From the sequence record OQ873415.1: 64,000 nucleotides of DNA; one strand, written 5' to 3'. Both the position numbers and the translations under genes were made by a program. The first letter of the stretch is position 1. Every line of letters begins with the position of its first letter. The notes under the pieces are model-generated. The model was given only the letters and a program-made list of their open reading frames with translations, ran no database searches and had not been told where the DNA came from. Shown here piece after piece: positions 1 through 64,000 of the stretch. Source of the DNA: Escherichia phage PECP20.

Positions 1-972
1 AATACGGTTTTCATCCACGCCTTTGTTATTTTTCAGAACTAATAGGTTCTCTACTTCTAAGTGCCACATCGGATAATACGCTGTAGCAGCACCACCACGA
101 ATACCACCTTGAGAACAAGATTTTACTGCAGTTTGGAAATGTTTCCAGAATGGAATAACACCCGTATGTCGAACTTCACCCATACCGATCTTAGAACCTT
201 CTGCACGAAGCATACCAACGTTGATACCGATACCAGCTCGTTTAGAAATATATTCAATAATTGATGCTGAAGTTTTGTTAATAGATTTTAACGAATCACC
301 AGCTTCAATAACTACACAACTAGAGAACTGGCGAGTTGGAGTACGAGCACCTGCCATAATTGGAGTAGGCAACGAAACTTGATGAGTAGAAACGGCATCA
401 TAAAAACGAATAATATGTTTCAAACGGCCATGAGTTTCGTCTTGATGTAAGGCCATACCAATGGCCATGATAGCAAACTGTGGAGTTTCATAAATCTTCC
501 CAGTTGTTTTATCTTTAACCAGGTATTTTTCTTTAAGCTGCATAGCACCAGCATAAGTCAGATCAAAATCTCGCTCATGTTTAATCCGAGAATCAAGATA
601 AATGATTTCTTCTGCAGAATATCTAGACAACAACTCAGGATCATATTTGCCTTCATTAACACAATACGAGATATGGTCGATAAAAGCAGGAGGTTCAAAC
701 TGACCATACACATCTTTACGAAGTGCAAACATTAATCCTTTAGCGGCAACATATTGATAATCAGGTTCTTCGACAGAAATCGAGTTAGCTGCAACTTTAA
801 TACAAATCTTCTGGATATCTTTGGTGCTCATCCCATCAACCAGATGAGTCTTAATTTCTTCATACAATTCGTATGGGTCGATTTGTGTTCCTTCACACTG
901 CCAAGTTAAGACTTGAATAATTTTCTGTGCATCAAAATTTTGGGATACCCCACTGCTCTTAGTTACTTGCAT
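1..972 (-). CDS. nrdA: Ribonucleotide reductase large subunit NrdA, N-terminal ~324 codons; 3' end lies beyond window start
   Basis: Minus-strand frame open from window edge to ATG at 972; translation MQVTKSSGVSQNFDAQKIIQVL... matches T4 NrdA N-terminus as recalled; position upstream of td as in T4. Confidence 0.9.
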   Translation of the reverse strand, partial: MQVTKSSGVSQNFDAQKIIQVLTWQCEGTQIDPYELYEEIKTHLVDGMSTKDIQKICIKVAANSISVEEPDYQYVAAKGLMFALRKDVYGQFEPPAFIDHISYCVNEGKYDPELLSRYSAEEIIYLDSRIKHERDFDLTYAGAMQLKEKYLVKDKTTGKIYETPQFAIMAIGMALHQDETHGRLKHIIRFYDAVSTHQVSLPTPIMAGARTPTRQFSSCVVIEAGDSLKSINKTSASIIEYISKRAGIGINVGMLRAEGSKIGMGEVRHTGVIPFWKHFQTAVKSCSQGGIRGGAATAYYPMWHLEVENLLVLKNNKGVDENRI

Positions 973-1059
973 ATATTCCTCAGTATAGGTTGATAGACAT
1001 TACTCCAAACGGGATAGTATTTATCCCGTTAATTTATTATACACTTTTAAACTGAAGCG

Positions 1060-1314
1060 TTAATTATTCTTAGCAATAATTTCTTTGTATTCTTTAGGTG
1101 TCAAGACTGTGATATTGAAATAAACCAACGGTTCTTTTTCCATACCGTAACCACCACAAAATTCACGATATTCATAAATTCGTTCGTGTGAATGACAAAT
1201 GAATCGTTCACCTTTAACTGTGATTTCACTATTCGGTGAAGGGATATCCAGTTCACTTGGATTTTTCATTTCAAAAATTGTGGTGCCATATGAATTAATA
1301 AAACGTAAAATCAT
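1060..1314 (-). CDS. hypothetical small protein (T4 nrdA.1/nrdA.2 position)
   Basis: ORF track 1060..1377; internal ATG at 1314 chosen because it abuts td stop (TAATATG); no recognisable motif. Confidence 0.35.
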   Translation of the reverse strand: MILRFINSYGTTIFEMKNPSELDIPSPNSEITVKGERFICHSHERIYEYREFCGGYGMEKEPLVYFNITVLTPKEYKEIIAKNN

Positions 1315-1315
1315 T

Positions 1316-2176
1316 TTATACCGCCATTTTAGCTTTGATAGCTGGATGTGATTCGTAATTTTTAAGAATGAAATCACTCGGATTCATATGCTCTGTTACC
1401 CAATGAAGCTGTAATGTCGTGCTCCAATCAGAGAATCCTTCAGGCCAATCAATTTTAAGTTCACACAGTTCTTTAGGCTCACGACGAAGAACTTCTTTGC
1501 ATTGCTCAACATGGTTGCTGTAGATATGCGTGTTGCCGCCTGAGAACACTAAATCACCTGGGATAAGATTACACATCTTAGCCACAATATGCGTCAAGGC
1601 AGCGTACGAGGCAATGTTGAACGGCAGGCCCAAGAAAACATCTACACTGCGTTGATACCATTGTAAATCAAGATGTCCATTACGCACATTAAATTGATAG
1701 AACATATGACAAGGAGGAAGAGCCATTTGGTCAATTTCGGCAGGGTTCCAGGCAGAAACAATTTGACGACGATCAGTTGGTAATTTTTTAATACGGTCGA
1801 TTGTTTCAACTAATTGGTCCACACCACCGAAATCACGCCATTGTTTACCATATATAGGACCAAGTTCACCACTATGATAACCAAGGTCTTTTGCCTGATT
1901 TTCGTAATTATCGTCCCAAATAGTTTTACCTTCAATTAGACTACCATGAGTACGAAGACGTAATTCATTAACATTAGTAGAACCGGACATGAACCACAGT
2001 AACTCGGCAATACAAGCTTTCCATGCTAATTTCTTAGTTGTTACTGCAGGGAATCCTTTAGTCAGGTCCCAACGTAATTTAGTTCCGAACAGGGCAATTG
2101 TTCCTGTGCCTGTACGGTCGTCTGTTTCGTAGCCATTTTCTAGGATATCATTAATCAGGTATTGGTATTGTTTCAT
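1316..2176 (-). CDS. td: Thymidylate synthase, uninterrupted reading frame
   Basis: 286 aa; ThyA motifs (LPPCH-type active-site Cys region, QRSVDVFLGLPFN, DRRQIVSAWNP); same size as spliced T4 td product; ATGA overlap with frd. Confidence 0.95.
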   Translation of the reverse strand: MKQYQYLINDILENGYETDDRTGTGTIALFGTKLRWDLTKGFPAVTTKKLAWKACIAELLWFMSGSTNVNELRLRTHGSLIEGKTIWDDNYENQAKDLGYHSGELGPIYGKQWRDFGGVDQLVETIDRIKKLPTDRRQIVSAWNPAEIDQMALPPCHMFYQFNVRNGHLDLQWYQRSVDVFLGLPFNIASYAALTHIVAKMCNLIPGDLVFSGGNTHIYSNHVEQCKEVLRREPKELCELKIDWPEGFSDWSTTLQLHWVTEHMNPSDFILKNYESHPAIKAKMAV

Positions 2177-2760
2177 TTATATACGCTCTCAGTAATTTCG
2201 GTGAGTTCATCGATTCTGTAGTAATGAGATTCTACCATAGAACGTTGAAGCATAATATCTTGGATGAAATCTTTATCAAGTTGAACATCGGAATTAACAC
2301 GACATTTCTTAATGATTTTAGTCATCACAATTTCATCGGCATAAGGCAGTGCTTGTTTTAATAAGGCAGGACCGCCGATAACAGATACATCAACATGTTC
2401 AGTAGAAAGTTTAAACGGTACGTCTGTTGAAGGGCTGAACAAGTTAATTTCACTACCAGTCACCAGGGTAATAAATTCTGCTTGGGTGATATAGAACCGT
2501 GCAAGTTCATCAGTTTTAGTCCTAGGCAGTTTTCTGGCCATATCAGTGACAACCACATGAGTACGATCTGGTAGTAGACGAGGTAATGATGCAAAAGTCT
2601 TAGCACCCATAACCAATACAGTGTTTTTAGTGCGAGCAACAAAGTTACTCATATCTTGTTTGATATGCTTCCATGGAAGTCCATCACCTAATCCAAAAGC
2701 ATATTCCAGTTTATCATCAACTGTTTTAGATGGTGCGCATGCGAATACTAATTTAAGCAT
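2173..2760 (-). CDS. frd: Dihydrofolate reductase
   Basis: 195 aa, T4 frd-sized, located between td and gene 32 as in T4; DHFR-like N-terminus (GLGDGLPW). Confidence 0.85.
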   Translation of the reverse strand: MLKLVFACAPSKTVDDKLEYAFGLGDGLPWKHIKQDMSNFVARTKNTVLVMGAKTFASLPRLLPDRTHVVVTDMARKLPRTKTDELARFYITQAEFITLVTGSEINLFSPSTDVPFKLSTEHVDVSVIGGPALLKQALPYADEIVMTKIIKKCRVNSDVQLDKDFIQDIMLQRSMVESHYYRIDELTEITESVYK

Positions 2761-2762
2761 TT

Positions 2763-3074
2763 TTATTTCCTCAGATTTTTCTTAACAACCTTCCAATCAG
2801 CTTTGAACATTTCAACGTCAGAGTGGCAAATCCAGAATCCTGCACTTTCACCATCTTCATAGAGTGGACATCCATCACATTCTTCGTTCCAACCCATTTC
2901 ACGTAAAGCTTCTTCAGCTTGTTCAAGGAGTTCAGCGTCTTTACCGACGATGTTGAAGTACCATTTACCTCTAACTTCAGAATCTTTGATGCTCTGACGT
3001 TGCAATCTCATTTTATTCTCCTTCACTTTTGATTTGATAGGGCTACTATAACATAACCCTATCTGATTGTACAC
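2763..3074 (-). CDS. hypothetical protein (frd.1/frd.2-like position)
   Basis: 103-aa ORF tightly packed between frd and next ORF; contains CDGC/ICH Cys-His pairs; no assignable function. Confidence 0.5.
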   Translation of the reverse strand: MYNQIGLCYSSPIKSKVKENKMRLQRQSIKDSEVRGKWYFNIVGKDAELLEQAEEALREMGWNEECDGCPLYEDGESAGFWICHSDVEMFKADWKVVKKNLRK

Positions 3075-3466
3075 TACTTTTTAAAAGTTTTTTGCAAAAG
3101 TTCGATGATTTCGTCGACGTTGGTTTCATCTACGATACAATGGATTTTTGTTACACCTAAAGTTATACCTTCGTTAGTAGTTTGAGGCTTTACTAAATCT
3201 ACCTCAGTAAAGTATTTGAACTCGTCAGGATAAATCTCAAAATAAGTTCCAATTTCACCACCGGCAGAACATACAGTACCATCTTCCATAGTTACACTTA
3301 CTACGTTTGGCGTATCGCTATCATAATCAGGTTCCATTCCGTTTACAACAAAACTAGGCCCATGGAGTTCAATCAATTTTAACATCTTAGCGTTATTATG
3401 TGGTGCTTCTTGAACAAAGTCGTCTTTAAATAAAGGGTTAATGATATAAGATTTTCCGATTTCCAT
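3074..3466 (-). CDS. hypothetical protein (frd.3-like position)
   Basis: 130-aa ORF, 1-nt stop/start overlap with downstream ORF; early promoter upstream. Confidence 0.5.
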   Translation of the reverse strand: MEIGKSYIINPLFKDDFVQEAPHNNAKMLKLIELHGPSFVVNGMEPDYDSDTPNVVSVTMEDGTVCSAGGEIGTYFEIYPDEFKYFTEVDLVKPQTTNEGITLGVTKIHCIVDETNVDEIIELLQKTFKK

Positions 3467-3495
3467 TTTGATTTCCTCATGTTGTTGATAGGTCT

Positions 3496-3524
3496 ATACT
3501 AACACATCCATGGAAGAAGTAAAC
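3496..3524 (-). promoter_or_regulatory. Early promoter upstream of ORF 3074-3466
   Basis: Minus strand GTTTAC ...17 nt... TAGTAT; same gataggtctata start-region motif. Confidence 0.45.
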
Positions 3525-3555
3525 AACTTTTTCGGCAATTTACAGATACTCAAAA

Positions 3556-3573
3556 GGGAGACCGAAGTCTCCC
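3556..3573 (-). terminator. Rho-independent terminator after gene 32
   Basis: Minus strand GGGAGAC-UUCG-GUCUCCC followed by UUUUG, immediately after stop. Confidence 0.65.
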
Positions 3574-3579
3574 GATTTA

Positions 3580-4482
3580 TTATAGACCAGCTAACAGGTC
3601 ATCGAGGTCGCCATCATCAGAGGATGAGGTAGAGCTCATGAAGTCATCTTCAGTTTTTGCAGAACTAAAGGCTTCCATGTCTTTATCAAAATCGTCAAGG
3701 TCAGAAGCAACTTTATCTGCAACAGAAGCTGCTGCGGCTGCTGCACCACCAAGAGCGGCAGTACCAAGAACCTTAGCGAAAGATTCATTTAATTTTTCAA
3801 AGGATTTGAACTGGTCTTTAGCCGTCAAAGTAGTAAGGTCTACCATCTGGTCATATAGTTCTTTCTGGAATGCTTCGTCATTAATACGAGGAATTTCAGA
3901 TTGACCCAAGAATTTAGATTCGTCGTAGTTGCTAAAACCAGAAACCTGCTTAGCTTTCAGAACGAAGTTAGCACCTTCAAACGGACAAGTAACATCAACT
4001 GGAGTTTCACCCATTTCGGTATCAACTGCAATCATTGCATTGATTTTGTCCCAAATCTTTTTACCGAAACGATATTTAAATACTTTACCTTCGTTATCTG
4101 GAGCTTGAGGGTCTTTAACAACCAGAATATTAGCCCAATAAGAAGTTTTACGTTTCAGTTGAGAATATTCAGTTTTGTTGGTATTGTACAGGTCATTTTT
4201 ACTAATGTACTGACATACAGGACAAGAGTCGTAATCACCATGTGTAGAAGAGCAATTTTCAATATACCATTTACCATTTTTCTTGAAACCGTGGTTAACA
4301 AGAATTGCAAATGGTAGTGCATCATCAGTTTTTGCTGGCAAGAAACGAATTACCGCTTGACCATTACCTGATGCATCTAGCTTCAGCTTCCATTCGCCTT
4401 TATCTTCTGAAGAGAAACCTTTGTTACCGTTCAGTTTAGCCATTTGAGCAGCGAGGTCAGCAGTAGATTTACGTTTAAACAT
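3580..4482 (-). CDS. 32: Single-stranded DNA-binding protein gp32
   Basis: 300 aa; [23 protein letters not shown]... zinc-binding Cys/His cluster and acidic Ser/Asp-rich C-terminus as in T4 gp32. Confidence 0.95.
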
Positions 4483-4556
4483 TATATTTACCTTTATTTA
4501 AATTATTTAATTTATTTACAGTTGGTTGCTACGACACTTATACCTCGTAGCTGGTA
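4483..4556 (-). promoter_or_regulatory. Gene 32 translational operator: 5' hairpin/pseudoknot region plus A/U-rich (UUAAA/UAAA)n tract
   Basis: Minus-strand leader ...CCAGCUACGAGGUAUAAGUGUCGUAGCAACCAACUGUAAAUAAAUUAAAUAAUUUAAAUAAAGGUAAAUAUAAUG; stem GCUACGA/UCGUAGC (4528-4534 / 4545-4551). Confidence 0.6.
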
Positions 4557-4561
4557 TGATT

Positions 4562-4569
4562 TATTTATA
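4562..4569 (-). promoter_or_regulatory. Late-type promoter (TATAAATA on minus strand) upstream of gene 32
   Basis: Plus-strand tatttata = minus TATAAATA, ~80 nt upstream of gene 32 start. Confidence 0.5.
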
Positions 4570-4598
4570 AAGTAATTTTAACACACAAGAAATAAAGC

Positions 4599-5252
4599 TT
4601 AATACTTACATGATTTGATTGTTTCTATGAACAATTTCTTAGCAGCATTTCCATCGATTTGAAGTATTTTTCGATATGCCTTTAATTTGGTAGAATAATT
4701 TTGCCAGACTAAATTGTCGGTGAGTTCGTCGTGCTTATCTATAATATTCAAGAATGAATCCAACAACAAGAAGGTTTCAAATGAAATTATATTGCTTTGT
4801 AGCAATTTAAATATGTAGCTCGACTGAACTTTATTATTATAATCAAATATCTCTTGAAGCGCACTAACTTCCACTTTCTTACTGAAATAGTAGATGTTAC
4901 GTACATCTTCAGCAAACGTCTCCTTGGCTTGTTTGAGACGTCCAATATATTCCCTATAGAAAACTAATGCATCAGCGTCTGATATCTCACCAATCCACGC
5001 ATCTTGGTTAGCAACTAAGTTACTGATGAATATCAAGGTGAGTTCCTTTAACTTATATTTCTCTGCTAGTTTCTCAAAGAAATATTTATCTCGGCGTTTT
5101 TGATACGCATTATCCGAAACACGCATGCACCAGTTATATTTGATTACGTCATACCGACCATTAAAATGTTGTTTGCACATCAAGTATAGTTTGTATACCG
5201 ATTTTCCGTTAATATAACGTTCTCCGTCAGGAGGCATGCGTATTTTAATCAT
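4599..5252 (-). CDS. 59: Helicase loader gp59
   Basis: 217 aa, identical length to T4 gp59; position between 32 and 33. Confidence 0.85.
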   Translation of the reverse strand: MIKIRMPPDGERYINGKSVYKLYLMCKQHFNGRYDVIKYNWCMRVSDNAYQKRRDKYFFEKLAEKYKLKELTLIFISNLVANQDAWIGEISDADALVFYREYIGRLKQAKETFAEDVRNIYYFSKKVEVSALQEIFDYNNKVQSSYIFKLLQSNIISFETFLLLDSFLNIIDKHDELTDNLVWQNYSTKLKAYRKILQIDGNAAKKLFIETIKSCKY

Positions 5253-5587
5253 AATAAGAAATCTAACGTATTAGTTTTTTCGCCACGAGCAACTGATGGG
5301 CGAAGCATGTTTTCGTCAATTGCTTCGCTTGTAATTTTTTCAACAATTCCTGTAGGAATAAATTTAGCAAATTGTGTTTCTGGAATAGAATTTTCTTCCA
5401 AGAAAGCAGTTGTTGCTTCTAAATAAGACATACCAAATTGTTCAACCATGGATTCGATAATGAATCCGTTTTCTTGGCGGTCAAGCAATTTAGCGATATC
5501 ATCTTTATCGTGTTTTACTGCTAATTCTTGTTCAGATAAACCGGTCTCATCAACCGGTTTAATATCACTTAGTGAAAACTGTGTCAT
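5249..5587 (-). CDS. 33: Late transcription co-activator gp33
   Basis: 112 aa (T4 gp33 is 112 aa); acidic; ATGA overlap with gene 59. Confidence 0.8.
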   Translation of the reverse strand: MTQFSLSDIKPVDETGLSEQELAVKHDKDDIAKLLDRQENGFIIESMVEQFGMSYLEATTAFLEENSIPETQFAKFIPTGIVEKITSEAIDENMLRPSVARGEKTNTLDFLL

Positions 5588-5834
5588 AAAGCTCGACTAC
5601 CTCTTCGTTTTCAGCTTCAAATTGGTCACGAGCATCTTTATGATAAAGAGCTAACAAACGATTAAACATTTTTCCATCGACACCAAGCTCTTCTTTAGCA
5701 CGAGTACGAATGTCTTTAATCAGTTCATTATAACCAGAAATTTTAAGTTTGTTATCGGAAGCTTCCTTGACTAGTTTAGCCAGTTCTTCACCATGCACAT
5801 CTTGATTAAATTCAACTGCTTCTTTCTTAGCCAT
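5565..5834 (-). CDS. dsbA: dsDNA-binding protein DsbA (late transcription enhancer)
   Basis: 89 aa as in T4; position between rnh and 33. Confidence 0.75.
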   Translation of the reverse strand: MAKKEAVEFNQDVHGEELAKLVKEASDNKLKISGYNELIKDIRTRAKEELGVDGKMFNRLLALYHKDARDQFEAENEEVVELYDTVFTK

Positions 5835-5841
5835 GTTTACC

Positions 5842-6759
5842 TCAGAATTCGTTAATTACACTTGTTAATTTAGAAAGACCCGATTTTACAAAGTATGAAT
5901 AAATCTTGCCTTTAGGTTGTTGTTTATACGAGTTATAATACTCTATAATGGTTGAAGCAATATTATCAGGGATATAATCAAAATCAATGAGAACCAAATT
6001 TTCTTGATACCGTTTATATTCTTCTGCACTTAATAATACTTCAGCTTGAGAACGGTCATTGGCAATTGCTTCAATAATCGTTGTTTTCATGCTTGGAGTT
6101 CGTTCGCCTTCAACTCGAGTAAACCAGAAGTCACCACGAACTCGAACAGACGCAACACCATCTTTACGGTCGCCTTTAAGAATTTTAGTCATGCAATCAA
6201 TTTCAGCAGAACCATTCTTAATTTTAACCCATTTTTTCTGCGGTGGCGACCACTGTTTAACGTTAGGGTACTTGTGTAATTGTGTAAAGTCACCATCTGA
6301 TGCAACAATACACACCTTATGACCAGCTAATGACAAATATTTAGTTAATACACCGATATGGTCATCCGCTTCGTATTTGTCAATATCCATTACAACGTAT
6401 GGCATATATTTCTTAATCTCATCAACAACTTGATGAAGTGCAGTAAAATATCCTTCCCAATCCCACTTTGAAGCTTCACGATCGGTTTTACGATTTTTCT
6501 TATAATAGTAAGCAAAGTCACGACGCCAATATCCAGAAGTAGCGTTATCCATGCACAATACAAATTTTGTATAACCTTGCTTACGGAACATCACTACGTT
6601 TTTACGAATTGAATTCAAGACTACATGGCGAACCATCGGAACAGTAATTTTATCACCGTCTTCAAAGTTGTTTAATGCAGCTGCCAATGCAATGTTACTA
6701 AAGTCGGCAAGTGCAATACCTTCTTTGTAATCTTCATTCAACATCATTTCTAAATCCAT
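5842..6759 (-). CDS. rnh: RNase H / 5'-3' flap exonuclease
   Basis: 305 aa as in T4; FEN-family acidic motifs (VLCMDNATSGYWRR, CIVASDGDF). Confidence 0.9.
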   Translation of the reverse strand: MDLEMMLNEDYKEGIALADFSNIALAAALNNFEDGDKITVPMVRHVVLNSIRKNVVMFRKQGYTKFVLCMDNATSGYWRRDFAYYYKKNRKTDREASKWDWEGYFTALHQVVDEIKKYMPYVVMDIDKYEADDHIGVLTKYLSLAGHKVCIVASDGDFTQLHKYPNVKQWSPPQKKWVKIKNGSAEIDCMTKILKGDRKDGVASVRVRGDFWFTRVEGERTPSMKTTIIEAIANDRSQAEVLLSAEEYKRYQENLVLIDFDYIPDNIASTIIEYYNSYKQQPKGKIYSYFVKSGLSKLTSVINEF

Positions 6760-6837
6760 ATGAACCTCTTGTTCAGTTAGTCAACTTGGACTATAGTAAC
6801 ATACTAGTTCGAAAGCGTAAATAGTCTTTTACTCGTT

Positions 6838-6845
6838 TATAAATA
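6838..6845 (+). promoter_or_regulatory. Late promoter TATAAATA for gene 34
   Basis: Exact TATAAATA 35 nt upstream of ATG, followed by SD AAGAGGA. Confidence 0.7.
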
Positions 6846-6879
6846 GTAAAATAGAACACATAATGATAAGAGGACTACC

Positions 6880-9800
6880 ATGGTTGACATCAAACGTAAG
6901 TTCAGGGCCGAAGATGGTCTTGACGCAGGCGGTGATAAGATAGTTAACGTTGCGCTTGCTGACCGCACAGTTGGCACCGATGGCGTGAACGTTGACTTTT
7001 TGGTGCAAGAAAACACCGTACAGAATTATGACGATACGCGCGCGTATACAAAAGATTTTATTGTTCTTTATGATAATCGTTTTTATCAAGCTTTAAGCGA
7101 TATTCCAGCTCCGGCAGGCCCTTTCTCTTTGGCTAAATGGAAGGCAACTCGTACAGATGCAGAATGGATTACAGTTCAAGGCGGAGATTTCCAATTATCA
7201 GTAGGTAACTCTATTGCGGTTGATACTTCAGCTGGCACTGATATTAATTTCACTTTGCCTAAAAATCCTTTAAATGGCGATACAGTTATTTTGTCTGATA
7301 TTGGCGGTAGAGTAGGCTATGTAAAAGTTCAAATTACTGCAGAGGCTCAAAGTATTGTAAACTTTAGAGGACAACAGGTTCGTTCAGTTTTAATGACGCA
7401 CCCAAAATCTAAAATGGTCTTCATTTTTAGCAACCGCCTATGGCAAATGTATGTTTCTGATTACGAACGTAATGCAGTCACAGTAACTCCTGCTAAGCCA
7501 TATCAGGCGCAACCTAACGATTTTATCATTCGACGTTTTACATCAGCCGCTCCTATTAATATTACATTGCCTCGCAATGCTAATAATGGCGATATTATTA
7601 ATTTAGTTGATTTAGACAAATTAAACCCGTTATATCACACAATTGTCAAAACTTACGATGATACAACTTCTATACGAGAAGCCGGTGTTCATGTAGCAGA
7701 AGGACGTAATACTGCGGAAGCATTCTTTGTTTATGATTCTGCTAATAGCTTATGGCGTGTTTGGGAAGGTGACCAGAAATCTCGTTTACGTATAGTTCGT
7801 AATGATACTGATTTACGCCCTAATGAAGAAGTTCTTGTTTTTGGAACTAATAATGATACAATCTCGACGGTAAATCTTACTTTGCCTACAGATATTTTGT
7901 CTGGTGATACTGTTAAAATATCGTTGAATTATATGCGTAAAGGGCAAACTGTAAAAATTAAAGCTGCTGAAGGCGATACAATTGCTAGCAGTATTTCTTT
8001 ATTACAGTTCCCAAAACGTTCAGAGTATCCACCTGATGCACAATGGGTTTCTGTTAGTGAGCTGGAATTTAATGGCGATACTTCGTATGTACCTGTACTT
8101 GAGTTAGCTTATATAGAAGATTATTCATCTGAAACAAAATATTGGGTAGTTCAGCAAAACACTGTAACCGTCGAACGAGTCGATGCATCGAGCAATACAA
8201 CTCGAGCTCGTTTAGGTGTTATTGCTCTTGCTTCTCAAGCGCAAGCAAATGTCGATTTAGAAAATGCTCCTGGTAAAGAACTTGCTATTACTCCGGAAAC
8301 ATTAGCAAATCGTACAGCAACTGAAACTCGTCGTGGTATTGCTCGTATTGCAACAACTGCACAAGTTAACCAGAATACCGATTTTGCATTCCAAGACGAC
8401 TTGATTATTTCTCCTAAGAAATTGAACGAACGTACAGCAACTGAAACCCGTAGAGGTGTTGCTGAAGTTGCAACTCAGGATGAAACTAATGCTGGCATAG
8501 ATGATACCACTATTATTACTCCTAAGAAATTGGATGCCCGTCAAGGTTCTGAAGTTTTATCTGGTATTGTAAAATACACATCTACGACTGGTACTACAGC
8601 GGCTACTGTTCGTGGTAATGCTGGGACTAACGTTTATAACAAAGCCGTAGATAATTTAACTATTTCTCCAAAGGCTCTTGACCAGTATAAAGCTACCCCT
8701 ACTCAACAGGGCGCAGTAATTCTTGCTATTGAAAGTGAAGTTATCGCTGGTGAATCACAAACCGGTTGGGCTAATGCTGTAGTGACCCCTGAAACACTAC
8801 ATAAGAAAACTTCTACTGATGGACGTATTGGTTTAATTGAAATTGCTACGCAAGCAGAAACTAACACTGGAACTGATTATACTAGAGCAGTAACGCCTAA
8901 GACGTTAAATGATAGGAAAGCTACGGAAGGATTATCCGGCATAGCCGAAATTGCTACGCAAGTTGAATTTGATACTGGAACTGACGATACTCGTATCTCG
9001 TCTCCACTGAAAATTAAAACTCATTTTGATTCTTCTGACCGTACCAGTGTTAATTCTGATTCCGGACTTATTGAAGAAGGAACCTTGTGGAACCATTATA
9101 CTCTTGATATTTCTAAAGCAAATGAAACACAACGTGGTACACTTCGCGTAGCGACTCAGGCAGAATCTAATGCCGGAACTTTAGATGATGTTCTTATTAC
9201 TCCTAAAAAACTTTTAGGGACTAAGTCCACTGAAACGTCTGAAGGCGTGATTAAGGTTGCTACTCAGGCTGAAACTGTAACAGGAACTTCTGCTAATACT
9301 GCTGTATCGCCTAAGAATTTAAAATGGATTGTCCAGGATGAACCAACATGGGCTGCTACTACGGCAATTCGTGGATTCGTTAAAACTTCATCTGGTTCTA
9401 TTACATTCGTTGGTGACGATACTCAAGGTAGTACCCAGGACCTGAATCTTTACGAGAAAAATAGTTATGCTATTTCTCCATATGAATTAAACCGTGTACT
9501 TGCTAACTATTTGCCATTGAAAGCTAAAGCCGTAGATAGTAATCTGTTAGATGGTCTAGATTCTCTTCAGTTCATCCGTAGAGACATCGACCAGACGGTT
9601 AATGGTTCTTTAAGTCTTACTAAACAGACCAACCTGAGTGCTCCTTTAGTATCTACAAGCACTGCTTCTTTTGGTTCCGAAGCATCTGTTACTCGTAGAT
9701 TAACTCTTAATGACTCTAGCGGTTCCGAAATAGTTTTCACTAAAGGAACTCAATCTCTTAGTAATAAAGAGAATTTCGTTGTTAGAGCATGGGGTAATAG

Positions 9801-10713
9801 CGCTACAGATGGTGCCCGTGATACAGTATTTGAAGCGGGTGACGAAACTGGATACCATTTCTATTCTCAGCGCGCTTCTGATAATAAAGTATCATTTAAT
9901 ATTAATGGAACACTTTATTCAACAGGCATTGTTTCTACAAATGGATTAAACGTTACAGGTGTTTCTACCTTTACCGGGCCTATTAGTGCTACAGGCGAAA
10001 TTGTTTCTAGTTCTCCTATTGCATTCAGAGCTATTAACGGTAACTATGGTGTTATGCTTTATAATGCTGGTAACAGTTCTTATATTGCATTAACTAACTC
10101 AGGTGACCAGACCGGGACGTTTAATAACTTACGCCCGATCACGATTAACAATGCCACAGGCCTAGTTCGTCTTGACAACGGTGTTCAAATCACAAGTGGT
10201 GCAACAATAACTACCGGTGGGTTAACTGTAAATAACAGGATTATTTCTAACGGCGTTAAAACTGCCACGGTTTATACCGATAAACCAACAGCTTCTACTG
10301 TAGGTTTTTGGTCTATTGACATTAACGATTCTGCTGTATATAGCCAATTCCCTGGATACTGGACGCGTGATAACAAAGGTAACCGTGACCAAGAAATTAA
10401 ATATCCTGGTACTTTGACTCAATTTGGTAATAGCTTAGATTCGCTTTATCAGGATTGGATTTGTTATCCTACAGGTGCAAATGGTGGTAGTATTCGTTAT
10501 ACTCGTACCTGGCAGAAAAATAAAGATGCTTGGACTTCATTTGCAATGGTATTTGATAGTGGCAACCCACCTTCACCTAGCGATGTCGGTGCTATCCCGT
10601 CTGATAATGCTGTTATTGGAAACCTTACTATTCGAGACTTCTTACAATTAGGAAATGTGAGAATTGTTCCAGACCCGGTTAACAAAACAGTTAAATTTAT
10701 ATGGGTTGAATAA
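6880..10713 (+). CDS. 34: Long tail fibre proximal subunit gp34
   Basis: 1277 aa; late promoter TATAAATA at 6838-6845 and SD AAGAGGA upstream; internal ~36-40-aa repeats typical of T-even fibre proteins. Confidence 0.95.
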   Translation: MVDIKRKFRAEDGLDAGGDKIVNVALADRTVGTDGVNVDFLVQENTVQNYDDTRAYTKDFIVLYDNRFYQALSDIPAPAGPFSLAKWKATRTDAEWITVQGGDFQLSVGNSIAVDTSAGTDINFTLPKNPLNGDTVILSDIGGRVGYVKVQITAEAQSIVNFRGQQVRSVLMTHPKSKMVFIFSNRLWQMYVSDYERNAVTVTPAKPYQAQPNDFIIRRFTSAAPINITLPRNANNGDIINLVDLDKLNPLYHTIVKTYDDTTSIREAGVHVAEGRNTAEAFFVYDSANSLWRVWEGDQKSRLRIVRNDTDLRPNEEVLVFGTNNDTISTVNLTLPTDILSGDTVKISLNYMRKGQTVKIKAAEGDTIASSISLLQFPKRSEYPPDAQWVSVSELEFNGDTSYVPVLELAYIEDYSSETKYWVVQQNTVTVERVDASSNTTRARLGVIALASQAQANVDLENAPGKELAITPETLANRTATETRRGIARIATTAQVNQNTDFAFQDDLIISPKKLNERTATETRRGVAEVATQDETNAGIDDTTIITPKKLDARQGSEVLSGIVKYTSTTGTTAATVRGNAGTNVYNKAVDNLTISPKALDQYKATPTQQGAVILAIESEVIAGESQTGWANAVVTPETLHKKTSTDGRIGLIEIATQAETNTGTDYTRAVTPKTLNDRKATEGLSGIAEIATQVEFDTGTDDTRISSPLKIKTHFDSSDRTSVNSDSGLIEEGTLWNHYTLDISKANETQRGTLRVATQAESNAGTLDDVLITPKKLLGTKSTETSEGVIKVATQAETVTGTSANTAVSPKNLKWIVQDEPTWAATTAIRGFVKTSSGSITFVGDDTQGSTQDLNLYEKNSYAISPYELNRVLANYLPLKAKAVDSNLLDGLDSLQFIRRDIDQTVNGSLSLTKQTNLSAPLVSTSTASFGSEASVTRRLTLNDSSGSEIVFTKGTQSLSNKENFVVRAWGNSATDGARDTVFEAGDETGYHFYSQRASDNKVSFNINGTLYSTGIVSTNGLNVTGVSTFTGPISATGEIVSSSPIAFRAINGNYGVMLYNAGNSSYIALTNSGDQTGTFNNLRPITINNATGLVRLDNGVQITSGATITTGGLTVNNRIISNGVKTATVYTDKPTASTVGFWSIDINDSAVYSQFPGYWTRDNKGNRDQEIKYPGTLTQFGNSLDSLYQDWICYPTGANGGSIRYTRTWQKNKDAWTSFAMVFDSGNPPSPSDVGAIPSDNAVIGNLTIRDFLQLGNVRIVPDPVNKTVKFIWVE
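8287..9324 (+). repeat. In-frame tandem repeats (~8 units of 36-40 aa) inside gene 34
   Basis: Recurring units I(T/S)PK.L...(T/S)TE..(R/S)G(I/V)A.(I/V)ATQ.E.N.GTD; DNA-level near-identity e.g. cgtacagcaactgaaac at 8311-8327 and 8431-8447. Confidence 0.8.
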
Positions 10714-10721
10714 GAGGTTAT

Positions 10722-11846
10722 ATGGAAAAATTTATGGCAAGGTTTGGACAGGGATACGTCCAAACGCCGTTTTTATCGGAAAGCAATTCAGTTAGATTTA
10801 AGCTAAGTATAGCGGGTTCATGCCCGCTTTCAACAACTAATCCGTATATTTTGTTCCAAAACGAGCCTTTAGGGTTGCAGTCTTTTGGTATTGGACTAAA
10901 TGTTAGGGTGATAAATCCGGAAAATGGAACTATAGTTGATAGTAAATTATACAATTTTGCGCCTACAAATAATGCAACTTCAGCTGCATTTATTTCGTTT
11001 GTTAATACATACGCGGATAATTTCATTTTCGCATTTATTTCTAATAACAAATTTAATTTGCCACCAGAAATAATTGAATGGTTTAAAGCTGCTGGGAGTT
11101 CAGTTATACCGTCAATTGAAGTTGCTAGTCTTGTTGATATTTCATATTCAGCGTTTTATGTTTCAGGTAAAAATACTATTGCATTAGAACACATAAAATA
11201 CAGTAATAAGAAAACAATTTCTGATTACGCAACCCCATTAGATATTGTATATGACTCTATTGCTGATATAGGTGCTACCGGCTATCCTAGACGTACATAT
11301 GAAGCTTTAGAAACGTTTTTATCTCCTGTTGGAGGAACTAACAATGAAATAAAAAGGATGCCTACGTCATCCCTTGTTACTCCTATCGCAAACTATGGAT
11401 TAAAGCCTGCAGATTTTCTTTATTTGAAATTTCAATTAATGGCTGATGAAGAATTATTAGAGGAAGGAACCACAAGACTTTCAATTCGTTTCTTTAAGTC
11501 TCCATCTAGCTCTCCTATATCATCTAAAGATATAAACTTTGATGGAACTGCCGGGGAGTGGAAGTTATATGAAGAATACGTTGAAATACCAGCTGAAGCT
11601 GATGGCTTTACAGTATATTGTTACCGTACGGCCTCAGTCGGTCAAGGTGGACTAAGAAATGTTATTTTCACTGAAGTATCATGTAACGGAAGTATAGCAA
11701 AACCCGCCGAGTTTGGCCTAAACGGTATTCGTGCTAATTACATCGATGAATCATTAATCGGTAATGATATAATGGACTTGCCTACCCAGTTATCTAACGA
11801 CACAGGTAAGGTATTTGGGCAGGAATTTAAAGAGTACACAGAATAA
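10722..11846 (+). CDS. 35: Long tail fibre hinge connector gp35
   Basis: 374 aa (T4 gp35 372 aa); follows gene 34 with 8-nt spacer. Confidence 0.85.
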   Translation: MEKFMARFGQGYVQTPFLSESNSVRFKLSIAGSCPLSTTNPYILFQNEPLGLQSFGIGLNVRVINPENGTIVDSKLYNFAPTNNATSAAFISFVNTYADNFIFAFISNNKFNLPPEIIEWFKAAGSSVIPSIEVASLVDISYSAFYVSGKNTIALEHIKYSNKKTISDYATPLDIVYDSIADIGATGYPRRTYEALETFLSPVGGTNNEIKRMPTSSLVTPIANYGLKPADFLYLKFQLMADEELLEEGTTRLSIRFFKSPSSSPISSKDINFDGTAGEWKLYEEYVEIPAEADGFTVYCYRTASVGQGGLRNVIFTEVSCNGSIAKPAEFGLNGIRANYIDESLIGNDIMDLPTQLSNDTGKVFGQEFKEYTE

Positions 11847-11865
11847 AGGAGACTTCGGTCTCCTT
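11846..11865 (+). terminator. Stem-loop/terminator after gene 35
   Basis: AAGGAGAC-TTCG-GTCTCCTT followed by TT; directly followed by gene 36 late promoter. Confidence 0.55.
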
Positions 11866-11871
11866 TTCGCG

Positions 11872-11879
11872 TATAAATA
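11872..11879 (+). promoter_or_regulatory. Late promoter TATAAATA for gene 36
   Basis: Exact TATAAATA immediately after terminator hairpin and 27 nt upstream of gene 36 ATG. Confidence 0.7.
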
Positions 11880-11905
11880 CTTTAATATTAATAAGGAGAC
11901 ACGAA

Positions 11906-12562
11906 ATGGCCGATTTAAAAGCCGGAAGTACAGTTGGTGGTTCCGTCATATGGCATCAAGGCAATTTTCCTTTAATGCCAGCTGGCGATGACATCCTATA
12001 TAAAACATTTAAATTATACACCGAATATAACAAGCCAAAAGCGGCTGATAACGATTTCGTATCTAAAGCAAACGGTGGGACATATCTCAAAAAGGTAATC
12101 TTTAACGAAGGTGTTGCAGTCAAAACAGCAGATGACCAAACGAATGGTATTTTTTCTGGTGGTGGTGACGCCGCGACATTCGACCAAACAAACATGGATA
12201 TTGTTTCGTGGTATGGTATTGGGTTTAAATCATCTCAAGGTACAGGTGAAAGAACCGCTGTAATTGATACTCGCACCGGTAATATAAGTTCTAAAGGCGT
12301 TATTGAAGCATCTCAATTCAGAGCCACAACGTTAGCACCTTTAAATAATTACGACCTTACTCGCAAAGATTATGTTGATAGTCAAATAAATACAGTTAAT
12401 GCTAATGCAAACAGTCGTGTACTCCGTTCAGGAGATACGATGACCGGCGCGCTAACCGCCCCAAACTTTTTCTCACAGAATCCTGCATCTCAACCCTCGC
12501 ATGTTCCACGATTTGACCAAATTGTTATTAAGGATTCTGTTCAAGATTTCGGCTATTATTAA
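11906..12562 (+). CDS. 36: Long tail fibre distal connector gp36
   Basis: 218 aa (T4 gp36 221 aa); own late promoter TATAAATA at 11872-11879. Confidence 0.85.
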   Translation: MADLKAGSTVGGSVIWHQGNFPLMPAGDDILYKTFKLYTEYNKPKAADNDFVSKANGGTYLKKVIFNEGVAVKTADDQTNGIFSGGGDAATFDQTNMDIVSWYGIGFKSSQGTGERTAVIDTRTGNISSKGVIEASQFRATTLAPLNNYDLTRKDYVDSQINTVNANANSRVLRSGDTMTGALTAPNFFSQNPASQPSHVPRFDQIVIKDSVQDFGYY

Positions 12563-12570
12563 GAGGACTT

Positions 12571-15500
12571 ATGGCTACTTTAAAACAAATACAATTTAAA
12601 AGAAGCAAAACTGCAGGAGCACGTCCTGCCGCTTCAGTATTAGCCGAAGGTGAATTGGCTATAAACTTAAAAGACCGTGTACTTTTTACTAAAGATGACC
12701 AAGGAAATATTATTGATCTAGGTTTTGCTAAAGGTGGTAGTATTGACGGGAATGTTATTCATACTGGCAATTACAACCAAACTGGTGATTATACTTTAAA
12801 TGGCGTCTTCACACAGACGGGTAATTTTAATTTAACTGGTATTGCTCGAGTAACTCGCGATATTATTGCCGCCGGGCAGATTATGACTGAAGGCGGTGAA
12901 CTTATTACAAAAAGTTCAGGCACAGCACATGTTCGTTTTTTCGATAACAATAGTCGCGAACGCGGAATCATTTATGCCCCGGCTAATGATGGTTTAACTA
13001 CACAAGTACTTAATATCAGGGTTCAAGACTATGCCGCTGGTAGCGAAAGCACTTATGCATTTTCAGGCAGTGGACTATTTACTTCACCTGAAGTATCAGC
13101 ATGGAAATCTATTTCGTCTCCACAAATTCTAACCAACAAAGTCATTACTAATAATAAATCTACGGGTGATTATGACATCTATTCGATGGCAGACAATGTT
13201 CCATTGTCTGAAAGCACTACTGCTATTAATCATCTTCGTGTCATGCGTAATGCCGTTGGTTCTGGTATTTTCCATGAAGTTAAAGATAATGATGGAATAA
13301 CTTGGTATAGTGGAGATGGATTAGATGCTTATCTTTGGTCATTTACCTGGAGCGGCGGAATTAAATCAAGTCACTCAATTTCTATCGGTTTAACACCAGG
13401 TAATAAAGATTATTCAATATTAGGACCATCTAGCATTGCTTTAGGAGATAATGATACTGGATTTAAATGGCATCAAGACGGATATTATTTCAGCGTTAAT
13501 AATGGAACAAAAACGTTTTTATTTAATCCTAGCGAAACAACTAGCCTAAGAAAATTTGTAGCTGGATATTCTACTAATGGAACCGATTTAACTACTCCTC
13601 CAACTGAAAACTATGCTCTTGCTACTGTTGTGACATATCACGATAATAACGCGTTTGGAGATGGTCAGACTCTTTTGGGATATTATCAAGGCGGTAACTA
13701 TCATCATTATTTCCGCGGCAAGGGTACTACAAACATTAATACTCACGGCGGTTTGTTAGTTACTCCTGGTAATATTGACGTTATTGGCGGTTCTGTAAAT
13801 ATAGATGGTAGAAATAATTCTTCTACACTAATGTTTAGAGGCAACACAACAGGATACAGCTCGGTTGATAATATGGATATTAAAGTTTGGGGTAATACGT
13901 TTGTTGATCCAAGCGGAGGTATCCGTAAAAACATTATGGAAATTTCTGATGCAACTAGCTGGATGAGCTATATTCAAAGACTTACTACTGGCGAAGTAGA
14001 AATGAACGTTAATGGTTCATTTGAATCATCTGGTGTTACTGCTGGAGATAGAGGAGTTCACACAACAGGTGAAATTTCATCTGGAGCAATGAATGCACTT
14101 CGCATTTGGAATGCAGATTATGGAGCCATTTTTAGACGTTCAGAAGGTAGTCTTCATATTATTCCAACTGCTTACGGTGAAGGCAAAAATGGTGATATCG
14201 GTCCACTTCGCCCGTTTAGTATGGCTTTAGATACCGGTAAAGTTACTATTCCAGATTTACAATCAAGTTACAATACGTTCGCAGCGAACGGCTATATTAA
14301 ATTTGTTGGTCATGGCGCTGGCGCAGGTGGATATGATATTCAATATGCCCAAGCGGCTCCTATTTTCCAGGAAATTGATGATGATGCTGTAAGCAAATAT
14401 TATCCTATTGTTAAACAGAAGTTTTTAAATGGTAAAGCCGTTTGGTCTTTAGGTACTGAAATTAATTCGGGTACATTCGTTATTCATCATCTGAAAGAAG
14501 ATGGATCACAAGGCCATACGTCTCGTTTTAATCAAGACGGTACTGTTAACTTCCCAGATAACGTTTCTGTTGGCGGCGGTGAAGCTACTATTGCTCGCAA
14601 TGGTAATATCTGGTCTGATATCTGGAAAACGTTTACTTCTGCCGGTGATACTACAAATATTCGCGATGCTATTGCGACTCGTGTTTCGAAAGAAGGCGAC
14701 ACGATGACCGGCACTCTTTGGATTAATAAAGATGCCGCTGGAATAGTTCTTAATCCTCCTTTGACCAGTGATTCATCATTTATTCGTTCTGATACGGCCG
14801 GGGCCAATAATTGGTATATTGGTAAAGGCGGTGCCGACAATGGTCTAGGTTTTTACAGTTATGTTACACAAGGCGGTGTATATATAACAAATAACGGAGA
14901 AATATCACTTTCTCCTCAAGGCCAAGGAACATTTAATTTTAATAGAGACCGCCTCCATATAAACGGTACACAATGGGCCGCACACCAGGGCGGTGGTTGG
15001 GGAAATCAATGGAATCAAGAAGCACCGGTATTTGTAGATTTTGGTAATGTTGGTAATGATAGTTATTATCCTATTATTAAAGGAAAATCCGGTATTACTA
15101 ATGAAGGATACATATCTGGTGTAGATTTTGGTATGCGACGCATTACTAATACATGGGCACAAGGTATTATTCGTGTAGGTAATCAGGAAAACGGTTACGA
15201 CCCACAAGCTGTATATGAATTCCATCATAACGGTACTTTTTATGCTCCAAGCTTACTTAAGAGCAGTAGAGTATCAGCTGGTGGTGGTGACCCTGCATGG
15301 GGCGGGCCGTGTATTGTACTTGGAGATAACGATACCGGTTTGCTTTGGGAAAACGATGGTATTTTCAACGCATATGCAAACGGCCAAGGTGTGTTTAGTT
15401 TTAGACCTGGTTTAGCTCAGACATTCGGTGATGTTAACTTCCACTGTAATGCAGGTATGTATGTTCGTGATAACATTGATGTTAATGACGTTTATATTCG

Positions 15501-15822
15501 TTCTGATATTCGTTGTAAGTCGGAAATTAAGCTTATTAAGAACGCTCAAGAGAAATCTAAACTATTGGGCGGTTATACTTATCTGCTTAAAAACTCTGTT
15601 ACAGACGAAGTTAAACCGTCCGCAGGTTTAATTGCTCAGGAAGTTCAAGAAGTATTACCTGAACTTGTTTCTGAAGATAAAGAGACCGGACTGCTTCGTT
15701 TGAACTATAACGGTATTATTGGTTTAAATACAGCTGCAATAAACGAGCATACAGATGAAATCAAGGAATTGAAATCTGAAATTACCGAATTGAAAGCATT
15801 AATTAAATCATTGATAAAATAA
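12571..15822 (+). CDS. 37: Long tail fibre distal subunit gp37 with C-terminal intramolecular chaperone (peptidase S74-like) domain
   Basis: 1083 aa; N-terminus MATLKQIQFKRSKTAGARPAASVLAEGELAINL typical of gp37/gp12 family; C-terminal SDIRCK motif and coiled-coil tail resembling auto-cleaving chaperone domains. Confidence 0.9.
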   Translation: MATLKQIQFKRSKTAGARPAASVLAEGELAINLKDRVLFTKDDQGNIIDLGFAKGGSIDGNVIHTGNYNQTGDYTLNGVFTQTGNFNLTGIARVTRDIIAAGQIMTEGGELITKSSGTAHVRFFDNNSRERGIIYAPANDGLTTQVLNIRVQDYAAGSESTYAFSGSGLFTSPEVSAWKSISSPQILTNKVITNNKSTGDYDIYSMADNVPLSESTTAINHLRVMRNAVGSGIFHEVKDNDGITWYSGDGLDAYLWSFTWSGGIKSSHSISIGLTPGNKDYSILGPSSIALGDNDTGFKWHQDGYYFSVNNGTKTFLFNPSETTSLRKFVAGYSTNGTDLTTPPTENYALATVVTYHDNNAFGDGQTLLGYYQGGNYHHYFRGKGTTNINTHGGLLVTPGNIDVIGGSVNIDGRNNSSTLMFRGNTTGYSSVDNMDIKVWGNTFVDPSGGIRKNIMEISDATSWMSYIQRLTTGEVEMNVNGSFESSGVTAGDRGVHTTGEISSGAMNALRIWNADYGAIFRRSEGSLHIIPTAYGEGKNGDIGPLRPFSMALDTGKVTIPDLQSSYNTFAANGYIKFVGHGAGAGGYDIQYAQAAPIFQEIDDDAVSKYYPIVKQKFLNGKAVWSLGTEINSGTFVIHHLKEDGSQGHTSRFNQDGTVNFPDNVSVGGGEATIARNGNIWSDIWKTFTSAGDTTNIRDAIATRVSKEGDTMTGTLWINKDAAGIVLNPPLTSDSSFIRSDTAGANNWYIGKGGADNGLGFYSYVTQGGVYITNNGEISLSPQGQGTFNFNRDRLHINGTQWAAHQGGGWGNQWNQEAPVFVDFGNVGNDSYYPIIKGKSGITNEGYISGVDFGMRRITNTWAQGIIRVGNQENGYDPQAVYEFHHNGTFYAPSLLKSSRVSAGGGDPAWGGPCIVLGDNDTGLLWENDGIFNAYANGQGVFSFRPGLAQTFGDVNFHCNAGMYVRDNIDVNDVYIRSDIRCKSEIKLIKNAQEKSKLLGGYTYLLKNSVTDEVKPSAGLIAQEVQEVLPELVSEDKETGLLRLNYNGIIGLNTAAINEHTDEIKELKSEITELKALIKSLIK

Positions 15823-15827
15823 TAAAA

Positions 15828-15841
15828 GGGCCTTCGGGCCC
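15828..15841 (+). terminator. GC stem-loop between genes 37 and 38 (no U-tract; possible RNA stabiliser or weak terminator)
   Basis: GGGCC-TTCG-GGCCC 5 nt after gene 37 stop, followed by SD GGAGG of gene 38. Confidence 0.4.
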
Positions 15842-15852
15842 TGGAGGTTTAT

Positions 15853-16632
15853 ATGGCAGTAGTAGGAATCCCTGGTTGGATTGGGACTTCAGCCGTTGCT
15901 GAAACGGGACAAAGATGGATGACGGCTGCTTCAAGGGAACTTCGTTTAGGAAACCCTTCATGGATGTCCCAATTCGCGGGCCGTTCAAGAGAAATAATTC
16001 ACACACTTGGAGCAGACCATAACTTCAACGGTCAATGGTTCCGAGATAGATGTTTTGAGGCAGGTAGTGCACCTATAGTGTTTAATATCACCGGAAATTT
16101 GGTATCATATAGTAAAGATGTTCCATTATTCTTTATGTATGGCGATACGCCAAATGAATATGTTACTTTGAATATTCATGGTGGAGTTCATATGTGGGGA
16201 CGAGGTGGTAACGGTACTGTAAACGGAAACCCAGGCACTAATGGTGGCGATGTAATCCAAAATGATATCGGCGGAAGACTTCGTATTTGGAACTATGGTG
16301 TTATTGCATCAGGCGGTGGCGGAGGTGGTGCAGTGTCATTACAGAATAGCTGGGCGCCAAATGCTACAGCAGGTGGCGGTGGTGGTAGACCATTTGGCAT
16401 CGGCGGAGGTGGAGTTAATTGGCCGGGTGGTAATGCTAGTTATGACGCCCCGGGCGGGGCCGGTTACACTTCCCAATTCGGCGGAGGCAATGGCGGTGAT
16501 GCTGGAGGTCGTGGCGGAGATGGATGGGGTAATCACTTATCTAGATCTGGCGGTGGTGCTCCTGGCAGAGCAGTATTCGGAAGTTCACCGTCATGGGGTG
16601 CTACAGGCACAATCTACGGCTCCTGGATTTAA
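15853..16632 (+). CDS. 38: Tail fibre adhesin gp38, T2-type with glycine-rich motifs
   Basis: 259 aa; conserved N-terminus [11 protein letters not shown]...[46 protein letters not shown] followed by poly-Gly motifs and C-terminal GSWI, as recalled for T2/T6 gp38. Confidence 0.85.
16192..16560 (+). repeat. Glycine-rich motif region of gp38 adhesin (poly-GGN/GGT codon runs)
   Basis: Protein segments [36 protein letters not shown] separated by short variable segments. Confidence 0.8.
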
Positions 16633-16650
16633 ACGATAATACCTCTCAAT

Positions 16651-16658
16651 TATAAATA
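16651..16658 (+). promoter_or_regulatory. Late promoter TATAAATA for holin gene t
   Basis: Exact TATAAATA 20 nt upstream of ATG 16678, SD GGGAGG. Confidence 0.7.
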
Positions 16659-16677
16659 TTGATAAATGGGAGGTAAT

Positions 16678-17337
16678 ATGGCAGCACCAAAAGTATCATT
16701 TTCGCCTAGTGATATTTTATTTGGGTTGCTAGACCGCATTTTCAAAGATAACGCCTCTGGAAATATTCTTATTTCAAGAGTTGCTGTTGTAGTTCTTTTG
16801 TTCCTAATGGCACTAATATGGTACAAAGGGAATATTTTTATGGATTATTACGTGAGGTCGAAATATGATACTTACACAGAAGTAATTCAAAAAGAAAGAA
16901 ATACACGATTTGAATCTGCGGCTTTAGAACAACTACAAATAGTCCACGTCACATCAAGGGCGGATTTTAGTTCGGTGTATTCTTTCAGACCTAAAAATCT
17001 AAATTATTTCGTCGACCTTATTGCGTATGAAGGTAAGTTACCTAGCACAGTAACTGAAAAATCTATGGGAGGATTTCCTGTTGATAAAACGACAGCAGAA
17101 TATTCGGTCCATTTAAGTGGACTTCACTTTACTTCTAAAACAGATTTTGCTTTCTTACCTACCAAATCAAAAACTCCGGAACTGGCGTATATGTATAGTT
17201 GTCCTTACTTCAATTTGGATAACATATATGCGGGAACTGTTTCTATGTATTGGTATAAGGGATCGGATGTGCTAAATGAAGAACGCTTGGCTGCAATATG
17301 CAACCAAGCAGCAAGGATATTAGGGCGGGCTAAATAA
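16678..17337 (+). CDS. t: Holin T
   Basis: ATG at 16678 gives 219 codons beginning MAAPKVSFSPSDILFGLLDRIFKDN, near-identical to T4 holin N-terminus as recalled; single TMD; late promoter at 16651-16658. Confidence 0.9.
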   Translation: MAAPKVSFSPSDILFGLLDRIFKDNASGNILISRVAVVVLLFLMALIWYKGNIFMDYYVRSKYDTYTEVIQKERNTRFESAALEQLQIVHVTSRADFSSVYSFRPKNLNYFVDLIAYEGKLPSTVTEKSMGGFPVDKTTAEYSVHLSGLHFTSKTDFAFLPTKSKTPELAYMYSCPYFNLDNIYAGTVSMYWYKGSDVLNEERLAAICNQAARILGRAK

Positions 17338-17610
17338 TTAGTTGTTAGAATACATCGTCAAATGGCGATAAATATTTTCAAAACCTTCATTGAATTCACT
17401 AATCAGTGTTTTCTTTTCTTCGGCAGTTAAATTTGTAATTAGTTTTCTGAACGAATTCTGATTTAGCTGCCGACCATCTTTTTTAATTCCAATCTCATTC
17501 AAGAATCCGATGAAATTTGCTCGGTCTTCAACAATATCTTCCCTAGAGAATTTAATCAAAATAGAAGCAATAGTAATAATTTCACGTACGATTTCAATGT
17601 CTTTATTCAT
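17338..17610 (-). CDS. asiA: Anti-sigma70 factor AsiA
   Basis: 90 aa; MNKDIEIVREIITIASILIKFSREDIVEDRANFIGFLNEIG matches T4 AsiA closely. Confidence 0.9.
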   Translation of the reverse strand: MNKDIEIVREIITIASILIKFSREDIVEDRANFIGFLNEIGIKKDGRQLNQNSFRKLITNLTAEEKKTLISEFNEGFENIYRHLTMYSNN

Positions 17611-17656
17611 AACGTTTTATTCATTCCACTTAATTGTTAGGAGTATAGTACCATTA

Positions 17657-17818
17657 TCAGTGTTGATTGTAAACGGCTTTTTCTACACTTTTAACGTAAT
17701 CAGTGTAGTCTTCCTGTTCGTACGAGTGTAAGGCCAAGAACGTGGCTAATAGTTCATTATAGACTAAAGCCTCACGCTCACGTTCTGCCTCTACTACGTT
17801 CTGAAGATTATGGCTCAT
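17657..17818 (-). CDS. hypothetical small acidic protein
   Basis: ORF track 17657..17872 trimmed to internal ATG abutting upstream stop; overlaps asiA early promoter region. Confidence 0.3.
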   Translation of the reverse strand: MSHNLQNVVEAEREREALVYNELLATFLALHSYEQEDYTDYVKSVEKAVYNQH

Positions 17819-17819
17819 A

Positions 17820-18107
17820 TCATTCCTTATAACTATCAATGTAGTCCTGTATGTCAAAGAACGACATTTCATATTCTAGGACATTAAGAGCCCGTTCTTC
17901 AGTATAGTCAGAACCAAAGACGATAGTGATTTCACCAGGCTTCATATGATTGAAATCAACGCTAAAAGGAATACGAGAACATACTTCGTCTGCCATATCT
18001 ACGATAACACTACGACACACTTCTCGGTTAACCTGATAAAGCTCTGCAAGTTCTTCACAACGAATAACAAGTTCAGTGGCAGGATTTTCTTTGATTTTAG
18101 TAAACAT
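17820..18107 (-). CDS. arn: putative anti-restriction protein Arn-like (acidic small protein)
   Basis: ATG at 18107 gives 95 aa (T4 Arn 92 aa); highly acidic C-terminal half; position between asiA and motA as in T4. Confidence 0.4.
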   Translation of the reverse strand: MFTKIKENPATELVIRCEELAELYQVNREVCRSVIVDMADEVCSRIPFSVDFNHMKPGEITIVFGSDYTEERALNVLEYEMSFFDIQDYIDSYKE

Positions 18108-18190
18108 AGTCTTTACCCTTATGTTTTTGTTTACGCTTAGATTGAAGTTCTGATTTCTTCTTGTCCTTATGGACAGAAGCCTTATTGAAA

Positions 18191-18409
18191 TCATGTTTTG
18201 CTACAAGATTGTTCATAATGATTTATAACCTCGTTTAAACATTTGTCTGTGAAAGAAAACTTTTTAGCCACAGAACATTCGATAATGTGCTCTTTCAAAT
18301 CTTTAGAGTCAGTATAACCCATCTCAGTAATAAAGTGGCGAATTAAAGCTTTATTCTTATCATTAACAGAATTAAAATAATCTGCTTTAGAATCAATTAT
18401 TCTCATCAT
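18191..18409 (-). CDS. hypothetical protein (arn.x position)
   Basis: 72-aa ORF in tight overlapping array. Confidence 0.4.
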   Translation of the reverse strand: MMRIIDSKADYFNSVNDKNKALIRHFITEMGYTDSKDLKEHIIECSVAKKFSFTDKCLNEVINHYEQSCSKT

Positions 18410-18674
18410 CTAATTTCCTTAATTGATATTGCAACGAGCTAATAATTTCTTCGTTCATTTTAATATACATGTCACGCAAGAAAGGTTTTAACCCATCACG
18501 AATAATTGCTAACGTATCACCTTTACATAAATTAACCAAATAAGGATGATCTAAAGCGTCCCAACCAGGCTGATTAGCATACATACCATAGTTTTCTTCC
18601 ATCATATGATTAAGACGTTTGATATCTTGGATACGTGATTCAATAGCATCTTTCTGGAGTTGTTTAATATTCAT
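18393..18674 (-). CDS. hypothetical protein (arn.x position)
   Basis: 93-aa ORF; 1-nt overlap with next ORF. Confidence 0.4.
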   Translation of the reverse strand: MNIKQLQKDAIESRIQDIKRLNHMMEENYGMYANQPGWDALDHPYLVNLCKGDTLAIIRDGLKPFLRDMYIKMNEEIISSLQYQLRKLDDENN

Positions 18675-19135
18675 TAATAAAGGTCCTCTGAATAAAGTTC
18701 TTTCTCACTTCCGCCACGTTCAATACGTACCTGTCCAGCATACGTTGCAATAATCATTGCTTCTTCACGTGTCCAGTAATTAGAGTATTGGTCAATAAAG
18801 CCTTGGTCGTCACCACAAACTTGTTGCGAGACTAATTGAGGACCGACTATGTCAAGTACTTCAGCCATATCTTTAGAGTAATGACGAACTCCAGGAATAA
18901 CCAGAGTTCCACCACTCTTCAATTTAAACCTATTAGCTGCACATACTATAACACGTTGAACTTTTTGGTCATTGTTCCAATAGCACGTTTGCCAACAGAT
19001 TTCAGGAACTTCATTCATTATATCATCAGCAGAATAATTATAACCGTAGGACTGGAATTTTTCTGCTAGACTTTCAGGAGTCTCACGAGACAAGGCTAAA
19101 TCTAATAGCTCTAAACGTTCTTTAAATGATTTCAT
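18674..19135 (-). CDS. hypothetical protein (arn.x position)
   Basis: 153-aa ORF; ATGA overlap with upstream ORF. Confidence 0.45.
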
Positions 19136-19461
19136 TTAAACCATTCCTTAATACGTTGCCAAATAGATTTTTGTGCTTGTTTATTTACACCAATCGAACG
19201 AATAACCGGTTGTGACTGCTGATATTCTTTATAATCTTCTTTATAGATTTCGTAAGCTGCATCAACAAATGAACTGATCGCTGCCATGTAGTTTTTACGA
19301 AGGCCAAATGGCGCGTCATTATTTTCACGAATAACCGTATATTGGCCTGCTTTAATCTTTACAATTGTCCCTAAATAAGCCCCGTGGTACCAAATATCCC
19401 ATCCTTCCTGAGTAGGTTCTGCACATTTACGAAGTTCGTTAATAATATTCAGCTTATTCAT
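19132..19461 (-). CDS. hypothetical protein
   Basis: 109-aa ORF immediately downstream of motA. Confidence 0.45.
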
Positions 19462-19471
19462 TATGTATTCC

Positions 19472-20104
19472 TCACAGTACGTTAGTTACAAGGGTAATGA
19501 TTTCTTTGGACACATTAGGGAAGTCAATGTAAGTATATTTACCACCGATTTTAATCTTAACATCATTTTCAAGAGAAGTAAACAGCTTTGATTCAGTTTC
19601 TGACATGTTGTATGCAAAGATTCTAAGAGCGCCATCTCGTCGAATTTCAATTTGGCGAATGCCTAGAACTCGTTTAGCGAATCGAACTTCTAAGTTACTA
19701 CGGTTTTCACCAATTTCTTTAACTTCAACTTTATCTTTAATATTTTCAAAAACAAAGTTCGCTAGTTCATGCATTTCAGGAGTAACTCCACGTGCTTTTC
19801 TGGTGTTACGTTTCTGGAGAAGTTCTGGAGCATTTTCTTGAGCAAATAGGTCTGCAGCTTTTTGGATAATATCCATTGCTTCGCCGGTTGCCACAAGTCC
19901 ATCACCGGATTTTTCGACTAAACCTTTTTTAATCAATACACCAATGTTAGAGTTAACAACCGATGCATTGTATTCCGCTTTCAGAGCTTCACGGACATTG
20001 GCAGCAGTGGTGAAGTTGTTCTTAATGATATAAACCATTATTGCAGCAGTTTTTTCATTCAGAGCGTTTTCAGAAGCTTTGATGATGTAAGTAACTTTAG
20101 ACAT
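19472..20104 (-). CDS. motA: Middle-transcription activator MotA
   Basis: 210 aa (T4 MotA 211 aa); N-terminus MSKVTYIIKAS...; early promoter at 20141-20169. Confidence 0.85.
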   Translation of the reverse strand: MSKVTYIIKASENALNEKTAAIMVYIIKNNFTTAANVREALKAEYNASVVNSNIGVLIKKGLVEKSGDGLVATGEAMDIIQKAADLFAQENAPELLQKRNTRKARGVTPEMHELANFVFENIKDKVEVKEIGENRSNLEVRFAKRVLGIRQIEIRRDGALRIFAYNMSETESKLFTSLENDVKIKIGGKYTYIDFPNVSKEIITLVTNVL

Positions 20105-20140
20105 TTTATTTCTCCAAATTAGTATTTGTTTGATAGGTCT

Positions 20141-20169
20141 ATAATATCATGTTTGAAGCAAAAGTAAAC
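20141..20169 (-). promoter_or_regulatory. Early promoter upstream of motA: -35 GTTTAC, 17-nt spacer, -10 TATTAT
   Basis: Near-duplicate of the 20462-20490 promoter including flanking ttgataggtctataatatcatgtttgaagca. Confidence 0.55.
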
Positions 20170-20206
20170 TTTATTTTGGGCTCTTTTTCAAAAGCCCTGG
20201 TAAAAT

Positions 20207-20422
20207 TTACAAACTCATTTCTTTAATAAGGCTAATAAGTTTTGCCTTTTTAGAACGAAGCTTTTCTAAATGATGTCCATTTGAACCGCGAACCACTAAA
20301 GAATTGATTTCAACTTCTAAGAAATTTAATTCTTCAACAAGTGCTTTACGGAGAGCATTCATACCAGGTTTAACTTTACCGAAACGAGTAGTTGTGTTTT
20401 GGGTTAATTTCATTTTAGACAT
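20207..20422 (-). CDS. hypothetical small basic protein (motA.1 position)
   Basis: 71 aa, Lys/Arg-rich; own early promoter at 20462-20490. Confidence 0.45.
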   Translation of the reverse strand: MSKMKLTQNTTTRFGKVKPGMNALRKALVEELNFLEVEINSLVVRGSNGHHLEKLRSKKAKLISLIKEMSL

Positions 20423-20461
20423 TTTATTTCTCCAATTTGGTTGTTTTGTTTTGATAGGTCT

Positions 20462-20490
20462 ATAATATCATGTTTGAAGCACATGTAAAC
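20462..20490 (-). promoter_or_regulatory. Early (sigma70-type) promoter: -35 GTTTAC, 17-nt spacer, -10 TATTAT
   Basis: Minus strand GTTTACatgtgcttcaaacatgaTATTAT; upstream of ORF 20207-20422. Confidence 0.55.
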
Positions 20491-20517
20491 TGTTTTGTGA
20501 GAAAAAAATGCACAAAA

Positions 20518-20533
20518 GGGAGCTTCGGCTCCC
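20518..20533 (-). terminator. Rho-independent terminator after gene 52
   Basis: Minus strand GGGAGC-CGAA-GCUCCC followed by UUUUGUG. Confidence 0.6.
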
Positions 20534-20609
20534 TAATCATGTTTGTCCAACCAATACAGCCAAATCACTAGTGCAGCTATTGCACCGAGAAATCCTAAGG
20601 CTAGGGCAC

Positions 20610-21935
20610 TCAAAGTGCCTCCAAGTCTTTAGTGTACTCTGACACAACATCAGTAGACTTCCAATACTCATTTTCTTCTTTCTTAGCTTTAGCTTCTTCT
20701 GCTAGTTTACGTGCTTCGTCAGAAGTGATATGGAAGATGTTAAGACCTACCAATTTATCGATATGTTCTTTATACATTTCGATTTGTGCTAGCTCTTCAG
20801 TCAAAGCTTTACGAGTCTTGCCTTGAATCACAATTTCGCCACTGATAACTTTTTTGATGAAGTGTGCCTTAGCAAAAGCCAGTTTAAATGCTTTTTCAGA
20901 TTCAATGATTTTGTTATCAATACGTTTCTGAACGTAAGTCTTACGGACTTCAACAAAATCTTTGATTAAGTCCACTACGTTATCGTAGACCGTTAATTTA
21001 CCCTTTTCATTAATCACTGTGATGTTTTGTGAACGACGTTCGATGAGACTAAAATCTTTCATGATTTTTTCATGACGTAGCTCTTCATCATCAGGAAGCG
21101 AGTACTCTTTACGGAACTTCACCTTAAACCCAAAACCGTGTTCACCACAATCATCTTCCCATGAGATTAGACCTTTGTCTTCCAACGGGTCAAGAACCTT
21201 ACTCACATACGTTTCACGGTCGAATTTATATGGGATTTCAGTTATCTGCATTTGAGTGCGAGATGTGAACTTATATGTTCCGTGAATCTCATAACGCCCA
21301 TCAACTTCATGCACTTCACCGCGGAATTCCGGGAATTCAACTTTTGGTTTAGTGACATTTTTACCTTGAAGAGCTTGTAATACAGCCTTTTTGACCGATT
21401 TAAAACTATGAGGCAGAATATTTGTTGCGTAACCGGTTGCAATACCAGAGACACCGTTCAAAAGAACTGTCGGAATAATAGGAAGATAGAATTTTGGTGG
21501 AACGTGTTCTTTATCTTCATGAGCTGGAGCATATTCGGTATCTTTATAGACATTATAGAAATTTTTGCTTACACGAGCAAAAATATAACGAGATGCTGCA
21601 GCTTTTTGGACTGTTCGAGAACCAAAGTTGCCTTGACCATCTAATAGTGGATAGTTGTTATTCCATGTGTTAGCCATCAATGCACCTGCATCTTGTGCAG
21701 AAGATTCACCATGGTGATAACCTAAATCTGCAACACCGCCTGCAATTGACGCAAGTTTATGAAATTTTTCTTTATTACCACGAGCCAAATCTAATGCACG
21801 ATGAACCACAAAACGTTGAACCGGCTTAAATCCATCAATCATGTTTGGGATTGCACGGTTTTCAACGGTGTACATAGCATATGCTAAGGCTTCGTTATCA
21901 ATAATACTTTTTAGATTACGAGAATTCAATTGCAT
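20610..21935 (-). CDS. 52: DNA topoisomerase II medium subunit gp52
   Basis: 441 aa (T4 gp52 442 aa); GyrA-like N-terminal region with YAMYTVENRAIP... and active-site Tyr context. Confidence 0.9.
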   Translation of the reverse strand: MQLNSRNLKSIIDNEALAYAMYTVENRAIPNMIDGFKPVQRFVVHRALDLARGNKEKFHKLASIAGGVADLGYHHGESSAQDAGALMANTWNNNYPLLDGQGNFGSRTVQKAAASRYIFARVSKNFYNVYKDTEYAPAHEDKEHVPPKFYLPIIPTVLLNGVSGIATGYATNILPHSFKSVKKAVLQALQGKNVTKPKVEFPEFRGEVHEVDGRYEIHGTYKFTSRTQMQITEIPYKFDRETYVSKVLDPLEDKGLISWEDDCGEHGFGFKVKFRKEYSLPDDEELRHEKIMKDFSLIERRSQNITVINEKGKLTVYDNVVDLIKDFVEVRKTYVQKRIDNKIIESEKAFKLAFAKAHFIKKVISGEIVIQGKTRKALTEELAQIEMYKEHIDKLVGLNIFHITSDEARKLAEEAKAKKEENEYWKSTDVVSEYTKDLEAL

Positions 21936-21939
21936 ATTT

Positions 21940-22080
21940 TCACCATATTAATGAACGAATAACCATTATAACATCTGAAATGAAAAGCACTACTTGGATT
22001 AGTCCAAACATCACACCGTAGTACAGAATCGTAAACAACAACAAGAGCCCGAAGGCTCCTGCTAAGATTTTCTTAATCAT
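21940..22080 (-). CDS. small hydrophobic protein (46 aa), T4 ac/stp position
   Basis: Hand-translated: MIKKILAGAFGLLLLFTILYYGVMFGLIQVVLFISDVIMVIRSLIW; ATG overlaps upstream stop (TAATG); below ORF-track size cut-off. Confidence 0.35.
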   Translation of the reverse strand: MIKKILAGAFGLLLLFTILYYGVMFGLIQVVLFISDVIMVIRSLIW

Positions 22081-22226
22081 TACTCGCCTTTTAACACGTT
22101 AAGAAGAGCTAAGACCGCTAAGGTACCTTGTGATACGGCCTGTTGAAATACCGTTGTTTCGCCTGTAACTAAAGTGTTAACGAATAAAAACGACCAACAC
22201 AACAATGCAATAATCCATGATACCAT
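22080..22226 (-). CDS. small hydrophobic protein (48 aa), T4 ac/stp position
   Basis: Hand-translated: MVSWIIALLCWSFLFVNTLVTGETTVFQQAVSQGTLAVLALLNVLKGE; below ORF-track size cut-off. Confidence 0.35.
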   Translation of the reverse strand: MVSWIIALLCWSFLFVNTLVTGETTVFQQAVSQGTLAVLALLNVLKGE

Positions 22227-22278
22227 TTTAATTACCTCACAAATAAATTAAAGGCCTAACTTAATAGGCCTGTATAAA

Positions 22279-22725
22279 TTAGTAACTCTGCAGAATAAAT
22301 TTGAAATTATCTGCCAGAAGACGGTTCATTTCAGTGAGTGTTTGATATTCTGATGTATGGTTGCGAGTGAATGCCAGAGCCAATTGACCTTTACCATAAC
22401 CAGTAGTCAGGGGTTTCATGTTCTTGGCTGAAACAAAGATTACGTCATATTCAATATTATTAGTGCCCATGGTACGGGCTAGTTGCGAACGGCCTTGACG
22501 AATGTGAGAAAGAATTGCATCCAACCCTTGTTTAGAACGTTGACGTCCTACAAAGAATCGTGCTGCTACTTGTCGCCAGTCAGATGAACCTTTAACAAAG
22601 AAGTAAAAACCTTCACGAGAACGAAACTCTTTAGAAACTTCAGAACCGTATTCGCCATTACGAACTACTGCAACAACTTCACCGCCAACTGCCAGAAGGT
22701 CTTTACGAGTTAAATATTTGGACAT
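22279..22725 (-). CDS. ndd: Nucleoid disruption protein Ndd
   Basis: 148 aa; C-terminal half (RQRSKQG...SHIRQ.RSQLART...[38 protein letters not shown]) matches T4 Ndd as recalled. Confidence 0.8.
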
Positions 22726-22801
22726 GCTAATTTCCTCAATTGATTAATGTTTTTGTAATCCATGAGAGCATTATACTCTGCTCTCAAGAGTTTGTACAAT
22801 T

Positions 22802-23017
22802 TTATTCGGCCATATCAGAACGTTCAAAAAGCTCTTCAACAGTTAAACATTCAGTGTCATCCTCGATAAAGAATCGGGTCCAACACGTTGGGGCGATGCA
22901 GTTATGAGTTTGTCCAGCTATAGAAGCTACACGAATAAGCTGCTGTCCATTATTCAGGACAAATTTTTCACCAATTTCAACATCTTTAAAAAGCTTAGCC
23001 ATTTTTGTATTCCTCAT
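22802..23017 (-). CDS. hypothetical protein (ndd.x position)
   Basis: 71-aa ORF with its own early promoter (23032-23061). Confidence 0.45.
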   Translation of the reverse strand: MRNTKMAKLFKDVEIGEKFVLNNGQQLIRVASIAGQTHNCIAPTCWTRFFIEDDTECLTVEELFERSDMAE

Positions 23018-23252
23018 GTTTAAGTAGGACTACTATACCATAATCCTACTGTGTTGTAAACAATTAAATTACATTAAAATATGTTAAAGCCAACCATGTT
23101 CCAGTGAACGAACATGCAATGTAAAAACCGTATCACAAAATGTTCTTAGTACAATAAGAAGTGCATTTTTCATAAGTACCTCAACACAATTGAAAATATT
23201 ATACAAATCATTGGGATACTAAGCAACCATATTCCTATCCACATTTTAGAGC

Positions 23253-23516
23253 TCATATCTCAACTTCCGTGAGTTCCATATATCCTTTGTTGATAACCTC
23301 TTTAAGGTCTTTAGAAAGAATAACACCAAAATGGTCGTTCATATGTCCATTAACTAAACGAGTTATTTCGGCTTCAGATGACATATAAGGCACGTCTGAG
23401 TCCCAATGAGATAGACCTAAATGGGTATAAATCATCCCTTCGTCATCTGCCGTGTTGTACATTGAAACAAATTCGCCTGTTACTTTATGTTTTGCGTAGA
23501 AAAATTTAAATTTCAT
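23253..23516 (-). CDS. hypothetical protein (ndd.x position)
   Basis: 87-aa ORF with its own early promoter (23544-23572). Confidence 0.45.
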   Translation of the reverse strand: MKFKFFYAKHKVTGEFVSMYNTADDEGMIYTHLGLSHWDSDVPYMSSEAEITRLVNGHMNDHFGVILSKDLKEVINKGYMELTEVEI

Positions 23517-23584
23517 GATGTTATCCTCTTTTAGATAGGACTACTGTATCATAGTCCTACTTAGTTGTAAACACTTTTATGAAA

Positions 23585-24142
23585 TTAAAGATGAAGATAC
23601 CACCCGTTGTAGTTGCTCTTGCGGACGATTTTCTTTAGGTCTTCATGGTCTCCCACGAACTTTATAGAATAAGAGAAGACGTCAGGTGAGGTTTCTTTGA
23701 CATTCAATATAATAATACAGTCAGCGACTCGATGATTAAGGAAGGGCCCTATGTTGATTCCGTTGCCACCCGGATAATCACCACTGTATCCTGTGGTAAC
23801 AGAAATCCATTTAGAATCCATCTGATGTGTCTTGACTTCGACACGCAACCCGCAGTATTTAGGATGAGCTAACACGTCCCATGCATACGTATACGGGTCT
23901 TCTACATCTTCAATACCTTTATTAACATATCCGTCTAGCCAATTTGCTACTACATACTCTGCAAAGACTGCAACCTTACAACGTCGAACTACATCTTCTT
24001 TGTTTTGGTCAGGATTTTGGCTCAACGAATATCGAGCAGTGTCAGCAATCTTCACCTTCATTTCACTAGTCAAAAACTCATTCGACAGGATAAATGTCGG
24101 AAGATTCTTCAGCCTCAACAGTCCCAAGTTCGTCTTTACCAT
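23585..24142 (-). CDS. denB: putative endonuclease IV DenB
   Basis: ORF track 23585..24205; internal ATG at 24142 gives 185 aa = T4 DenB length; position between ndd and rIIB; identity by synteny only. Confidence 0.55.
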   Translation of the reverse strand: MVKTNLGLLRLKNLPTFILSNEFLTSEMKVKIADTARYSLSQNPDQNKEDVVRRCKVAVFAEYVVANWLDGYVNKGIEDVEDPYTYAWDVLAHPKYCGLRVEVKTHQMDSKWISVTTGYSGDYPGGNGINIGPFLNHRVADCIIILNVKETSPDVFSYSIKFVGDHEDLKKIVRKSNYNGWYLHL

Positions 24143-24365
24143 AGATACCTCTGATGTGTAGTTCGCCAAAATAAATGCGGTCTCCTTCTTCAAGATATTC
24201 TGCATCTACAGGCGGGATTTCAATAACAACTTCGTCGCATTCTAACCAGCCGTAGTGTGCATCACCAGGATGTTTTACCAATTTAGCACAATAAACTGAT
24301 TTACACTTATGATGACCACGAAGATTAGCAATTTTGGATTCTGATACGTCAAATGGATGAATCAT
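24078..24365 (-). CDS. hypothetical protein (denB.1-like position)
   Basis: 95-aa ORF between rIIB and denB; overlaps denB start. Confidence 0.4.
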   Translation of the reverse strand: MIHPFDVSESKIANLRGHHKCKSVYCAKLVKHPGDAHYGWLECDEVVIEIPPVDAEYLEEGDRIYFGELHIRGIYGKDELGTVEAEESSDIYPVE

Positions 24366-24385
24366 AATTACCCCTAAAGAAAAAA

Positions 24386-24401
24386 GGGGACCGAAGTCCC
24401 C
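24386..24401 (-). terminator. Rho-independent terminator after rIIB
   Basis: Minus strand GGGGAC-UUCG-GUCCCC followed by UUUUUUC. Confidence 0.65.
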
Positions 24402-24406
24402 AATTA

Positions 24407-25342
24407 TTATTCTGCAAATAATTCAGTAACGTCTGAAATTACTTCATAACGACAAGTACGCATCTTAGCATCACCGTAGTCAACCGGGATGGATACAACA
24501 TCACGTGGATGAACTTTAACCTTAACAACTTTATCTGAGCTTGAACCAAAGTGGCGAATATAAGATTTAGCACAAACATGGAGACCGCGAGAACAGGTTT
24601 GAGTATCATCGTCGTTAACTCGAGTACGAGGCATTGAAACAACTTTACCTGGGGAGTTATCAAATGTACCACTATAGCAGTCTAAATAGTCCTTACGAAC
24701 TACTTTCCATGCATAGAAATACCCATCTTCAGTGATTTCAATATCGTTTGCAACCAAGAAGTCGAATAAACGTTGTACAGCTTTTTCGCTTGGGTTTTCT
24801 AACAGGTTTTCAAGGAACGGCAGATAGAATTTAAAGTCTTCGCCTTTTTCCATAGAATCAATAATACGATTAACCAGGCCAGAACGAATCTCTATACCTT
24901 GATAAAATAAACTACCACCTTCAATAACAACATTACCATCAACAAACTTACTAATAGCTTTCTTGATGTTAATAAGTTCGACAGCTTTACTAAGGTTTCC
25001 TGCGACCAGATTAGCTTTAATTTCTTCAAAATTTGCATGACTTGATGGGGTCGCATTGTATGCTACGCGTCCTTCAATAATTGAAATAAATTTAGATGAC
25101 GCGTTCCATACGATTTCTGGACGATGTCCGCCAATAATAGGTTCATCATTTTCTTGGACTTGTTCTTCGTCTTCAAATTCAGCGGCTTTCTCTTCAGCTT
25201 TAAAATTCTTAACAATCTTACGAAGAGTGTCAGTGGAAATATTGAAGTAATCAGCAATTTCCCGACGGGTCCATTTGCCTGATTCAACCAGGCCGTAAGC
25301 TTCTAACTGTTCTTCTTGGGACAAGCATTTGATATTGTACAT
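24407..25342 (-). CDS. rIIB: rIIB protein
   Basis: 311 aa (T4 rIIB 312 aa); immediately downstream of rIIA; terminator hairpin follows at 24386-24401. Confidence 0.85.
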   Translation of the reverse strand: MYNIKCLSQEEQLEAYGLVESGKWTRREIADYFNISTDTLRKIVKNFKAEEKAAEFEDEEQVQENDEPIIGGHRPEIVWNASSKFISIIEGRVAYNATPSSHANFEEIKANLVAGNLSKAVELINIKKAISKFVDGNVVIEGGSLFYQGIEIRSGLVNRIIDSMEKGEDFKFYLPFLENLLENPSEKAVQRLFDFLVANDIEITEDGYFYAWKVVRKDYLDCYSGTFDNSPGKVVSMPRTRVNDDDTQTCSRGLHVCAKSYIRHFGSSSDKVVKVKVHPRDVVSIPVDYGDAKMRTCRYEVISDVTELFAE

Positions 25343-25351
25343 AATGTTTCC

Positions 25352-27565
25352 TTATTTGGCCGCTTCCACGGCCTTCATGAATTTAACGATTTGAGCGACC
25401 TGTTCTTTAGAAAGAGTACCACGTCGTCCCATGTATTCTGACACAATATGATAATTGGTTTCGAATTCAATAACCATTTTATCATCATTATCGTAAGCGT
25501 TATCTTTAAGCTTATCGAAAATTTTAGCACATAGTTCTAACTTTTTATTCAGTTCTCTGTTAGTAGCACCTGAGAATCGATTCCATCCCCAACGATTATT
25601 TACTGTTGAGAGTTTTGCAAAATCTTTACTGATTTCTTTGTTTTTAAAGCTAAAATACTTACTAAGGAAGTTAAGCTCTTCATTACGAGTAATATGATTC
25701 AAATAAGGTTGAGCTCTACGACTTGGTGATACATACTCATCATAATCTACTTTATCGATTAGCATAATATAGTCGTTAATTGATTTTTCAAACAAACACT
25801 CTACTTCACCAAGTTTACGAACTTTCTTAGCAATCTGTTGGCGAACTACAGTGAACTCTTTAATACCTGACAAATCGGCAATACGAGTCAAGAAATTAGA
25901 ATCATAGTTCAACCAACCTTTATCTGCGTCAAGACATTCAGCATTAGAACGATTACGAACTATAGCATAACCTTGGATTTCATCTGCTTCACTTGCCGAA
26001 ATAAAGAGGTCTTCTGATACCCAAACATCGTTTTCATTCTTAAAGAATCGATGAGCACTTGGCGATTTAGGACGAGGCTCATTAGTCCGTTTCCTGACTT
26101 CAATCCATGGCTTAACGATTTGTAAAAGCTCTGAAGTCTTGTACATGTTAATGTTGTCGCCATCAAAGATAACTTTAAGGCGTTCCAGAAGTTTCATTGC
26201 ATCTTCGTCTGTAGGGTCAACGAATAGTACACTTTTACCAAAACCGCGTGGAACTTTACCAGTTAATTTAACCTCGTCTTTAGACATTTCAATTGAATTA
26301 AGAGCTCGCATTAATGGAACGCGTCCCTTAACGTCGTCAATAACAATTTCAACGTTTTTAATGTTAATGCCAATCAAACTGTTAATTGAAATGGTTGTCG
26401 TTGAGCTACCACTTTCACGAATACGACGAAGACGAGGGGATTCAACGATATCGTATACGACGCCAAGATTACACCACTCAGGCCCCATTTTAAAACGTTT
26501 GTACAACTCAGAATAAGTTAGTTGTTCTTTAGAGTATTTCAGTGATTCAATATTGGACCCGGCCTTTTCCATGTATTTACGAGCGGTATAGCCAAGAGAA
26601 TCAATTTCACGGAACACATGGCGTGGGTATTTACAATCAATCCATTTCTTAGAATCTTCAGCGAACAATTTAGCATCGATTTCTGCAACACGTTTATGGA
26701 TATTTGCTACTGTACGTTTATCAAATGACAATGCTTCACGAGACGGGGCTACATCTAGTTCACCCATAGGGAATTTAATATAAGCTGTAGTGCATCGCGT
26801 CATCATCCATGTTTGTTCTTTAATAACACTTCCGATCGGATATACAATACCACCATAAACAGCCATGATATTACCACGTTCACCCCATGGAGCTTCCTTG
26901 GCCAAATATACATCGTCAAATTCCGGGAAGTATTTGATATCTTTAACACCACGAACTTCTGCAATATCACCTAGAGGACGCATAACATATGCAATTTCGG
27001 ATGCAAACTTTTCAAAATCTTCCGGGTTAACCGGTACGACTACTTCTACACCCGTACGGTCATCAGGACCCATCTTATCTACAAAGGTCGGCTTAATTTG
27101 TGGACCCGTGTCATCTTGGTAGATTACGTAACCACGAACTTCACCATTGTGATAAGACGTAAGGTTAAACGTATCGGTATATGCTAGCGGAGCTTTAGAG
27201 CCGAGTCCGAATCCACCGATGAAATCGTTACTCGATGTTTTAGTTGAAGCAAAATATGAGTTATAGATTCCTGGCTCTTCGTCATTACCTCTAATGGTGA
27301 AATCACTCATACCAGGACCAAAGTCTCGAACTACAAAACGTGGGTCTAAACGACCTGGAGCCTGAACAATAAACTTATCAGTGCAACCGTTAAGAATTTG
27401 TCCATCGATACAGTTTGTAATTAATTCACGTACACAAGCCAATTCTTTGTTTGTATAAAGGTCATTAGACAAAATCTTATAAACTTTGCTATTGCCTTGA
27501 ATAGTGAATGCTGTGCTCTTACCGCCTGAACCAATAATCGTTTCTTTAGCCGTTTCAATAATCAT
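25352..27565 (-). CDS. rIIA: rIIA protein
   Basis: 737 aa; N-terminus MIIETAKETIIGSGGKSTAFTIQGN and GHKL-ATPase-like region as in T4 rIIA. Confidence 0.9.
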   Translation of the reverse strand: MIIETAKETIIGSGGKSTAFTIQGNSKVYKILSNDLYTNKELACVRELITNCIDGQILNGCTDKFIVQAPGRLDPRFVVRDFGPGMSDFTIRGNDEEPGIYNSYFASTKTSSNDFIGGFGLGSKAPLAYTDTFNLTSYHNGEVRGYVIYQDDTGPQIKPTFVDKMGPDDRTGVEVVVPVNPEDFEKFASEIAYVMRPLGDIAEVRGVKDIKYFPEFDDVYLAKEAPWGERGNIMAVYGGIVYPIGSVIKEQTWMMTRCTTAYIKFPMGELDVAPSREALSFDKRTVANIHKRVAEIDAKLFAEDSKKWIDCKYPRHVFREIDSLGYTARKYMEKAGSNIESLKYSKEQLTYSELYKRFKMGPEWCNLGVVYDIVESPRLRRIRESGSSTTTISINSLIGINIKNVEIVIDDVKGRVPLMRALNSIEMSKDEVKLTGKVPRGFGKSVLFVDPTDEDAMKLLERLKVIFDGDNINMYKTSELLQIVKPWIEVRKRTNEPRPKSPSAHRFFKNENDVWVSEDLFISASEADEIQGYAIVRNRSNAECLDADKGWLNYDSNFLTRIADLSGIKEFTVVRQQIAKKVRKLGEVECLFEKSINDYIMLIDKVDYDEYVSPSRRAQPYLNHITRNEELNFLSKYFSFKNKEISKDFAKLSTVNNRWGWNRFSGATNRELNKKLELCAKIFDKLKDNAYDNDDKMVIEFETNYHIVSEYMGRRGTLSKEQVAQIVKFMKAVEAAK

Positions 27566-27577
27566 ATTTTTCTCTCA

Positions 27578-27778
27578 TCACAAGTTACGTTTAAAAATTT
27601 CTGCTACTTCAAGAAGTTCTTCTTTAGTAGCTGTATCGGTTTGTATTTTATATCGAATTTCTTTAAAGCGTTCTTTAAAGGACTCTGCTGATTCGATATC
27701 AAAAAATCTTTGGATAAGCCGGAATTCCCGGAGCACTGCTTTATCAAAAAGTTCCAAGTCCACGTTATACGTTCTCAT
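27578..27778 (-). CDS. rIIA.1-like small protein
   Basis: 66 aa, position immediately upstream of rIIA. Confidence 0.55.
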   Translation of the reverse strand: MRTYNVDLELFDKAVLREFRLIQRFFDIESAESFKERFKEIRYKIQTDTATKEELLEVAEIFKRNL

Positions 27779-27870
27779 AATATTCTCTTCAGTAGATTCC
27801 TAGGGCACTATTACTAAAGACCATATAATCTATCATCTTATGTGTAATAGTGCCTCAGGCGATTCAGGAT

Positions 27871-28971
27871 TTACGCTGTGAAGATTTTATCCCACATCGC
27901 AACAACTGCATCTCGGTTATACTTCTTCCATACGGCTTCAGCACGTTTAACTCGAGCTTCGTATGTGTCAGTGAATTCTAATACAGCTTTTGTGTAAAGC
28001 GCAACTACTTCTTTCTTAGGAGTAGAGGAATCAATTTCTACACGCACAGTATCTGGGTCATATTCGAATGTCGCGTGCGGATAATCCTTAAAAACTAACT
28101 GAATCACAGGGACACCTTTAGAGATGGCTTCAATAGAACTATTCTCTACCGTACCCGTGTCAGGACACGTATTGATAAGTGCTTTAGCTGTTTTAAGACG
28201 TTCCATGATTTCACTGTGTGGAGCATCAATAATAACAGGATACTTAGCCGGTGGTGCCCATTTACTAGGACAGTATCCTGCACCATTTTCGCCTAGTGCT
28301 TTAATCGCTTCAAGAGCAACATCAGTACGACGCATTTTAGTGTCATAACGTTGTGCACTAATAATCAGATCAGTCGCCGGAAGAACTTCAGGTTTCTCAT
28401 TCAAACAAATAACCGGATAATCTTCGGCTTCAAACAACGGATTTGCTCGCCAATAATCATAATCAATTTTGTCAGTCAGACCTGAAGTCATATAACAATA
28501 TTTGCGTTCAAATTCACGGAAGGCTTTAGTAGGAGCATAACTCTTACCACCGTTCTTATGAATTTGAATAGTCTGGTCCCAAATTTGAACAATACCACGA
28601 GATACCGGTTCAAATGGTGTTGCCATAAAATTCTTATGAACTTTAGAGAGACCTGCGTCTTTAATTGCCTGAACGGTTAGTTTGGTCGGTTCCATTGTAA
28701 CAACGAAATCGTACTCATTAATGCCGGCTAGTTCAACAATCTTACGAGCCATAGTATAACTCATACCTAGACTGAATTTAGTCAGATGACCAACAGGATG
28801 ATGATTAACCTTCCAATCACCAAATGTGTCATTATCAAAACCGATATAATCAATATCGGCACCGATAGAAACTAAATATTTCAACACATTTAAATGTACT
28901 GCTTCAAGACCACCTTGTACACGTTCAGGATTAAATGGGACTGCACGAGATGGGATAAACATAACTTTCAT
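27871..28971 (-). CDS. putative GT-B fold glycosyltransferase (candidate DNA hmC sugar transferase)
   Basis: 366 aa; C-terminal donor-binding motif PDTGTVENSSIEAISKGVPVI matching the E-x7-E / EAxxxGxPVI signature of GT-B (GT4-like) enzymes; occupies the gene 60/mobA slot of T4. Confidence 0.6.
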   Translation of the reverse strand: MKVMFIPSRAVPFNPERVQGGLEAVHLNVLKYLVSIGADIDYIGFDNDTFGDWKVNHHPVGHLTKFSLGMSYTMARKIVELAGINEYDFVVTMEPTKLTVQAIKDAGLSKVHKNFMATPFEPVSRGIVQIWDQTIQIHKNGGKSYAPTKAFREFERKYCYMTSGLTDKIDYDYWRANPLFEAEDYPVICLNEKPEVLPATDLIISAQRYDTKMRRTDVALEAIKALGENGAGYCPSKWAPPAKYPVIIDAPHSEIMERLKTAKALINTCPDTGTVENSSIEAISKGVPVIQLVFKDYPHATFEYDPDTVRVEIDSSTPKKEVVALYTKAVLEFTDTYEARVKRAEAVWKKYNRDAVVAMWDKIFTA

Positions 28972-28997
28972 AATTAAGCCTTATTAAAATTAAAATG

Positions 28998-29015
28998 AAG
29001 CTCCTAAAGGAGCTT
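28998..29015 (-). terminator. Stem-loop overlapping gene 39 stop, followed by U-rich tract
   Basis: Plus text aagctcc-taaa-ggagctt; separates gene 39 from the glycosyltransferase gene. Confidence 0.4.
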
Positions 29016-30831
29016 AGGACATCCATTCTTTACGAAGTTCTGAATCATCACCCAACAACATTTCAAAGAGTTCTTTCCAATTTTCAGGAAGTTTAACTAC
29101 GTCGTACACAGGGTTCTGAATCATTTCACGATACTCTGACTTTTCAAGGGAGCCTAATCCCTTGATGTATCGAATACTATGCTTAGGCAGTGTATCTTTA
29201 ACTTCTTCATACTCAGCTACAGTATAAAACCATTTTTGAGTTTTGCCAATTTGTGCAATAATTACAGGTGTTTTAACAAAGCGAATACGTCCTTGTTCAA
29301 ACAATTCAGGCCAATTACTAAAGAAAGCAAGCAAAGCCGGATAGATACTTCCAAGACCGTCATGATCGGCATCGGTCATAATTGCAATATTACGATAGTT
29401 CGTATTCTCTGCCTTTTCACCAAGAATAAGACCTGTGATAGCACAGATATCGAATAACTCTTTGTTCTTCATCATATCAGCATATGACATACCCCAGCTA
29501 TTCATCACCTTACCACGTAATGGGAATCCACCGTGTAGTTCACGGTCACGAACATCAATGAGATATCCAATTGCCGAATCACCTTCTGTTAAGAACAATG
29601 TCGTATCTGCATCTTTACCACATTGGTTAGCTTTAATATGCTTATGAACCTTAGCTTTAGTTGCCTTTTTAGCTGCTTTAGTTTCTGCAGCCTTTTCTGC
29701 TGCCAATTTACGAGCTAATGCTGCTTCAACAATAGGCATAATCAAGGCTTCGTTTTTAAGAAGTGCCTGGGCAATTTTCTTAGCATCTAATTGGATATGA
29801 TTACGAATATCACCATACGTTGACGTTAAACGTTCTTTAGTCTGAGAATCAAAACGCATGTTGCTCATGTCTCGAATAAACATCAACATTGTGAGGCATT
29901 CTTTAACACGAGCTTTAGTGACTTCAATACCCTTATATTTCTTTTTAATACCTGGCAAAAGATGTTCGCAGATATCATCCATTACACATTCAACATGATG
30001 ACCACCATTTTTAGTATGGATGTTATTCACATAAGTTAAATGACGGAAGCCATCTGGTGATGTTGTGAATGCTATAGAGACTTTATCATTTTCTTGAATG
30101 ATGTTATCTTCACCAAATTGTTTAGCAAATCGTTTAAAATTACCATCGACCTTTTTACCATTAAATGTGAACTTGATATCAGGATAAACGACTGCCAATG
30201 TTTGAAGTCGATCTAAAGTAATATCTAAATAAATTTGAGATAAATTATGCTCTTCAAATGAAGTGAAATCAGGAGTGAAGATTACTTTAGTGCCTTTACC
30301 TTTAGATTTCTTAGAAGACCATGATTTGTTTTCCATTCCGTTTGAACAGTTAACAGTGATTTCATTTTCGCCATCTGACGTGATGCCTGTAAACAACGTA
30401 GAGAAGATATTAGTTAAACTACTCCCGACGCCGTTCATACCACCAGTCTTGCGTTCAGAGTCATCACCAAAGTTACCACCGGCCTTTGGAATAGTCCAGG
30501 CTGCTACAGGCCCAGGAATTTGTTCACCTGTTTGGTCGGTAACTAAACCTTGAGGAATACCACGTCCGTTATCTTCCACCGAAACTTGATTATTTTTAAT
30601 TTGCACATCAATTTTATTTGCAAACTTAAATGATGTACGAATAGCTTCATCAACCGAGTTGTCAATAATCTCATCGATTAATTTAACCAGGCCAGGAACA
30701 TATTCAACTTGTTGATATTTACCAAACAAAAAACGCTCGTGGGCTTCTTTAGCAGAAGAACCAATATACATACCACTACGTTTCTTAATATGTTCTACAT
30801 CTGACAATACCTTAATTTCATTTTTAATCAT
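29014..30831 (-). CDS. 39: DNA topoisomerase II large subunit, unsplit 39+60 fusion
   Basis: 605 aa single ORF; GyrB-like ATPase N-terminus plus TOPRIM/C-terminal region that in T4 is encoded by separate gene 60. Confidence 0.9.
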   Translation of the reverse strand: MIKNEIKVLSDVEHIKKRSGMYIGSSAKEAHERFLFGKYQQVEYVPGLVKLIDEIIDNSVDEAIRTSFKFANKIDVQIKNNQVSVEDNGRGIPQGLVTDQTGEQIPGPVAAWTIPKAGGNFGDDSERKTGGMNGVGSSLTNIFSTLFTGITSDGENEITVNCSNGMENKSWSSKKSKGKGTKVIFTPDFTSFEEHNLSQIYLDITLDRLQTLAVVYPDIKFTFNGKKVDGNFKRFAKQFGEDNIIQENDKVSIAFTTSPDGFRHLTYVNNIHTKNGGHHVECVMDDICEHLLPGIKKKYKGIEVTKARVKECLTMLMFIRDMSNMRFDSQTKERLTSTYGDIRNHIQLDAKKIAQALLKNEALIMPIVEAALARKLAAEKAAETKAAKKATKAKVHKHIKANQCGKDADTTLFLTEGDSAIGYLIDVRDRELHGGFPLRGKVMNSWGMSYADMMKNKELFDICAITGLILGEKAENTNYRNIAIMTDADHDGLGSIYPALLAFFSNWPELFEQGRIRFVKTPVIIAQIGKTQKWFYTVAEYEEVKDTLPKHSIRYIKGLGSLEKSEYREMIQNPVYDVVKLPENWKELFEMLLGDDSELRKEWMS

Positions 30832-30853
30832 GTTGTCTCCTCGTTATGAAGGT

Positions 30854-30880
30854 ATTCTATCATCCGAAATCTAAAGCAAA
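30854..30880 (-). promoter_or_regulatory. Middle (MotA-dependent) promoter for gene 39: MotA box TTTGCTTTA, 12-nt spacer, -10 TAGAAT
   Basis: Minus strand TTTGCTTTAgatttcggatgaTAGAAT; matches (a/t)(a/t)(a/t)TGCTT(t/c)A consensus; ~20 nt upstream of gene 39 ATG. Confidence 0.45.
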
Positions 30881-30882
30881 AA

Positions 30883-30894
30883 GGGCCGAAGCCC
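30883..30894 (-). terminator. Terminator hairpin whose U-tract overlaps the MotA box of the gene 39 middle promoter
   Basis: Minus strand GGGC-UUCG-GCCC followed by UUUUUGCUUUA. Confidence 0.5.
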
Positions 30895-31317
30895 TTATTT
30901 AAATTTAATTTTCTGAAGTGCATCAATTGCAGCCAAACGCCCTTGTTCACTTTTAACCGTAATGACCACATCACCTGATACGATCACTGAACCATCAACA
31001 AATTCTATAGAGCCTTTTTTGAAATCGACAGCTGTATCTGATTCCGGAACTTCTTCAAAGAATTTAAATTCTGCACCATAAATCAGAATATCACCTTGCA
31101 TACTAATGATTGTACGTCCAGGTCCATCGGTTTCAGCGGCAATCATTGAAACACCGTAGCCAATCATCTCTTCTACAATAAAATCTCTTGATAATAAAAC
31201 TGTATGCAGAGTAGTGTTAAGACGTTTACCAGTTGTATTAAGAATTCTCAAGAAATTATCTTCTTGACCTTTGATAATACGATATTTCTTACCAACTTCA
31301 AAACCTTTAAAAGCCAT
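30895..31317 (-). CDS. hypothetical protein (39.1/goF region)
   Basis: 140-aa ORF; terminator hairpin directly after stop. Confidence 0.5.
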   Translation of the reverse strand: MAFKGFEVGKKYRIIKGQEDNFLRILNTTGKRLNTTLHTVLLSRDFIVEEMIGYGVSMIAAETDGPGRTIISMQGDILIYGAEFKFFEEVPESDTAVDFKKGSIEFVDGSVIVSGDVVITVKSEQGRLAAIDALQKIKFK

Positions 31318-31319
31318 AA

Positions 31320-31499
31320 TTATCCCTTCTTAAGTAAGTCGTAAAAACCACCATTCACATGTTTAGGAGCAGAAACCCGACGAGTAGACAGACGATGACA
31401 TTCAGGGCAAACATCGTTTTCTCGTTCAGAAATCCTTTTAATTTTTTCATATTCATGGCCACAATCTTCAGATTGACATTTATAGTCGTATAACGGCAT
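31320..31499 (-). CDS. small zinc-ribbon protein (59 aa)
   Basis: Hand-translated: MPLYDYKCQSEDCGHEYEKIKRISERENDVCPECHRLSTRRVSAPKHVNGGFYDLLKKG; CxxC...CxxC; not in ORF track (below size cut-off). Confidence 0.45.
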   Translation of the reverse strand: MPLYDYKCQSEDCGHEYEKIKRISERENDVCPECHRLSTRRVSAPKHVNGGFYDLLKKG

Positions 31500-31501
31500 T
31501 A

Positions 31502-31924
31502 TTATTCCTTAAAATGTGCTTTCAACATTTGATACAAAGACCATGCCTGGTCGTTATTTTCGATAGTAACTTTCATTACTGGGAATTCTGTGAAATCTTC
31601 TATCTGTTCTTGCTCTTCAGATGCTTGATATGGATTTCCAACTTCATCAAAAAACTCTGCTTCACTAGTAGAGAGCCAGATAAAGTTTTCATCAAGAATA
31701 TCACCACCAGTTGCGTATCCAACCATGCCAGTAGATGTCACAATTTTAGTAGGTCGTCCAAGATGGTCAACATCTAATACTTTAAATGGTTCCATGCCAA
31801 GACGTCGTGCATAAATCCCATTATCAGTGTGGTTTTTAATAAACTCTTCTTGGGCACGTTTATCTTTAAATTGGTACCATGAGTTAACGCGGAATTTATT
31901 AGCCATTAGTAAGTTTCCTTCCAA
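31502..31924 (-). CDS. hypothetical protein
   Basis: 140-aa ORF, coupled to flanking ORFs. Confidence 0.5.
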
Positions 31925-32178
31925 TAAGTTGTACCGTTTTCAGTGATTTCACGGAAGATACCATAGATAGGCATTTCATCACCGAGTTTTTCGTAAACGT
32001 AAACCACTTCAGTGTAGCATAAAAATTCAGTCCAGTTTTTCTGTACAACAACTAAATCAGGATTAAACAGAACATCTTCAAACTCATCGATGTTTGAATC
32101 AGTAGTTACGTTTTTAATGATTTGACGTTTCATAATATTCTCCTCTTGTTTTGATAGGTCTATAGTATCATAGACCAT
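31906..32178 (-). CDS. hypothetical protein
   Basis: 90-aa ORF with early promoter at 32161-32190. Confidence 0.45.
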
Positions 32179-32190
32179 AGTTGTTGTACA

Positions 32191-32715
32191 TCATTTTAGC
32201 AAAATAAAATCAACTTGTTCTGCCAATGAACGTCTAAACATTAATTGACAACTTCCGAGGATGAAATCAGGTGCTTCATAGACCGCGATGTAGTATCCTT
32301 TAGCTTTCAAGAGTTCAACATCCACCTGGTCATCAAACCATGCATAAACCGCGTCAACGCTTTCAAATCCAAAATAGAACCCTTGAGCCCAATCTTCACT
32401 CAATTCAAATGTGTACTCAATTCTATGGTATCTTAAGATATTTTGTTCAAGAAGTTTGTCTTCATTTACTGTAGGACGATTAGGGACATTATAGTTGTCG
32501 CCGTGATGGTAGAAGTTACCTGAGATTATTCCATGTTTATCAAGGAACTCCCATGTTTCTTCAGAGTTGTCAGTGCCAGACCAACCGTAAGGTGAGCGTG
32601 GTTCTTTATTCCAAGAGGTTTCCCAAATTCTGACGGCTTTACCGTCTTCGATAGCAATTCCTGGTAATGATTCACGTTGAGTACAAAAACTACGTTCTAC
32701 GCGGTAAACTAACAT
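32191..32715 (-). CDS. hypothetical protein
   Basis: 174-aa ORF, Trp-rich. Confidence 0.5.
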   Translation of the reverse strand: MLVYRVERSFCTQRESLPGIAIEDGKAVRIWETSWNKEPRSPYGWSGTDNSEETWEFLDKHGIISGNFYHHGDNYNVPNRPTVNEDKLLEQNILRYHRIEYTFELSEDWAQGFYFGFESVDAVYAWFDDQVDVELLKAKGYYIAVYEAPDFILGSCQLMFRRSLAEQVDFILLK

Positions 32716-32774
32716 ATTATTCTCCTCTGGTTAATATGGTTATAATATCAAAACCAGAGGAGAAGTAAACAACT

Positions 32775-33194
32775 TTATGCGAAAGCAGCTGGGCTATATT
32801 TTTTAATTTGGAATTCAGGAACTACCATGAACTGTCCAGCGAAAACGATGTTATAAAGCTTAACACCATCTTCTACCCAACGGTCGCTAATAAAACCAGC
32901 AATTTGCTTAGTTTTCCATGGCGTTCCATCAGTTGCCGCAGCAATAGTGAATTCATGGTCTTTTTCAACAGAAACTGATCTGCATAGTCCCCATTTGAAC
33001 GCTTTTTCTTCCGGTTCAATGAATTGGCCTGAGACATAGCCAATGTTACCATCGGCGTCACGAACTTTAACTTCATTACGTCCAAAAACCGGATCGCTCA
33101 CAGAAAGAACTTCAACCAACTTCCCGGCAACTTTAGAGCGAGAAGCAACAGATACATATACGTAATCACCTGTAGAGAGATTTACAATATTCAT
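32775..33194 (-). CDS. hypothetical protein, member 1 of tandem paralogue triplet
   Basis: 139 aa; shares SRSK.AGKLVEV, FKW.LC and GFISD.WVEDG.KLYNIVF.G.F.VV motifs with next ORF. Confidence 0.5.
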   Translation of the reverse strand: MNIVNLSTGDYVYVSVASRSKVAGKLVEVLSVSDPVFGRNEVKVRDADGNIGYVSGQFIEPEEKAFKWGLCRSVSVEKDHEFTIAAATDGTPWKTKQIAGFISDRWVEDGVKLYNIVFAGQFMVVPEFQIKKYSPAAFA

Positions 33195-33203
33195 AATAAT
33201 TCC

Positions 33204-33689
33204 TTAAGCTTTACGAGGAGACACATAGCGAGTGATTTCAGATTCTTTAACAACTCGGAAGTCACCTAAGAATACGATATTGTATAACTTTTCACCATCT
33301 TCTACCCATTGGTCACTAATGAAGCCACACATAGTATCAGTTTTGCTTGGATAACCGTATTCATCGATGAAGTCAAATTCTTTATCAGTCTGGAATTCAA
33401 CACCTTTACACAAGGCCCATTTGAACTGTGCATTAGGCTCTGTGGATTCAACTTTTTCTCTTGAAGCAAAAGCACCACTCACAGGAGTTTCCAAGAACTT
33501 TGCACGAACATAAGCAAATTGGGTTTCCATTGACCCAAGACTAGGAATAATACGAACTTTTACCTCAGAATCTTCATCTTTAACACCTTCTTTAAGTTGA
33601 ATACTTACAACTTCGACCAATTTTCCTGCTGCTTTAGAACGAGATTTGTTAGATACGCGAACGATTTCACCAATAATACCAAGATTCAT
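33204..33689 (-). CDS. hypothetical protein, member 2 of tandem paralogue triplet
   Basis: 161 aa; same motifs as 32775-33194. Confidence 0.5.
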   Translation of the reverse strand: MNLGIIGEIVRVSNKSRSKAAGKLVEVVSIQLKEGVKDEDSEVKVRIIPSLGSMETQFAYVRAKFLETPVSGAFASREKVESTEPNAQFKWALCKGVEFQTDKEFDFIDEYGYPSKTDTMCGFISDQWVEDGEKLYNIVFLGDFRVVKESEITRYVSPRKA

Positions 33690-33750
33690 AATTTTCTCTC
33701 TTTGTTTAAGTTGAATTCATTATACTCCATCCGTCCTTGGATGTACAACA

Positions 33751-34245
33751 TTAATTAAGGATATTAACCACAGCACTACGTGGAACTACACTAAAATCAC
33801 CTGCATGAACAACGTTCAGAAGTTCAACACCGTCTTCAATCCACTGATCAGTCACCCATCCATTTACTGGACCAGCGAATGGGCGTCGAATTGAAACATA
33901 TTTACACAACAAATCGGTAGGCTCAATAGGCTTAATCAGAGTACCGTACATACAAGCGATATCCATATCAATACAGATATCTTTAACGGGTTCTACTTCT
34001 TCAATCAACAGTTCAAAGTCGGTGCTTGGAAGGGCGGTGGTAGAAATTGTACCATATGAATTTTTAATTTCTAAGAATAACCAAGGGCCTTCAACTTGTT
34101 TGATGAAGTTAACAATAGTGAAACTATTACCTTGAGTGGCACCTAAAATTTCGCAAAACTTTTCATAAGCTCGCACTGAAGCACTGTACCAGTTGATTTG
34201 TTTTTCGTCTTTCAGGATATAAGTAGCCGTAGTATTGATATTCAT
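33751..34245 (-). CDS. hypothetical protein, member 3 (divergent) of tandem paralogue triplet
   Basis: 164 aa; shares C-terminal GWVTDQWIEDGVELLNVVHAGDFSVV with the other two. Confidence 0.5.
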   Translation of the reverse strand: MNINTTATYILKDEKQINWYSASVRAYEKFCEILGATQGNSFTIVNFIKQVEGPWLFLEIKNSYGTISTTALPSTDFELLIEEVEPVKDICIDMDIACMYGTLIKPIEPTDLLCKYVSIRRPFAGPVNGWVTDQWIEDGVELLNVVHAGDFSVVPRSAVVNILN

Positions 34246-34276
34246 AATGTTTTTCCTGTTTGGTTAAGATAGAAAG

Positions 34277-34306
34277 ATTATACTCCAACCATCCTTGGTT
34301 GTAAAC
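34277..34306 (-). promoter_or_regulatory. Early promoter upstream of ORF 33751-34245
   Basis: Minus strand GTTTAC ... GTATAAT (plus text attatact ... gtaaac). Confidence 0.45.
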
Positions 34307-34311
34307 TGATT

Positions 34312-34989
34312 TTATCGCTGTTTTACACTTAACGGGTCAGGATTCTCAGGGACATCTTCAAGGCCAAGCGCATAACGCTGAGCATATTTTAACATCAAAA
34401 TATCTTTAGCACAATCATGAACACTATCATGGGCAACGAATCCTTTTAGCGTACCCATTGGTAACGGACACATACTTAATCCTCGCGTCAACGAGTAAGC
34501 TTCGATTGCCGTACGAATATCGCGTTGAGCCCAGAATTTAACCGGTTCTAATTTATCAGTATCAATATCTGGTTCAAGAACACCTTCATCACGATAGAGG
34601 TCACGAATCAAATCGACCAAGATTGGGAAGTCAAAACTCATACCACGGCACCACATTTGTGATTTCCATTGGTCAACTTTATTAGCTCGACAATAATCTA
34701 AAAAGATTTTAATGCCATCAAGCGTAGTGACATCGTCTTCAGATGGGGCCAAGTTTTTACGTGCTTCAGCCGATTGTTCTTTCCACCATTTCATGGTGGA
34801 TTTAGCGAAAACTCGCTTCCCTTTTTGAGAAGCTAAATTAAATTTAATTCGCTTACCTCGTTGAACAAGTTCTTCGAATGATTCAACAACTTCAGGGTCT
34901 GAATTATATGCAATAACCGCAAGGTCAATAACAGCCGCTTTTGATGTATTGCCGAATGTTTCAAAGTCTATAATAACATCAGTGCTCAT
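34312..34989 (-). CDS. dexA: Exonuclease A (DEDDh 3'-5' exonuclease)
   Basis: 225 aa (T4 DexA 227 aa); N-terminal IIDFETFG motif and C-terminal H-x4-D motif. Confidence 0.8.
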   Translation of the reverse strand: MSTDVIIDFETFGNTSKAAVIDLAVIAYNSDPEVVESFEELVQRGKRIKFNLASQKGKRVFAKSTMKWWKEQSAEARKNLAPSEDDVTTLDGIKIFLDYCRANKVDQWKSQMWCRGMSFDFPILVDLIRDLYRDEGVLEPDIDTDKLEPVKFWAQRDIRTAIEAYSLTRGLSMCPLPMGTLKGFVAHDSVHDCAKDILMLKYAQRYALGLEDVPENPDPLSVKQR

Positions 34990-34998
34990 AATTTTCTC

Positions 34999-36312
34999 TC
35001 AAATAAAATGGACGTCAAAACGACCACGAGTTGTGCCGACATACAATAGCTGTTTAGCTAATTCTGAATCGGCATAATGGATACACGGTGTATAAACAAA
35101 GGCCGTGTCAACAGACATACCCTGAGCCTTATGGAAGGTTGATACAGGTAGCGCCTTCACCTTAGTGAACATGCGTTTAGCATCCCAGAATTTACTCCAT
35201 GGAGCTTTACCACCTTTATTCCAGAATTTGTATGTTTCTGCGGTCTTAGCCAAAAACAAATTGAATTTATAAAGCTCTTCTTCGGAAGAAATAACCTTTA
35301 TATCCTCGCGGACGTATTCTTCATCATCCCCATATGTTTCTACTGTAAGATTCCAGTATCGTATCATATATTCGCCTGAAACACCACGTGCTTTAACGAA
35401 TGTAGACGTTTCTACAGCATCTCGAATACGAACGAATTGCCCGTTATTGAAAAGCATTTCGGTCATATTTTTGCCATCTAGCTTATACGTCTTGGTAAAC
35501 GGCTCTTGTAGAACAATGACTTCGTCTTTAATAAATGGCTTTTCTGTTTCAAGAAGTTTTCGGCGAATAATTGAATTTAACTTGTCCACCGACTTATTTG
35601 TGAATGCCATCATTCGATTTTCGAAAAGGTCTTCAGGAGTTTTAACGACATTAAAATAGTTCATCATATACGATTTAAGGTCTGTATATCCATGAACACC
35701 GTGCCCATCAACTACTTTATCATAAATCCATTTGCCATTACGAATATCAGTCGCAACATCAATAATTGGTGCATTGCTACGTTTAACTTCTGTAAGGTTG
35801 CATTGCACGAAGTCTTTGTGAGTGAAGAAAGGACTTAGATACGCAGTGGATTCGCCTGGGTCTACCGGACGAATCTGGCATCGGTCACCAATTCCAATTA
35901 CTGTGCACCATTTAGGGATACTAGCTAACATTATTTTAAACAGAGAACGGTCACACATTGATGCTTCATCAAATAACAGTACACGACACAAGGCTAAGTC
36001 GGGAACCTTTTTCTGTTCAAATAATACGTTTTCTTCGTATGTAGTTGGGTTGATTTTAAGAATGCTATGAATAGTCGATGCTTCTTGACCCGCAAGTTTG
36101 CTTAGAACCTTTTTAGCAGCATGTGTAGGGGCTGCTAAAATAATACCTGATTCTCCGGCAGAAATAAGGGCTTCAACGATGAATCTAGTAAGGGTTGTTT
36201 TACCTGTACCAGCAGGCCCGTTAATAGTTACGTGATGTTTCTTTTCTTTAATAGCTTTCATAACAACGTTGAAGGCGTTTTTCTGGCCTTCGGTCAAATC
36301 ATCAAATGTCAT
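34999..36312 (-). CDS. dda: DNA helicase Dda (SF1B)
   Basis: 437 aa (T4 Dda 439 aa); Walker A GPAGTGKTT, N-terminus MTFDDLTEGQKNAFN. Confidence 0.9.
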   Translation of the reverse strand: MTFDDLTEGQKNAFNVVMKAIKEKKHHVTINGPAGTGKTTLTRFIVEALISAGESGIILAAPTHAAKKVLSKLAGQEASTIHSILKINPTTYEENVLFEQKKVPDLALCRVLLFDEASMCDRSLFKIMLASIPKWCTVIGIGDRCQIRPVDPGESTAYLSPFFTHKDFVQCNLTEVKRSNAPIIDVATDIRNGKWIYDKVVDGHGVHGYTDLKSYMMNYFNVVKTPEDLFENRMMAFTNKSVDKLNSIIRRKLLETEKPFIKDEVIVLQEPFTKTYKLDGKNMTEMLFNNGQFVRIRDAVETSTFVKARGVSGEYMIRYWNLTVETYGDDEEYVREDIKVISSEEELYKFNLFLAKTAETYKFWNKGGKAPWSKFWDAKRMFTKVKALPVSTFHKAQGMSVDTAFVYTPCIHYADSELAKQLLYVGTTRGRFDVHFI

Positions 36313-36620
36313 CGTAAAGTCCCTGCAATTGGAATACTAACAATACGGCCAGTATCTAGAATTCGTTGATACAATCTTTGCGTCTCCGCATCTAGTTTAA
36401 TGTGTTTCATTTCAAGCTTATTAAACCAGAACTTACGCGGAGTTTCGACCATTCTTAGAACTCCCATTTTTAAATCTGTTTTATACTGTGTTTTCAAAGT
36501 ATCGAAAACTTTATCTGCAATATCCTTTCTAAAAAATACTGCAGGACGATGTTCATCAAGTGGAACTGGGACAGTAAATCCTTCCATATCTCGATAAACT
36601 ATTGCATATACATAAACCAT
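36309..36620 (-). CDS. hypothetical protein (dda.1 position)
   Basis: 103-aa ORF, ATGA overlap with dda. Confidence 0.45.
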   Translation of the reverse strand: MVYVYAIVYRDMEGFTVPVPLDEHRPAVFFRKDIADKVFDTLKTQYKTDLKMGVLRMVETPRKFWFNKLEMKHIKLDAETQRLYQRILDTGRIVSIPIAGTLR

Positions 36621-36622
36621 AA

Positions 36623-37369
36623 TTAACCTTTAATCAGTTGGAATAATGATGCGCTAAGTGGTAGGCCACGTTTCAATTTTAATTTACCAATGAAACCAAT
36701 CTTTTCAAAACGTTGCAGACCTTGGATAACTTTATCATATGTATCGAAAAGCGATTCAGCGTCAGTTAATTTAGTTTTAGTTTTCCAGTCAGAGCCTTTA
36801 AGAAGAACGTTGAGTTTAGTAAGTTCATGGCCTTCTGCTTGATGCGAGCCATTAATGCGTGCTTTCAAAGCAACAATTCTAAGTTTAGATTCGTTAGATA
36901 AAGGTTGATTTTTCATCATGTTCGTCATATGCTTAACACGATTTTCACGTTTTGCTCGGATTTTTAAAATAGTATCATAAACCTTTTTGATTTGGGCCCA
37001 TTTCTTCTCGTCGAGATTAAGTTTCTCTACTTTACGGGCAGAAGGATTAGCGATACGCCTTGCAATGGCATCACGTTTCTCGATAAGTTCTTCTAATGTT
37101 AAATCGGAACGAGCCGTGTTATATTTTTTCTTAACTGGGATAACATTACCTTTAATGTAGCCGATATCGTTATCAAAACGTTCTAAGGATAATTTCTCAC
37201 CTTCAACAGAGTTATTGAAAGATTCACCTGAGTAAGCGCAGACCTTTTGATCAAGAATGTTTTTAAGGTAATTAAAGTCTAAGTTAAAATCCTTAGAGCG
37301 TCTCTTCGCAGAAGCTCTGGTGTGGTCAAGACGACGATTGATTTTGTTAATTTTATTATTTGATAACAT
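36623..37369 (-). CDS. srd: Srd-like protein (by position)
   Basis: 248 aa (T4 Srd 250 aa), between dda.1 and modB as in T4; basic, Lys/Arg-rich. Confidence 0.45.
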   Translation of the reverse strand: MLSNNKINKINRRLDHTRASAKRRSKDFNLDFNYLKNILDQKVCAYSGESFNNSVEGEKLSLERFDNDIGYIKGNVIPVKKKYNTARSDLTLEELIEKRDAIARRIANPSARKVEKLNLDEKKWAQIKKVYDTILKIRAKRENRVKHMTNMMKNQPLSNESKLRIVALKARINGSHQAEGHELTKLNVLLKGSDWKTKTKLTDAESLFDTYDKVIQGLQRFEKIGFIGKLKLKRGLPLSASLFQLIKG

Positions 37370-37426
37370 AATATTTTCCTCTGTCTTACGGACGTTAAGG
37401 TCATTTAGCTGATAAGCTTATAATAT

Positions 37427-37448
37427 CATGCCCTCAGGTAGTGTACAC
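37427..37448 (-). promoter_or_regulatory. Early promoter-like element upstream of srd-like gene
   Basis: Plus text cttataatatcatg...gtgtacac; same family as other early promoters. Confidence 0.4.
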
Positions 37449-37522
37449 TCTTTTTTCGTAAAATGCTTTAATTTTTTATGTGTTATAATGGTTCTGAGTT
37501 CCATCCGGTTATTCCAATCCAG

Positions 37523-38131
37523 TCAGTAACCGACAATAGACAGATTCCAGATTGTATAATTTCCATCTTGAATAATAGAATCTACACGCAGTGTAGTCCC
37601 TATAGGGAGCATAAATTCACATTCGTCAGATATAAGTCTAGCATTAGACCGTCTTGTCGCTTCAGGGAAAGCTCCATTGAACTCACAAGATGGCGCAGCC
37701 AGAATCATGTTAAGCATATGTTCACGGAAGTTGAAAGCAAATGGTGCATCTTTGATGCAGAACATATTAAATGTTCCGTAAAAATTATACGAAGCAAAGT
37801 TACGTGCTACACCGAACACTGGACTAAAGCTCATTACTCTGTCAAATTTAATAATACTACCAATGCCTTTATCATCGAGTGTGGCCATAGTTTTCTTAGA
37901 GATTCCACGATACATTGTCTCAGGAACAGAAGACGTCCAATTTCTACGAACAATTGCACTTAAATCTTGTTGGATGCTATCAGGCTTGTTTTCCATACAC
38001 TGCCATAGTACACTTTGTTCAATGTCGCTGAATTGACTATCAATTTCGTACTGCAATTCATCTTGATATTCAGGGCATTGAGCACGACGAACCATTTCTT
38101 CAATTTCACACTCGTTATACGGCATAAACAT
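37523..38131 (-). CDS. modB: ADP-ribosyltransferase ModB
   Basis: 202 aa; R-S-E triad context (MYRGI ... SFS ... ECEF) typical of Alt/Mod ARTs; position as in T4. Confidence 0.6.
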   Translation of the reverse strand: MFMPYNECEIEEMVRRAQCPEYQDELQYEIDSQFSDIEQSVLWQCMENKPDSIQQDLSAIVRRNWTSSVPETMYRGISKKTMATLDDKGIGSIIKFDRVMSFSPVFGVARNFASYNFYGTFNMFCIKDAPFAFNFREHMLNMILAAPSCEFNGAFPEATRRSNARLISDECEFMLPIGTTLRVDSIIQDGNYTIWNLSIVGY

Positions 38132-38188
38132 TTAGGTTTCTCCTGTGGTTGATAAAGGTATAGTATCATCATCGGAAGAGTTTGTACA

Positions 38189-38770
38189 CTAAAAATTCAA
38201 CATTTTCAAATGAATGATTTTGTATAACCGAGATAAAGGGTCATATTCTAAGTCTTCAATTTCTACAATCTCAAATCTAGAGATACCTGAGACCATGTAT
38301 TCTTGTTCAGATTCAATCATATCTAGGACGTCAACACGTTTTTCTTCCATAACATGCTTAGGGTTCTTTCCGGCGAGTACAATGTTAACCATGTTTTGGT
38401 AGTAATCGAAAATGAACGGAGCATTCCTGAGACTAAGAATAGTGTACGTTTGATATTCCCAACTCCCAGAGAACTGTCTGGCCGTACCAAAGTCTGTTGT
38501 AAACGATGTTACTCGTCCAGGAGACCAATGGCATCCTACAGATAACAATGAAAGATGTTCTACTTCTTCTGGAGTTACACCACGGTAGAGTTCTACTGGT
38601 ACTGTAGAAGTCATATGCTTACGAACAAGACGGTCTAATTCATAGTGGAAATCTGGGTCTTCCTTATAATCAGTGCAAGCCCAGAGAATGTTTTGTTCTT
38701 GTTTAGTGAATTTATCATCAATTAGTGCTGCGAGATATTCGCGTTCTTGAAGTTCAGATTGACATGTCAT
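38189..38770 (-). CDS. modA: ADP-ribosyltransferase ModA
   Basis: 193 aa; LYRGV ... TSFTT ... EQEYMV motifs; paralogous to modB. Confidence 0.6.
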   Translation of the reverse strand: MTCQSELQEREYLAALIDDKFTKQEQNILWACTDYKEDPDFHYELDRLVRKHMTSTVPVELYRGVTPEEVEHLSLLSVGCHWSPGRVTSFTTDFGTARQFSGSWEYQTYTILSLRNAPFIFDYYQNMVNIVLAGKNPKHVMEEKRVDVLDMIESEQEYMVSGISRFEIVEIEDLEYDPLSRLYKIIHLKMLNF

Positions 38771-38986
38771 GATAGACCTCCATTTAAAGATAAGCCTATC
38801 ATAACACGAGAGGAGGGAATGTAAACTACTTTTTAAGCTTTCCTACTAAAGGTCCATCAGGGCCAGGTTGTTCTAACATGAATAACGATGCTTTAAAAAG
38901 CAATGTTAACCCTTTCACCATTCGATACCATGTCTCAAAGTCTTTTTCCTTGATTTCTAGTAAGAATTTCTCTTTAAATTTCTCTT

Positions 38987-39175
38987 TCATTTCCAAGGAC
39001 TCCATGGTGGAGGGTCGTCATAATAAGAGGCAAGGTCTTTCAGGGCTTCAACAGGTAAACTAAAGCCGTGTCGTTGTATAATACTATCTAGTTCATCAAC
39101 AAGTTCACTACGATGCACTTTAGGAGCCTTGACTTCAGGCTCATCAAACATACTCATAAGGTCCATCTTATTCAC
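38987..39175 (-). CDS. hypothetical small protein
   Basis: 62-aa ORF, modA.x region. Confidence 0.35.
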   Translation of the reverse strand: MNKMDLMSMFDEPEVKAPKVHRSELVDELDSIIQRHGFSLPVEALKDLASYYDDPPPWSPWK

Positions 39176-39632
39176 CTAAATAAAAACTAGCAGGTTCAGA
39201 GAATGTTTCTAGTGCTACACCTTTTGTCTTAAAAAATTTCCAAATAGCTCGTTGCAAATGGATTAAATCTGCTAATGATGTAATAAAGTATTTTTTGGCA
39301 AAATACGTATGGTCTCGCTTTTCAAACAGGTCTAAACGCTTTTCAGGATTCACATAAACAGCATTTTCTGTAGATTCATAACCTAAGTCCTTTATGCCTT
39401 CTTCAAGACTAAACGGAGAATTTTTAGAATGAGTAATAGCTCCAACTCGCTCTACACGAATTTTGTAACCTTTAGGAATCTGCAATTTGCAGAATTCTTC
39501 TACGATATATTGCGGATTATTTAGACTTTTGTTAATGAGAATAGCTATTTCTAGTGGAGTCTTATCTTCTACTGGTATATGTTTAAATGACTTGGCTTCA
39601 AGCAAATACATTTTAAATAACATAGCATCCAT
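39168..39632 (-). CDS. hypothetical protein
   Basis: 154-aa ORF; upstream small ORF stop overlaps its ATG. Confidence 0.45.
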   Translation of the reverse strand: MDAMLFKMYLLEAKSFKHIPVEDKTPLEIAILINKSLNNPQYIVEEFCKLQIPKGYKIRVERVGAITHSKNSPFSLEEGIKDLGYESTENAVYVNPEKRLDLFEKRDHTYFAKKYFITSLADLIHLQRAIWKFFKTKGVALETFSEPASFYLGE

Positions 39633-39810
39633 TATAATTTCCTCGATGGTTCACCCATATAAAGTTTTACAATACGTTCGCCTTCATCTTCGACGAGCTT
39701 TTCTTCATGTTTCTGGAATTCTTTAGCCATATTCTCTTCAAGAACATCTAACCAATCTTCTGGTCCGACTCCATCATTCCAGCTTTTAAACCATTTTACT
39801 ATTCTGTTCA

Positions 39811-40122
39811 CTAATCACAACTCCCAGAGTCCGAACTACAATCGGAATAACTTGAACCAGAATCTCCAGACCAGGATGATACGTAAGAATGATTATAACT
39901 TGAAGAGTTTGAAGCAGACTTAGGACGAATAACTTCTTCCATCACGCCGTCACCAATATATTCCCAACTTTTTTCATGTGTATCAGGAATAGGCATCATA
40001 CCTTCGCCTGGTTTAACAACAAATAACTTCTTCAGCATCGTAAGCATTAATTGTTCCTCGAACAAAACGAACACCACCATCATCCCAACGGATTTCGGCA
40101 TTAAATTTGACGTCTTCACCAT
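39811..40122 (-). CDS. hypothetical protein with Ser-rich low-complexity C-terminus; true start uncertain
   Basis: ORF track 103 aa; C-terminus KSASNSSSYNHSYVSSWSGDSGSSYSDCSSDSGSCD; overlaps upstream ORF in another frame. Confidence 0.3.
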   Translation of the reverse strand: MVKTSNLMPKSVGMMVVFVLFEEQLMLTMLKKLFVVKPGEGMMPIPDTHEKSWEYIGDGVMEEVIRPKSASNSSSYNHSYVSSWSGDSGSSYSDCSSDSGSCD

Positions 40123-40240
40123 CCATCATGAATGAGTGTACGACTACGTCATCATAATATCCAAGACCGTATTTCAGCGAAACTTCTTGTGCAATCAAAG
40201 CGCCTAATGTGTTATTAGGTTTAATCCAACGATTTAACAT
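40013..40240 (-). CDS. hypothetical small protein
   Basis: 75-aa ORF ending in CC; overlaps 39811-40122 ORF. Confidence 0.3.
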   Translation of the reverse strand: MLNRWIKPNNTLGALIAQEVSLKYGLGYYDDVVVHSFMMDGEDVKFNAEIRWDDGGVRFVRGTINAYDAEEVICC

Positions 40241-40314
40241 ATTGTTCTCCTCTTGAGTAAGTAAGAATATCTTAACATAGTTTTTAGTGGATGTAAACTC
40301 TAGAAACGAAAAAA

Positions 40315-40332
40315 GGAATCCCGAAGGATTCC
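40315..40332 (-). terminator. Rho-independent terminator after soc
   Basis: Minus strand GGAAUCC-UUCG-GGAUUCC followed by UUUUU. Confidence 0.6.
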
Positions 40333-40341
40333 TTAAATTAT

Positions 40342-40578
40342 TTAACCACTTACTGGTGTAGGGGTAAACATTGCAGCGTTCTTAGTACGCCAATCTGCTG
40401 CGTCAGTCACCACAGTAGTGTAAGCAGCTTTTTCAGACGGGAAAGTCTGATAATGAGAATCTGCAATCCGATGTTCGTTTGAATAAATCTCAAACGGAAC
40501 AGAAACTTCCATACCTTTAACTTCTTTGCCTTCACCAGCAGGATGCGTAAAGGTTTTGATGTTTACATAACCACCCAT
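40342..40578 (-). CDS. soc: Small outer capsid protein Soc
   Basis: 78 aa; GYVNIKTF ... HYQTFPSEKAAYTTV matches T4 Soc as recalled. Confidence 0.8.
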   Translation of the reverse strand: MGGYVNIKTFTHPAGEGKEVKGMEVSVPFEIYSNEHRIADSHYQTFPSEKAAYTTVVTDAADWRTKNAAMFTPTPVSG

Positions 40579-40623
40579 AATTAACTCCTTTGTTGTTTAA
40601 TTACAGGTGTATTTATAACTTAA

Positions 40624-41145
40624 TTAGTAACCATTATCCTGACGTTCAAAGTTGTGTTGGTTTTTCAAGTAGTAAAGTTTAAAGATTTCTTCAGCAGAAA
40701 GACCAAGACCTTGGAACATATTTAGAACGAAATGCAGAATATCAATCATTTCAAATTTAATTTCAAGCTGGTCTTCAGGAGACAGTTCATCGATACGACG
40801 ATTTCGATATTCAGCATGTTGTGCTTTCCATGGCTTCCATACACTGCTAGCGGCTTTTTCACCATTGCTCATACCACCAAGTGAAGTCAGCAGTTCACGG
40901 AATTCATCATCAATATAATCTTTCTGATTACGCAGCCAATCAACAACATCACCAGCAGTAGCCAATTCATCAGGATGTTTGTTATGTTCAGGCTTGTCAT
41001 TTGCCAGACGAACCTGTAAAGATTTCTGCATATCAAGCATTACCTGCAGTGGGTCTTTATCTTCGTGAATCAGAGCATTAAAATAAGCTTCTTCTGCTTT
41101 ATCAACACCAGAAATAAGTTGTGAACATTCATTAAAGTGCGCCAT
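40624..41145 (-). CDS. 56: dCTP/dUTP pyrophosphatase gp56 (MazG-like)
   Basis: ATG at 41145 with SD AAAGGAAAAATA upstream gives 173 aa (T4 gp56 171 aa); MazG-type E-rich motifs. Confidence 0.8.
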   Translation of the reverse strand: MAHFNECSQLISGVDKAEEAYFNALIHEDKDPLQVMLDMQKSLQVRLANDKPEHNKHPDELATAGDVVDWLRNQKDYIDDEFRELLTSLGGMSNGEKAASSVWKPWKAQHAEYRNRRIDELSPEDQLEIKFEMIDILHFVLNMFQGLGLSAEEIFKLYYLKNQHNFERQDNGY

Positions 41146-41233
41146 TATTTTTCCTTTCAATTCAGTATAAGAGAGTTAATTCTAACATTAATTTTATAAA
41201 GCGTAATAAATAATAGGTAACTAAGGAGATATT

Positions 41234-41431
41234 ATGTTTAAACTTCCATCGTTAATCAACGCTATTAAAGGCAATAAAAAGAAAACTGCTATCGCCGCAA
41301 TAGTTGTAGGTGGCATTATTTCATGGAACTTCGGGATTGCACCATTGTTAGTTGCCCATGGTATTATAGTTCCTTCTGTTCCATTGGATACTGTAGTTGA
41401 TTTGGCCTTTGCTATTATAGGGCTTGTTTAA
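41234..41431 (+). CDS. small membrane protein (65 aa) on opposite strand between genes 56 and 61
   Basis: Strong SD TAAGGAG 7 nt upstream of ATG; two hydrophobic segments; no minus-strand ORF of comparable size in this gap. Confidence 0.4.
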   Translation: MFKLPSLINAIKGNKKKTAIAAIVVGGIISWNFGIAPLLVAHGIIVPSVPLDTVVDLAFAIIGLV

Positions 41432-42450
41432 ATCTTCGAATAACGAGATAATCTCATTTTAGCATGCAACCCACTTGAAATATTCTGTTTCATATATTCT
41501 AAAATTTCTTGTGGTGTTGCATTTTCTTTCATTACCATATCATTCACATCCTTTGAACTCCATGGAGCTCGGTCCCAGAACATAACACGTTCGCCTGCAT
41601 CTACTAATCGCTTCATACGAGCTATAGTATCCGGATGCCTAGGTTCATTATCCATCACCCATACCCGACGTTCTTTAAATGGTACCACATCTAAATCTAT
41701 TGAACCGCCTGTAATAGCGATTGCATTGGGTATGAATAAACTATCAATAGGGCCTTCCATTACCCAGACGTCTCCTTCCTTAACACGTTCAACACCATAA
41801 ATTTTTGTTGCAGACTCAAACGCTTTAATAGTTATATATTTCTGAGGAGCATCTTTGCGAAGTGCACGTCCTTGAAATGACTCAGCCTTCCCGTCTTTAT
41901 TAAAAATAGGAATCACTAAACGCGGTTCTGGAATCTCTTTCTTATACGTGCCTGGTTGAATCTTGTTGACCAATTTAGGCCATTCTAATGTGAACCATAA
42001 TCTGTTCCACGATTCTTTAGGAATACACCGAGACTTAACATATTTCACAATAGGATGCTCTTCAGGCAACTTGTCCAGACGAGAACAAGACGGCAAAGAA
42101 TTTATAGTCTTTTTCTCCGGTTCTGGTTTATGTTCAGGAACCTTTTCAATCTTTGGTTCCATTCTAGCTTTTTCTTTACGAACTTCCATTAGATATTCAC
42201 GATAAAGCTCTTCGTCATACTCTTTTAAGTATCCGGAAATCGTATTATGATATTGACAGTTATAGCAATGCACATTACCTGGAGTACCGCCATAATACCA
42301 TCCGCGGGCTTTCATTGCATCTGTCTGAGAGTCGCCACAAACTGGACAACGAAACGTTAATTTAAATGTGCTTGAATTATTGATTTGTCTAAAACGAGGT
42401 AGGTGAGAAAACGCACGATAAGCAAATTCATTATCTATCCATTCAGCCAT
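41428..42450 (-). CDS. 61: DNA primase gp61
   Basis: 340 aa (T4 gp61 342 aa); N-terminal zinc ribbon CPVCGDS...CYNC and TOPRIM region. Confidence 0.9.
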   Translation of the reverse strand: MAEWIDNEFAYRAFSHLPRFRQINNSSTFKLTFRCPVCGDSQTDAMKARGWYYGGTPGNVHCYNCQYHNTISGYLKEYDEELYREYLMEVRKEKARMEPKIEKVPEHKPEPEKKTINSLPSCSRLDKLPEEHPIVKYVKSRCIPKESWNRLWFTLEWPKLVNKIQPGTYKKEIPEPRLVIPIFNKDGKAESFQGRALRKDAPQKYITIKAFESATKIYGVERVKEGDVWVMEGPIDSLFIPNAIAITGGSIDLDVVPFKERRVWVMDNEPRHPDTIARMKRLVDAGERVMFWDRAPWSSKDVNDMVMKENATPQEILEYMKQNISSGLHAKMRLSRYSKI

Positions 42451-42489
42451 AGTATTCTCCAGAGGCCTTAAATTAATAAGGCCATCATA

Positions 42490-42984
42490 TCACAACTTAT
42501 TGATATTTACTTTAATTCGCTTTCTTTTCTTGGAAGGAATTTGTTCTGGACCTTTATTTACGACTGCACCTGTAGTTGTTCCTGATGCAATAGCTTGAGG
42601 GCTGCCACCTGAATCACCGGCCACCATATCCTCAAATAAAGGGAGTTCTTTAAATATTTCTTTCTGCTGTTCTTCCGTAATGTTATAGCGTGAAGCTACA
42701 GCACTCCAGGCAGACATCATTGAGGCCATTCCATTAAGACCTGGAACAGTACTCATCATTCGCTTCATTGAACGAACTGAAGCGTGAAAAGGTGTATAAG
42801 CCGCTTTCTCTTCGGGAGTAGAAGGACGTTTAAGAACACTTCCACGTTCGTCGATTATTTTGGCTTCGTACGCTTTCCATTCGGTAAAAGGTTTTTGCAT
42901 TAGTCGAATAAACTTATATGCGTAAACAGAATCTATTGCAGTGTTAATAATACCCATAGGTACCTCCTGAGTATATTTAATCAA
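42490..42984 (-). CDS. hypothetical protein (61.1 position)
   Basis: 164-aa ORF. Confidence 0.45.
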   Translation of the reverse strand: MIKYTQEVPMGIINTAIDSVYAYKFIRLMQKPFTEWKAYEAKIIDERGSVLKRPSTPEEKAAYTPFHASVRSMKRMMSTVPGLNGMASMMSAWSAVASRYNITEEQQKEIFKELPLFEDMVAGDSGGSPQAIASGTTTGAVVNKGPEQIPSKKRKRIKVNINKL

Positions 42985-43174
42985 TCACAAAGATCGCTTT
43001 ATCACCGTTCGCATCTGTGACTTCATATGTAGTGTCTTCATAGTGTGGAATATTCCAAATTACACCATCATTAGCTTTTACGCTAATATGGTATTGGTGT
43101 TTTGAAACAACTTCATAATCTTCAAAACTTGTAAAAACACTAATTTTAGAACCAGTGCAAATTGCAGTAGTCAT
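42977..43174 (-). CDS. hypothetical small protein
   Basis: 65-aa ORF in overlapping array. Confidence 0.35.
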   Translation of the reverse strand: MTTAICTGSKISVFTSFEDYEVVSKHQYHISVKANDGVIWNIPHYEDTTYEVTDANGDKAIFVID

Positions 43175-43175
43175 T

Positions 43176-43835
43176 TTAACCTCGATTCATAAATGCATTA
43201 AATATTTGGTCATCAACAGAAATTTCTAATTCGGCTTCAATTGCTTCAGCCTTTTCTTCAGGTGGTAATTCGTATCCACACACTACAATTTTTTCATCGA
43301 TATCAAAATATACAGAAGCAATACGATTAATGTTACTTTCAGTTAAGTCTAAATCAACATCAACATCTTTTTGACCTACACTTAAAGGATAACTAATACG
43401 GGTTATTTTATTATCTTTAACAAAGAGTCCACCAACATACTCTGTACTACGTTTGAAGTTTACACGTTTCCGAATTGAAAGATATGATACATCTTTACCG
43501 TGAGCTCGGCTCATAGGACATAATGAATAGCTAGAATAAGAGATGTCAAATCCTACACCTTCAATATGAGCCAACGTGTCATGAGTAAACCAATTATAAT
43601 CATATGCCAAATCCATTAAATTATAATATGTGAAAGGCACTGGATTAACATCATATGTTGTACCTTTAAAATCAGCCCAGGCAACGATTTCGTTATCTTT
43701 AACAATTACAAAAATTACACCAATATGGTATCCGTTATTATTTTCATTCGGCGTTATATTATAACATTGTGCATTAGGAAATTTACCATATTTAAATGGT
43801 GCGTTTTTGTGCATGTAATAAATCATATTATTCAC
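43176..43835 (-). CDS. hypothetical protein (61.2 position)
   Basis: 219-aa ORF. Confidence 0.45.
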   Translation of the reverse strand: MNNMIYYMHKNAPFKYGKFPNAQCYNITPNENNNGYHIGVIFVIVKDNEIVAWADFKGTTYDVNPVPFTYYNLMDLAYDYNWFTHDTLAHIEGVGFDISYSSYSLCPMSRAHGKDVSYLSIRKRVNFKRSTEYVGGLFVKDNKITRISYPLSVGQKDVDVDLDLTESNINRIASVYFDIDEKIVVCGYELPPEEKAEAIEAELEISVDDQIFNAFMNRG

Positions 43836-44121
43836 CTGTGATTTCGGTTACGATATCTTTGTTATCGAAATTAGGGTCACAATACAAAACATAGTTGTAC
43901 TGCATGATACCGCCAGACTTAAGTTGTTCAACAACTTTATTAACCATATTAGGACGGTCTCGTTTAGTGATGTTCATGATATCAGAGAAGATTTGTTGTT
44001 CAACATCTTCTTGATTTGCAGTCATTGACCACTCACAGAGGTCTTTATCATAACCTGCTGTAACTGGAGCTGGTGCACATGATACTGCGAGTAAGATTGC
44101 TGCCAATGATAACTTTTTCAT
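43828..44121 (-). CDS. sp: Spackle periplasmic protein (superinfection exclusion; lysozyme inhibitor)
   Basis: 97 aa with signal peptide; AGYDKDLCEWSMTA ... KRDRP ... QLKSGG.MQYNYVLYCD.NF.NK.I matches T4 Sp as recalled. Confidence 0.75.
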   Translation of the reverse strand: MKKLSLAAILLAVSCAPAPVTAGYDKDLCEWSMTANQEDVEQQIFSDIMNITKRDRPNMVNKVVEQLKSGGIMQYNYVLYCDPNFDNKDIVTEITGE

Positions 44122-44150
44122 TTTAACTCCTTAGTTGATTTGATAGGACT

Positions 44151-44180
44151 ACTATACTATAGACCATCTATAATGTAAAC
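44151..44180 (-). promoter_or_regulatory. Early promoter upstream of sp
   Basis: Minus strand GTTTAC ... TATAGT with gataggactactata motif. Confidence 0.45.
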
Positions 44181-44184
44181 AAAT

Positions 44185-44433
44185 TTATTCTTTTTCGCGA
44201 ATAATAATTACTTGTTGAGGCTGCTGAGCAGATTTCTTTTCGGCAACGATAGACCAAATTAAAGTTCCAATCCAACCAATCATCGTCCAGTTAAAGAGTA
44301 AAGATACAAAGAAGATTGCTGTTGTGCTTTTTGTGCCACGAATAAGTGCGATTACCCAAGGCAACATGTAAATGATGATTGAACCAATACCTGCGATTAA
44401 AACTGCCACTGAACTAGCTACGAATAATTCCAT
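44185..44433 (-). CDS. small integral membrane protein (61.4 position)
   Basis: 82 aa, two predicted TM helices, Trp-rich. Confidence 0.45.
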   Translation of the reverse strand: MELFVASSVAVLIAGIGSIIIYMLPWVIALIRGTKSTTAIFFVSLLFNWTMIGWIGTLIWSIVAEKKSAQQPQQVIIIREKE

Positions 44434-44494
44434 GTTAATTTCCTCTTGATTTGTTATGTTTATAATATCTCGTTTTAACTTTGGCGTAAACCAA

Positions 44495-44863
44495 TTAATT
44501 AAATTTGTTTAAACGTTCAATACACTGGACGTAGTTATTCGCGATTTGTTTCTGGGAAGGCTCTTTGCCAGTTGTTTCAACATAGCGAATGAATGCGATT
44601 TCAGTAGCCTGTAAGCAATGTTCTTTAACGCGTTGTTCTTTTGACAATGCTACAGTATCAGAGTCACGATAACGTTGAGCATGGGCATCAGCTTGAATCA
44701 TTCGATTACCTACAGTAACCGGGTCTTCCACTTCGACTTTAGGTTGGTTGTACTGTTTAACATTCGGGTTATAAATCAATTGGCCAACATTATTAGGGAT
44801 AAAGCCATGAGCACCACATCCAGTTAATCCGAATACCATTGCTAAAGCTATTAATTTTTTCAT
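44495..44863 (-). CDS. putative lipoprotein
   Basis: 122 aa; signal peptide with lipobox LTGC. Confidence 0.5.
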   Translation of the reverse strand: MKKLIALAMVFGLTGCGAHGFIPNNVGQLIYNPNVKQYNQPKVEVEDPVTVGNRMIQADAHAQRYRDSDTVALSKEQRVKEHCLQATEIAFIRYVETTGKEPSQKQIANNYVQCIERLNKFN

Positions 44864-44923
44864 TTCAATTTCCTCTGTAGTTGATAGAAAGATAGTAACA
44901 CAGTATGTGGTGCTTGTAAACAG

Positions 44924-45136
44924 CTATTTTAAACTTTTGCGAAATTTGCGTTTTTCTTGACGAATCTGTCGTTTAGTCGGACGTACAGCAAATTTAACGA
45001 AGTCCACTTTGCCGTGTGGAAACTTTTCAGATGCTTCACAGTCCATCATTAGTTCCCATCCTTCTAGAATAAGAGCTTTCCATTGTGTAGTTGATGCAAA
45101 TTCGTATGTTGATGGTTTAAACACAGTTGAATACAT
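44924..45136 (-). CDS. hypothetical small protein
   Basis: ORF track 44924..45175 trimmed to internal ATG abutting dmd stop. Confidence 0.35.
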   Translation of the reverse strand: MYSTVFKPSTYEFASTTQWKALILEGWELMMDCEASEKFPHGKVDFVKFAVRPTKRQIRQEKRKFRKSLK

Positions 45137-45137
45137 A

Positions 45138-45329
45138 TTATCCTCTGAAATCAGCTTCAAAAACTTTCTCGTCATTAATAAATGCTTTAACTAATGCATT
45201 GTTCACTTCAGCAAGTTGTACCGTAACCCACTCGATTTCTTCGCGATCACCTGATAATATGATATCTTTAGTGAACATCTCGCCGCTTTTAAACCAGCCA
45301 ATAAAAGTAACTTTAGTTAATTTGCTCAT
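45138..45329 (-). CDS. dmd: putative Dmd-like antitoxin (inhibitor of RnlA/LsoA-type host toxins)
   Basis: 63 aa from ATG at 45329 (ATGA overlap); GWFK...MFTK...AEVN.ALVKAFI.D.KV.EAD.RG resembles T4 Dmd as recalled; correct map position upstream of gene 41. Confidence 0.45.
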   Translation of the reverse strand: MSKLTKVTFIGWFKSGEMFTKDIILSGDREEIEWVTVQLAEVNNALVKAFINDEKVFEADFRG

Positions 45330-45643
45330 ATTTCCTCGCAAAATGCCCATTCAGCATGATAAACTGTAGCACCTTTAGTATCATTCATTTGAACTACATC
45401 TACCGGAGAAATTACTCGATAGAGACGTGGTTCACCTCCATAAGAGCGTGCTGCTCGTCCTGCGTAAATCTTTGCTAAACCGATATCTTCAGTAAAGAAT
45501 ACACGATTCAAGTTTTTCTTACGTCCGGTTTCAGACAGAACTCCTGTTTCTTCAGGAGGACAAAGCATGTTTTCGATTTTAGCTGAACTACTTGAACCGT
45601 GATAAAAAATCTTAAATTCTGCTTTACAATCGATGGTTTTCAT
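45326..45643 (-). CDS. hypothetical protein
   Basis: 105-aa ORF with early promoter at 45668-45698. Confidence 0.4.
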   Translation of the reverse strand: MKTIDCKAEFKIFYHGSSSSAKIENMLCPPEETGVLSETGRKKNLNRVFFTEDIGLAKIYAGRAARSYGGEPRLYRVISPVDVVQMNDTKGATVYHAEWAFCEEI

Positions 45644-45698
45644 TTTGTTCTCCAGTAGTTGATAGGTCTATAATAACACAACTACTGGAGAAGTAAAC

Positions 45699-46073
45699 TT
45701 AAAAACGTAATTTAGATATATCTGCGTTGATTTCGTTTTGGTTTGCGTCGTATGCAATTAAACGAACCGCTTTAGATGGGTCATTCAATGCATAGAAATG
45801 ATGGAACATTGCTCGAACGATATCACCATTTACGAGTTCTACCTGGATAGGAGAACCTTTTTCGAGTTGGAAATGTTCATAAGCTTTGATGGTTCGCAGA
45901 TAATCAAGTTTTTGATTTCCAGCTCCAACTATTTGTACGATACGTTTGCCCATGTTTTCCATACGAGATACAATAGTTTTAGGAGCAAGAATAACGTAGG
46001 TTGCCAGTGGAGAAACTACTTCAACAGTTGTGTTTTCGGTGATTGCAGTAAAAATTGCTTGAGACATATTCAT
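45699..46073 (-). CDS. hypothetical protein
   Basis: 124-aa ORF with early promoter at 46104-46132. Confidence 0.45.
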   Translation of the reverse strand: MNMSQAIFTAITENTTVEVVSPLATYVILAPKTIVSRMENMGKRIVQIVGAGNQKLDYLRTIKAYEHFQLEKGSPIQVELVNGDIVRAMFHHFYALNDPSKAVRLIAYDANQNEINADISKLRF

Positions 46074-46136
46074 AATGTTTTCCTCTTGGTTGGTGTAAGT
46101 TCATCATATCATGCCTAGAGGAAGATGTAAACCCCG

Positions 46137-46158
46137 AAAGGAGACCGAAGTCTCCTTT
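46137..46158 (-). terminator. Terminator after gene 41 (bidirectional-looking: A-run/stem-loop/T-run)
   Basis: Plus text aaaggagac-cgaa-gtctccttttt. Confidence 0.6.
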
Positions 46159-46161
46159 TTA

Positions 46162-47604
46162 TTAAAATTTTAACTCATTGGCTAAGCTATCTAGGTCAGC
46201 ACGTGTTGCTTTGGCTTTACCTACGCGTTCCGTACGATTCACCTCTGCCTGACGCATCTGAGCACCTGCGTTTTCATTTACCGTGTTAGGTGTGTTCATG
46301 CCTTCTTGCTCAATCTCAACCCATTTCTGATTGCCTTTACGTACACCCATCAAGAACTTGTTCCACTTATTCTTATCACCGTATCGTGATTTGATTTGTT
46401 TGATAAGTTGTTGTTCAGCTTGTGCAAGTTCTTCGGTTTCAATTACAGCCAACATGAAATCTGCCGTTGCTGGTAAACCTGCTGATTCTGCGATATCACT
46501 CATGTTCATGTCTGAAGCATCCCATGCTGCACGTCCTACTTGAGCTGCAGTCCATAGAACTGTTTCAGATTCTACTGCTAATGCACGAAGTTCTTCTGCG
46601 ATAGCTTTAACTAATGTGTAGCTATTTTCAGTGTAAACTCTGATACGACAAGACCCACAAATACCTAAGTAATCGACTATGATTACAGACGGCACAAAGT
46701 TCTTCTTGAGTTTCAATTCATTAAGCAATGCACGGAATGTATTAGCATTAGCTCCACCAGTAGGATACTGTTTGACTACTAAACGTCCTAATGTTGATTT
46801 TGAACGCCATTTTTCCATCTTGGCTTTATATTCAGCATAAGATACATTACCATCATCGATATCATCGAGTGATACGTCAAGCATGTTTGCATCTATACGC
46901 TTAGCACAAACTTCTTCAGCCATTTCCATGGAAATATAAAGAACATTATGTCCTGTTTGAAGATAATCTGCAGCAAGTGAACAAAGGCCTAAAGATTTAC
47001 CAACGTTAACACCAGCCATTAAAACGTTCAGTGTACCTGTTTCTGCACCGCCTTTGGTGATTTTATTCAAAATGTTTAATTTGAACGGGACCTTACGTGC
47101 TTTATTTAGATAAGAAAGCCAGCGTGCTTCATAGTCTTCCATCCAGTCATGACCAACATAACTATCAAACGAAATTGAAAGTGCTTGACGCATAATATCA
47201 GGAATAGCTCCTACGTCAGGCATTTTCTTGTTACGTTGTTCTGGAGGTAGTTCAGCATTAGACTGAATCTCAATGATTTTGGATGTAGCATTATACATCG
47301 CTTTTTGCTGGACATATTTCTCAGTTTCTTTAACCAACCATTCGTGGTCTTCAGGAGTATCAGCCAATTTTTCAATTAGGTCCGAAGTTCCTTTATATTC
47401 GGCTTCAGTTAAAGAACTGTTATCTAAAGCCACCTTTAATGCATTGATAGATGGCATTGCATTATATTCGTTAACGTGGCTCTTTATAATTTTAAAGACA
47501 TTTTTTGCCGGTCCACGCTCAAAATACTCAGAATCCATATAAGGCCAGACCTTAGAAAAATAAGCCTGGTCATATACTAGATGAGACAAAATAATTTCTA
47601 CCAC
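46162..47604 (-). CDS. 41: Replicative DNA helicase gp41 (DnaB family)
   Basis: 480 aa (T4 gp41 475 aa); Walker A GVNVGKS, RecA-like core. Confidence 0.9.
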   Translation of the reverse strand: MVEIILSHLVYDQAYFSKVWPYMDSEYFERGPAKNVFKIIKSHVNEYNAMPSINALKVALDNSSLTEAEYKGTSDLIEKLADTPEDHEWLVKETEKYVQQKAMYNATSKIIEIQSNAELPPEQRNKKMPDVGAIPDIMRQALSISFDSYVGHDWMEDYEARWLSYLNKARKVPFKLNILNKITKGGAETGTLNVLMAGVNVGKSLGLCSLAADYLQTGHNVLYISMEMAEEVCAKRIDANMLDVSLDDIDDGNVSYAEYKAKMEKWRSKSTLGRLVVKQYPTGGANANTFRALLNELKLKKNFVPSVIIVDYLGICGSCRIRVYTENSYTLVKAIAEELRALAVESETVLWTAAQVGRAAWDASDMNMSDIAESAGLPATADFMLAVIETEELAQAEQQLIKQIKSRYGDKNKWNKFLMGVRKGNQKWVEIEQEGMNTPNTVNENAGAQMRQAEVNRTERVGKAKATRADLDSLANELKF

Positions 47605-47613
47605 GATAACTCC

Positions 47614-47955
47614 TTAAAAGAATTTAAATTTTTTCTTGGTCCGTTCATTAAAAGCTTGTTGTACTTGCATTGTAACACATTTTTCAACATGTGGTGCAAG
47701 TTCTGCTTTTCTGTCCTGGTCAAGAACTGCAAAGTCCATTACGATTTTACCATCAACCCAGTCTAGTTTTGTAATATAGACTATATGATGAGAACCATCT
47801 TCAAGTGTAATCAGAATCTCTTGAATGACATTTTCCATTGCTGAACGGATAATTTTAAGAGATTCATTAAACACTCGTTCTTTGCGAATGTCTTCCCCTT
47901 CCGAAGAAGGGGATTCATCAACGATTTCTAGATTTAAATCATCGAGATTATTCAT
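47614..47955 (-). CDS. 40: gp40-like head assembly protein (by position)
   Basis: Internal ATG at 47955 gives 113 aa (T4 gp40 ~114 aa); lies between uvsX and 41. Confidence 0.5.
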   Translation of the reverse strand: MNNLDDLNLEIVDESPSSEGEDIRKERVFNESLKIIRSAMENVIQEILITLEDGSHHIVYITKLDWVDGKIVMDFAVLDQDRKAELAPHVEKCVTMQVQQAFNERTKKKFKFF

Positions 47956-49120
47956 CGAAATCTTCCATTTCGTCAAGGTCGTTTTCAATATCTGCTGCAG
48001 ACGGAGCATCAGAAGCTTTAACCGGAACTTTAGTTGTTGCTTTGCAATTAATAAGGTCGTTAACAGCGTCATCAACTTCTTTAATAGAAGAGATAGCGCC
48101 TAGTTTATATTTAGTTTCAATTGCATCTCGGAAAGGTTTGTGTTTAAACAACGGTCCCCAGAATTCTACACAATCAGTAGCTTTAGCACGCCACGATTTC
48201 TCTTCACGAATCATTTCACCTGTTTCTTCGTCAAGGAATTCACGAGCATACCAACCAGCTTTAGGCTTAACAACAAATCCAATTTCAGTTGCCATTTCTA
48301 ACAAGCCACTGAATGGATCGATACCGCCGTCAAAATTAACCGTGATTGGGAAAGTAGATTTCTCTTTAACTGTACGAGATTTTTCTGCTTTCAACGTGAA
48401 GTCATAACCGGTCAATTCTGTACCTTCTTTAACCTGACGTTTAGAGATAAAGAATACAGTGTTAGCAGAGTAAAGAATACCTGTACCACCACCCATAATC
48501 TCTTTAGGATATAGTCCGCCGATTTCCATTGCTGTATGGTTGATTGCAACACACGGAATATCTTTAATAGTCAGATAAGGAGTCACAATACGGAACAGAG
48601 ATTTAAGTGCCTTAGCACGAGACATATCACCTACGACTTTCTCGTTCAATGCATCTTCGGTTTCTTTCTTAGATGCAGTATTACCGATTGAATCGATAAA
48701 GATAATAACTTTATCACCGCGTTCAATAGCGTCAAGCTGATTAGTCATATCAACTTTAAGTTGTTCTACAGATTGAATCGGAGTATGAACTACACGGTCT
48801 AAATCAACACCCATTGAACGAAAATAAGATTCTGAAGCACCGAATTCCGAGTCATAAAACAAACAGATTGCATCTTTATATTTCTTCATATACGCTGCAA
48901 CCATAGTCAGCCCAAACAATGTTTTAAAGTGTTTAGAAGGAGCAGCAAAAATAGTTAAGCCTGATTGCAATCCTGCATTCAGAGCACCACCTAGTGCGAT
49001 ATTCAACATCGGAATACGAGTAGGGACTTCATCACGATTATTAAACAGCTTAGACTTAGTCAAGTCTGCAGTCATTTTAGAAGTAGAAGCTTTAATCAGA
49101 CGAGATTTTAAATCAGACAT
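47948..49120 (-). CDS. uvsX: Recombinase UvsX (RecA/Rad51 family)
   Basis: 390 aa (T4 UvsX 391 aa); Walker A and acidic C-terminal tail. Confidence 0.9.
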   Translation of the reverse strand: MSDLKSRLIKASTSKMTADLTKSKLFNNRDEVPTRIPMLNIALGGALNAGLQSGLTIFAAPSKHFKTLFGLTMVAAYMKKYKDAICLFYDSEFGASESYFRSMGVDLDRVVHTPIQSVEQLKVDMTNQLDAIERGDKVIIFIDSIGNTASKKETEDALNEKVVGDMSRAKALKSLFRIVTPYLTIKDIPCVAINHTAMEIGGLYPKEIMGGGTGILYSANTVFFISKRQVKEGTELTGYDFTLKAEKSRTVKEKSTFPITVNFDGGIDPFSGLLEMATEIGFVVKPKAGWYAREFLDEETGEMIREEKSWRAKATDCVEFWGPLFKHKPFRDAIETKYKLGAISSIKEVDDAVNDLINCKATTKVPVKASDAPSAADIENDLDEMEDFDE

Positions 49121-49218
49121 TGTATTTTTCCATAGGCATCATTATATTTTACTCATGTTTAAAAGATAAGACGATTATATACTAAGGGTTATACAGCATT
49201 TAAAACTTTAAATGGCTC

Positions 49219-49767
49219 TTAACGAGCCCATTTGATGATTTCTGTAATCAAACCATTACGTTCGCTTGCATTAAATCCTATAATTTTGTTAGCACCATCA
49301 TGATTAAGTAATTGATACGTTTGGATTTTGTTATGAATTGCAAACTCTTCAAAATGTGAAATGACTGTATTAAAACCGAATGAAGACAAAGTAATAAGGT
49401 CGTCTTCAAAACTTTCAGTCATTTCATTACGTGTTAAAATAATTGTGAACACATCATGGTTTTGGCAAAGACGAACATAGTCCTGTTCATAAACATCAAG
49501 AACAGAGTCCGCATCTTGCCGAATACGTCCATAAACCCAGTTACTAATATATCCACGGTCTAACAGATAAATCTTAGTAGGGTCTAAATAATTCAACATC
49601 GTTTCGAAACAGCCAACTTCATTTCGAGACTTAACATCGAAACGTCCATCAACTGTTCGTTTAGGAAAATCAATCTTTACATATCTTTCACTAATTTCCA
49701 TTATGTCATTAATGAAAGTTGTTTTACCAGCATTATCTGGGCCGTCTACTAAAATAATTTTAGCCAT
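49219..49767 (-). CDS. P-loop kinase-like protein (unknown substrate)
   Basis: 182 aa; Walker A GPDNAGKTT at residues 9-17; size and layout of small nucleoside/nucleotide or sugar kinases; not a T4 gene at this locus. Confidence 0.5.
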   Translation of the reverse strand: MAKIILVDGPDNAGKTTFINDIMEISERYVKIDFPKRTVDGRFDVKSRNEVGCFETMLNYLDPTKIYLLDRGYISNWVYGRIRQDADSVLDVYEQDYVRLCQNHDVFTIILTRNEMTESFEDDLITLSSFGFNTVISHFEEFAIHNKIQTYQLLNHDGANKIIGFNASERNGLITEIIKWAR

Positions 49768-49768
49768 T

Positions 49769-50668
49769 TTATTCCTCGATTACGACATCTTCGTATTTAG
49801 GTATATTATATGGTGAAGAAATTAAAGCATTAAAGTAGATGAACTCACCAAGACCTGGATGGAATACTTCTTCAGGATTTTCGAAATATTGAATCTTCGG
49901 GCGTCCTTTAAGAATTTGATAGTACTCAGTTTTAGTTGGTTTAAAAATTCGAATCAGCGCTTCTTCAGGATACTTATTTCTGTCGAAGCTATTATTTGGA
50001 TCGGTTATATAAAGCGGTTGACCTAATTGAATTGCACATTCAACCACTTGTTCAAAACGATAACATGGGTCACTAATTCGAAATGGATGAAAAATACCAT
50101 CTAGATGAATAGGAGCCAAATCACCTACAAGACGCTGCATGATGGAAGGACGTATAACTTTCTGAGTTACGATAATCTTATTACCATCTGCACCTGCGTT
50201 AACCAGCACTTCTTTTTGACGTTCATTCAACACGGTAGTTTGAAGTGAACGATTAACTGACAACATATCGGTTTTTAAGAATTCGTCAATATAAAAACGT
50301 TGTTTATTAGGGTCTGCAGTGATATTGAAATTGAATTCTACATCAAAAGCGCCGCCATAACCAGTGATATCTGTGATTAGAAAATCACAATCATAATAAT
50401 CAATTAATGAATCAACCACAAATTCATTTTCAGTCCAGAAATATTTACGAGTGTTATACGCGTTATCTTTATACCATAATGGAACAAACTTAAATTCTGG
50501 GAAAAGACGTTCGCATTCTTTAATATCAGATGCATTACGTGGATATGTAATCACATCACCCGGATTAGCACGGTGCAAATGAAGTTGGAAGTTGCCATCC
50601 TTAAGGATAGCATACTGTCCAGTTTCATAAGACCGCATACTCAAGATTGGTACGCGGAAAATAGCCAT
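49769..50668 (-). CDS. hypothetical protein occupying T4 beta-gt locus (possible transferase)
   Basis: 299 aa; no confident motif (a DCD tripeptide after a hydrophobic stretch could be a DxD); translationally coupled to flanking genes. Confidence 0.45.
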   Translation of the reverse strand: MAIFRVPILSMRSYETGQYAILKDGNFQLHLHRANPGDVITYPRNASDIKECERLFPEFKFVPLWYKDNAYNTRKYFWTENEFVVDSLIDYYDCDFLITDITGYGGAFDVEFNFNITADPNKQRFYIDEFLKTDMLSVNRSLQTTVLNERQKEVLVNAGADGNKIIVTQKVIRPSIMQRLVGDLAPIHLDGIFHPFRISDPCYRFEQVVECAIQLGQPLYITDPNNSFDRNKYPEEALIRIFKPTKTEYYQILKGRPKIQYFENPEEVFHPGLGEFIYFNALISSPYNIPKYEDVVIEE

Positions 50669-51384
50669 TAGTCAAGGAATCCTTTAACATAATCAAAATC
50701 ACGTTCAAACACATGGGCGCTTACCATGGTATGAGTATAATCACCAACTTCTACACCGCATTCGTTAGCGATATAATGAAGTAATTTTCCTTGGAGATAA
50801 AAATCCAACTGCATAACAACAGCACAGTTCTGAGAACGCATATGACAGTGGGTATAAAGCTTACCATCACGAATATAATAAGTTACTGAGTCAGTACATG
50901 GATATTCAAGTGTTTCGTCCGAATCAAGCAAAGCCTGATCAGAACTTTCTAGAATTTGGAACACAACTCTTCGAGAGTTAGGTTTTTCTTTAAGTTCTTT
51001 TAGAAGAGTTGGTAATTGGGCCGCAATGCGAGGGCCATAGAAAGTGTTGAAGTTCGCCGGCAAAACATCTGATTTTGGTTTAGAAATAAATTTAGCGACA
51101 TTAGGATATGCCTTAAACGCTTCTTCTGCGTTGGTACCACCAGAAATCATAAACTTCCAGAAGTCTTCGGCATATTCATAAGAGATGCGGTTAATACGTG
51201 GGTCGGTCATTTTGAATGATGATGGAGTGTCAACAACTACTGTCATAGACCCAATTTCATTACAACGTCCAATACGAGAATCAGTTACGAATTCGGGGTT
51301 TTCTAAAATTTCACGATTGACTGCTTTAAATGCGGTTTGAAAATCTGCGGCTTTGATATATTTCATTGTGTTATGTTTTCCCAT
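50668..51384 (-). CDS. 42: Thymidylate-synthase-fold pyrimidine hydroxymethylase, gp42-like (dCMP hydroxymethylase)
   Basis: 238 aa; motifs NSRR, PCTDS (catalytic Cys), MRSQN and C-terminal SAHVFERDF parallel T4 gp42 NPDSRRG / MCTNT / MRSND / SLHVYSRHF as recalled. Confidence 0.6.
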   Translation of the reverse strand: MGKHNTMKYIKAADFQTAFKAVNREILENPEFVTDSRIGRCNEIGSMTVVVDTPSSFKMTDPRINRISYEYAEDFWKFMISGGTNAEEAFKAYPNVAKFISKPKSDVLPANFNTFYGPRIAAQLPTLLKELKEKPNSRRVVFQILESSDQALLDSDETLEYPCTDSVTYYIRDGKLYTHCHMRSQNCAVVMQLDFYLQGKLLHYIANECGVEVGDYTHTMVSAHVFERDFDYVKGFLD

Positions 51385-51426
51385 GTTTACCTCAATACAA
51401 TTTATTATATACTCAATTCATAAAGC

Positions 51427-51666
51427 TTATTTGAATTTCTTGACAATGTTGATATAACGTAAAGCTTCAGAATCTATACTTCCAAGAACACTATGAAGGA
51501 ATGCATCAGTGTAGTATTCCAATTGAACAGGTTCTTTAATCACTTTAGCCGCTTTGGTTTCAAACAGGCCCATAAGGGCCTTTTTAAGAATTTGTTCGTT
51601 AGTGTTCAGTTTCATAGTCAAAATCTCTTCGTTAAGTTTATAATTAAAACTTTTTCTAGAAATCAT
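51427..51666 (-). CDS. hypothetical small protein
   Basis: 79-aa ORF, coupled to upstream gene (ATGA-type overlap). Confidence 0.35.
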   Translation of the reverse strand: MISRKSFNYKLNEEILTMKLNTNEQILKKALMGLFETKAAKVIKEPVQLEYYTDAFLHSVLGSIDSEALRYINIVKKFK

Positions 51667-52823
51667 TCCGGGTACCTCAAAGCGTCATCAGAGTTAGTTA
51701 TATCAATAATAGATATGGAGTTTTCTGCTAACCCGTTTTTAGATAATTGACGTTTATAATACCTTTCACAATATGTACACGTTGACCCACAGATTTCATT
51801 AGCACAATCAAAATCTGGATGTCTGAACCACCTTTTTTCTAAAAAGCCATCTAACAAAGAGGTTTCAATATTTACTGTATGTGAAAACTCAGTCTCATTT
51901 TCAAGAGTGAAAATAGTCTCTAAAGGCTTCCACAGTTCTAACAAATTACCTTCAAACTTTTCAGAAGCGTATGCTTCAAGAACTTTCAAAATGTAGTCTG
52001 TGCTACCTGTACGTCCTGAAACTTTGAATTGAGTGATACCAATATCATTATAAAGTTTCAAATCTTGAGGACGAACAAAACGAGTTCTCAACCAGTTAAA
52101 TGGGTCTGTATCACGAGCTTTAATACAGTGCTGCATAGGATATCCATTTAAGGATTTAGCATCATCAGCGGTAACATCAGTACTATGGAAAATATAGCAA
52201 GAGTCACGATAACTACAATGTGTTGTATACCCTTTACCAGCATTAGAACAGAACTCATTTACAAGAACTTCAAATATTATATTGTTCTTATTGCAAAACT
52301 CTGCTGCACGCTTCAGGAAAGAAACTGAACGGTTCTTATGAATTCCGCAACAGACCTTTTTGATGTTATATTGGTCATGTAAGTATTTGATTTGAGTTAC
52401 CGCATCGACATGTAGAATTGTTGAAACTTCAATCTCAATATCTTTATTGACTTCACGAACAATTTCCATAACAACAGGGTTAGCGATAGTAATACGCCAT
52501 ACGCCTATTGACCAAAGATACTGAACATAATCCTGAATAGCTTTCTTCTTCCACTCAACTAGTTCTCTTTTTGAACCAGGATTTATCGTGTTGAGTGTAT
52601 AGTTAAAGCAAATACCTAATTCGTTACAACGTTTAACGTAGTCTTCTAACATCTTTTTGTCAACGTCAGGAAGCCTAAAATCAGGTCTGGCTGCTACAAA
52701 AGCCATTTCTCTTGTAGAGCCATATACTTCGTTTATCAAGCTATTAGGATAGGTTTTATTGAGCTCTACGATTTTATCAAGAAGAGCTAAATCAAAATTC
52801 GTTCCGATTTTAAAAGTATTCAT
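51663..52823 (-). CDS. Cys-rich putative metalloenzyme (possible Fe-S enzyme, U32-like?)
   Basis: 386 aa; many Cys including C-terminal CANEICGSTCTYC (C-x4-C-x3-C-x2-C) and HCSYRDSC resembling the U32 signature CxSYxxxC; assignment speculative. Confidence 0.45.
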   Translation of the reverse strand: MNTFKIGTNFDLALLDKIVELNKTYPNSLINEVYGSTREMAFVAARPDFRLPDVDKKMLEDYVKRCNELGICFNYTLNTINPGSKRELVEWKKKAIQDYVQYLWSIGVWRITIANPVVMEIVREVNKDIEIEVSTILHVDAVTQIKYLHDQYNIKKVCCGIHKNRSVSFLKRAAEFCNKNNIIFEVLVNEFCSNAGKGYTTHCSYRDSCYIFHSTDVTADDAKSLNGYPMQHCIKARDTDPFNWLRTRFVRPQDLKLYNDIGITQFKVSGRTGSTDYILKVLEAYASEKFEGNLLELWKPLETIFTLENETEFSHTVNIETSLLDGFLEKRWFRHPDFDCANEICGSTCTYCERYYKRQLSKNGLAENSISIIDITNSDDALRYPE

Positions 52824-52879
52824 TTTTTTGCATCTCGCGTTAATTGATGCGATGGTTTTTGCAGGTCTTACTTAAATTA

Positions 52880-53281
52880 TTATAGATTTGGTTTATATGA
52901 TTTAAATGTTTCGAATTCGCCTTTATTCATAAGAGCTTTGAATTCGTCAGGACGCATAGCTTTGTCGTCGATAATCCAATCATATACTGGTTTATGTGTT
53001 AGCAAATTATGGTACTTCAAACCAATGTTTTCCAAGTTCTGAATCAGACTTGGGAGAATGTCAATTGCTATACGACCAGGACCTACCGACTTCATACCAC
53101 GGGCAGTGTAAAGCGTTATGGTATGCCCTGCATCATACAGGGCATTAATGGCAGACACCATTTCGACGTCTGGTTTGAAGTTCACGTAATCACGATTGTT
53201 ATTCCACTCTGTTATACAATCATCGACATCAAAACAAAGATTAAGCATGTTTTCTACACGGTGCATTAGATTCGTTCCCAT
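52880..53281 (-). CDS. putative HAD-superfamily phosphatase-like protein
   Basis: 133 aa; N-terminal FDVDDC (DxDx motif I-like) followed by TLYTARG; weak. Confidence 0.4.
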   Translation of the reverse strand: MGTNLMHRVENMLNLCFDVDDCITEWNNNRDYVNFKPDVEMVSAINALYDAGHTITLYTARGMKSVGPGRIAIDILPSLIQNLENIGLKYHNLLTHKPVYDWIIDDKAMRPDEFKALMNKGEFETFKSYKPNL

Positions 53282-54951
53282 TGATGAGTGATATCGCCGC
53301 CGATTGGACGATAGGAAACACCAGTTTCTTTATCAGTTAGTACCCATTTACCAGGATTTTTTGTAATCAGAGTAGCCGTTACAGGTTCTGCTACGTCATA
53401 ACTAATAGAGCCGTCTTGAAGTACACGGCCCATGTTACGTAATTGCTTAGTCAGAAGTTCCATACCTTTATAATATGCGGCAACCGCTTTAAGTGGATTA
53501 TTCTTGAAATAACCACCTAATGCAATCCAGATAATTGCTACTGCCAAATGATGATACTCGTTAAACGAACTCATCTTTCCATATTTGTAAACTAATGGAT
53601 TGATGTTAATAGTCAAATTACAAGTTGTTTCATCAATAGTAAACTGACCCCAGGTCGGATTAGCATTGAATTCATCATAACCTGAAACAGCATAAAGCAC
53701 TTTAGCTTCATCATACAATTTTGGCCCGTAAATCTTGGTTTCACCAAAATATCCACGAGGGTCGATAAACTTGACTTCGCCGTTATCGGTAATCATAGTA
53801 TTACTGAAGTTCGGGTCACCATGAATAACAGAGTACTGTCCCTGAGAACGGTTATGATAACGAATAAGATGTTCTAAAGCTTGTTTCAACATTGGCTTCA
53901 GACGTCCAATCTTAGTGTAGTTCACATGTGTGATTTTACCAAATGAATCAATCAATGGCTGAATGCTTTCACAACGATCAATAACTTTCGTATAGAACTC
54001 TTTAGTGAAATCACGGCGAACAGTTTCAGGACTTACAAAATAAGTGTCCGTGCTGAATTTCAGTGCATCTAAAATTGCATCAACAATTTGTGGACGAGCA
54101 AGACTTGATTTGGATTTAATATATTCAAATGCCGGCTTACCTTTAATACGTTCCATTTCAAAATTATTTTCATTTACCGAAACTAACTGAGGAACTGAAT
54201 CTGATTTCACTTTCAAATACCATGAAATCTCATCTTTTTGAAGAGCTCGACCTTGTTCGGTTAACGCGAATTTAGTTACAGTTTCTTCGCCAATTTCAAC
54301 TGCATTAAAACTACGATTCAGTTCACGAACTTCATGAGCCTTTTCAAGTTTAGGCATATCACCTAAATCAATTAGATTCATAAGCTCTGATTTATTGAAT
54401 GCACTGCCGTAAAGGAATTCTACGAAATCACGACCTTTGCAGTATTCGTGAATTTCCTCATCAGTAGAACCCATGTAGAATTCCCAGTCTTTGAACTGAT
54501 AAATTCCTACAACATTACCACCTGTTGAACCTACGTTAGTGATATTTTCACCATCGAAATTATATCGACATTCATCACCCTTAACATAGATTGCGTTAAC
54601 ATTCCAAGACCATGAACCAAAGTCAGGAATAATATCACACCAGTTAACAATTACGTTATGGCCATCTAAATCTTTGTATAATTTAGCAAGAGCATAAGCA
54701 GAACCATACGCTTCATCAACTGTACGAATAGTCACATTGAACCCTTCTTGCTCGCAATAAGCTCGAACAGTTTCAGCAAATTTTGAATGAACTACTACAA
54801 TAATTTCATCTGCGCCAAGGTCAGAATAAATTGTATACAAATTGCTCAGAATAGTGTCTTGTTTATAGTTAACAAGCACCTTAGGAATATGGTGAGTAAT
54901 TGGATATAAACGAGTTGCTAATCCAGCACCAAGAATAACAGCTTTTTTCAT
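53266..54951 (-). CDS. Bifunctional sugar-1-phosphate nucleotidyltransferase (N-term) / APH-like anomeric sugar kinase (C-term)
   Basis: 561 aa; N-terminal MKKAVILGAGLATRLYPIT (G-x-G-T-R-L nucleotidyltransferase motif); C-terminal VIHGDPNFSNTMITDNGEVKFIDPRGYFG (HxDxxxxN catalytic loop plus IDxR of choline-kinase/APH fold). Confidence 0.6.
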   Translation of the reverse strand: MKKAVILGAGLATRLYPITHHIPKVLVNYKQDTILSNLYTIYSDLGADEIIVVVHSKFAETVRAYCEQEGFNVTIRTVDEAYGSAYALAKLYKDLDGHNVIVNWCDIIPDFGSWSWNVNAIYVKGDECRYNFDGENITNVGSTGGNVVGIYQFKDWEFYMGSTDEEIHEYCKGRDFVEFLYGSAFNKSELMNLIDLGDMPKLEKAHEVRELNRSFNAVEIGEETVTKFALTEQGRALQKDEISWYLKVKSDSVPQLVSVNENNFEMERIKGKPAFEYIKSKSSLARPQIVDAILDALKFSTDTYFVSPETVRRDFTKEFYTKVIDRCESIQPLIDSFGKITHVNYTKIGRLKPMLKQALEHLIRYHNRSQGQYSVIHGDPNFSNTMITDNGEVKFIDPRGYFGETKIYGPKLYDEAKVLYAVSGYDEFNANPTWGQFTIDETTCNLTININPLVYKYGKMSSFNEYHHLAVAIIWIALGGYFKNNPLKAVAAYYKGMELLTKQLRNMGRVLQDGSISYDVAEPVTATLITKNPGKWVLTDKETGVSYRPIGGDITHQWERI

Positions 54952-54992
54952 GTTGAAGTCCTCATTGGTAAGTAGGTGTATTGTACACTATT

Positions 54993-55136
54993 CTAGTTAA
55001 AGCATTCATACTTTGCCTGTAGACCAATCATAATCCATCCAATTACAAGTGTTGGAATCATTACTGGAGCCGTTAAGCCCCAGTAGATAGTCATGGCAAG
55101 CATCAATAGTAAAAGTCCTATTGTTATTGCTTTCAT
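54993..55136 (-). CDS. small hydrophobic protein (47 aa)
   Basis: Hand-translated: MKAITIGLLLLMLAMTIYWGLTAPVMIPTLVIGWIMIGLQAKYECFN; ATG overlaps stop of SIS gene; possible Imm-like membrane peptide. Confidence 0.3.
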   Translation of the reverse strand: MKAITIGLLLLMLAMTIYWGLTAPVMIPTLVIGWIMIGLQAKYECFN

Positions 55137-55768
55137 TGTTCGCCTCGTAACATGGCACCTAGTGCACCACCAGGGTGGAACTTAAGGAAGTCATTAGAGG
55201 TAAATCCACGTTCAGACGAAAGGTTGATAGCAAACGTATCGATAAGCGCTAACAACAATGTAGTGGACATGGTCGGAGCCAGAGAATTCTCATCAACCTC
55301 TACCGCGATGCCTGTACAGAACGTATAATCAAAAAGAGCTTCGTATTCTTGCGGAATGTCAGGGTTACAATGTAACAGAATCTGTTTAACCTGAGGACGA
55401 ATCATACGAAGATGTTTAGCAACACCTATCATTTCTTCAGTCTTACCAGAACGACTGATGTGAACTAATACATCATTAGGTGCAATAAATCCTGCGTCGC
55501 CATGAGAATAATGCCCGGTGTTCAAATACATGCTAGGAATACCTAGTGAAGCAAAAGTCTCGGAAGCTTTAGTTGCGATATTAGCGTTCTTACCAACACC
55601 TGTAATAATTACTCGGCTTTCATAATTACTCAGTCCAGGGCGACGAAGAGTTTCAAGAATAGCATTATATCGGGCAGAGTTTTGACTAATTACTTTAGCC
55701 ATAGTGGCAAGAGATGAAGCTTGTTTTACGATTGCGTCAATAGCGATAGTGATTGGTGTAGTTTTCAT
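55133..55768 (-). CDS. SIS-domain sugar-phosphate isomerase (arabinose-5-phosphate isomerase KdsD/GutQ-like, no CBS domains)
   Basis: 211 aa; ITGVGKNANIA...HGDAGFIAPNDVLVHISRSGKTEE...APTMSTTLLLALIDTF...FLKFHPGGALG parallels the KdsD SIS domain motifs as recalled. Confidence 0.65.
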   Translation of the reverse strand: MKTTPITIAIDAIVKQASSLATMAKVISQNSARYNAILETLRRPGLSNYESRVIITGVGKNANIATKASETFASLGIPSMYLNTGHYSHGDAGFIAPNDVLVHISRSGKTEEMIGVAKHLRMIRPQVKQILLHCNPDIPQEYEALFDYTFCTGIAVEVDENSLAPTMSTTLLLALIDTFAINLSSERGFTSNDFLKFHPGGALGAMLRGEQ

Positions 55769-55808
55769 ATTTCTCTCATTTAATTAGTTTACCGTCCATG
55801 GCATTATA

Positions 55809-58520
55809 TCAAAAATCGAACATATCGAACAGAGATGCTTTCTTCTCGTAATCGAGTTTCGCTGCTGATGTGAATCCTTCAAGTGGTTTAATAAATGTCT
55901 TCTCAAGGAGAACAGTGTAGTCCATCCAATGAAGTACGTCGTCTTTAATTAAATCTGTGATTTCAGTACCAGAAGGCCATGCGATACATTTATCACCGAA
56001 CGGGTTTCCATCACGTAAAGGCAGAACGTATACCTTTTCGCCTTCTACAACTTGTGGAGCATCAATATTACCTTTGATAGCTCTGTTATATGTCAGAATT
56101 CCACGAATATGGAACGGGCATTTAGGACCAGGGAATCCACCAACGTCATATTTAGCAATGTTATTCGCAGAAGATACTGACGCGATGCTAATATAATTCA
56201 ATTGACGGAATTCTTTTTCAAACTCTTTAAAATATTCTTGTAATGATTCTTCACCTTCTTGAAGCATACGACGAATACATTCTTTAAGAGCTTTCTGTAC
56301 TGCTTTAGGGGTCGAAGATTTCTGTGTTTCGAGACCCATGATTTTGAGTTTAGGCTCAGCGTATCTGGTTCCTTCCATATCCCACACGTTTAATGCATAA
56401 CGTTTCTTACCAGTCCAGAATCCACCAATACCTTTAGAACCGAGTGGAGGACCAGCAATAGCTTCTCGGTCCATGAACATCAAATGTTGCTTATTATTCA
56501 TGTATTCACACATTTCACGGAAACCTCTATCAATAGCCGGTTCCATACGTTCACGAGCGAACTTATCTAAGAAGTCTACCCAATGGTTGGTATCACGGAA
56601 TTTAGATTCACCAACCTTATCAATAATTTTATCTGCAGATACGTAAATAGAGTCTGTATCACCATAAAGAACGAAAGCTTCACCTTCTGTACCACAAACT
56701 TCGTTCAGATATTCATTAACTTTACGTTCAATCCACTGTAAAGCCATTTGACCAAATGTTGTGATTGCAGTTGCATTACGCAAATCGTAATAACGGAACC
56801 AAACGTTACCAAGTGCACCATAAAGCGAGTTGATGAGCAATTTACGGTTAATTTGTGCAGTCATACCTGCAACTTCAGTACGTTGAGCTCTAAACAACAT
56901 TTCATTAAGAGATTTAGCAGACAACTTTTTAATCTTTTCTTTAATCTCATCGCTGAAGTCGAAACGATAATCAACATCTAATGGTTCGTCAACAGAAAGA
57001 TTAGGATTATGCAACGCCTCTTTAATTATTTCACCATTACGTTGAGCCGCAAGCATGTAACCTTTATGTTCTTTACGTTGATTAAAGACCTTAGTGATTT
57101 CAGTTGGAACTACACCATCACGGTCTTTATAATACATCATGCCATTAGGAGAACAACTGTACACATCTGAAGGACGTTCAGCGATTGCGTTAATATAATC
57201 ATGCAGTGGAGCTACTTTAAACGTTCCTGCTATTGTTTCCGGGCTAATATTCACTTGGCGAATAATACTTGGATACAGGGATGTAAGGTCGAAACTCATT
57301 ACATATTTGTATCGATTTGGAATAGGTTCCTTAACAAAAGCGCCAGGATAAGGTTGAACCGGGTGAGAACGACCTTGTGGAATCACCTTGTTCTGCTCTT
57401 TAAGGCTATTAAAAATAATAGCATCCCATGTTTTAATTGGGCTAAACACAGATTGAATCTGTATCTTAGCATAATAACCCATGTCCAAACTCAAGTTGAT
57501 GAACTGACGCTTAGCATCAATTTGCAATACACGATACACGTCGATAATGTTATAAGAAATATATCGTTGGTGATTGCTTTCACGAAGCTTAGAAATAGGG
57601 CCGTCATATTTCAGTTTACCAACGTTCAATTCAAATTCTGAAATGTAATCCAGAGAATACGACGGTTGATTGGTAAAAGAGAATTTTTTGTAAAGGTCAA
57701 TGTAATCAAGAACAGAGATACCGAACAATGTAATGATTTCACGAGAACCATACATGTTTTCGATAACTTTAACACGAGTTTTACGATGTGGTGATAAACG
57801 TTTTGCTGTGGATTCACCAAAAATATTCTTGATTCTGTTATACACATATGGAATATCAAATGACTCAACGTTCCATCCAGTCAAAATGACAGGAGTTTTC
57901 TGTTGCCAGAAGTTGAGATATTCCATCAACAATTCTTTTTCGTTATCGAACGGCATATAAATGATTTTATCGATAATTTCGGATGGAACTTCATCACCAC
58001 CTTGTTCTTGAAGCTTAGCAGCGATTTCAATAGACCATTCTTCTACATTACCATATGGAGAATTCAATAGATCAAATACGTAGAACCTGTCGTCAATTGA
58101 GTCATAATGAGTGATAGCATCAATCGGATGTTTTGCTTGTGACGGCTCAGGGAACCCATCCGGAGATGTTACTTCGATGTCGAAGTTAGCCACACGAATT
58201 TTTGTATGGTCGTATTTGATTTCATAGTTATAAGTGTCAGACAAATACGCCAATTTGAAATCGTCCATGCCAAGTGCTTCAAGTCCGATATCTTCCATGC
58301 GTTTAATCCATTGGGAGGCATCACGCATATTAGCGAACAACTTACGAGTACACGGCTTACCGTAGATATCGAAATATTTCGTAGCCTGACTTTCTGGACA
58401 ATGTGCAAACAACGATGGCTTATACTCTACTTCACGAGTACGTTCACGGCCATTAGAATCGATGTAACGTTCAAAAATTGAATCACCAATCTGTTCAACC
58501 GTTAAGTAAAATTCTTTCAT
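55809..58520 (-). CDS. 43: DNA polymerase gp43 (family B, with 3'-5' exonuclease)
   Basis: 903 aa; N-terminus MKEFYLTVEQIGDSIFERYIDSNGRERTREVEYKPSLFAHCPESQATKYFDIYGKPCTRKLF and exo motif NFDIEV match RB69 gp43 as recalled; pol motifs SLYPSII, YGDTDS. Confidence 0.95.
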   Translation of the reverse strand: MKEFYLTVEQIGDSIFERYIDSNGRERTREVEYKPSLFAHCPESQATKYFDIYGKPCTRKLFANMRDASQWIKRMEDIGLEALGMDDFKLAYLSDTYNYEIKYDHTKIRVANFDIEVTSPDGFPEPSQAKHPIDAITHYDSIDDRFYVFDLLNSPYGNVEEWSIEIAAKLQEQGGDEVPSEIIDKIIYMPFDNEKELLMEYLNFWQQKTPVILTGWNVESFDIPYVYNRIKNIFGESTAKRLSPHRKTRVKVIENMYGSREIITLFGISVLDYIDLYKKFSFTNQPSYSLDYISEFELNVGKLKYDGPISKLRESNHQRYISYNIIDVYRVLQIDAKRQFINLSLDMGYYAKIQIQSVFSPIKTWDAIIFNSLKEQNKVIPQGRSHPVQPYPGAFVKEPIPNRYKYVMSFDLTSLYPSIIRQVNISPETIAGTFKVAPLHDYINAIAERPSDVYSCSPNGMMYYKDRDGVVPTEITKVFNQRKEHKGYMLAAQRNGEIIKEALHNPNLSVDEPLDVDYRFDFSDEIKEKIKKLSAKSLNEMLFRAQRTEVAGMTAQINRKLLINSLYGALGNVWFRYYDLRNATAITTFGQMALQWIERKVNEYLNEVCGTEGEAFVLYGDTDSIYVSADKIIDKVGESKFRDTNHWVDFLDKFARERMEPAIDRGFREMCEYMNNKQHLMFMDREAIAGPPLGSKGIGGFWTGKKRYALNVWDMEGTRYAEPKLKIMGLETQKSSTPKAVQKALKECIRRMLQEGEESLQEYFKEFEKEFRQLNYISIASVSSANNIAKYDVGGFPGPKCPFHIRGILTYNRAIKGNIDAPQVVEGEKVYVLPLRDGNPFGDKCIAWPSGTEITDLIKDDVLHWMDYTVLLEKTFIKPLEGFTSAAKLDYEKKASLFDMFDF

Positions 58521-58568
58521 TTAATTTCCTTTAGACGAGTTATTGTCTTTTGTTTGTTGATGAACTTA

Positions 58569-58588
58569 TTATACTCCAAATGGGACCG
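58569..58588 (-). terminator. Stem-loop after regA, upstream of gene 43
   Basis: Minus strand AAUGGGAC-UUCG-GUCCCAUU followed by UGGAGUAUAAU. Confidence 0.5.
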
Positions 58589-58601
58589 AAGTCCCATTGC
58601 T

Positions 58602-58970
58602 TTAATTACCAATTGTATATTTTGCTTTCAAAGTCCAGTCATCTTTCTGTTTAAAAGAGATAACACGGAAGTTATTAGTCAGGCTAAATAGATCTTCACG
58701 AGCAGAGTCTTCAATAACAATTAACCCCCAGTCTTCAAGCAACTGGGCAATCGAATCACGTCGCTGATAGTCTTCACCGTCGATATCAACTTGTCGTCCG
58801 TCCATACGCAGCATTTCTTTAAAGTGGACGATGTAGTATTTACCTTGCTTTTGGAGGATATGACAGGACTGATAAAGAACTTTATCCTTGTTATTAGCGA
58901 TGCCCATACGGGTCAGAGTCTCTTTGACTTTCAGAAAATCTTCGGGGTTCTTCAATTTAATTTCGATCAT
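58602..58970 (-). CDS. regA: Translational repressor RegA
   Basis: ATG at 58970 gives 122 aa beginning MIEIKLKNPEDFLKVKETLTRMGIANNKDKVLYQSCHIL, matching T4 RegA. Confidence 0.85.
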   Translation of the reverse strand: MIEIKLKNPEDFLKVKETLTRMGIANNKDKVLYQSCHILQKQGKYYIVHFKEMLRMDGRQVDIDGEDYQRRDSIAQLLEDWGLIVIEDSAREDLFSLTNNFRVISFKQKDDWTLKAKYTIGN

Positions 58971-58972
58971 TT

Positions 58973-59536
58973 TTACCATTCCAATGCTAATTTTTTAAAT
59001 TGTTTTTGTTCTTTCACATTTTTTGTAACTTCTTTGAGAAACTCATCAGTGACCATGGCCTTCAGTTCTTTAAGGACTATTGGCAGCTTGTTATTTTTTT
59101 CAAGGAGCCGTTTATACTCGGTGGCATCATTCATGTTGATTGTGTAATGTTTCATCAACAATTTGATAACTAGTAACTCTGAAGTGTCTTCGACTAGTTT
59201 AGCCCATTTAGAGAATCGACGACCACGCGGAATTGCCGCCATCATATAGTTGAAGTGCGCTTCATCACTTAATTCAGAACCGACTAAGTTCATCATGTAA
59301 ACAGCTGGCATACATTCCGGGAACTGGGATAATGAGTTCTCAACCATAAATTTTGAGTAGTCGACCTGAGCAATTGACATAGATTTCTTTTCATTAATAG
59401 CATTAACGATTTTAAAGAATTCATTCTCAGGTTTTTCTTTAAACATATCAGCACATTTTTGAATCGCATCAGCGTCATTAGACTTCCATGCAATTTGGTG
59501 CTCGTTAAGCTGGACGTCATCATCGAATAAGTTCAT
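58973..59536 (-). CDS. 62: Clamp loader small subunit gp62
   Basis: 187 aa, identical length to T4 gp62; between 44 and regA. Confidence 0.8.
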
Positions 59537-59537
59537 A

Positions 59538-60500
59538 TTATTTCCAAGTCAGTTCGCAGGTCAGTTGAAGAAGCATATACATAACATGTAATTCAATATT
59601 ACTTGCTAGTCCATGAAACTTATTATTTTCGCCTGCAATTTCGTAAAGCGAAATAATACTTTTACCAGGTGCAACTTGGTCATAACATTCTGAAACTAAT
59701 TTATCGATGAACCATGAATAATCTGCAGCATATTTTGGAGCTAATGCACGAAGTTGTTTGATATCTTTGTTCTTCATTGCTTCGATAACATCAGAGACTG
59801 TGCCACGATCATTGGTTACAATCGACAAAATACCCGCATCAAGAACACCTTTAGACGAGTACTGGTCTAATTGACCAATTGTACGACGAAAGTCTGGGAA
59901 GTTCTTTTTAACCAGAGCTGCAACAACTTTCATATCAGCGATTTCGATATTTTCGTTCTTACAGATTTCAACCATGCGATGAATCATTTTCTTCATCATT
60001 GAGATTTTATCTTCTTCAGTCGGACGACCGAATTCGATAACTCGACAACGGCTACGTAATGGTTCAATAATTCCATCAATATTGTTAGCAGTGATAATAA
60101 TAGAGCAGTTACTAGAGAATTCTTCCATAAACGTACGAAGGTGACGTTGTGATTCGGCAAGGCCACTACGGTCAAATTCATCAATAACAATAACTTTCGG
60201 CTTGCCTTCCATTGAGACTGAACGAGCGAATGCAGTTAACGGACCACGCACAAAATCAATTTTACAATCAGAACCGTTGACGAACATCATTTCAGCGTTG
60301 ATATCGTTACATAATGCTTTTGCTACGGTTGTTTTACCGGTACCAGGAGATGGAGAGTGTAAAATAATATGAGGAAGTTTTCCTTTAGTAACCAAAGACT
60401 TGAATGTTTCATGGTCGTAGGCAGGCAGAATACATTCGTCAATGGATGAAGGACGATATTTCTGTTCTAGAATGTGTTCTTTGGAATTGATAGTAATCAT
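59538..60500 (-). CDS. 44: Clamp loader large subunit gp44 (AAA+)
   Basis: 320 aa; Walker [14 protein letters not shown]-type motif (SRCRVIEF). Confidence 0.9.
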
Positions 60501-60575
60501 GTAATTTTCCTCATTATCATTAATCTGGAGGATTTCTCCTCCATAATCGTACTACATTAAACGTAAAGCTTTGTC

Positions 60576-61262
60576 TTAGAAGTCGTGAGTAGAATCGGCT
60601 TCCATTGCAATAACATAACTTACTTGAGAGCTTTCAAACTTGGCTGCAACTTTATCACCAGCTCCCCACAACATTACTTTATAGTTACCTGGCTGGATTT
60701 TCATATTAGCCATATTGATTACGAAGTTAAAGTTGTTAGAACCGTCATAATCGGTAAGAGTCAAAGAATACTTAGGACGAGTTAGTCCAGAATCTTCAAC
60801 TTTATTGTAACCATTGATAACAATTTTACCATCTTTATTTGTAATAGCAATTGTATCAATCTGGAGACCACGTGAAACTCGAAGCAATTGTTGAAGGTCT
60901 TCAGCTTTAATTTCAGTAATCACAGAAGCCACCGGGAATTGAATTGGCTTATTAGGAAAAACAATAGTGCTCTTGTCGGCAGCAGGCCAATAAACTGTGG
61001 AACGTGTATCTGCAATTTTAATATTGCCATCGGTGTGCATTGAAATTTCAGCATCATCAGACACTAGACTCAAAATGCTTAAGAAGCTATTCAAATCATA
61101 AAGTGCTACGTCAAAATCAATTTCATCAGAGATATTTGCTTCCGCATAAGTGGTGCCATTAACTGCACGGGTCATAATAAATTTACCTTGACTCAGCAGA
61201 ATACCGGAGTTAATAGAGGCAAAGTTTTTCAGAATAGCGATAGTATCTTTAGACAGTTTCAT
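60576..61262 (-). CDS. 45: Sliding clamp gp45
   Basis: ATG at 61262 (SD GAAAGGAAAT) gives 228 aa beginning MKLSKDTIAILKNFASINSGILL and ending ALEADSTHDF, as T4 gp45. Confidence 0.9.
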   Translation of the reverse strand: MKLSKDTIAILKNFASINSGILLSQGKFIMTRAVNGTTYAEANISDEIDFDVALYDLNSFLSILSLVSDDAEISMHTDGNIKIADTRSTVYWPAADKSTIVFPNKPIQFPVASVITEIKAEDLQQLLRVSRGLQIDTIAITNKDGKIVINGYNKVEDSGLTRPKYSLTLTDYDGSNNFNFVINMANMKIQPGNYKVMLWGAGDKVAAKFESSQVSYVIAMEADSTHDF

Positions 61263-61304
61263 TTTATTTCCTTTCAAGACAATTCAAAGTTTATAACAAA
61301 TTTA

Positions 61305-61721
61305 TTATGCAGCAACCATCTGCTTTTTAATAGCTTCAGGCAGTGATTCAATATATTCTGGAATTTTAGAAGCAACAATTTCGCCGGCTGCAATTAATTG
61401 TTCGTCGGCATCAACACAGTAGAAATCTTCCAGACGCTCAGAACCGTCTTTATCAAGAACGATTTTTCCACCTGCTTCAATAGAATCTTTATAGTGCTTA
61501 CGCATCAGATGAATCCACATATCAGATACATCGTTATCAATAAAACCATAAATCATAAAACGAGTTTCTTGTGGCAAAGATTGAAGCTTTTTAGCACTTG
61601 CGTCATCACAATGCAGGACCCATGCTTTACGAACACGATTATGGTTATGCGGGTTAGCGTCAGTACGGATAGAAGTAACTTTCAGATCAGCAGCAGTGAA
61701 ACCTTTAGCAGTAGTAAACAT
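61305..61721 (-). CDS. rpbA: RNA polymerase-binding protein RpbA-like (by position)
   Basis: 138 aa (T4 RpbA 129 aa) immediately upstream of gene 45. Confidence 0.55.
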   Translation of the reverse strand: MFTTAKGFTAADLKVTSIRTDANPHNHNRVRKAWVLHCDDASAKKLQSLPQETRFMIYGFIDNDVSDMWIHLMRKHYKDSIEAGGKIVLDKDGSERLEDFYCVDADEQLIAAGEIVASKIPEYIESLPEAIKKQMVAA

Positions 61722-61733
61722 ATTATTTCTCTC

Positions 61734-61934
61734 TTATTCGTAGAAGTCAGTAACTGTCCATGCGGAATTGCGATTAGACATTATTTTATTATACTCATCT
61801 TTAAAAGCAGATTTGAGCATTTGTTCAGTAACAATATGTTCTTCACCTGAAAACGTATTGGTCAAAACATATTTTTTAATTTCAGGGACAACGAGAAGAT
61901 GTTGTCCGGTTGAATACTCCATGTTGTTCTCCAT
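61734..61934 (-). CDS. hypothetical small protein (45.2 position)
   Basis: 66-aa ORF. Confidence 0.4.
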   Translation of the reverse strand: MENNMEYSTGQHLLVVPEIKKYVLTNTFSGEEHIVTEQMLKSAFKDEYNKIMSNRNSAWTVTDFYE

Positions 61935-61976
61935 TTAATTTGATGTGGTCATTATAACCACATCGTGTTAAAGCGT

Positions 61977-63665
61977 TTATGAAACAGTCATCACAGTAAA
62001 TCGTCCAACTTTGCTCATTTGAAGATGTTGTCCATAAGCTTGTGGGTCATGGTCTCTGTGACTAATTATAAACACGTTTGCATCGGTTAGAGAGTTAAGA
62101 ATTGTTGAAATAGCTTTAATACCTTCAGAATCAGTCGCGGAATCCATGACTTCGTCCATAATTAATGTATTGATTCTAACACCAGAGACTTTTTCAGCAA
62201 TATCTCGCCATGTAAACAACAATGCGATATCGATACGTGCCTTTTCACCTTGACTAAATGAAGCATAACTGAACTCTTCACGGCCACGTGATTTTATAGA
62301 TTCATTGAATTCTTCATCAATAGAAAACACGTAATCGGCTTCCATGATTTTAAGATAATGGTTAATCTGCTTGTTGAACAGAGGCACATATTTTTTAATG
62401 ATAGCACCTTTAATACCAGAATCTTTTAACATATCTGTGATAATACCACGATGGTATTTTTCAAGAACGATATCTGATTTTGTTTTAATGATTTTATCAA
62501 GTTCTTTTTGAAGCAAAGCTATCTCATCGGCATGGTCGATAAATTCTGCCGAGGCTTGCTCTATTGCAGCTTTAACTTTCTTAGCTTTATCAATAGTGGC
62601 AATCATTGCTTGTTTCTTGGTACGAATATCAGATGCAAGGTCCTGCTTAGTCTTAACATTAGCTCTATATTCGTCCACTAGGACACTCAGATTATCTCTG
62701 TGACAGGTAAGTTGCTCGAATGAGTGATTACATTCATGAAGCTTATCGGTAATCTTAGAGACAATAGGATCACCCTGGTGCAACTGTGATGCACAAGTAG
62801 GACATGTACCGCCATCATGATACATCTTAATAACTTTGTTATATGAGTCAATTTTAGATTTAATCAAGAATGCTTCTTGTCCTATCTTGTTGAATGCCTC
62901 AGTAGGGTCTTCGTCAAGAACGATATTAAGTAGACGCTCATTGGCTTCTTCAATTTCTGCTTTTAATGAACGAGCTTCTTTGGCTAGGTCGTCATACATA
63001 TTCTGTAGACGTGCTACATTATCGCCAGATAATTTCTTTTGGCGTTCGATATTCTCGTTATAAATCTTAATTTGTTGGATAACACCATCTTTCTTGGCAT
63101 CGAGAACTTGTCCCTGGGAATTAAGTTCTCGAACTTGAGACTTATTGATTTTATCCATTTCAGCGAGTGTTCCAACTTCTAATAAGTCTTCAACAAGCTT
63201 TCTGCGAGCAGGGGTGCTAAGAGCCATGAAAGGGGTATACCCTGCCGTCCCAAGCACAACGATCTGTTTAAAAGACGCGTATGACATTCCGATGCTACGT
63301 TCAAATTCTTCTTGGAAGTCACGACTGCTGGCAGATTCATCAAGACGAACACCGCCAACGGAGATTTCGAAAATATTGGGCTTTTGGCCACGTTTAATGA
63401 AGTATTTTTTATCATCAAATTCCATCCAAAGCTCAACTAAGAGCTCTTTCTTGTTCGTGCTATTAATGATTTGTCCTTTCTTAACATCACGAAATGGTTT
63501 ACCGAAAAGTCCGAAAGTAATGGCTTCTAACATCGTAGATTTACCACCGCCATTTTTACCAGTGATTAATGTCTTTTGGACTTTATCTAATTGGATATCA
63601 ATAGGATTCCCACCTACCGACATGATGTTTTGATAACGAACACGATTTAATTTAAATGATTTCAT
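61977..63665 (-). CDS. 46: Recombination endonuclease subunit gp46 (Rad50/SbcC-like ATPase)
   Basis: 562 aa (T4 gp46 560 aa); Walker A GKNGGGKST, zinc hook CPTC, signature/Walker B region near C-terminus. Confidence 0.9.
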   Translation of the reverse strand: MKSFKLNRVRYQNIMSVGGNPIDIQLDKVQKTLITGKNGGGKSTMLEAITFGLFGKPFRDVKKGQIINSTNKKELLVELWMEFDDKKYFIKRGQKPNIFEISVGGVRLDESASSRDFQEEFERSIGMSYASFKQIVVLGTAGYTPFMALSTPARRKLVEDLLEVGTLAEMDKINKSQVRELNSQGQVLDAKKDGVIQQIKIYNENIERQKKLSGDNVARLQNMYDDLAKEARSLKAEIEEANERLLNIVLDEDPTEAFNKIGQEAFLIKSKIDSYNKVIKMYHDGGTCPTCASQLHQGDPIVSKITDKLHECNHSFEQLTCHRDNLSVLVDEYRANVKTKQDLASDIRTKKQAMIATIDKAKKVKAAIEQASAEFIDHADEIALLQKELDKIIKTKSDIVLEKYHRGIITDMLKDSGIKGAIIKKYVPLFNKQINHYLKIMEADYVFSIDEEFNESIKSRGREEFSYASFSQGEKARIDIALLFTWRDIAEKVSGVRINTLIMDEVMDSATDSEGIKAISTILNSLTDANVFIISHRDHDPQAYGQHLQMSKVGRFTVMTVS

Positions 63666-63910
63666 ATGTATTCTCTTCGAATGAAGTCCTCTACATATTT
63701 TAACATGTCATTTCTATCAGCAAAATATTCATCTAGTTCTGCATACATAACAACACCTGGTGCGTACTCACAGGTAACATACATTGTTCCAAAGAAACGA
63801 GGAGTTGATTCCTCGTAATTCTCAGTCCATTCAACGATACCAATATAACCGTCGCCAATACTAAATTCGTGACGATGGATTTCATAGTCAGTCTTCGTCA
63901 TTATACGCAT
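63662..63910 (-). CDS. hypothetical small protein (46.1 position)
   Basis: ORF track start at 63916 is a TTG; first ATG at 63910; ATGA overlap with gene 46. Confidence 0.4.
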   Translation of the reverse strand: MRIMTKTDYEIHRHEFSIGDGYIGIVEWTENYEESTPRFFGTMYVTCEYAPGVVMYAELDEYFADRNDMLKYVEDFIRREYI

Positions 63911-64000
63911 CCTCAATACACGCTTCAGCCATTTTAAGAATAGAGCCAGGAGTATCGTTGTCCATTATATTAAAGCTAAATTCAATAGCCCAGTCGGTGC
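63888..64000 (-). CDS. 3'-terminal fragment of upstream ORF, possibly gene 47 (Mre11-like) or 46.2
   Basis: Open minus-strand frame from window edge to TGA at 63888-63890 (...ILKMAEACIEDAYNDED*); too short to identify. Confidence 0.3.
   Translation of the reverse strand, partial: TDWAIEFSFNIMDNDTPGSILKMAEACIEDAYNDED

Follow-up and report, generated by a model that had tools for sequence, protein, structure and literature searches.

The stretch of DNA analysed here, called the window below, comprises 64,000 nucleotides of Escherichia phage PECP20 (OQ873415.1). PECP20 is an RB69-like Mosigvirus, one of the T4-like phages. The gene 39 region was read on the minus strand, and its elements were placed base by base. 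Gene 39 (29014..30831, minus strand, ATG at 30831) encodes the large subunit of topoisomerase II as a fused 39+60 protein of 605 amino acids. It is preceded in the early region by an open reading frame (ORF) of 140 amino acids, the equivalent of RB69ORF005c (30895..31317, minus strand). The minus-strand sequence joining the two genes reads ...AAATAAGGGCTTCGGCCCTTTTTGCTTTAGATTTCGGATGATAGAATACCTTCATAACGAGGAGACAACATG... and begins with a hairpin closed by a C(UUCG)G tetraloop, AAGGGC-TTCG-GCCCTT (30881..30896), a predicted intrinsic terminator or attenuator. Its G-C core (30883-30894) consists of GGGC (30894-30891), the TTCG loop (30890-30887) and GCCC (30886-30883). The TAA stop of the 140-aa ORF (30897-30895) gives two A that lengthen the stem, and with the flanking AA/TT it counts 6 bp (30896-30881), four G-C and two A-U pairs below the UUCG loop. 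A run of five T (30882-30878) follows, overlapped by the MotA box TTTGCTTTA (30880-30872). In this dual-use segment (30872..30882), the U-rich tail of the predicted terminator is also the −30 element of a middle promoter. A 12-nt spacer (30860..30871) separates the box from a sigma-70-type −10 element, TAGAAT (30854..30859). By analogy with the T4 P39 start, transcription would begin at an A 7 nt past the −10 element (30847), and a start at or near this base would give the middle mRNA of gene 39 a leader of about 16 nt. The Shine-Dalgarno sequence GAGGAG (30837..30842) completes the cassette, all elements of which fit in the 63-nt gap 30894-30832. Directly past the gene 39 stop lies another terminator-like hairpin, AAGCTCC-TTTA-GGAGCTT (28998..29015, minus strand). 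The nearest predicted upstream early promoter (32155..32205, minus strand) is identical in sequence to RB69 Pe:6863, a prediction from the Nolan 2006 supplement (PMC1524935).

The original prediction had placed a terminator hairpin fused to a middle promoter at 30854-30894, and these positions span exactly GGGC through TAGAAT. Its minus-strand hairpin GGGC-UUCG-GCCC lies at 30894-30883, the 12 nt that it gave from box to −10 are the spacer 30871-30860, and its distance of about 20 nt from TAGAAT to the gene 39 ATG is 22 nt when counted, with the Shine-Dalgarno sequence inside. The claim that the U-tract is simultaneously the MotA box has to be narrowed. The box does overlap the tract, but of its 9 bp no more than the first three T belong to the run of five, and its core GCTTT makes up the distal portion of the terminator's U-rich tail.

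As for the promoter half, TTTGCTTTA is a perfect match to the MotA box consensus (a/t)(a/t)(a/t)TGCTT(t/c)A, centred near −30, which is quoted in PMC2988021 and PMC1524935. TAGAAT conforms to the −10 pattern TAnnnT and, at 12 nt downstream of the box, to the rule of 12 +/- 1 bp between the two elements (PMC2988021). The factors acting in trans are encoded in the window as well. The activator that reads the box, MotA, is encoded at 19472..20104 on the minus strand (MotA_activ and MotCF, PF09114 2.4e-39 and PF09158 2.2e-8), and AsiA, the co-activator and anti-sigma factor needed at middle promoters, at 17338..17610 on the same strand (PF09010 6.7e-33). A tblastn search of the phage collection recovered MotA homologues from over 1,100 records, with Escherichia, Klebsiella, Acinetobacter, Aeromonas and other bacteria as hosts. 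A protein search of viral contigs with MotA returned two near-identical contigs, too few for a co-occurrence test.

In T4, P39 is an identified middle promoter with its start at 5349, a position that goes back to Guild et al. 1988 (PMC2988021, Table 1). Counted on the T4 sequence, 5349 is the seventh base past the homologous TATAAT, so the mapped T4 start belongs to the homologous −10 and box. In RB69, Nolan et al. 2006 (PMC1524935) list a predicted middle promoter, Pm:5538 (5498-5538, minus strand, score 16.8), with the sequence GCCCTTTTTGCTTTAGATTTCGGATGATAGAATACCTTCAT, exactly the element of the window; this model ends one base beyond the likely start at 30847. The promoter half is thus well supported as a putative middle promoter of the MotA/AsiA type by its orthology with T4 P39, by RB69 Pm:5538, by the presence of motA and asiA and by the geometry from box to −10, in agreement with the original prediction. 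Sequence, conservation, geometry, trans factors and the mapped T4 orthologue are all matters of direct observation.

The comparison with the T4 gene 39 promoter region, which had been proposed as a check, reveals the same layout in the same place. T4 P39 reads AAGGCC-TTCG-GGCCTT-TAGCTTTA-TGATTACCGGAG-TATAAT, where TGATTACCGGAG is the 12-nt spacer, followed by 27 nt and the gene 39 ATG. Both phages have, 5' of gene 39, a C(UUCG)G hairpin, a T-rich linker, a (T/A)GCTTTA box, a spacer of 12 nt, TAnAAT, a Shine-Dalgarno sequence and the ATG, and both encode MotA and AsiA. The stem is GGCC/GGCC in T4 and GGGC/GCCC in the window, a compensatory swap. The T4 box TAGCTTTA has A for the consensus T, whereas the window carries the consensus TTTGCTTTA; the −10 element is TATAAT in T4 and TAGAAT in the window, and the window leader is 5 nt shorter. 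The upstream gene is 39.1 in T4 and an unrelated 140-aa ORF in the window, and gene 39 is fused with gene 60 in the window, unlike in T4.

Two close relatives carry the cassette unchanged. The gene 39 region is 99% identical to that of phage ATK47 and 97% identical to that of RB69 (genus Mosigvirus), and all three phages share an identical stretch of 82 nt that runs from the 3' end of the preceding ORF up to the gene 39 ATG. In RB69, whose 82-nt stretch is therefore that of the window, the published terminator 5535-5546 and Pm:5538 overlap by 4 nt, on GCCC. The two features stand in separate tables of Nolan et al. 2006 (PMC1524935), and a comment on their overlap was not found in the accessible part of that article.

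The design recurs at other loci. A hairpin check covered the first 50 kb of T4, which hold 29 of the 58 listed middle promoters. Among these 29, a C(UUCG)G hairpin runs into the box at P39, P47 and PmobB, and at P43 such a hairpin overlaps the upstream promoter region. A search of T4 1-50 kb with a relaxed pattern returned only P39, P47 and PmobB, all on the minus strand and all mapped, and none on the plus strand. T4 P47, a locus outside the window, has a nearly identical design (AAAGGGC-TTCG-GCCCTTT-AGCTTTA-N12-TATAAT), and RB69 P47 reads AGGAACTC-TTCG-GAGTTCCT-TTTTTGCTTTA-N11-TAAAAT. There too the published terminator (40044-40061) overlaps the predicted promoter (Pm:40046).

Furthermore, the arrangement belongs to a class with a name. 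Cassettes of a stem-loop and an early promoter (PeSL) were defined in RB49 and phi1 (Arbiol et al. 2010, PMC2839356), and the drop in lacZ expression caused by one PeSL stem-loop was similar to that with rrnB T1, a strong terminator (PMC2839356). The work of Comeau et al. 2014 added PST/T4 and nt-1 and named the version with a Mot box PmSL, 'promoter-middle stem loop' (PMC4122927). At gene 39, a hairpin adjoins and overlaps a promoter, with a Shine-Dalgarno sequence and then the start codon behind them, all in an intergenic gap, as in the definition of PmSLs and PeSLs (PMC4122927, PMC2839356). The gap may lie at the edge of a variable region, as those of the class do, and the TGCTT Mot box with its −10 element is that of the PmSL version. 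PmSLs have been described in Vibrio phage nt-1, and PeSLs are found mostly inside hyperplastic regions before ORFans, whereas the cassette of the window serves a conserved core replication gene. The cassette is therefore already known: its T4 promoter is mapped, both halves are predicted in RB69, and the class has been named.

Other hairpins of this kind were seen in the window. C(UUCG)G hairpins are common throughout the early region, and intergenic ones lie at 24387-24401 and 22039-22064 (UUCG on the minus strand) and at 15827-15842 (UUCG on the plus strand). A PeSL-type arrangement occurs on the minus strand at 40240-40334, with AAGGAATCC-TTCG-GGATTCCTT, a T-run, GTTTACA-N17-TAAGAT, a Shine-Dalgarno sequence and an ATG, where GTTTACA-N17-TAAGAT is an early promoter in the style of T4. 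The hairpin at 3556-3573 is followed by GTTTAC some 30 nt later. The minus strand at 58566-58600 reads TAAAGCAATGGGAC-TTCG-GTCCCATTTGGAGTATAAT, homologous to the C(UUCG)G hairpin that T4 has between the cistrons of regA and gene 43 (AGCAAGGGGCTTCGGCCCCTTATTTGGAGTATAAT), together with the −10 element of P43. This hairpin overlaps the upstream promoter region and has ACTT where T4 has GCTT, about 17 nt from the −10 element and too far for a standard box. Finally, the hairpin TTGGGTCAATGGAAACCCAA at 33519-33538 (minus strand) is directly followed by TTTGCTTAT, which is close to a MotA box; among the 30 nt that follow, no obvious −10 element with suitable spacing was seen.

A wider comparison was made with 48 loci from viral contigs that encode relatives of gp39. 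These loci were fetched and their upstream regions were read; 14 loci were tabulated, namely the window, T4 and 12 others, with gp39 N-termini 63-90% identical to that of the window. The order of hairpin, T-rich linker, GCTT box, −10 element, Shine-Dalgarno sequence and ATG is found in 14 of the 14. GCTT and the −10 element stand 14 nt apart in 12 loci and 15 nt apart in the other two, as required for a spacer of 12-13 bp after TGCTTtA. Likewise, 4-6 nt, nearly all T, separate the G-C core from GCTT in the 14 boxed loci. A MAFFT alignment of 13 of the 14 tabulated loci has GCTTT, TA..AT, GGA and ATG as its invariant columns. The stems vary widely. At least seven distinct G-C cores were found (GGGC, GGCC, GGAGC, GGAGCC, GAGCC, GGGATCC and, in RB43, CCCC), all of them paired, and the loops of the orthologous hairpins include TTCG, TTAG, TACG, TAAC, CTAGT, GTA and GAAA. 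The changes are compensatory, as expected of a terminator structure, the swap from C-G to G-C between T4 and the window being one example.

Some loci depart from this order. RB43, which is reported to have no MotA, keeps the hairpin AAACCCC-GAAA-GGGGTTT, a T-run and TATAAT before its 60plus39 gene (L057, 7120-7330), with TCTTTTT in place of the GCTT box. A phage without MotA that keeps hairpin, T-run and −10 element but no GCTT indicates that the hairpin has a role of its own. In another locus (L018), about 17 nt separate the hairpin from a candidate box, which is weaker, and L024 has no intergenic gap before gene 39; the physical fusion of hairpin and box is hence not obligatory. Three Aeromonas-type loci (L028-L030) are without the hairpin. 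Hairpin and box are separable elements, each conserved for its own reason and usually abutting.

The sequence 5' of the hairpin is unrelated between lineages, and several different genes were seen there. T4 39.1 and the 140-aa ORF, which occupy the same slot, share no similarity. The 140-aa ORF falls in phrog_622 (unknown function), and its C-terminus (residues 102-140) gives a weak match to the PHROG 'goF mRNA metabolism modulator' (E 7.5e-6). The idea that ORF005c is a paralogue of goF was dropped, the match to this PHROG being weak and a BLASTP comparison with the window's own goF not significant (E 0.24).

This turnover of neighbours raises the possibility that the composite is mainly a recombination linker between variable ORFs and the core gene 39, conserved for modular gene shuffling. 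On the upstream side of the hairpin, similarity to the window is about 0.6, and it increases to 0.66-0.82 within gene 39, figures given without a random baseline, and one Tequatrovirus record matches the query over only 34 nt around hairpin and box. Moreover, PeSLs have been proposed as such linkers (PMC4122927, PMC2839356). Nevertheless, the cassette is short, with only about 20-30 nt shared, and stems that differ by lineage would be an obstacle to homologous exchange. A linker would in any case be compatible with a role in transcription. As the main explanation, it is considered unlikely, albeit with some weight.

Turning to the terminator half, the stem is followed by the U-rich UUUUUGCUUU, and the G+C-rich stem-loop and U-rich tract typical of an intrinsic terminator are both in place. 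In RB69, a TransTerm terminator is given at 5535-5546 on the minus strand, with a score of 100, a 4-bp stem and the label '60plus39<--RB69ORF005c', in PMC1524935; its sequence, GGGCTTCGGCCC, is found identically in the window. The ATK47 record has an ARNold terminator annotated at the same spot, with identical sequence. A generic scan called the hairpin terminator-like on both strands, and the plus-strand reading of the palindrome was put aside as irrelevant, all neighbouring genes being on the minus strand. Another RB69 TransTerm terminator (3649-3662) is in the position equivalent to the hairpin that follows gene 39 in the window (29015-28998). The loop of this hairpin is TTTA in the window, whereas RB69 has GCTCC-TTCG-GGAGC there, the genomes being otherwise very close.

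For the hairpin before gene 39, the 4-bp core has an energy of −6.3 kcal/mol and the 6-bp stem one of −8.8 kcal/mol, which is at the weak end for a terminator, and the z-score in a 61-nt context is only −1.8. In addition, G-C interrupts the U-tract after five U. With a short stem and an interrupted U-tract, termination efficiency may be low, and the hairpin is predicted to be probably a partial terminator or attenuator. Termination is predicted from the TransTerm and ARNold calls and from the covariation of the stem. The covariation means that the structure was selected; it is not proof of termination, as protection of the 3' end of the mRNA alone gives the same signal. A scan of 30600-31100 against Rfam (E <= 1) gave one chance snoRNA match elsewhere, and no described RNA family covers the hairpin. 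In the literature consulted, no transcript 5' or 3' ends were found for PECP20 or RB69, nor 3' ends at the gene 39 site in any phage.

These properties leave room for the reading that the hairpin is an RNA stability or processing element only, which blocks 3' exonucleases, with near-complete readthrough and a middle promoter that is merely adjacent. The short stem and modest energy agree with it, and the extraordinary stability of the UUCG tetraloop, not termination, was what first drew notice to it in T4 mRNA (PMC4371310). T4 middle genes are also expressed by extension of early transcripts (PMC2988021), and several other UUCG hairpins in the window have no good U-tract. At gene 39, however, 4-6 mostly-T nucleotides come right after the stem in the 14 boxed orthologues, including those with quite different stems, and RB43 keeps the T-run, though no MotA box imposes T-richness on it. 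The site is called by two terminator predictors, and related PeSL stem-loops do terminate in a reporter assay (PMC2839356). A hairpin devoted to stability only is accordingly held to be improbable.

The frequency of such elements was also estimated. The promoter pattern TGCTTYA-N11-13-TANNNT occurs 14 times in the window for 1.8 expected, an enrichment of about 8-fold. Composites were defined as a hairpin of at least 4 bp, with at least three G-C pairs, ending no more than 9 nt from a TGCTTYA-type promoter. Two were counted in the window, against an average of 0.027 over 300 first-order Markov simulations. The second of the two is the gene 43 hairpin in reverse complement; on the minus strand of the window, gene 39 is the only qualifying fusion of hairpin and promoter. 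Plus-strand matches were discarded, as they have 4-bp stems or are that same reverse complement. In RB69, terminator predictions touch or overlap 3 of the 32 predicted middle promoters, a proportion judged not demonstrably above what compaction yields, intergenic gaps being short. A terminator and a promoter together are expected to be common in the short gaps of these genomes, and their overlap may reflect compaction instead of selected coupling. That TTTGCTTTA is a terminator tail resembling a MotA box by chance, with gene 39 served by readthrough or by a promoter with a −10 element only, is extremely improbable: T-rich tails do sometimes resemble the A/T-rich part of the box and MotA-less RB43 combines a hairpin, a T-run and TATAAT at this position without GCTT, but GCTTT is invariant and its 14-15 nt to the −10 element are fixed across diverged loci, the T4 orthologue is a mapped middle promoter, and MotA and AsiA are encoded in the window.

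Taken together, the cassette is very likely the RB69-lineage form of the T4 gene 39 control region, a stem-loop and middle promoter of the PmSL type that would work as follows. Early in infection, host RNA polymerase would start about 1.3 kb upstream and transcribe cef, goF, the 39.2-like gene and the 140-aa ORF. The equivalent of Pe:6863 is the likely source of the cef-goF-39.2-ORF005c transcripts that reach the hairpin. Past the stop of the 140-aa ORF, the very stable C(UUCG)G hairpin would be transcribed and then UUUUUGCUUU, and a fraction of the polymerases would terminate, with ends that would fall in the UUUUUGCUU tract. The hairpin would then also cap and protect the 3' end of the early mRNA. 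The remaining polymerases would continue into gene 39 by the 'delayed-early' route. After the accumulation of MotA and AsiA, the same DNA would be bound by the AsiA-remodelled sigma-70 holoenzyme and MotA, with MotA on TTTGCTTTA, centred near −30, and sigma region 2 on TAGAAT, 12 bp downstream. Transcription would start about 7 nt past the −10 element, and the short-leader mRNA of gene 39 would end at the hairpin just after the gene. As the hairpin lies upstream of the start, it would be absent from the middle transcript. The implied early unit consists of cef, goF, the 39.2-like gene and the 140-aa ORF and ends at the hairpin; the predicted middle unit is gene 39 alone, closed by the hairpin at 28998..29015.

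In this scheme we infer termination and its efficiency, the exact start and the interplay of early and middle transcription. The overlap of the two signals is possible because the MotA box calls for A/T ahead of TGCTT(T/C)A and the terminator tail for U. The dual use works since the A/T-rich 5' portion of the box may consist entirely of T, and with GCUUU the tail is still U-rich. The description of the site as a compact terminate-and-reinitiate module can accordingly be kept for its layout and predicted terminator. The word 'reinitiate', by contrast, has to be taken as independent initiation that depends on MotA and AsiA, not as recycling of the same polymerase.

A more elaborate proposal is that the overlap of terminator tail and MotA box is a selected switch. 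Occupancy by MotA/AsiA-polymerase would alter the fate of incoming polymerases, by collision or changed termination, and would turn gene 39 from readthrough to promoter-driven expression; the cassette might also be the joint at which 39.1 was exchanged for the 140-aa ORF. This is regarded as highly doubtful. If the switch were true, it would offer a link to an old unexplained report that some delayed-early RNA needs MotA (PMC2988021).

A further observation concerns the leader. The motif GGAG is cut by the T4 endoribonuclease RegB. It is contained in the Shine-Dalgarno sequence GAGGAG of gene 39 in the window (30837-30842), where T4 has GAGGAT, and might make gene 39 mRNA derived from upstream sensitive to RegB in the window's lineage.

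The cassette before gene 39 is real, functional-looking and conserved, but ordinary, and it adds no new principle. It demonstrates that a reading of the bare sequence can recover a genuine regulatory cassette, and the site could serve as a compact insulator-plus-promoter part in phage engineering. Moreover, it illustrates how, in T4-like phages, the close of an early unit and the opening of a middle unit fit into about 40 bp, where one T-rich stretch carries two signals. This design is kept across several genera before a core replication gene and recurs at other loci.

Follow-up and report, generated by a model that had tools for sequence, protein, structure and literature searches.

A 59-codon zinc-ribbon gene of an RB69-like Escherichia phage, assigned by sequence and gene context to T4 gene 39.2, and its likely connection with GroEL

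The window analysed here is the whole stretch of 64,000 nucleotides from Escherichia phage PECP20 (OQ873415.1). It is a Mosigvirus, that is, an RB69-like T-even phage, and region 30800-32200 showed 96-97% identity to Mosigvirus genomes such as moskry, ATK47, JS09 and phiE142. The gene order in this part of the window is motB-like, cef, goF, 39.2, an RB69ORF005c-like ORF, a terminator-like hairpin and gene 39, which encodes the topoisomerase II large subunit (Table 1). Examination of the sequence and its translation showed that the 39.2 ORF starts at ATG 31499..31497 and, after 59 codons, ends at TAA 31322..31320, yielding the product MPLYDYKCQSEDCGHEYEKIKRISERENDVCPECHRLSTRRVSAPKHVNGGFYDLLKKG; the coordinates, the strand and the hand translation given in the initial annotation were all exact on re-translation. 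As had also been claimed, the ORF occupies the whole interval between two neighbouring ORFs; both of these are on the minus strand, and a 2-nt spacer lies on either side. Its stop had been placed next to the following stop, which is wrong, since it abuts the start of the next gene (ATG 31317), and it is the 39.2 ATG that abuts a stop, that of the preceding goF (31502..31504). The ORF is genuine and is absent from the ORF track because, at 59 codons, it is one codon below the length cut-off, showing that a 60-aa cut-off hides functional T-even genes. Its description as unlisted was accurate for this first-stage ORF track only; most of the related GenBank/RefSeq records do carry an annotation for it. 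The TTTAAGGAATAAT block that precedes the 39.2 ATG showed no variation across the window, RB69, T4, T4 GT7 and RB32, and in the ATK47 and ATK48 records a 'terminator' is annotated at the place corresponding to the hairpin. Since a promoter scan found 13 sites compared to 10.4 expected, no promoter is claimed.

Table 1. Features in and around the 39.2 gene of the window
Feature	Position	Strand	Remarks
Terminator-like GC hairpin and T-run, end of the cef–goF–39.2–ORF005c unit, before gene 39	30881..30896	-	
RB69ORF005c homolog (distant goF-like), 3' neighbour	30895..31317	-	ATG 2 nt past the 39.2 stop
39.2 CDS (nwgI ortholog, RB69-type)	31320..31499	-	59 codons + TAA
C-terminal motif APKHVNGGFYD, residues 44-54	31338..31370	-	Counterpart of FmdB-family 'FKGxGFYsxD'
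Second zinc knuckle C31-PE-C34 (CxxC)	31398..31409	-	CPEC
First zinc knuckle C8-QSED-C13 (C-x4-C)	31461..31478	-	Kept in all T-even-type alleles
goF (comC-alpha), 5' neighbour	31502..31906	-	Stop 2 nt before the 39.2 ATG; RB69 goF annotation; phrog_622 and goF PHROGs
Shine-Dalgarno AAGGA, within the last goF codons	31506..31510	-	6 nt 5' of the 39.2 ATG

Both ORFs flanking 39.2 matched phrog_622 (goF-like), with E values of 4.5e-19 for 30895-31317 (-) and 5.5e-40 for 31502-31924 (-), and BLASTP between these two 140-aa ORFs detected no significant similarity (E 0.23). They appear to be distant goF-like paralogs that bracket 39.2 in Mosigvirus. T4 lacks the downstream goF-like ORF. As for the start of goF, the mechanical ORF list uses TTG 31924 (-), which overlaps the end of cef, and the RB69 annotation uses ATG 31906 (MANKF...).

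The window protein was 100% identical to RB69p006 of phage RB69, which is described in the RB69 record as 'similar to T4 accession AAD42464'. It was 80.7% identical to an RB32 protein that is there named '39.2' and 82.5% identical to the protein of phage T4 GT7, in which the ORF is intact at 58 codons. The order goF–39.2–(ORF)–gene 39 is common to moskry, RB69, RB32 and T4. In T4, RB32 and RB69 the 39.2 gene lies directly downstream of goF, and its location between goF and gene 39, all on one strand, is conserved. Based on this protein identity and the goF/gene 39 context, we assign the window ORF to T4 gene 39.2 (nwgI), as its RB69-type ortholog. The gene is an ordinary one, known before and annotated in most relatives; Mosigvirus records name the product either 'zinc ribbon domain protein' or 'FmdB-like transcriptional regulator', and the characterisation of the T4 ortholog dates from 2012. 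More distant Straboviridae carry a homolog of 57-65 aa, which lies near the topoisomerase II large-subunit gene in Moonvirus, in Krischvirus ECD7 (annotated 'gp39.2') and in Pseudotevenvirus Miller; in the T4-like Muldoonvirus it lies within the same dda/dexA–motB–cef early block, the topoisomerase gene being outside the stretch read.

The window protein exceeded the curated thresholds of two zinc-ribbon models, which supports the FmdB-like assignment made in the initial annotation. It scored 49.3 bits on PF09723 (Zn_ribbon_8; cut-off 34.4, E 5e-13), with residues 1-42 aligned to positions 1-40 of the 41-position profile, and 48 bits on NCBIfam TIGR02605 (FmdB family zinc ribbon protein, CxxC_CxxC_SSSS; cut-off 31.3). 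Residues 1-8, MPLYDYKC, carry the N-terminal family signature MPxYxYxC, and the APKHVNGGFYD motif aligns with the family consensus and is conserved in the Moon, ECD7, Muldoon and Miller orthologs. The protein had been described as having two CxxC pairs, which holds for C31-x2-C34 and not for the first pair, C8-x4-C13; all four ligands are present, and the spacing of the first knuckle is atypical for the nominal CxxC...CxxC arrangement.

A search for homologs with the single sequence gave just 8 clusters, and a profile search was therefore used. By tblastn, the 39.2 protein was found in 955 phage records. The initial annotation had suggested conservation across T4-like genomes as a check and had named a lack of conserved Cys pairs in related phages as contrary evidence; the Cys pairs were not lost. 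C8, C13, C31 and C34 were kept in 11/11 distinct T-even-type proteins. In alignment A3, C34 was invariant and C31 almost invariant, and the second knuckle was C-x2-C in 47 of 57 distinct homologs. The divergent Straboviridae have four Cys/His ligands at variable spacing, the first knuckle being C-x2-H in ECD7 and Muldoon and C-x-C in Moon, and the Miller ortholog has C-x-C at the second knuckle. The occasional use of His as a ligand is consistent with a structural zinc site and, because the ligands are conserved and Cys is replaced by His in orthologs, we infer that the 39.2 protein coordinates zinc by four ligands. Binding of zinc has been demonstrated for another member of the family, Ruc. 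The Straboviridae set, being derived by tblastn, is free of MPLYDYKC seeding bias. The viral_contigs loci were seeded with this peptide, so that conservation of the N-terminal motif among them is partly by construction. FmdB-family genes starting with MPxYDYxC were seen in many unrelated phages and viral contigs, including IMG/VR loci such as L084-L085, often with longer tails (75-140 aa). In Serratia phage IME250 (Ackermannviridae, L090 2001-2204) such a frame is unannotated and adjoins a gp33-like late-transcription gene. When the window was scanned in six frames for C-x2-4-C ... C-x2-C, the pattern turned up in three segments that were free of stops over 40 aa or more, one of which is 39.2.

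The length of the 39.2 ORF by itself is not beyond chance: in first-order Markov simulations of the window, ORFs that begin with ATG and reach 59 aa or more numbered ~44 per 64 kb. With ORFs of this length so frequent, and with frameshifted 39.2 alleles present in the T4 reference as well as in the records from which P0007 and P0008 derive, the ORF could be read as a chance ORF in AT-rich DNA or as a functionless gene in decay. Against this, a Nei-Gojobori analysis of 21 unique T-even-type alleles gave a median dN/dS of 0.05 and a maximum of 0.175. Between the window and RB69 there were 5 synonymous and 0 non-synonymous differences, and between the window and T4 GT7 ~24 synonymous and 13 non-synonymous differences (ω ~0.07). 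These results indicate that 39.2 is under strong purifying selection. In addition, the family models were passed at E ~1e-13, the ribosome-binding site is conserved, and deletion of 39.2 in T4 has a phenotype. Because of the family scores, the breadth of the tblastn matches and the low dN/dS, 39.2 is more than a chance ORF, and the conservation data exclude that reading, to which we give next to no credence. Two overlapping ORFs, at 31355..31462 (-, alternative frame) and 31359..31493 (+, antisense), were rejected as coding because the sense frame has a dN/dS of ~0.05.

The 39.2 frame is intact, at 58-59 codons, in T4 GT7, RB32, RB69 and the window. The T4 reference NC_000866 (locus L003, 3640-3860) has one extra T after GTTTCCGC compared to T4 GT7 (L005, 401-577), and because of this the annotated T4 reference 39.2 is only 45 aa. 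The T4 GT7 record carries no annotation of its intact ORF. In P0007 (Shigella phage vB_SsoM_113) and P0008 (Salmonella phage Manna), 39.2 is frameshifted after 'VCP' and enters an alternative frame (…NVIVCLLVGLLLLSM), the window equivalent of which is 31355-31462 (-); these frameshifts are either sequencing errors or occasional gene loss. At the adjacent T4 gene, 39.1, the T4 reference (L003 3399-3660) has a 65-aa 39.1 preceded by a separate 24-aa ORF, and in T4 GT7 (L005 580-840) there is one 86-aa ORF (MKYINRSIAALVLAVSLIGCTDAD...), which contains a lipobox-like LIGC. Gene 39.1 may therefore encode a lipoprotein whose frame is broken or wrongly annotated in the T4 reference.

Structure prediction with AF2 from a 68-sequence alignment gave strands at residues 3-8, 16-20 and 37-41 and a helix at 52-57 (mean pLDDT 67, pTM 0.38). 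This three-stranded sheet with a short C-terminal helix, predicted with moderate confidence, is compatible with a zinc ribbon. A PDB sequence search with the 39.2 protein returned bL31 alone (E ~0.3), a generic zinc-ribbon resemblance, and Foldseek against PDB with the model (pLDDT 67) returned nothing below E 0.39, the top matches being an MCM zinc subdomain, aRF1 and RbpA.

The product name 'FmdB-like transcriptional regulator' would make of this protein a small zinc ribbon that, by binding to DNA or RNA polymerase, adjusts the early or middle transcription of the phage. The name belongs to the best PHROG (phrog_1076) and is carried by many records, including RefSeq; furthermore, the neighbouring motB, cef and goF genes encode transcription/RNA modulators, and the weak Foldseek matches include the RNAP-binding RbpA (E at least 0.39). 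However, the Foldseek matches are all non-significant, and the label was taken over from the family name rather than from a test. The family name 'regulatory protein' itself goes back to the gene neighbourhood of the original fmdB and is not known to rest on a demonstrated activity. Beyond the ribbon, no DNA-binding domain was detected in the protein: the zinc-ribbon model alone was significant in Pfam, NCBIfam and PHROGs, and neither these collections nor the PDB sequence and Foldseek searches revealed a recognisable DNA- or RNAP-binding domain. Moreover, the two family members for which experimental data were found, T4 Gp39.2 and Ruc of M. tuberculosis, act on chaperones. We therefore regard a role in transcription as improbable.

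For T4 Gp39.2, the genetic and biochemical data described in PMC5153855 suggest that GroEL is shifted to an open conformation that can bind host and phage co-chaperones, and according to the same account deletion of T4 39.2 fully blocks growth on specific groEL mutant hosts; the finding is also summarised in PMC4396842. The effect on GroEL/GroES reported for T4, which includes suppression of groEL/groES mutants, is allele-specific. In PMC9697503 (Table S2), the T4 39.2 mRNA is placed in the early class. Against a shared function, ~18% of residues differ between the window protein and the T4 protein, and in one proteome the T4 protein was undetected by MS (Class_P = NA), the T4 gene table of that study listing the truncated 45-aa 39.2 only (PMC9697503). 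The RB69 39.2 product and the window product have the same protein sequence. In the 2012 study by Ang and Georgopoulos in Genetics, the selection reportedly recovered the RB69 gene first; a literature search pairing RB69 39.2 with groEL44 gave no match. By analogy, we infer that the GroEL function of T4 is carried over to the window allele, and we consider it likely that 39.2 of the window encodes a T4-like, GroEL-modulating early zinc-ribbon protein, as the RB69-type ortholog of T4 39.2.

In the mechanism that we propose, cef, goF, 39.2 and the next ORF would probably be transcribed as one early, tightly packed minus-strand unit, and translation of 39.2 would start at a ribosome-binding site of its own, AAGGA. 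With its 59 residues, the product would fold into a three-stranded zinc ribbon held by C8/C13/C31/C34, followed by the conserved short tail APKHVNGGFYD and then, possibly, by a C-terminal helix. This protein would bind or otherwise bias host GroEL toward the open state that accepts co-chaperonin (GroES or phage Gp31), and thereby would aid GroEL-dependent folding, that of the major capsid protein in particular, where the GroEL/GroES of the host is poorly suited to the phage. The T4 capsid protein gp23 is the classic folding client that depends on Gp31/GroES.

In the other characterised family member, Ruc (Rv0991c) of M. tuberculosis, a zinc-binding ribbon is joined to a disordered tail. According to PMC7448276, Ruc acts as a redox-activated holdase, DnaK co-purifies with it, its gene shares regulation with hsp60/hsp70, and in some phyla this gene lies in the neighbourhood of groES/groEL. 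If the phage protein worked in the same way, oxidation of its four Cys residues would free the zinc, and unfolded clients would be bound and then passed to DnaK. The two proteins are related at the family level. Ruc 1-49, reconstructed from the cloning primers in PMC7448276 with 44/49 residues recovered, scored 49.4 bits on PF09723, and the phage-seeded profile recovered, with E 1.6e-11, an actinobacterial Ruc-like protein that has 59% identity to Ruc 1-49 and that matched the window protein pairwise with E 5e-9; the direct identity between the window protein and Ruc is low (23% over 35 aa). However, the holdase activity requires the long disordered C-terminal tail, and Ruc 1-49 alone is inactive (PMC7448276). 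The disordered hydrophilic tail is absent from the window protein, which ends ~9 residues past the equivalent of Ruc G49, with a helix predicted by AF2 at residues 52-57, and because of this absence a Ruc-like holdase role is unlikely. Likewise, the single His ligand in ECD7 and Muldoon is easier to reconcile with a structural zinc site than with a thiol switch, and the T4 genetics point to GroEL in an allele-specific manner. Taken together, we hold out little prospect for the holdase reading and retain modulation of GroEL as the preferred function.

Since Gp39.2 and Ruc both work in chaperone networks, the label 'FmdB-like transcriptional regulator' is probably misleading; the RefSeq/PHROGs product name conflicts with the family's only experimental data, which point to chaperone modulation. 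More tentatively, the conserved FmdB-family zinc ribbon with its GFY motif might serve ATP-dependent chaperones in general, as a module that docks onto or modulates them, and the phage protein would be a minimal, tail-less form of this module. If this were true, the regulator name would be wrong for thousands of phage and bacterial genes. Within the library searched, no paper named both Gp39.2 and Ruc, which is not proof that the link went unnoticed, and the Ruc paper (PMC7448276) nowhere mentions phages. This family-level link, together with the misleading product name, is the sole mildly new angle of the analysis, and the consequence for the window itself is small, the gene being annotated already in most relatives.

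Compared to the FmdB family as defined by PF09723 and TIGR02605, the window protein is above both cut-offs and matches the full-length domain, but it has a two-residue insertion in the first knuckle (C-x4-C), is minimal in length and is without the low-complexity tail. With Ruc it shares PF09723 membership, the N-terminal MPxYxYxC, the FKG(GFY) motif and four Cys in the same register (Ruc C8/C11/C29/C32), and both Ruc and Gp39.2 are tied to ATP-dependent chaperones. In contrast, Ruc has a disordered tail of ~60 residues where the phage protein is tail-less, its first knuckle is a canonical CxxC instead of C-x4-C, and it is a cellular protein that binds DnaK, whereas the T4 ortholog of the phage protein acts on GroEL. 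The closest known system is T4 Gp39.2 (NwgI) itself, which has ~81-83% identity to the window protein, a nearly equal length (58 aa compared to 59 aa), the same C-x4-C and C-x2-C ligands and GGFYD tail, and the same slot between goF and the topoisomerase gene 39, with early transcription in T4. The window protein differs from it by one extra Lys near the C-terminus and by about ten substitutions, such as GH versus AK after C13 and STRR versus AVRL, and the locus differs in that Mosigvirus has a goF-like 140-aa ORF after 39.2 where T4 has 39.1. Gp31 of T4 and CocO of RB49 are likewise small phage proteins that adapt host GroEL to the needs of the phage. Gp31, a heptameric lid with the GroES fold, takes the place of GroES, whereas Gp39.2 is an unrelated zinc ribbon that appears to tune the conformational equilibrium of GroEL and is non-essential on wild-type hosts.

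Follow-up and report, generated by a model that had tools for sequence, protein, structure and literature searches.

Three adjacent small genes of Escherichia phage PECP20 (OQ873415.1) affiliate, by profile and pairwise sequence comparison, to the known MotB/MotB.1 family and are in transcriptional order motB.1 (ORF3), motB (ORF2) and a second motB copy like that of RB69 (ORF1). They were analysed within the window, which is the whole stretch of 64,000 nucleotides. We hold with fair confidence the overall reading as a Mosigvirus-type, RB69-like MotB block together with the expression and functions proposed below for ORF1 to ORF3. The finding is a rediscovery of a described family in a described arrangement, since the shared C-terminal domain, the idea of a duplication and the RB69 arrangement were all published in 2021. 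MotB and MotB.1 have a conserved C-terminal domain in common and differ in their N-terminal domains, the duplication of one gene into the other has been proposed, and RB69 was reported to carry motB twice and motB.1 once, besides a 29-aa peptide (Patterson-West et al. 2021, PMC7827196). Added here are a fold suggestion for the shared module, the acidic charge of the proteins in the window and the purifying selection on their genes.

Gene order and family assignment

All genes across 31.5-36.3 kb of the window are encoded on the minus strand. In the direction of transcription, their order is dda, dexA, ORF3, ORF2, ORF1, a 174-aa gene, cef and goF:

34999-36312, minus strand: dda
34312-34989, minus strand: dexA (Pfam Rv2179c-like exonuclease; PHROG exonuclease)
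33751-34245, minus strand: ORF3, 164 aa, MotB.1 family (phrog_2333, PF17613, AF2 model)
33204-33689, minus strand: ORF2, 161 aa, MotB orthologue (PF17613, BLASTP against T4 MotB, AF2 model)
32775-33194, minus strand: ORF1, 139 aa, second MotB copy, the equivalent of RB69ORF010c (PF17613, phrog_1671)
32191-32715, minus strand: 174-aa gene, homologue of T4 MotB.2
31906-32178, minus strand: cef
31502-31924, minus strand: goF

The preliminary description had reported adjacent ORFs of 139, 161 and 164 aa, and the coordinates and lengths proved exact, on the minus strand. It had also placed the trio upstream of dexA. Because every local gene is on the minus strand, the three genes are transcriptionally downstream of dexA. 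In front of the 174-aa gene, the Shine-Dalgarno sequence is paired within a strong hairpin (-22.7 kcal/mol, z = -5), which also contains a promoter-like site.

All three proteins scored above the curated gathering cut-off (25 bits) of the Pfam family PF17613 (motB, modifier of transcription). ORF2 reached 180 bits (4e-53, profile positions 5-157 of 162), ORF1 76.1 bits (3.8e-21) and ORF3 35.3 bits, the match of the latter being restricted to profile positions 78-153. In view of these matches and of the published family (PMC7827196), the trio is no uncharacterised gene set. In the PHROGs collection, ORF1 (2.1e-51) and ORF2 were assigned to phrog_1671, the MotB-like transcriptional regulators, and ORF3 to phrog_2333 (1.2e-82). 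ORF2 is 58% identical to T4 MotB (NP_049626) over 152 aa (E 1e-60), and ORF3 aligned end to end with the intact T4 MotB.1 at 46% identity (E 4e-47). The two-domain architecture of MotB, a KOW-like N-terminal domain followed by a C-terminal β domain, is present in ORF1 and ORF2, but not in ORF3. The latter has a non-KOW N-terminal domain and the MotB.1-type core GWVTDQWIEDGVELLNVVHAG, which is invariant in the family alignment.

The window shares 99.8% identity with Escherichia phage CAU_ECP01; with Mosigvirus genomes, e.g. Shf125875, the identity is about 97%. The trio lies in the early dexA-cef block in synteny with T4, RB69 and Shf125875, and the counterparts of ORF1 are annotated as MotB-like in Shf125875 and RB69. 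RB69 shows the identical arrangement, in which dexA and the motB.2 homologue enclose two motB-type genes and motB.1; RB69ORF010c is 95.7% identical to ORF1, and RB69 MotB, annotated with 151 aa, is 81% identical to ORF2. In T4, only one MotB-type gene is present, compared with two in the window, and the order is dexA-motB.2-motB.1-motB-cef instead of dexA-motB.1-motB-motB'-motB.2-cef. T4 MotB resembles ORF2 in its length, KOW-like N-terminal domain, linker, C-terminal β domain, position in the dexA-cef block and early promoter, and it has both domains in common with ORF1 at 39% identity. The intact T4 MotB.1 (143 aa, QPI17238 in MT984581; phrog_2333) is nearly identical to ORF3 in the C-terminal 57 residues, and its N-terminal domain, published as LSm-like, is of the same type. 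The two proteins differ by a 20-residue interdomain insertion in ORF3 which carries the peptide IDMDIACMYGTLIKP.

Reference-sequence frameshifts in motB.1

Judged by comparison of deposited sequences, both the 119-aa MotB.1 of T4 and the RB69 29-aa peptide are reference-sequence frameshifts of an intact gene. In the T4 reference genome, MotB.1 is annotated with 119 aa and ends with GWVTDQWIGRWR before the stop codon; the next frame runs on with EDGVELLNVVHAGEYSVVPRSAVVAILN to a stop of its own. As this frame continues the conserved motif, one extra G splits the motif in the T4 reference. In the GenBank phage collection, all 13 other records with at least 99.6% identity, comprising eleven T4 isolates including T4T as well as RB55 and RB59, aligned with 460 bases instead of 461 at T4 motB.1. 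An intact 143-aa MotB.1 is encoded in MT984581 and likewise in one sequence cluster present on 256 contigs; the T4 genomes that were sequenced again all code for the 143-aa form. Exact-pattern scans of IMG/VR with the two junction variants of T4 motB.1 gave no match. The RB69 29-aa peptide corresponds to the out-of-frame tail of motB.1, two single-base insertions having resulted in ORFs of 132 aa and 29 aa. The gene is thus split in two in the RB69 reference, whereas it is intact in the window as ORF3.

The 13.8 kDa given for MotB.1 by Kim et al. (2025, PMC12152347) is the mass of the 119-aa form. The published MotB.1 experiments were apparently performed with this protein, in which the conserved C-terminal module is largely missing, a point that could be of relevance to those who study motB.1.

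A shared C-terminal module with different N-terminal domains

ORF1 and ORF2 are similar over their whole length (43% identity, 153 aa, E 1e-29, BLASTP). ORF3 aligned with both proteins in the C-terminal part only, with ORF2 over the final 36 aa at 44% identity (E 3e-10) and with ORF1 at an E-value of 2e-11. A comparison with shuffled controls had been proposed in the preliminary description and was conducted with 1000 shuffles. The Smith-Waterman scores of 235 for ORF1/ORF2 and of 103 and 97 for the pairs with ORF3 (z = 37, 16 and 15) were far beyond the shuffle maximum of 60 (means of about 28-30, standard deviation of about 5). Chance similarity was ruled out by these controls, which also excluded the Pfam and BLAST matches as artefacts. 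Deprived of its last 45 residues, ORF3 yielded z values of only 1.7 and -1.2 against the other two ORFs. At the level of profiles, the C-terminal domains of the MotB and MotB.1 types are homologous over about 49 columns (hhalign probability 99.2%, E 8e-20), whereas the N-terminal domains of the two types gave a probability of 1.6%, i.e. no homology. The suggested local duplication and divergence is upheld for ORF1 and ORF2 as full-length paralogues; ORF3 has only the C-terminal module in common with them.

The motifs SRSK.AGKLVEV and FKW.LC were found in both ORF1 and ORF2, as had been described. The C-terminal motif is common to all three proteins as proposed, but a few residues differ: ORF3 has GW and VVH in place of GF and VVF, and ORF1 has DRW and GQF in place of DQW and GDF. 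Recent gene conversion and DNA-level repeats were rejected, as the coding regions hold only one 18-nt stretch (78-83% identity), a limited DNA similarity which indicates that the duplication is old. A search of all six-frame segments of the 64-kb window with a hidden Markov model of the module revealed no further copy of the module beyond the trio, with nothing else at E < 0.3. An internal duplication relating the N- and C-terminal barrels of MotB was also rejected (hhalign probability 0.5-0.9%).

Structure prediction, likewise proposed earlier, was done on ORF2 and ORF3 with AlphaFold2 (AF2) and family alignments. Both models reached a mean pLDDT of 78 and consist of two β domains and a disordered linker. 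In ORF2, a KOW/SH3-like β-barrel (residues 1-67) is followed by the linker (70-86) and a β domain (88-161, pLDDT of about 90). In ORF3, the first domain is of α/β type (1-85), followed by the linker (86-108) and a five-stranded C-terminal domain (109-164, pLDDT of about 85-91). ORF1 has both MotB domains, with the linker almost absent. The modules and a conserved peptide in the linker of ORF3 are located as follows:

33754-33924, minus strand: shared C-terminal module, ORF3 residues 108-164 (hhalign, AF2)
33207-33428, minus strand: shared C-terminal module, ORF2 residues 88-161 (compared with ORF3, a β-hairpin is inserted)
32778-33005, minus strand: shared C-terminal module, ORF1 residues 64-139
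33925-33975, minus strand: conserved linker peptide IDMDIACMYGTLIKP of ORF3, about residues 91-107 (pLDDT < 50)

An OB-fold of the cold-shock DNA-binding type was predicted by HHpred for the C-terminal domain of MotB (PMC7827196). In the AF2 models of ORF2 and ORF3, the C-terminal domains have a short helical turn between the final two strands, like SH3-like barrels. The models tentatively suggest that the shared module may be a small β-barrel of the SH3/Tudor/KOW-like kind rather than an OB-fold. A search for solved structures related by sequence returned none, the best hits being short and at chance level (E 0.25 for ORF2, 0.36 for the profile of the C-terminal domain). A structure search of BFVD retrieved the same family first and then generic phage small-barrel proteins. 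The relation to the SH3-like barrels of Tudor, chromo, PWWP and NusG/Spt5 KOW domains is a fold resemblance only, with identities of 10-20%, and there is no hint of methyl-lysine reading.

The C-terminal 57 residues of the MotB.1 type retain 74-88% identity across proteins with lengths of 143-145, 164-169, 176-183 and 245-252 aa, in which they are combined with differing N-terminal parts of at least four lengths. These classes of length and N-terminal domain match the published 'categories', the MotB.1 subfamily being Category 2 (PMC7827196). Kim et al. [quoted passage not shown] As ORF3 has the shared C-terminal domain fused to a different N-terminal domain, we infer that the MotB family is built from one conserved C-terminal module and interchangeable N-terminal domains of nucleic-acid-binding type. 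The linker motif [IV]D.D[IVL][AV][SC]MYGTL[IV]KP occurs in 91 of the 240 cluster representatives that were retrieved; these 91 are all of the MotB.1 type, and no MotB-type member among the 240 has the motif. The position of the IDMDIACMYGTLIKP motif varies; it is found before or after the N-terminal domain.

Expression, charge and proposed functions

Two early-type sigma-70 promoter matches are located in front of ORF3 and ORF2:

34277-34305, minus strand: promoter match before ORF3, TTTACA-17-TATAAT (11/12)
33719-33747, minus strand: promoter match before ORF2, TGTACA-17-TATAAT (10/12)

They are the top two sigma-70 matches in 31400-36500, that of ORF3 being the best, and bear out as predicted sites the early promoters that had been assigned to each of the two genes. 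The cassettes of promoter and 5' leader (54 nt each) are 76% identical. ORF1 starts 9 nt past the stop codon of ORF2, is preceded by the Shine-Dalgarno sequence AAGGA and has no sigma-70 consensus match of its own in the scan of 31400-36500, which points to a probable co-transcription with ORF2. The host sigma-70 RNA polymerase would transcribe the trio right after infection from two near-duplicate early cassettes, with ORF1 transcribed jointly with ORF2.

T4 MotB is produced early and in abundance. It reportedly also compacts DNA, to go by the title of a 2021 article by Son et al. in Nucleic Acids Research. The T4 protein has a toxic effect in E. coli, raises the burst size two-fold and binds host DNA and modified T4 DNA tightly and without sequence specificity; H-NS and StpA co-purify with it, and a knock-down of motB hardly altered the T4 RNA levels (Patterson-West et al. 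2018, PMC6070864). MotB alters the footprints of H-NS, and 75 host genes were up-regulated, about one third of them belonging to the H-NS regulon (Patterson-West et al. 2021, PMC7827196). The earlier guess of a role in host takeover fits, by analogy, this early, toxic, DNA-binding and H-NS-altering protein (PMC6070864, PMC7827196). T7 gp5.5 and T4 Arn resemble MotB in that their target in host takeover is H-NS silencing. Both bind H-NS directly, whereas MotB is found with H-NS only when DNA is present and binds DNA itself (PMC7827196), and neither has a sequence or fold relationship to MotB. For T4 motB.1, the deletion had no phenotype and the protein was without effect on a gene 41 5'UTR reporter (PMC12152347).

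By homology to T4 MotB, ORF2 most likely serves the phage as a nucleoid-associated protein of high abundance. As such, it would cover DNA irrespective of sequence and shift the placement of the host proteins H-NS and StpA on DNA, and this change would derepress some H-NS-silenced genes and modestly increase the burst size. ORF1 has kept both MotB domains, and its dN/dS values (see below) point to purifying selection; most likely, it is a DNA-binding copy that has become sub-functionalised. ORF3 would represent the common C-terminal β-barrel of about 57 residues fused to a distinct N-terminal domain, published as LSm-like.

T4 MotB is a basic protein (pI 9.2, net charge +6). In contrast, ORF2 is acidic (pI 5.2, net charge -3) and only its N-terminal domain is basic; the pI is 5.8 for ORF1 and 4.5 for ORF3. 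Because of this difference, the tight nonspecific DNA binding of T4 MotB may not be carried over unchanged to ORF2, ORF1 or ORF3, and functional conclusions drawn from the basic T4 protein do not automatically apply to its acidic counterparts in Mosigvirus. The C-terminal module has a net charge of -4 in ORF2 and -3 in ORF3. Given this acidity and its fold, the module could act in protein-protein contact or oligomerisation and would not form the main DNA-binding surface.

The charge also bears on the possibility that ORF3, and perhaps the whole family, acts on RNA, with the LSm- and KOW-like N-terminal domains binding transcripts or the transcription/translation machinery. A pI of 4.5 is unlike that of a nonspecific DNA coat protein, and the N-terminal domain of MotB.1 shares its published LSm-like fold with GoF and Frd.2; however, acidic proteins bind RNA poorly too. 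The nearly unaltered T4 RNA levels in the motB knock-down argue against an action on RNA, as does the lack of an effect of T4 MotB.1 in the gene 41 5'UTR reporter. The MotB.1 experiments are not decisive either way because they apparently concern the 119-aa form without most of the C-terminal module. We regard an action on RNA as improbable.

Of the 767 phage records with any match, 207 contain copies that share at least 80% identity with ORF1. Among the records listed, those with such a copy have two matching places each, and those with less than 60% identity to ORF1 have motB only. As the high-identity copies come with a second match and the distant records have only motB, the extra motB copy is, on this record distribution, a lineage-specific duplication of Mosigvirus type. 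The ORF1 orthologues among the matches listed are all intact at 139 aa, with identities of 88-100%. Measured against Shf125875 and RB69, the dN/dS values of the three genes are 0.02-0.26, with 0.12-0.24 for ORF1; by this measure, all three are under purifying selection.

Anti-defence proteins which inhibit a specific bacterial immune system and were duplicated under arms-race selection would agree with the lineage-specific copy number (ORF1 in about 207 of 767 motB-carrying phage records), with the position in a dispensable and variable early region, with the early expression from own predicted promoters and with the modular swapping of N-terminal domains. Selection between close relatives is, however, purifying and not diversifying (dN/dS 0.02-0.26), and T4 MotB is a general DNA-binding, H-NS-affecting protein without a known immune target. 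A literature search found no link of motB or motB.1 to any defence system. The anti-defence role that had been considered for the trio found no supporting evidence in this narrow sense, and we consider it very unlikely. Least credible of all is the view of ORF1 as a redundant or degenerating duplicate that lacks a separate function: its shorter length (139 aa), the missing linker and promoter match and its absence from most T4-like phages would suit this, but the orthologues listed are intact at 139 aa (88-100% identity), the dN/dS against RB69 and Shf125875 is 0.12-0.24, and a Shine-Dalgarno sequence is present at tight spacing behind ORF2.

The assignment to the MotB/MotB.1 family carries little weight as a discovery, since the literature already describes the family, its common C-terminal domain, the hypothesis of a duplication and the RB69-type arrangement. 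It provides correct names for three genes which are still 'hypothetical' in many deposited genomes, and the fold of the shared module deserves re-examination. In a speculative extension, to which we give only a slim chance, the barrel of about 57 residues would not be the DNA-binding OB-fold of the literature but an SH3/Tudor-like module through which MotB, the second MotB and MotB.1 form homo- or hetero-oligomers or contact a common host partner, and IDMDIACMYGTLIKP would be a second docking element. If this were true, phages would tune a nucleoid-remodelling complex by swaps of N-terminal nucleic-acid-binding domains and by copy number.

Gene order and reading frame of motB.1

The genes compared (32191-34245 of the window) run dexA-motB.1-motB-motB'-motB.2-cef, unlike the T4 locus (NC_000866.4, 1154-2662), where the order is dexA-motB.2-motB.1-motB-cef. 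Public names for the window's motB.1 (ORF3) and second MotB copy (ORF1) vary between 'hypothetical protein', 'transcriptional regulator' and 'MotB-like protein'. In the T4 reference, the small ORF dexA.2 (3644-3889, 81 aa) is named 'dextranase' in RefSeq, which looks like a misannotation derived from the gene name. Two reference loci were compared with the intact motB.1 of the window:

T4, NC_000866.4, 1721-2151, minus strand: reference motB.1, to be compared with window 33754-33860
RB69, NC_004928.1, 3377-3873, minus strand: motB.1 region

The T4 reference gene is broken within the conserved motif by a single extra G, leaving an annotated product of 119 aa and 13.8 kDa, and the remainder of the protein is still readable in the +1 frame (EDGVELLNVVHAGEYSVVPRSAVVAILN, ending in a stop). 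All 13 other records of at least 99.6% identity, comprising eleven T4 isolates, RB55 and RB59, have one base fewer at this site, and MT984581 encodes an intact MotB.1 of 143 aa. The 13.8 kDa given for MotB.1 in published work (PMC12152347) is the mass of the truncated form. Compared with the intact motB.1 of the window, the RB69 reference contains two insertions of one base each. The RB69 '29-aa peptide' (RB69p012), which was given its own category in PMC7827196, is the C-terminal tail of motB.1 read out of frame.

Divergence of the encoded proteins

T4 MotB is basic (pI 9.2, net charge +6), whereas its orthologue in the window (ORF2, 33204-33689, minus strand) is acidic (pI 5.2, net charge -3) despite 58% identity. 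Most of this charge gap falls in the loop that follows the KOW barrel and in the C-terminal domain. The window's MotB.1 carries a conserved peptide in a linker predicted to be disordered:

33925-33975, minus strand: IDMDIACMYGTLIKP, ORF3 residues about 91-107

Among 240 retrieved cluster representatives the motif was present in 91, all MotB.1-type; no MotB-type protein among them carried it. Its position varies from close to the N-terminus, through mid-protein, to directly before the C-terminal domain; the peptide may be a short docking motif.

Putative regulatory elements of the cluster

Three elements precede genes of the cluster:

33692-33745: promoter and 5' leader cassette of ORF2
34250-34303: promoter and 5' leader cassette of ORF3
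32719-32763, minus strand: hairpin with a 12-bp stem (TCTCCTCTGGTT...AACCAGAGGAGA), upstream of the 174-aa motB.2 homologue

The two cassettes share 76% identity across a 54-nt stretch that takes in the spacer separating the -35 and -10 hexamers. It follows that duplication or exchange affected the regulatory cassette along with the genes. The predicted hairpin (-22.7 kcal/mol, z = -5) was matched by none of 200 shuffled sequences, and a third copy of its arm occurs upstream of cef (32138-32156). It pairs the Shine-Dalgarno sequence of the motB.2 homologue and encloses a promoter-like site, TTTACT-16-TATTAT. In read-through transcripts the ribosome site of this gene would be masked by the hairpin, and in transcripts begun inside the hairpin it would be unmasked.

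Follow-up and report, generated by a model that had tools for sequence, protein, structure and literature searches.

A pair of adjacent mod genes lies on the minus strand of a 64,000-nucleotide stretch of the genome of Escherichia phage PECP20 (OQ873415.1), the whole of which we refer to as the window. The source phage is a Mosigvirus, that is, an RB69-like T-even phage, and its proteins are 94-97% identical to those of RB69. The two genes, hereafter the upstream and the downstream gene, are separated by a spacer of 57 nt; both open reading frames are full length, and each is preceded by a Shine-Dalgarno sequence, which in the upstream gene is a GGAGG placed 7 nt ahead of the ATG. The boundaries that a sequence-only reading had given for both frames (38189..38770 and 37523..38131) proved exact, and its description of the genes as tandem paralogues holds, since their products are 32% identical and match at 2e-26. 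The gene order, modA.2-like, upstream gene, downstream gene, srd, dda.1 and dda, with the neighbors identified by means of PHROGs, matches that of T4 and RB69. The position of the mod genes directly upstream of the srd-dda.1-dda early block is shared by T4, RB69 and ten other genera, and srd is the conserved downstream neighbor that marks the modA position. An HMM scan of all six-frame open reading frames revealed no third Mod or Alt-like gene within the window, and an Rfam scan of positions 36000-40000 gave no match. Two terminator-like hairpins (37759-37745 and 37596-37582) have only three G-C pairs, lie inside the downstream reading frame and were rejected as chance occurrences.

Table 1. 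Genes, catalytic codons and predicted promoters of the mod locus, in window coordinates.
Feature	Position	Strand	Details
srd, Srd anti-sigma factor homologue (248 aa), context gene	36623..37369	-	PHROG 1400, E 6e-100
Predicted early promoter of srd, context	37420..37448	-	GTGTAC-17-TATTAT with TG; scan 9/12; pattern match
Downstream mod gene, modA position, adjoins srd	37523..38131	-	ORF, 202 aa
Catalytic codons of the downstream gene	R75 37909-37907; S101 37831-37829; E170 37624-37622; E172 37618-37616	-
Predicted internal early promoter of the downstream gene, in the 57-nt spacer	38160..38189	-	-35 GTGTAC 38189-38184; 18-nt spacer; -10 TACTAT 38165-38160
Upstream mod gene, modB position	38189..38770	-	ORF, 193 aa
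Catalytic codons of the upstream gene	R63 38584-38582; S89 38506-38504; E155 38308-38306; E157 38302-38300	-
Predicted early promoter of the upstream gene	38798..38826	-	-35 GTTTAC 38826-38821; 17-nt spacer with TG; -10 TATGAT 38803-38798

Both proteins matched PHROG 832, 'RNA polymerase ADP-ribosylase', with E values of 1.1e-36 (upstream) and 3.7e-38 (downstream). By BLASTP, the upstream protein is 36% identical to T4 ModB (E 3e-27, 90 bits) and 26% identical to T4 ModA (E 2e-09, 41 bits), and the downstream protein is 31% identical to ModB (E 5e-34, 107 bits) and 34% identical to ModA (E 3e-20, 72 bits). The downstream protein is also 100% identical to the 'ribosyltransferase' of CAU_ECP01, and the precomputed Pfam assignment of relatives in the database is PF26816. 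Local Pfam and NCBIfam scans returned no family for either protein; T4 ModA and ModB were equally without a match, so we take the absence as a gap in the libraries rather than as counter-evidence. Judged by their sequences, both proteins are members of the phage Mod family of R-S-ExE ADP-ribosyltransferases, an identity proposed by the sequence-only reading and borne out by PHROG 832, by BLASTP to T4 ModA and ModB, and by the predicted folds described below.

The motifs quoted in that reading are all present. In the downstream protein they are MYRGI (R75), SFS (S101) and ECEF (E170 and E172); in the upstream protein they are LYRGV (R63), TSF, in which the motif serine is S89, within S-F-T, and EQEY (E155 and E157). 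Alignment to T4 ModA and ModB, the check that the reading itself had proposed, showed the catalytic arginine, serine and both glutamates to be conserved in both proteins, where they align with R72 and E165 of T4 ModA and with R73 and E173 of ModB. These residues matter for activity in T4, where ModB R73A,G74A (PMC10468400) and ModA E165A (PMC11404850) are inactive. Within the family, the R, G, S, E and E columns are invariant in alignments of 14, 23 and 35 sequences.

To the sequence evidence, predicted structures add support for an ADP-ribosyltransferase fold in both proteins, and it should be borne in mind that no Mod-family structure has been solved. The AF2 model of the downstream protein has a pLDDT of 94.6 and a pTM of 0.87, and that of the upstream protein a pLDDT of 89.4. 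In Foldseek searches of the PDB, the best 50 matches of both models were all R-S-E ADP-ribosyltransferase toxins of the C3, iota, VIP2 and CDTa type, at a probability of 1.00 (E 4e-6 to 1e-4, TM 0.4-0.58, sequence identity 9-17%), and the downstream model superposes on phage ModA and ModB models in BFVD with TM 0.85-0.86. A profile of the family gave weak, marginal ADP-ribosyltransferase matches among PDB sequences, in which YRG, S-x-S and ExE line up with Vis and XopAI; sequence searches of the PDB with the single proteins gave chance-level matches only (trigger factor, nucleophosmin and Cas9; E 0.02-0.9). The predicted fold and the motif arrangement are common to the window proteins and C3 exoenzyme, iota toxin Ia, CDTa, VIP2, Vis, Certhrax, HopU1 and Tre1; these R-S-E toxins differ from the window proteins in acting as secreted or injected effectors, and they frequently carry additional domains. 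T4 Alt likewise shares PHROG 832, the predicted fold and the motif arrangement, but differs from the Mod proteins in its length of ~680 aa and its packaging in the virion, and is not encoded in the window.

Loss of function is common in tandem paralogues, and the upstream protein is the more variable of the two among Mosigviruses (mostly 90-95% identity, versus 95-99% for the downstream protein), as might be expected if one copy were a catalytically dead duplicate, a pseudoenzyme or a decaying gene. We consider this very improbable. Both genes are under purifying selection (dN/dS 0.08-0.17 overall: 0.08-0.16 for the upstream and 0.17 for the downstream gene), and both are kept across Mosig- and Dhakaviruses; neither protein has lost any of the five catalytic-motif residues, the reading frames are full length with their Shine-Dalgarno sequences, and the folds are predicted with confidence. 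We infer that both proteins are active enzymes.

The sequence evidence supports a predicted T4-type early promoter for each of the two mod genes; promoters of this type are sigma-70 promoters with a -35 GTTTAC, a spacer of ~17 nt, a TGn, a -10 TAnnnT and an A-rich UP region. The -35 element of the upstream gene's promoter begins with the final G of the TAG that stops the preceding frame, and the site scores 10/12, with a TG before the -10 element, in a generic sigma-70 scan. It is one of 19 sites in the window that fit GTTTAC-N16-18-TANNNT, the GTTTAC being the consensus of T4-type early promoters (PMC1524935); 3.2 sites were expected, none of 100 shuffles reached 19, and 17 of the 19 are on the minus strand. 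Both of its hexamers are also kept ahead of modB in T4, Dhakavirus, Gaprivervirus and RB69. The -35 element of the internal promoter overlaps the TAG stop codon of the upstream gene. At ~8/12 against the E. coli consensus, the internal site falls below the threshold of the generic scan and fits instead the GTGTAC variant of the phage-specific motif, a variant whose enrichment is marginal (6 sites where 1.7 would be expected, a count reached by 2 of 100 shuffles). At the equivalent position Dhakavirus carries GTTTACA..TACTAT, in a spacer that has diverged; no promoter is found between the genes in Gaprivervirus, where the gap is 47 nt, or in T4, where the genes overlap by 4 nt. The srd promoter, which is preceded by an A-rich, UP-like stretch, is conserved in T4, Dhakavirus and Gaprivervirus.

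If these sites were chance occurrences, the two genes would be co-transcribed from further upstream, like the overlapping modB-modA of T4. The generic sigma-70 scan is not enriched in the region (13 sites against 12.6 expected from shuffles), the internal site is only a ~8/12 match, and T4 and Gaprivervirus manage without a promoter between the genes. We nevertheless regard this account as improbable, because the phage-specific motif occurs six times as often as expected and mostly on one strand, the hexamers are kept while the spacers diverge between genera, and all three sites are intergenic, 20-50 nt ahead of start codons. Moreover, an independent, HMM-based prediction of RB69 early promoters published in 2006 by Nolan et al. 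(PMC1524935) named the same three sites: Pe:13466 for the upstream gene, Pe:12829 for the internal promoter and Pe:12088 for srd. The two promoters that the sequence-only reading had placed at 38797-38826 and 38161-38190 therefore stand, the former on its 10/12 score with TG, the motif enrichment, its conservation across genera and Pe:13466, and the latter, which is the weaker, on its GTGTAC-type match, the hexamers conserved in Dhakavirus and Pe:12829.

RB69, the type species of Mosigvirus, carries both genes in this order, flanked by modA.2 and srd, with intergenic promoter sequences nearly identical to those of the window. Its modB (RB69p019, NP_861709) shares 182 of 193 residues with the upstream protein and its modA (RB69p018, NP_861708) 193 of 200 with the downstream protein; the differences are allelic only, and RB69 modA is annotated from the second ATG (200 aa, versus 202 aa in the window). 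Synteny with T4 and the RB69 annotation identify the upstream gene as modB and the downstream gene as modA, labels that rest on position. The sequence-only reading left the assignment of the two names to reading frames ambiguous, since it listed the motifs of the 202-residue protein first; synteny and RB69 make the 193-residue protein ModB and the 202-residue protein ModA.

The region is very probably the modB-modA pair of a Mosigvirus, encoding single-domain NAD+:protein-arginine mono-ADP-ribosyltransferases of ~200 aa. T4 ModA and ModB are early proteins (PMC9697503), and the same timing would hold here if the host sigma-70 RNA polymerase transcribes the pair right after infection from the phage early promoters, one ahead of the upstream gene and a second, in this lineage, in the 57-nt spacer ahead of the downstream gene. 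Each enzyme would hold NAD+ through its Arg (YRG) and Ser (S-x-S/T) motifs and, with the second glutamate of ExE, would ADP-ribosylate the side chains of arginines in host proteins, thereby contributing to the takeover of the host. [quoted passage not shown] The upstream protein, on the same analogy, would act on the translation proteins S1, EF-Tu and trigger factor, and might also attach NAD-capped RNA (RNAylation). Of all these steps, the pairing of paralogues with targets is above all the one that we infer, and we put this T4-like assignment, alpha for the downstream protein and translation proteins with RNAylation for the upstream one, at even odds or a little below. The Arg265 specificity has been shown for T4 ModA only, the RNAylation and the S1, EF-Tu and trigger factor targets are known for the T4 ModB enzyme only, and the basis of the difference in targets between ModA and ModB is not understood (PMC10468400).

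Comparison with the T4 proteins shows where the analogy holds and where it strains. T4 ModB (NP_049636, 207 aa) resembles the window proteins in family, in its catalytic residues (R73, S99, E171 and E173), in its length of ~200 aa and in being an early protein and the upstream member of its pair, and for both window proteins it is the top match in T4; unlike the genes of the window, its gene overlaps modA by 4 nt with no promoter between. T4 ModA (NP_049635, 200 aa; R72, S96, E163 and E165) likewise belongs to the Mod family and, like the downstream gene, adjoins srd, but it forms a strongly diverged branch, and the downstream protein is nearer to T4 ModB than to ModA. In Moonvirus, Gelderlandvirus, Winklervirus, Karamvirus, Kanagawavirus, Marfavirus, Jiaodavirus and Krischvirus, there is one mod gene where the window has two. 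These single-copy genes are of the same family, lie directly upstream of srd and have the same invariant residues; beyond Mosig- and Dhakavirus, the upstream gene has its nearest relatives among them (163 bits with Moonvirus Merlin). Most related genera have a single mod gene, as close to each window paralogue as T4 ModB is, and the T4 division of labor therefore need not be ancestral.

It is a real, if lesser, possibility that both proteins are active Mod-family enzymes whose targets depart from the T4 scheme, with both ModB-like, the roles swapped, or a lineage-specific target such as a host defense protein. Each window protein scores higher in BLASTP against T4 ModB than against T4 ModA. 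T4 ModB itself scores best with single-copy genes (129 and 123 bits), ahead of the downstream (107) and the upstream protein (90), so that the upstream protein is not its reciprocal best match even though ModB is the best T4 match of the upstream protein. Clade HMMs put T4 ModA about equally far from the downstream clade and the single-copy genes, at 94 bits each. Three neighbor-joining bootstrap trees, of 14, 21 and 35 sequences, did not recover the T4 pairings: the downstream protein grouped with ModA in 22 of 200 and 5 of 100 bootstraps (5-11%) and the upstream protein with ModB in 3 of 200 and 3 of 100 (1.5-3%), values that, on about 185 columns, reflect weak resolution rather than positive exclusion. 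Against departed targets stand the gene position, which is exactly as in T4, and several searches. The best match of T4 ModA outside its own clade is the downstream clade, although the best T4 match of the downstream protein is ModB; for both T4 ModA and its 60%-identical relative P0064, the nearest non-ModA relatives are the downstream clade, with the upstream gene not detected at E<1e-3. When T4 ModA serves as the query, the downstream copy is the only one detected in Mosig- and Dhakavirus genomes, and the upstream protein detects only ModB in Tequatrovirus genomes. The deep branching was not settled by pairwise scores, clade HMMs, neighbor-joining trees or pI and charge comparisons, and pI values fail to separate the two.

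Departed targets would also fit the history of the upstream slot, which is occupied by one or the other of two lineages depending on the genus and shows a recombination patch within the Mosigviruses, a pattern more suggestive of modular turnover than of a fixed pair. On this evidence the Mosig- and Dhakavirus pair may not correspond one-to-one with T4 ModA and ModB, an idea we put forward tentatively and think unlikely as a whole: the downstream gene would represent a separate, conserved lineage and the upstream slot an exchangeable cassette with two unrelated lineages, the targets, including the attachment of NAD-capped RNA, would be split otherwise than in T4, and the internal promoter would uncouple the expression of the two genes.

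As a modB-modA pair with its promoters, the locus is already annotated or published for RB69; its recognition here is correct but ordinary and adds nothing new. What the comparison does bear on is how such genes are read. In RB69-like phages the names ModA and ModB denote gene position, which calls for caution in annotation, and since both proteins are nearer to T4 ModB and most genera have a single mod gene, carrying the T4 targets over to them in annotation exceeds the evidence. In a search for natural variants of the RNAylating enzyme, both paralogues would be candidates.

The interval 37523-38770, which the sequence-only reading had assigned to tandem ModB and ModA ADP-ribosyltransferase paralogues, comprises two minus-strand ORFs with exactly these boundaries. 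The upstream gene, in the modB position, and the downstream gene, in the modA position beside srd, are separated by a 57-nt spacer, and Shine-Dalgarno sequences precede both. The window DNA is 96-98% identical to that of many Mosigvirus (RB69-like) coliphages, with a protein of phage CAU_ECP01 matching the downstream product at 100% identity and one of phage CCU7 matching the upstream product at 99%.

Features of the mod region in phage PECP20, in order of transcription
Feature	Coordinates	Strand	Description
Mrh/ModA.3-like gene	39168..39632	same as mod pair	upstream of mod pair; PHROGs
Two small ORFs, one modA.2-like		same as mod pair	upstream of mod pair; PHROGs
Upstream promoter (predicted)	GTTTAC 38826-38821; TATGAT 38803-38798	-	17-nt spacer; TG before -10; generic scan 10/12
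Upstream mod gene	38189..38770	-	ORF, 193 aa; catalytic residues by alignment R63/S89/E155,E157
Internal promoter (predicted)	GTGTAC 38189-38184; TACTAT 38165-38160	-	before downstream gene; 18-nt spacer; about 8/12 vs E. coli consensus
Downstream mod gene	37523..38131	-	ORF, 202 aa; catalytic residues by alignment R75/S101/E170,E172
srd	36623..37369	-	downstream of mod pair; PHROG match, E 6e-100
dda.1-like ORF and Dda helicase		same as mod pair	downstream of mod pair; PHROGs

Several neighbouring ORFs merit comment. The modA.2-like ORF (38987-39175, 62 aa, PHROG 1647) has homologues in CAU_ECP01, LHE83 and PTE-Eco05 labelled 'molybdenum ABC transporter periplasmic molybdenum-binding protein (ModA)', a label evidently assigned in error through a collision of names. 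A 161-aa plus-strand ORF (37478-37963), antisense to the downstream gene and without independent support, is most likely a shadow ORF of the coding strand. Srd belongs to PHROG 1400, the Srd family, and its N-terminal ~100-150 residues give further matches to PHROGs for HNH endonuclease and endonuclease VII (E 6e-19 to 1e-11), a hint that this 'anti-sigma factor' contains a domain derived from a nuclease.

Both mod products match PHROG 832, "RNA polymerase ADP-ribosylase" (upstream, E 1.1e-36; downstream, E 3.7e-38), and each other (87 bits, 32% identity, E 2e-26). Against T4, the upstream protein scores 90 bits with ModB (36% identity) and 41 bits with ModA (26%), and the downstream protein 107 bits with ModB (31%) and 72 bits with ModA (34%). 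Alignments of 14, 23 and 35 family members show no variation at the Arg-Gly of YRG, the Ser of S-x-S/T or either Glu of E-x-E. The catalytic Arg and Glu, on which the earlier claim hinged, are thus present in both proteins, and the catalytic residues align with R72/S96/E163,E165 of T4 ModA and R73/S99/E171,E173 of T4 ModB, which share an Arg-specific R-S-EXE motif (PMC10468400; PMC11404850). Catalytic activity is lost in T4 ModB R73A,G74A (PMC10468400) and in T4 ModA E165A (PMC11404850).

AlphaFold2 models of the downstream (pLDDT 94.6, pTM 0.87) and upstream (pLDDT 89.4, pTM 0.84) proteins were compared with the PDB by Foldseek. The best 50 matches per model were all R-S-E clade ADP-ribosyltransferase toxins, including C3 exoenzyme, iota toxin Ia, CDTa, VIP2, Vis, Certhrax, HopU1, XopAI and Tre1 (probability 1.00, E 4e-6 to 2e-4, TM 0.4-0.58). 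Among predicted viral structures, the downstream model reached TM 0.85-0.86 with phage proteins annotated ModB or ModA. A family profile gave only marginal matches to PDB sequences, with YRG, S-x-S and ExE aligned to the motifs of Vis and XopAI. Local Pfam and NCBIfam scans matched no family to either protein; T4 ModA and ModB were likewise unmatched, so the blank reflects library content. Relatives carry PF26816 as a precomputed protein-database annotation. The family is small, with 127 clusters at E<=1e-3 and 20 at E<=1e-30 among 1.84 billion representatives searched (50% identity clusters). In comparisons between Mosigvirus genomes, the upstream gene has a dN/dS of 0.08-0.16 and the downstream gene one of 0.17, indicating that selection maintains both. 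With the catalytic motif, predicted ADP-ribosyltransferase fold, purifying selection and T4-like position, these are two intact Mod-family genes.

Which gene corresponds to ModA and which to ModB is less straightforward. In T4 the order along transcription is modA.2, modB, modA, srd, with modB and modA overlapping by 4 nt. In the RB69 reference annotation, modB is the upstream 193-aa gene (182/193 residues identical to ours) and modA the downstream one (193/200), and Dhakavirus LHE83 and Gaprivervirus VR7 are named likewise; by position, therefore, the upstream gene is modB and the downstream gene modA. Sequence comparison backs this only in part. T4 ModA finds only the downstream copy in Mosig- and Dhakavirus genomes (E<1e-3), the ModA relative P0064 (60% identical) has the downstream clade as its next-best match, and the upstream protein finds only modB in Tequatrovirus genomes. 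T4 ModB outscores T4 ModA against both proteins, and as a query it ranks the single-copy genes of other genera highest, then the downstream above the upstream protein. With clade HMMs, T4 ModA scores 94 bits against the downstream clade, 34 against the upstream clade and 94 against the single-copy genes, and T4 ModB 124, 91 and 182 bits. We conclude that the names are positional.

Neighbor-joining bootstrap trees of 14, 21 and 35 sequences recovered a downstream clade (Mosig-, Dhaka- and Gaprivervirus) and an upstream clade (Mosig- and Dhakavirus), each with 100% support. Support was 5-11% for joining the downstream protein with ModA, 1.5-3% for the upstream protein with ModB and 4-6% for ModA with ModB. 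The two proteins were sisters in 0/300 replicates, so the pair is not a recent tandem duplication. Among related genera sampled for mod genes (n=10), one mod gene precedes srd in each of Moon-, Gelderland-, Winkler-, Karam-, Kanagawa-, Marfa-, Jiaoda- and Krischvirus. Two unrelated lineages occupy the upstream slot: the Gaprivervirus type (VR7 modB at 1851-2411 of locus L004) clusters with Jiaodavirus-like genes, apart from the Mosig/Dhakavirus gene. The downstream gene, by contrast, forms its single clade across all three genera, which suggests cassette replacement in an upstream slot that appears exchangeable between lineages. Relative to CAU_ECP01, the window has 1 difference in 35600-38403 and 41 in about 38404-38900, a stretch spanning the promoter and N-terminal two thirds of the upstream gene and resembling a recombination patch whose breakpoint falls within that gene.

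Separate early promoters had also been proposed for the two genes. A generic scan picked up the GTTTAC-17-TATGAT site at 38797-38826 and did not list the internal site (38189-38160), which the sequence-only reading had placed at 38161-38190; since the scan returned 13 sites in the region against 12.6 expected, with no enrichment, a consensus match is no proof by itself. The -35 of T4-type early promoters is GTTTAC (Nolan et al. 2006, PMC1524935), and the window contains 19 copies of GTTTAC-N16-18-TANNNT where 3.2 are expected (19 reached in 0/100 shuffles), 17/19 on the minus strand (for example 17645-17674, 20141-20169, 20462-20490, 32742-32770, 34277-34306, 40269-40298 and 44151-46132). For the GTGTAC variant the count is 6, with 1.7 expected (6 reached in 2/100 shuffles), and 2/4 of its minus-strand sites lie directly before the downstream gene and srd. 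The upstream promoter hexamers are kept in T4, Dhakavirus, Gaprivervirus and RB69, and the srd promoter in all four compared. The internal promoter is common to the window and Dhakavirus (GTTTACA..TACTAT, with a diverged spacer); Gaprivervirus (47-nt gap) and T4 (overlapping genes) lack it. Additional file 3 of Nolan et al. 2006 (PMC1524935) lists RB69 early promoters Pe:13466, Pe:12829 and Pe:12088, which fall ahead of modB, in the modB-modA gap and ahead of srd, in sequence nearly identical to the window. Enrichment, conservation and the RB69 listing agree, and the predicted promoters are credible, if already published as predictions. At both mod promoters the -35 G is part of the preceding ORF's TAG stop (TAGTTTAC and TAGTGTAC; 38821-38828 and 38184-38191), as in RB69, Dhakavirus and Gaprivervirus.

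Beyond the promoter hexamers, T4, Dhakavirus, Gaprivervirus and the window share several unchanged blocks in the spacer between the downstream gene and srd (37370-37522). CATTATA lies ~40 nt before the srd -35; the others are TTAAAGC and, within the 5' UTR of srd, CGTCCGTAAGA. The spacer had no match in Rfam, and no listed T4 middle promoter falls in this interval.

The mod pair is a correct and ordinary finding: the RB69 annotation has the genes as modB/modA, many Mosigvirus records label them ADP-ribosylases, and their promoters were predicted in 2006. T4 ModA and ModB are early proteins (PMC9697503). By analogy, sigma-70 RNA polymerase would transcribe both genes right after infection, and the enzymes would transfer ADP-ribose from NAD+ to arginines of host proteins for transcription and translation; a specific target for each paralogue is the least certain step. 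T4 ModA targets RNA polymerase alpha Arg265, and the substrates of T4 ModB are S1, EF-Tu and trigger factor, with RNAylation as a further activity (PMC2988021, PMC3014915, PMC10468400); the basis of their difference is not understood, according to the RNAylation authors (PMC10468400). A similar division of targets may hold in PECP20. The 19 GTTTAC-type sites can serve directly as a map of where early promoters may lie in the window. Mildly interesting is the possibility that the T4 labels, and with them the targets, do not carry over one-to-one to the two PECP20 proteins.
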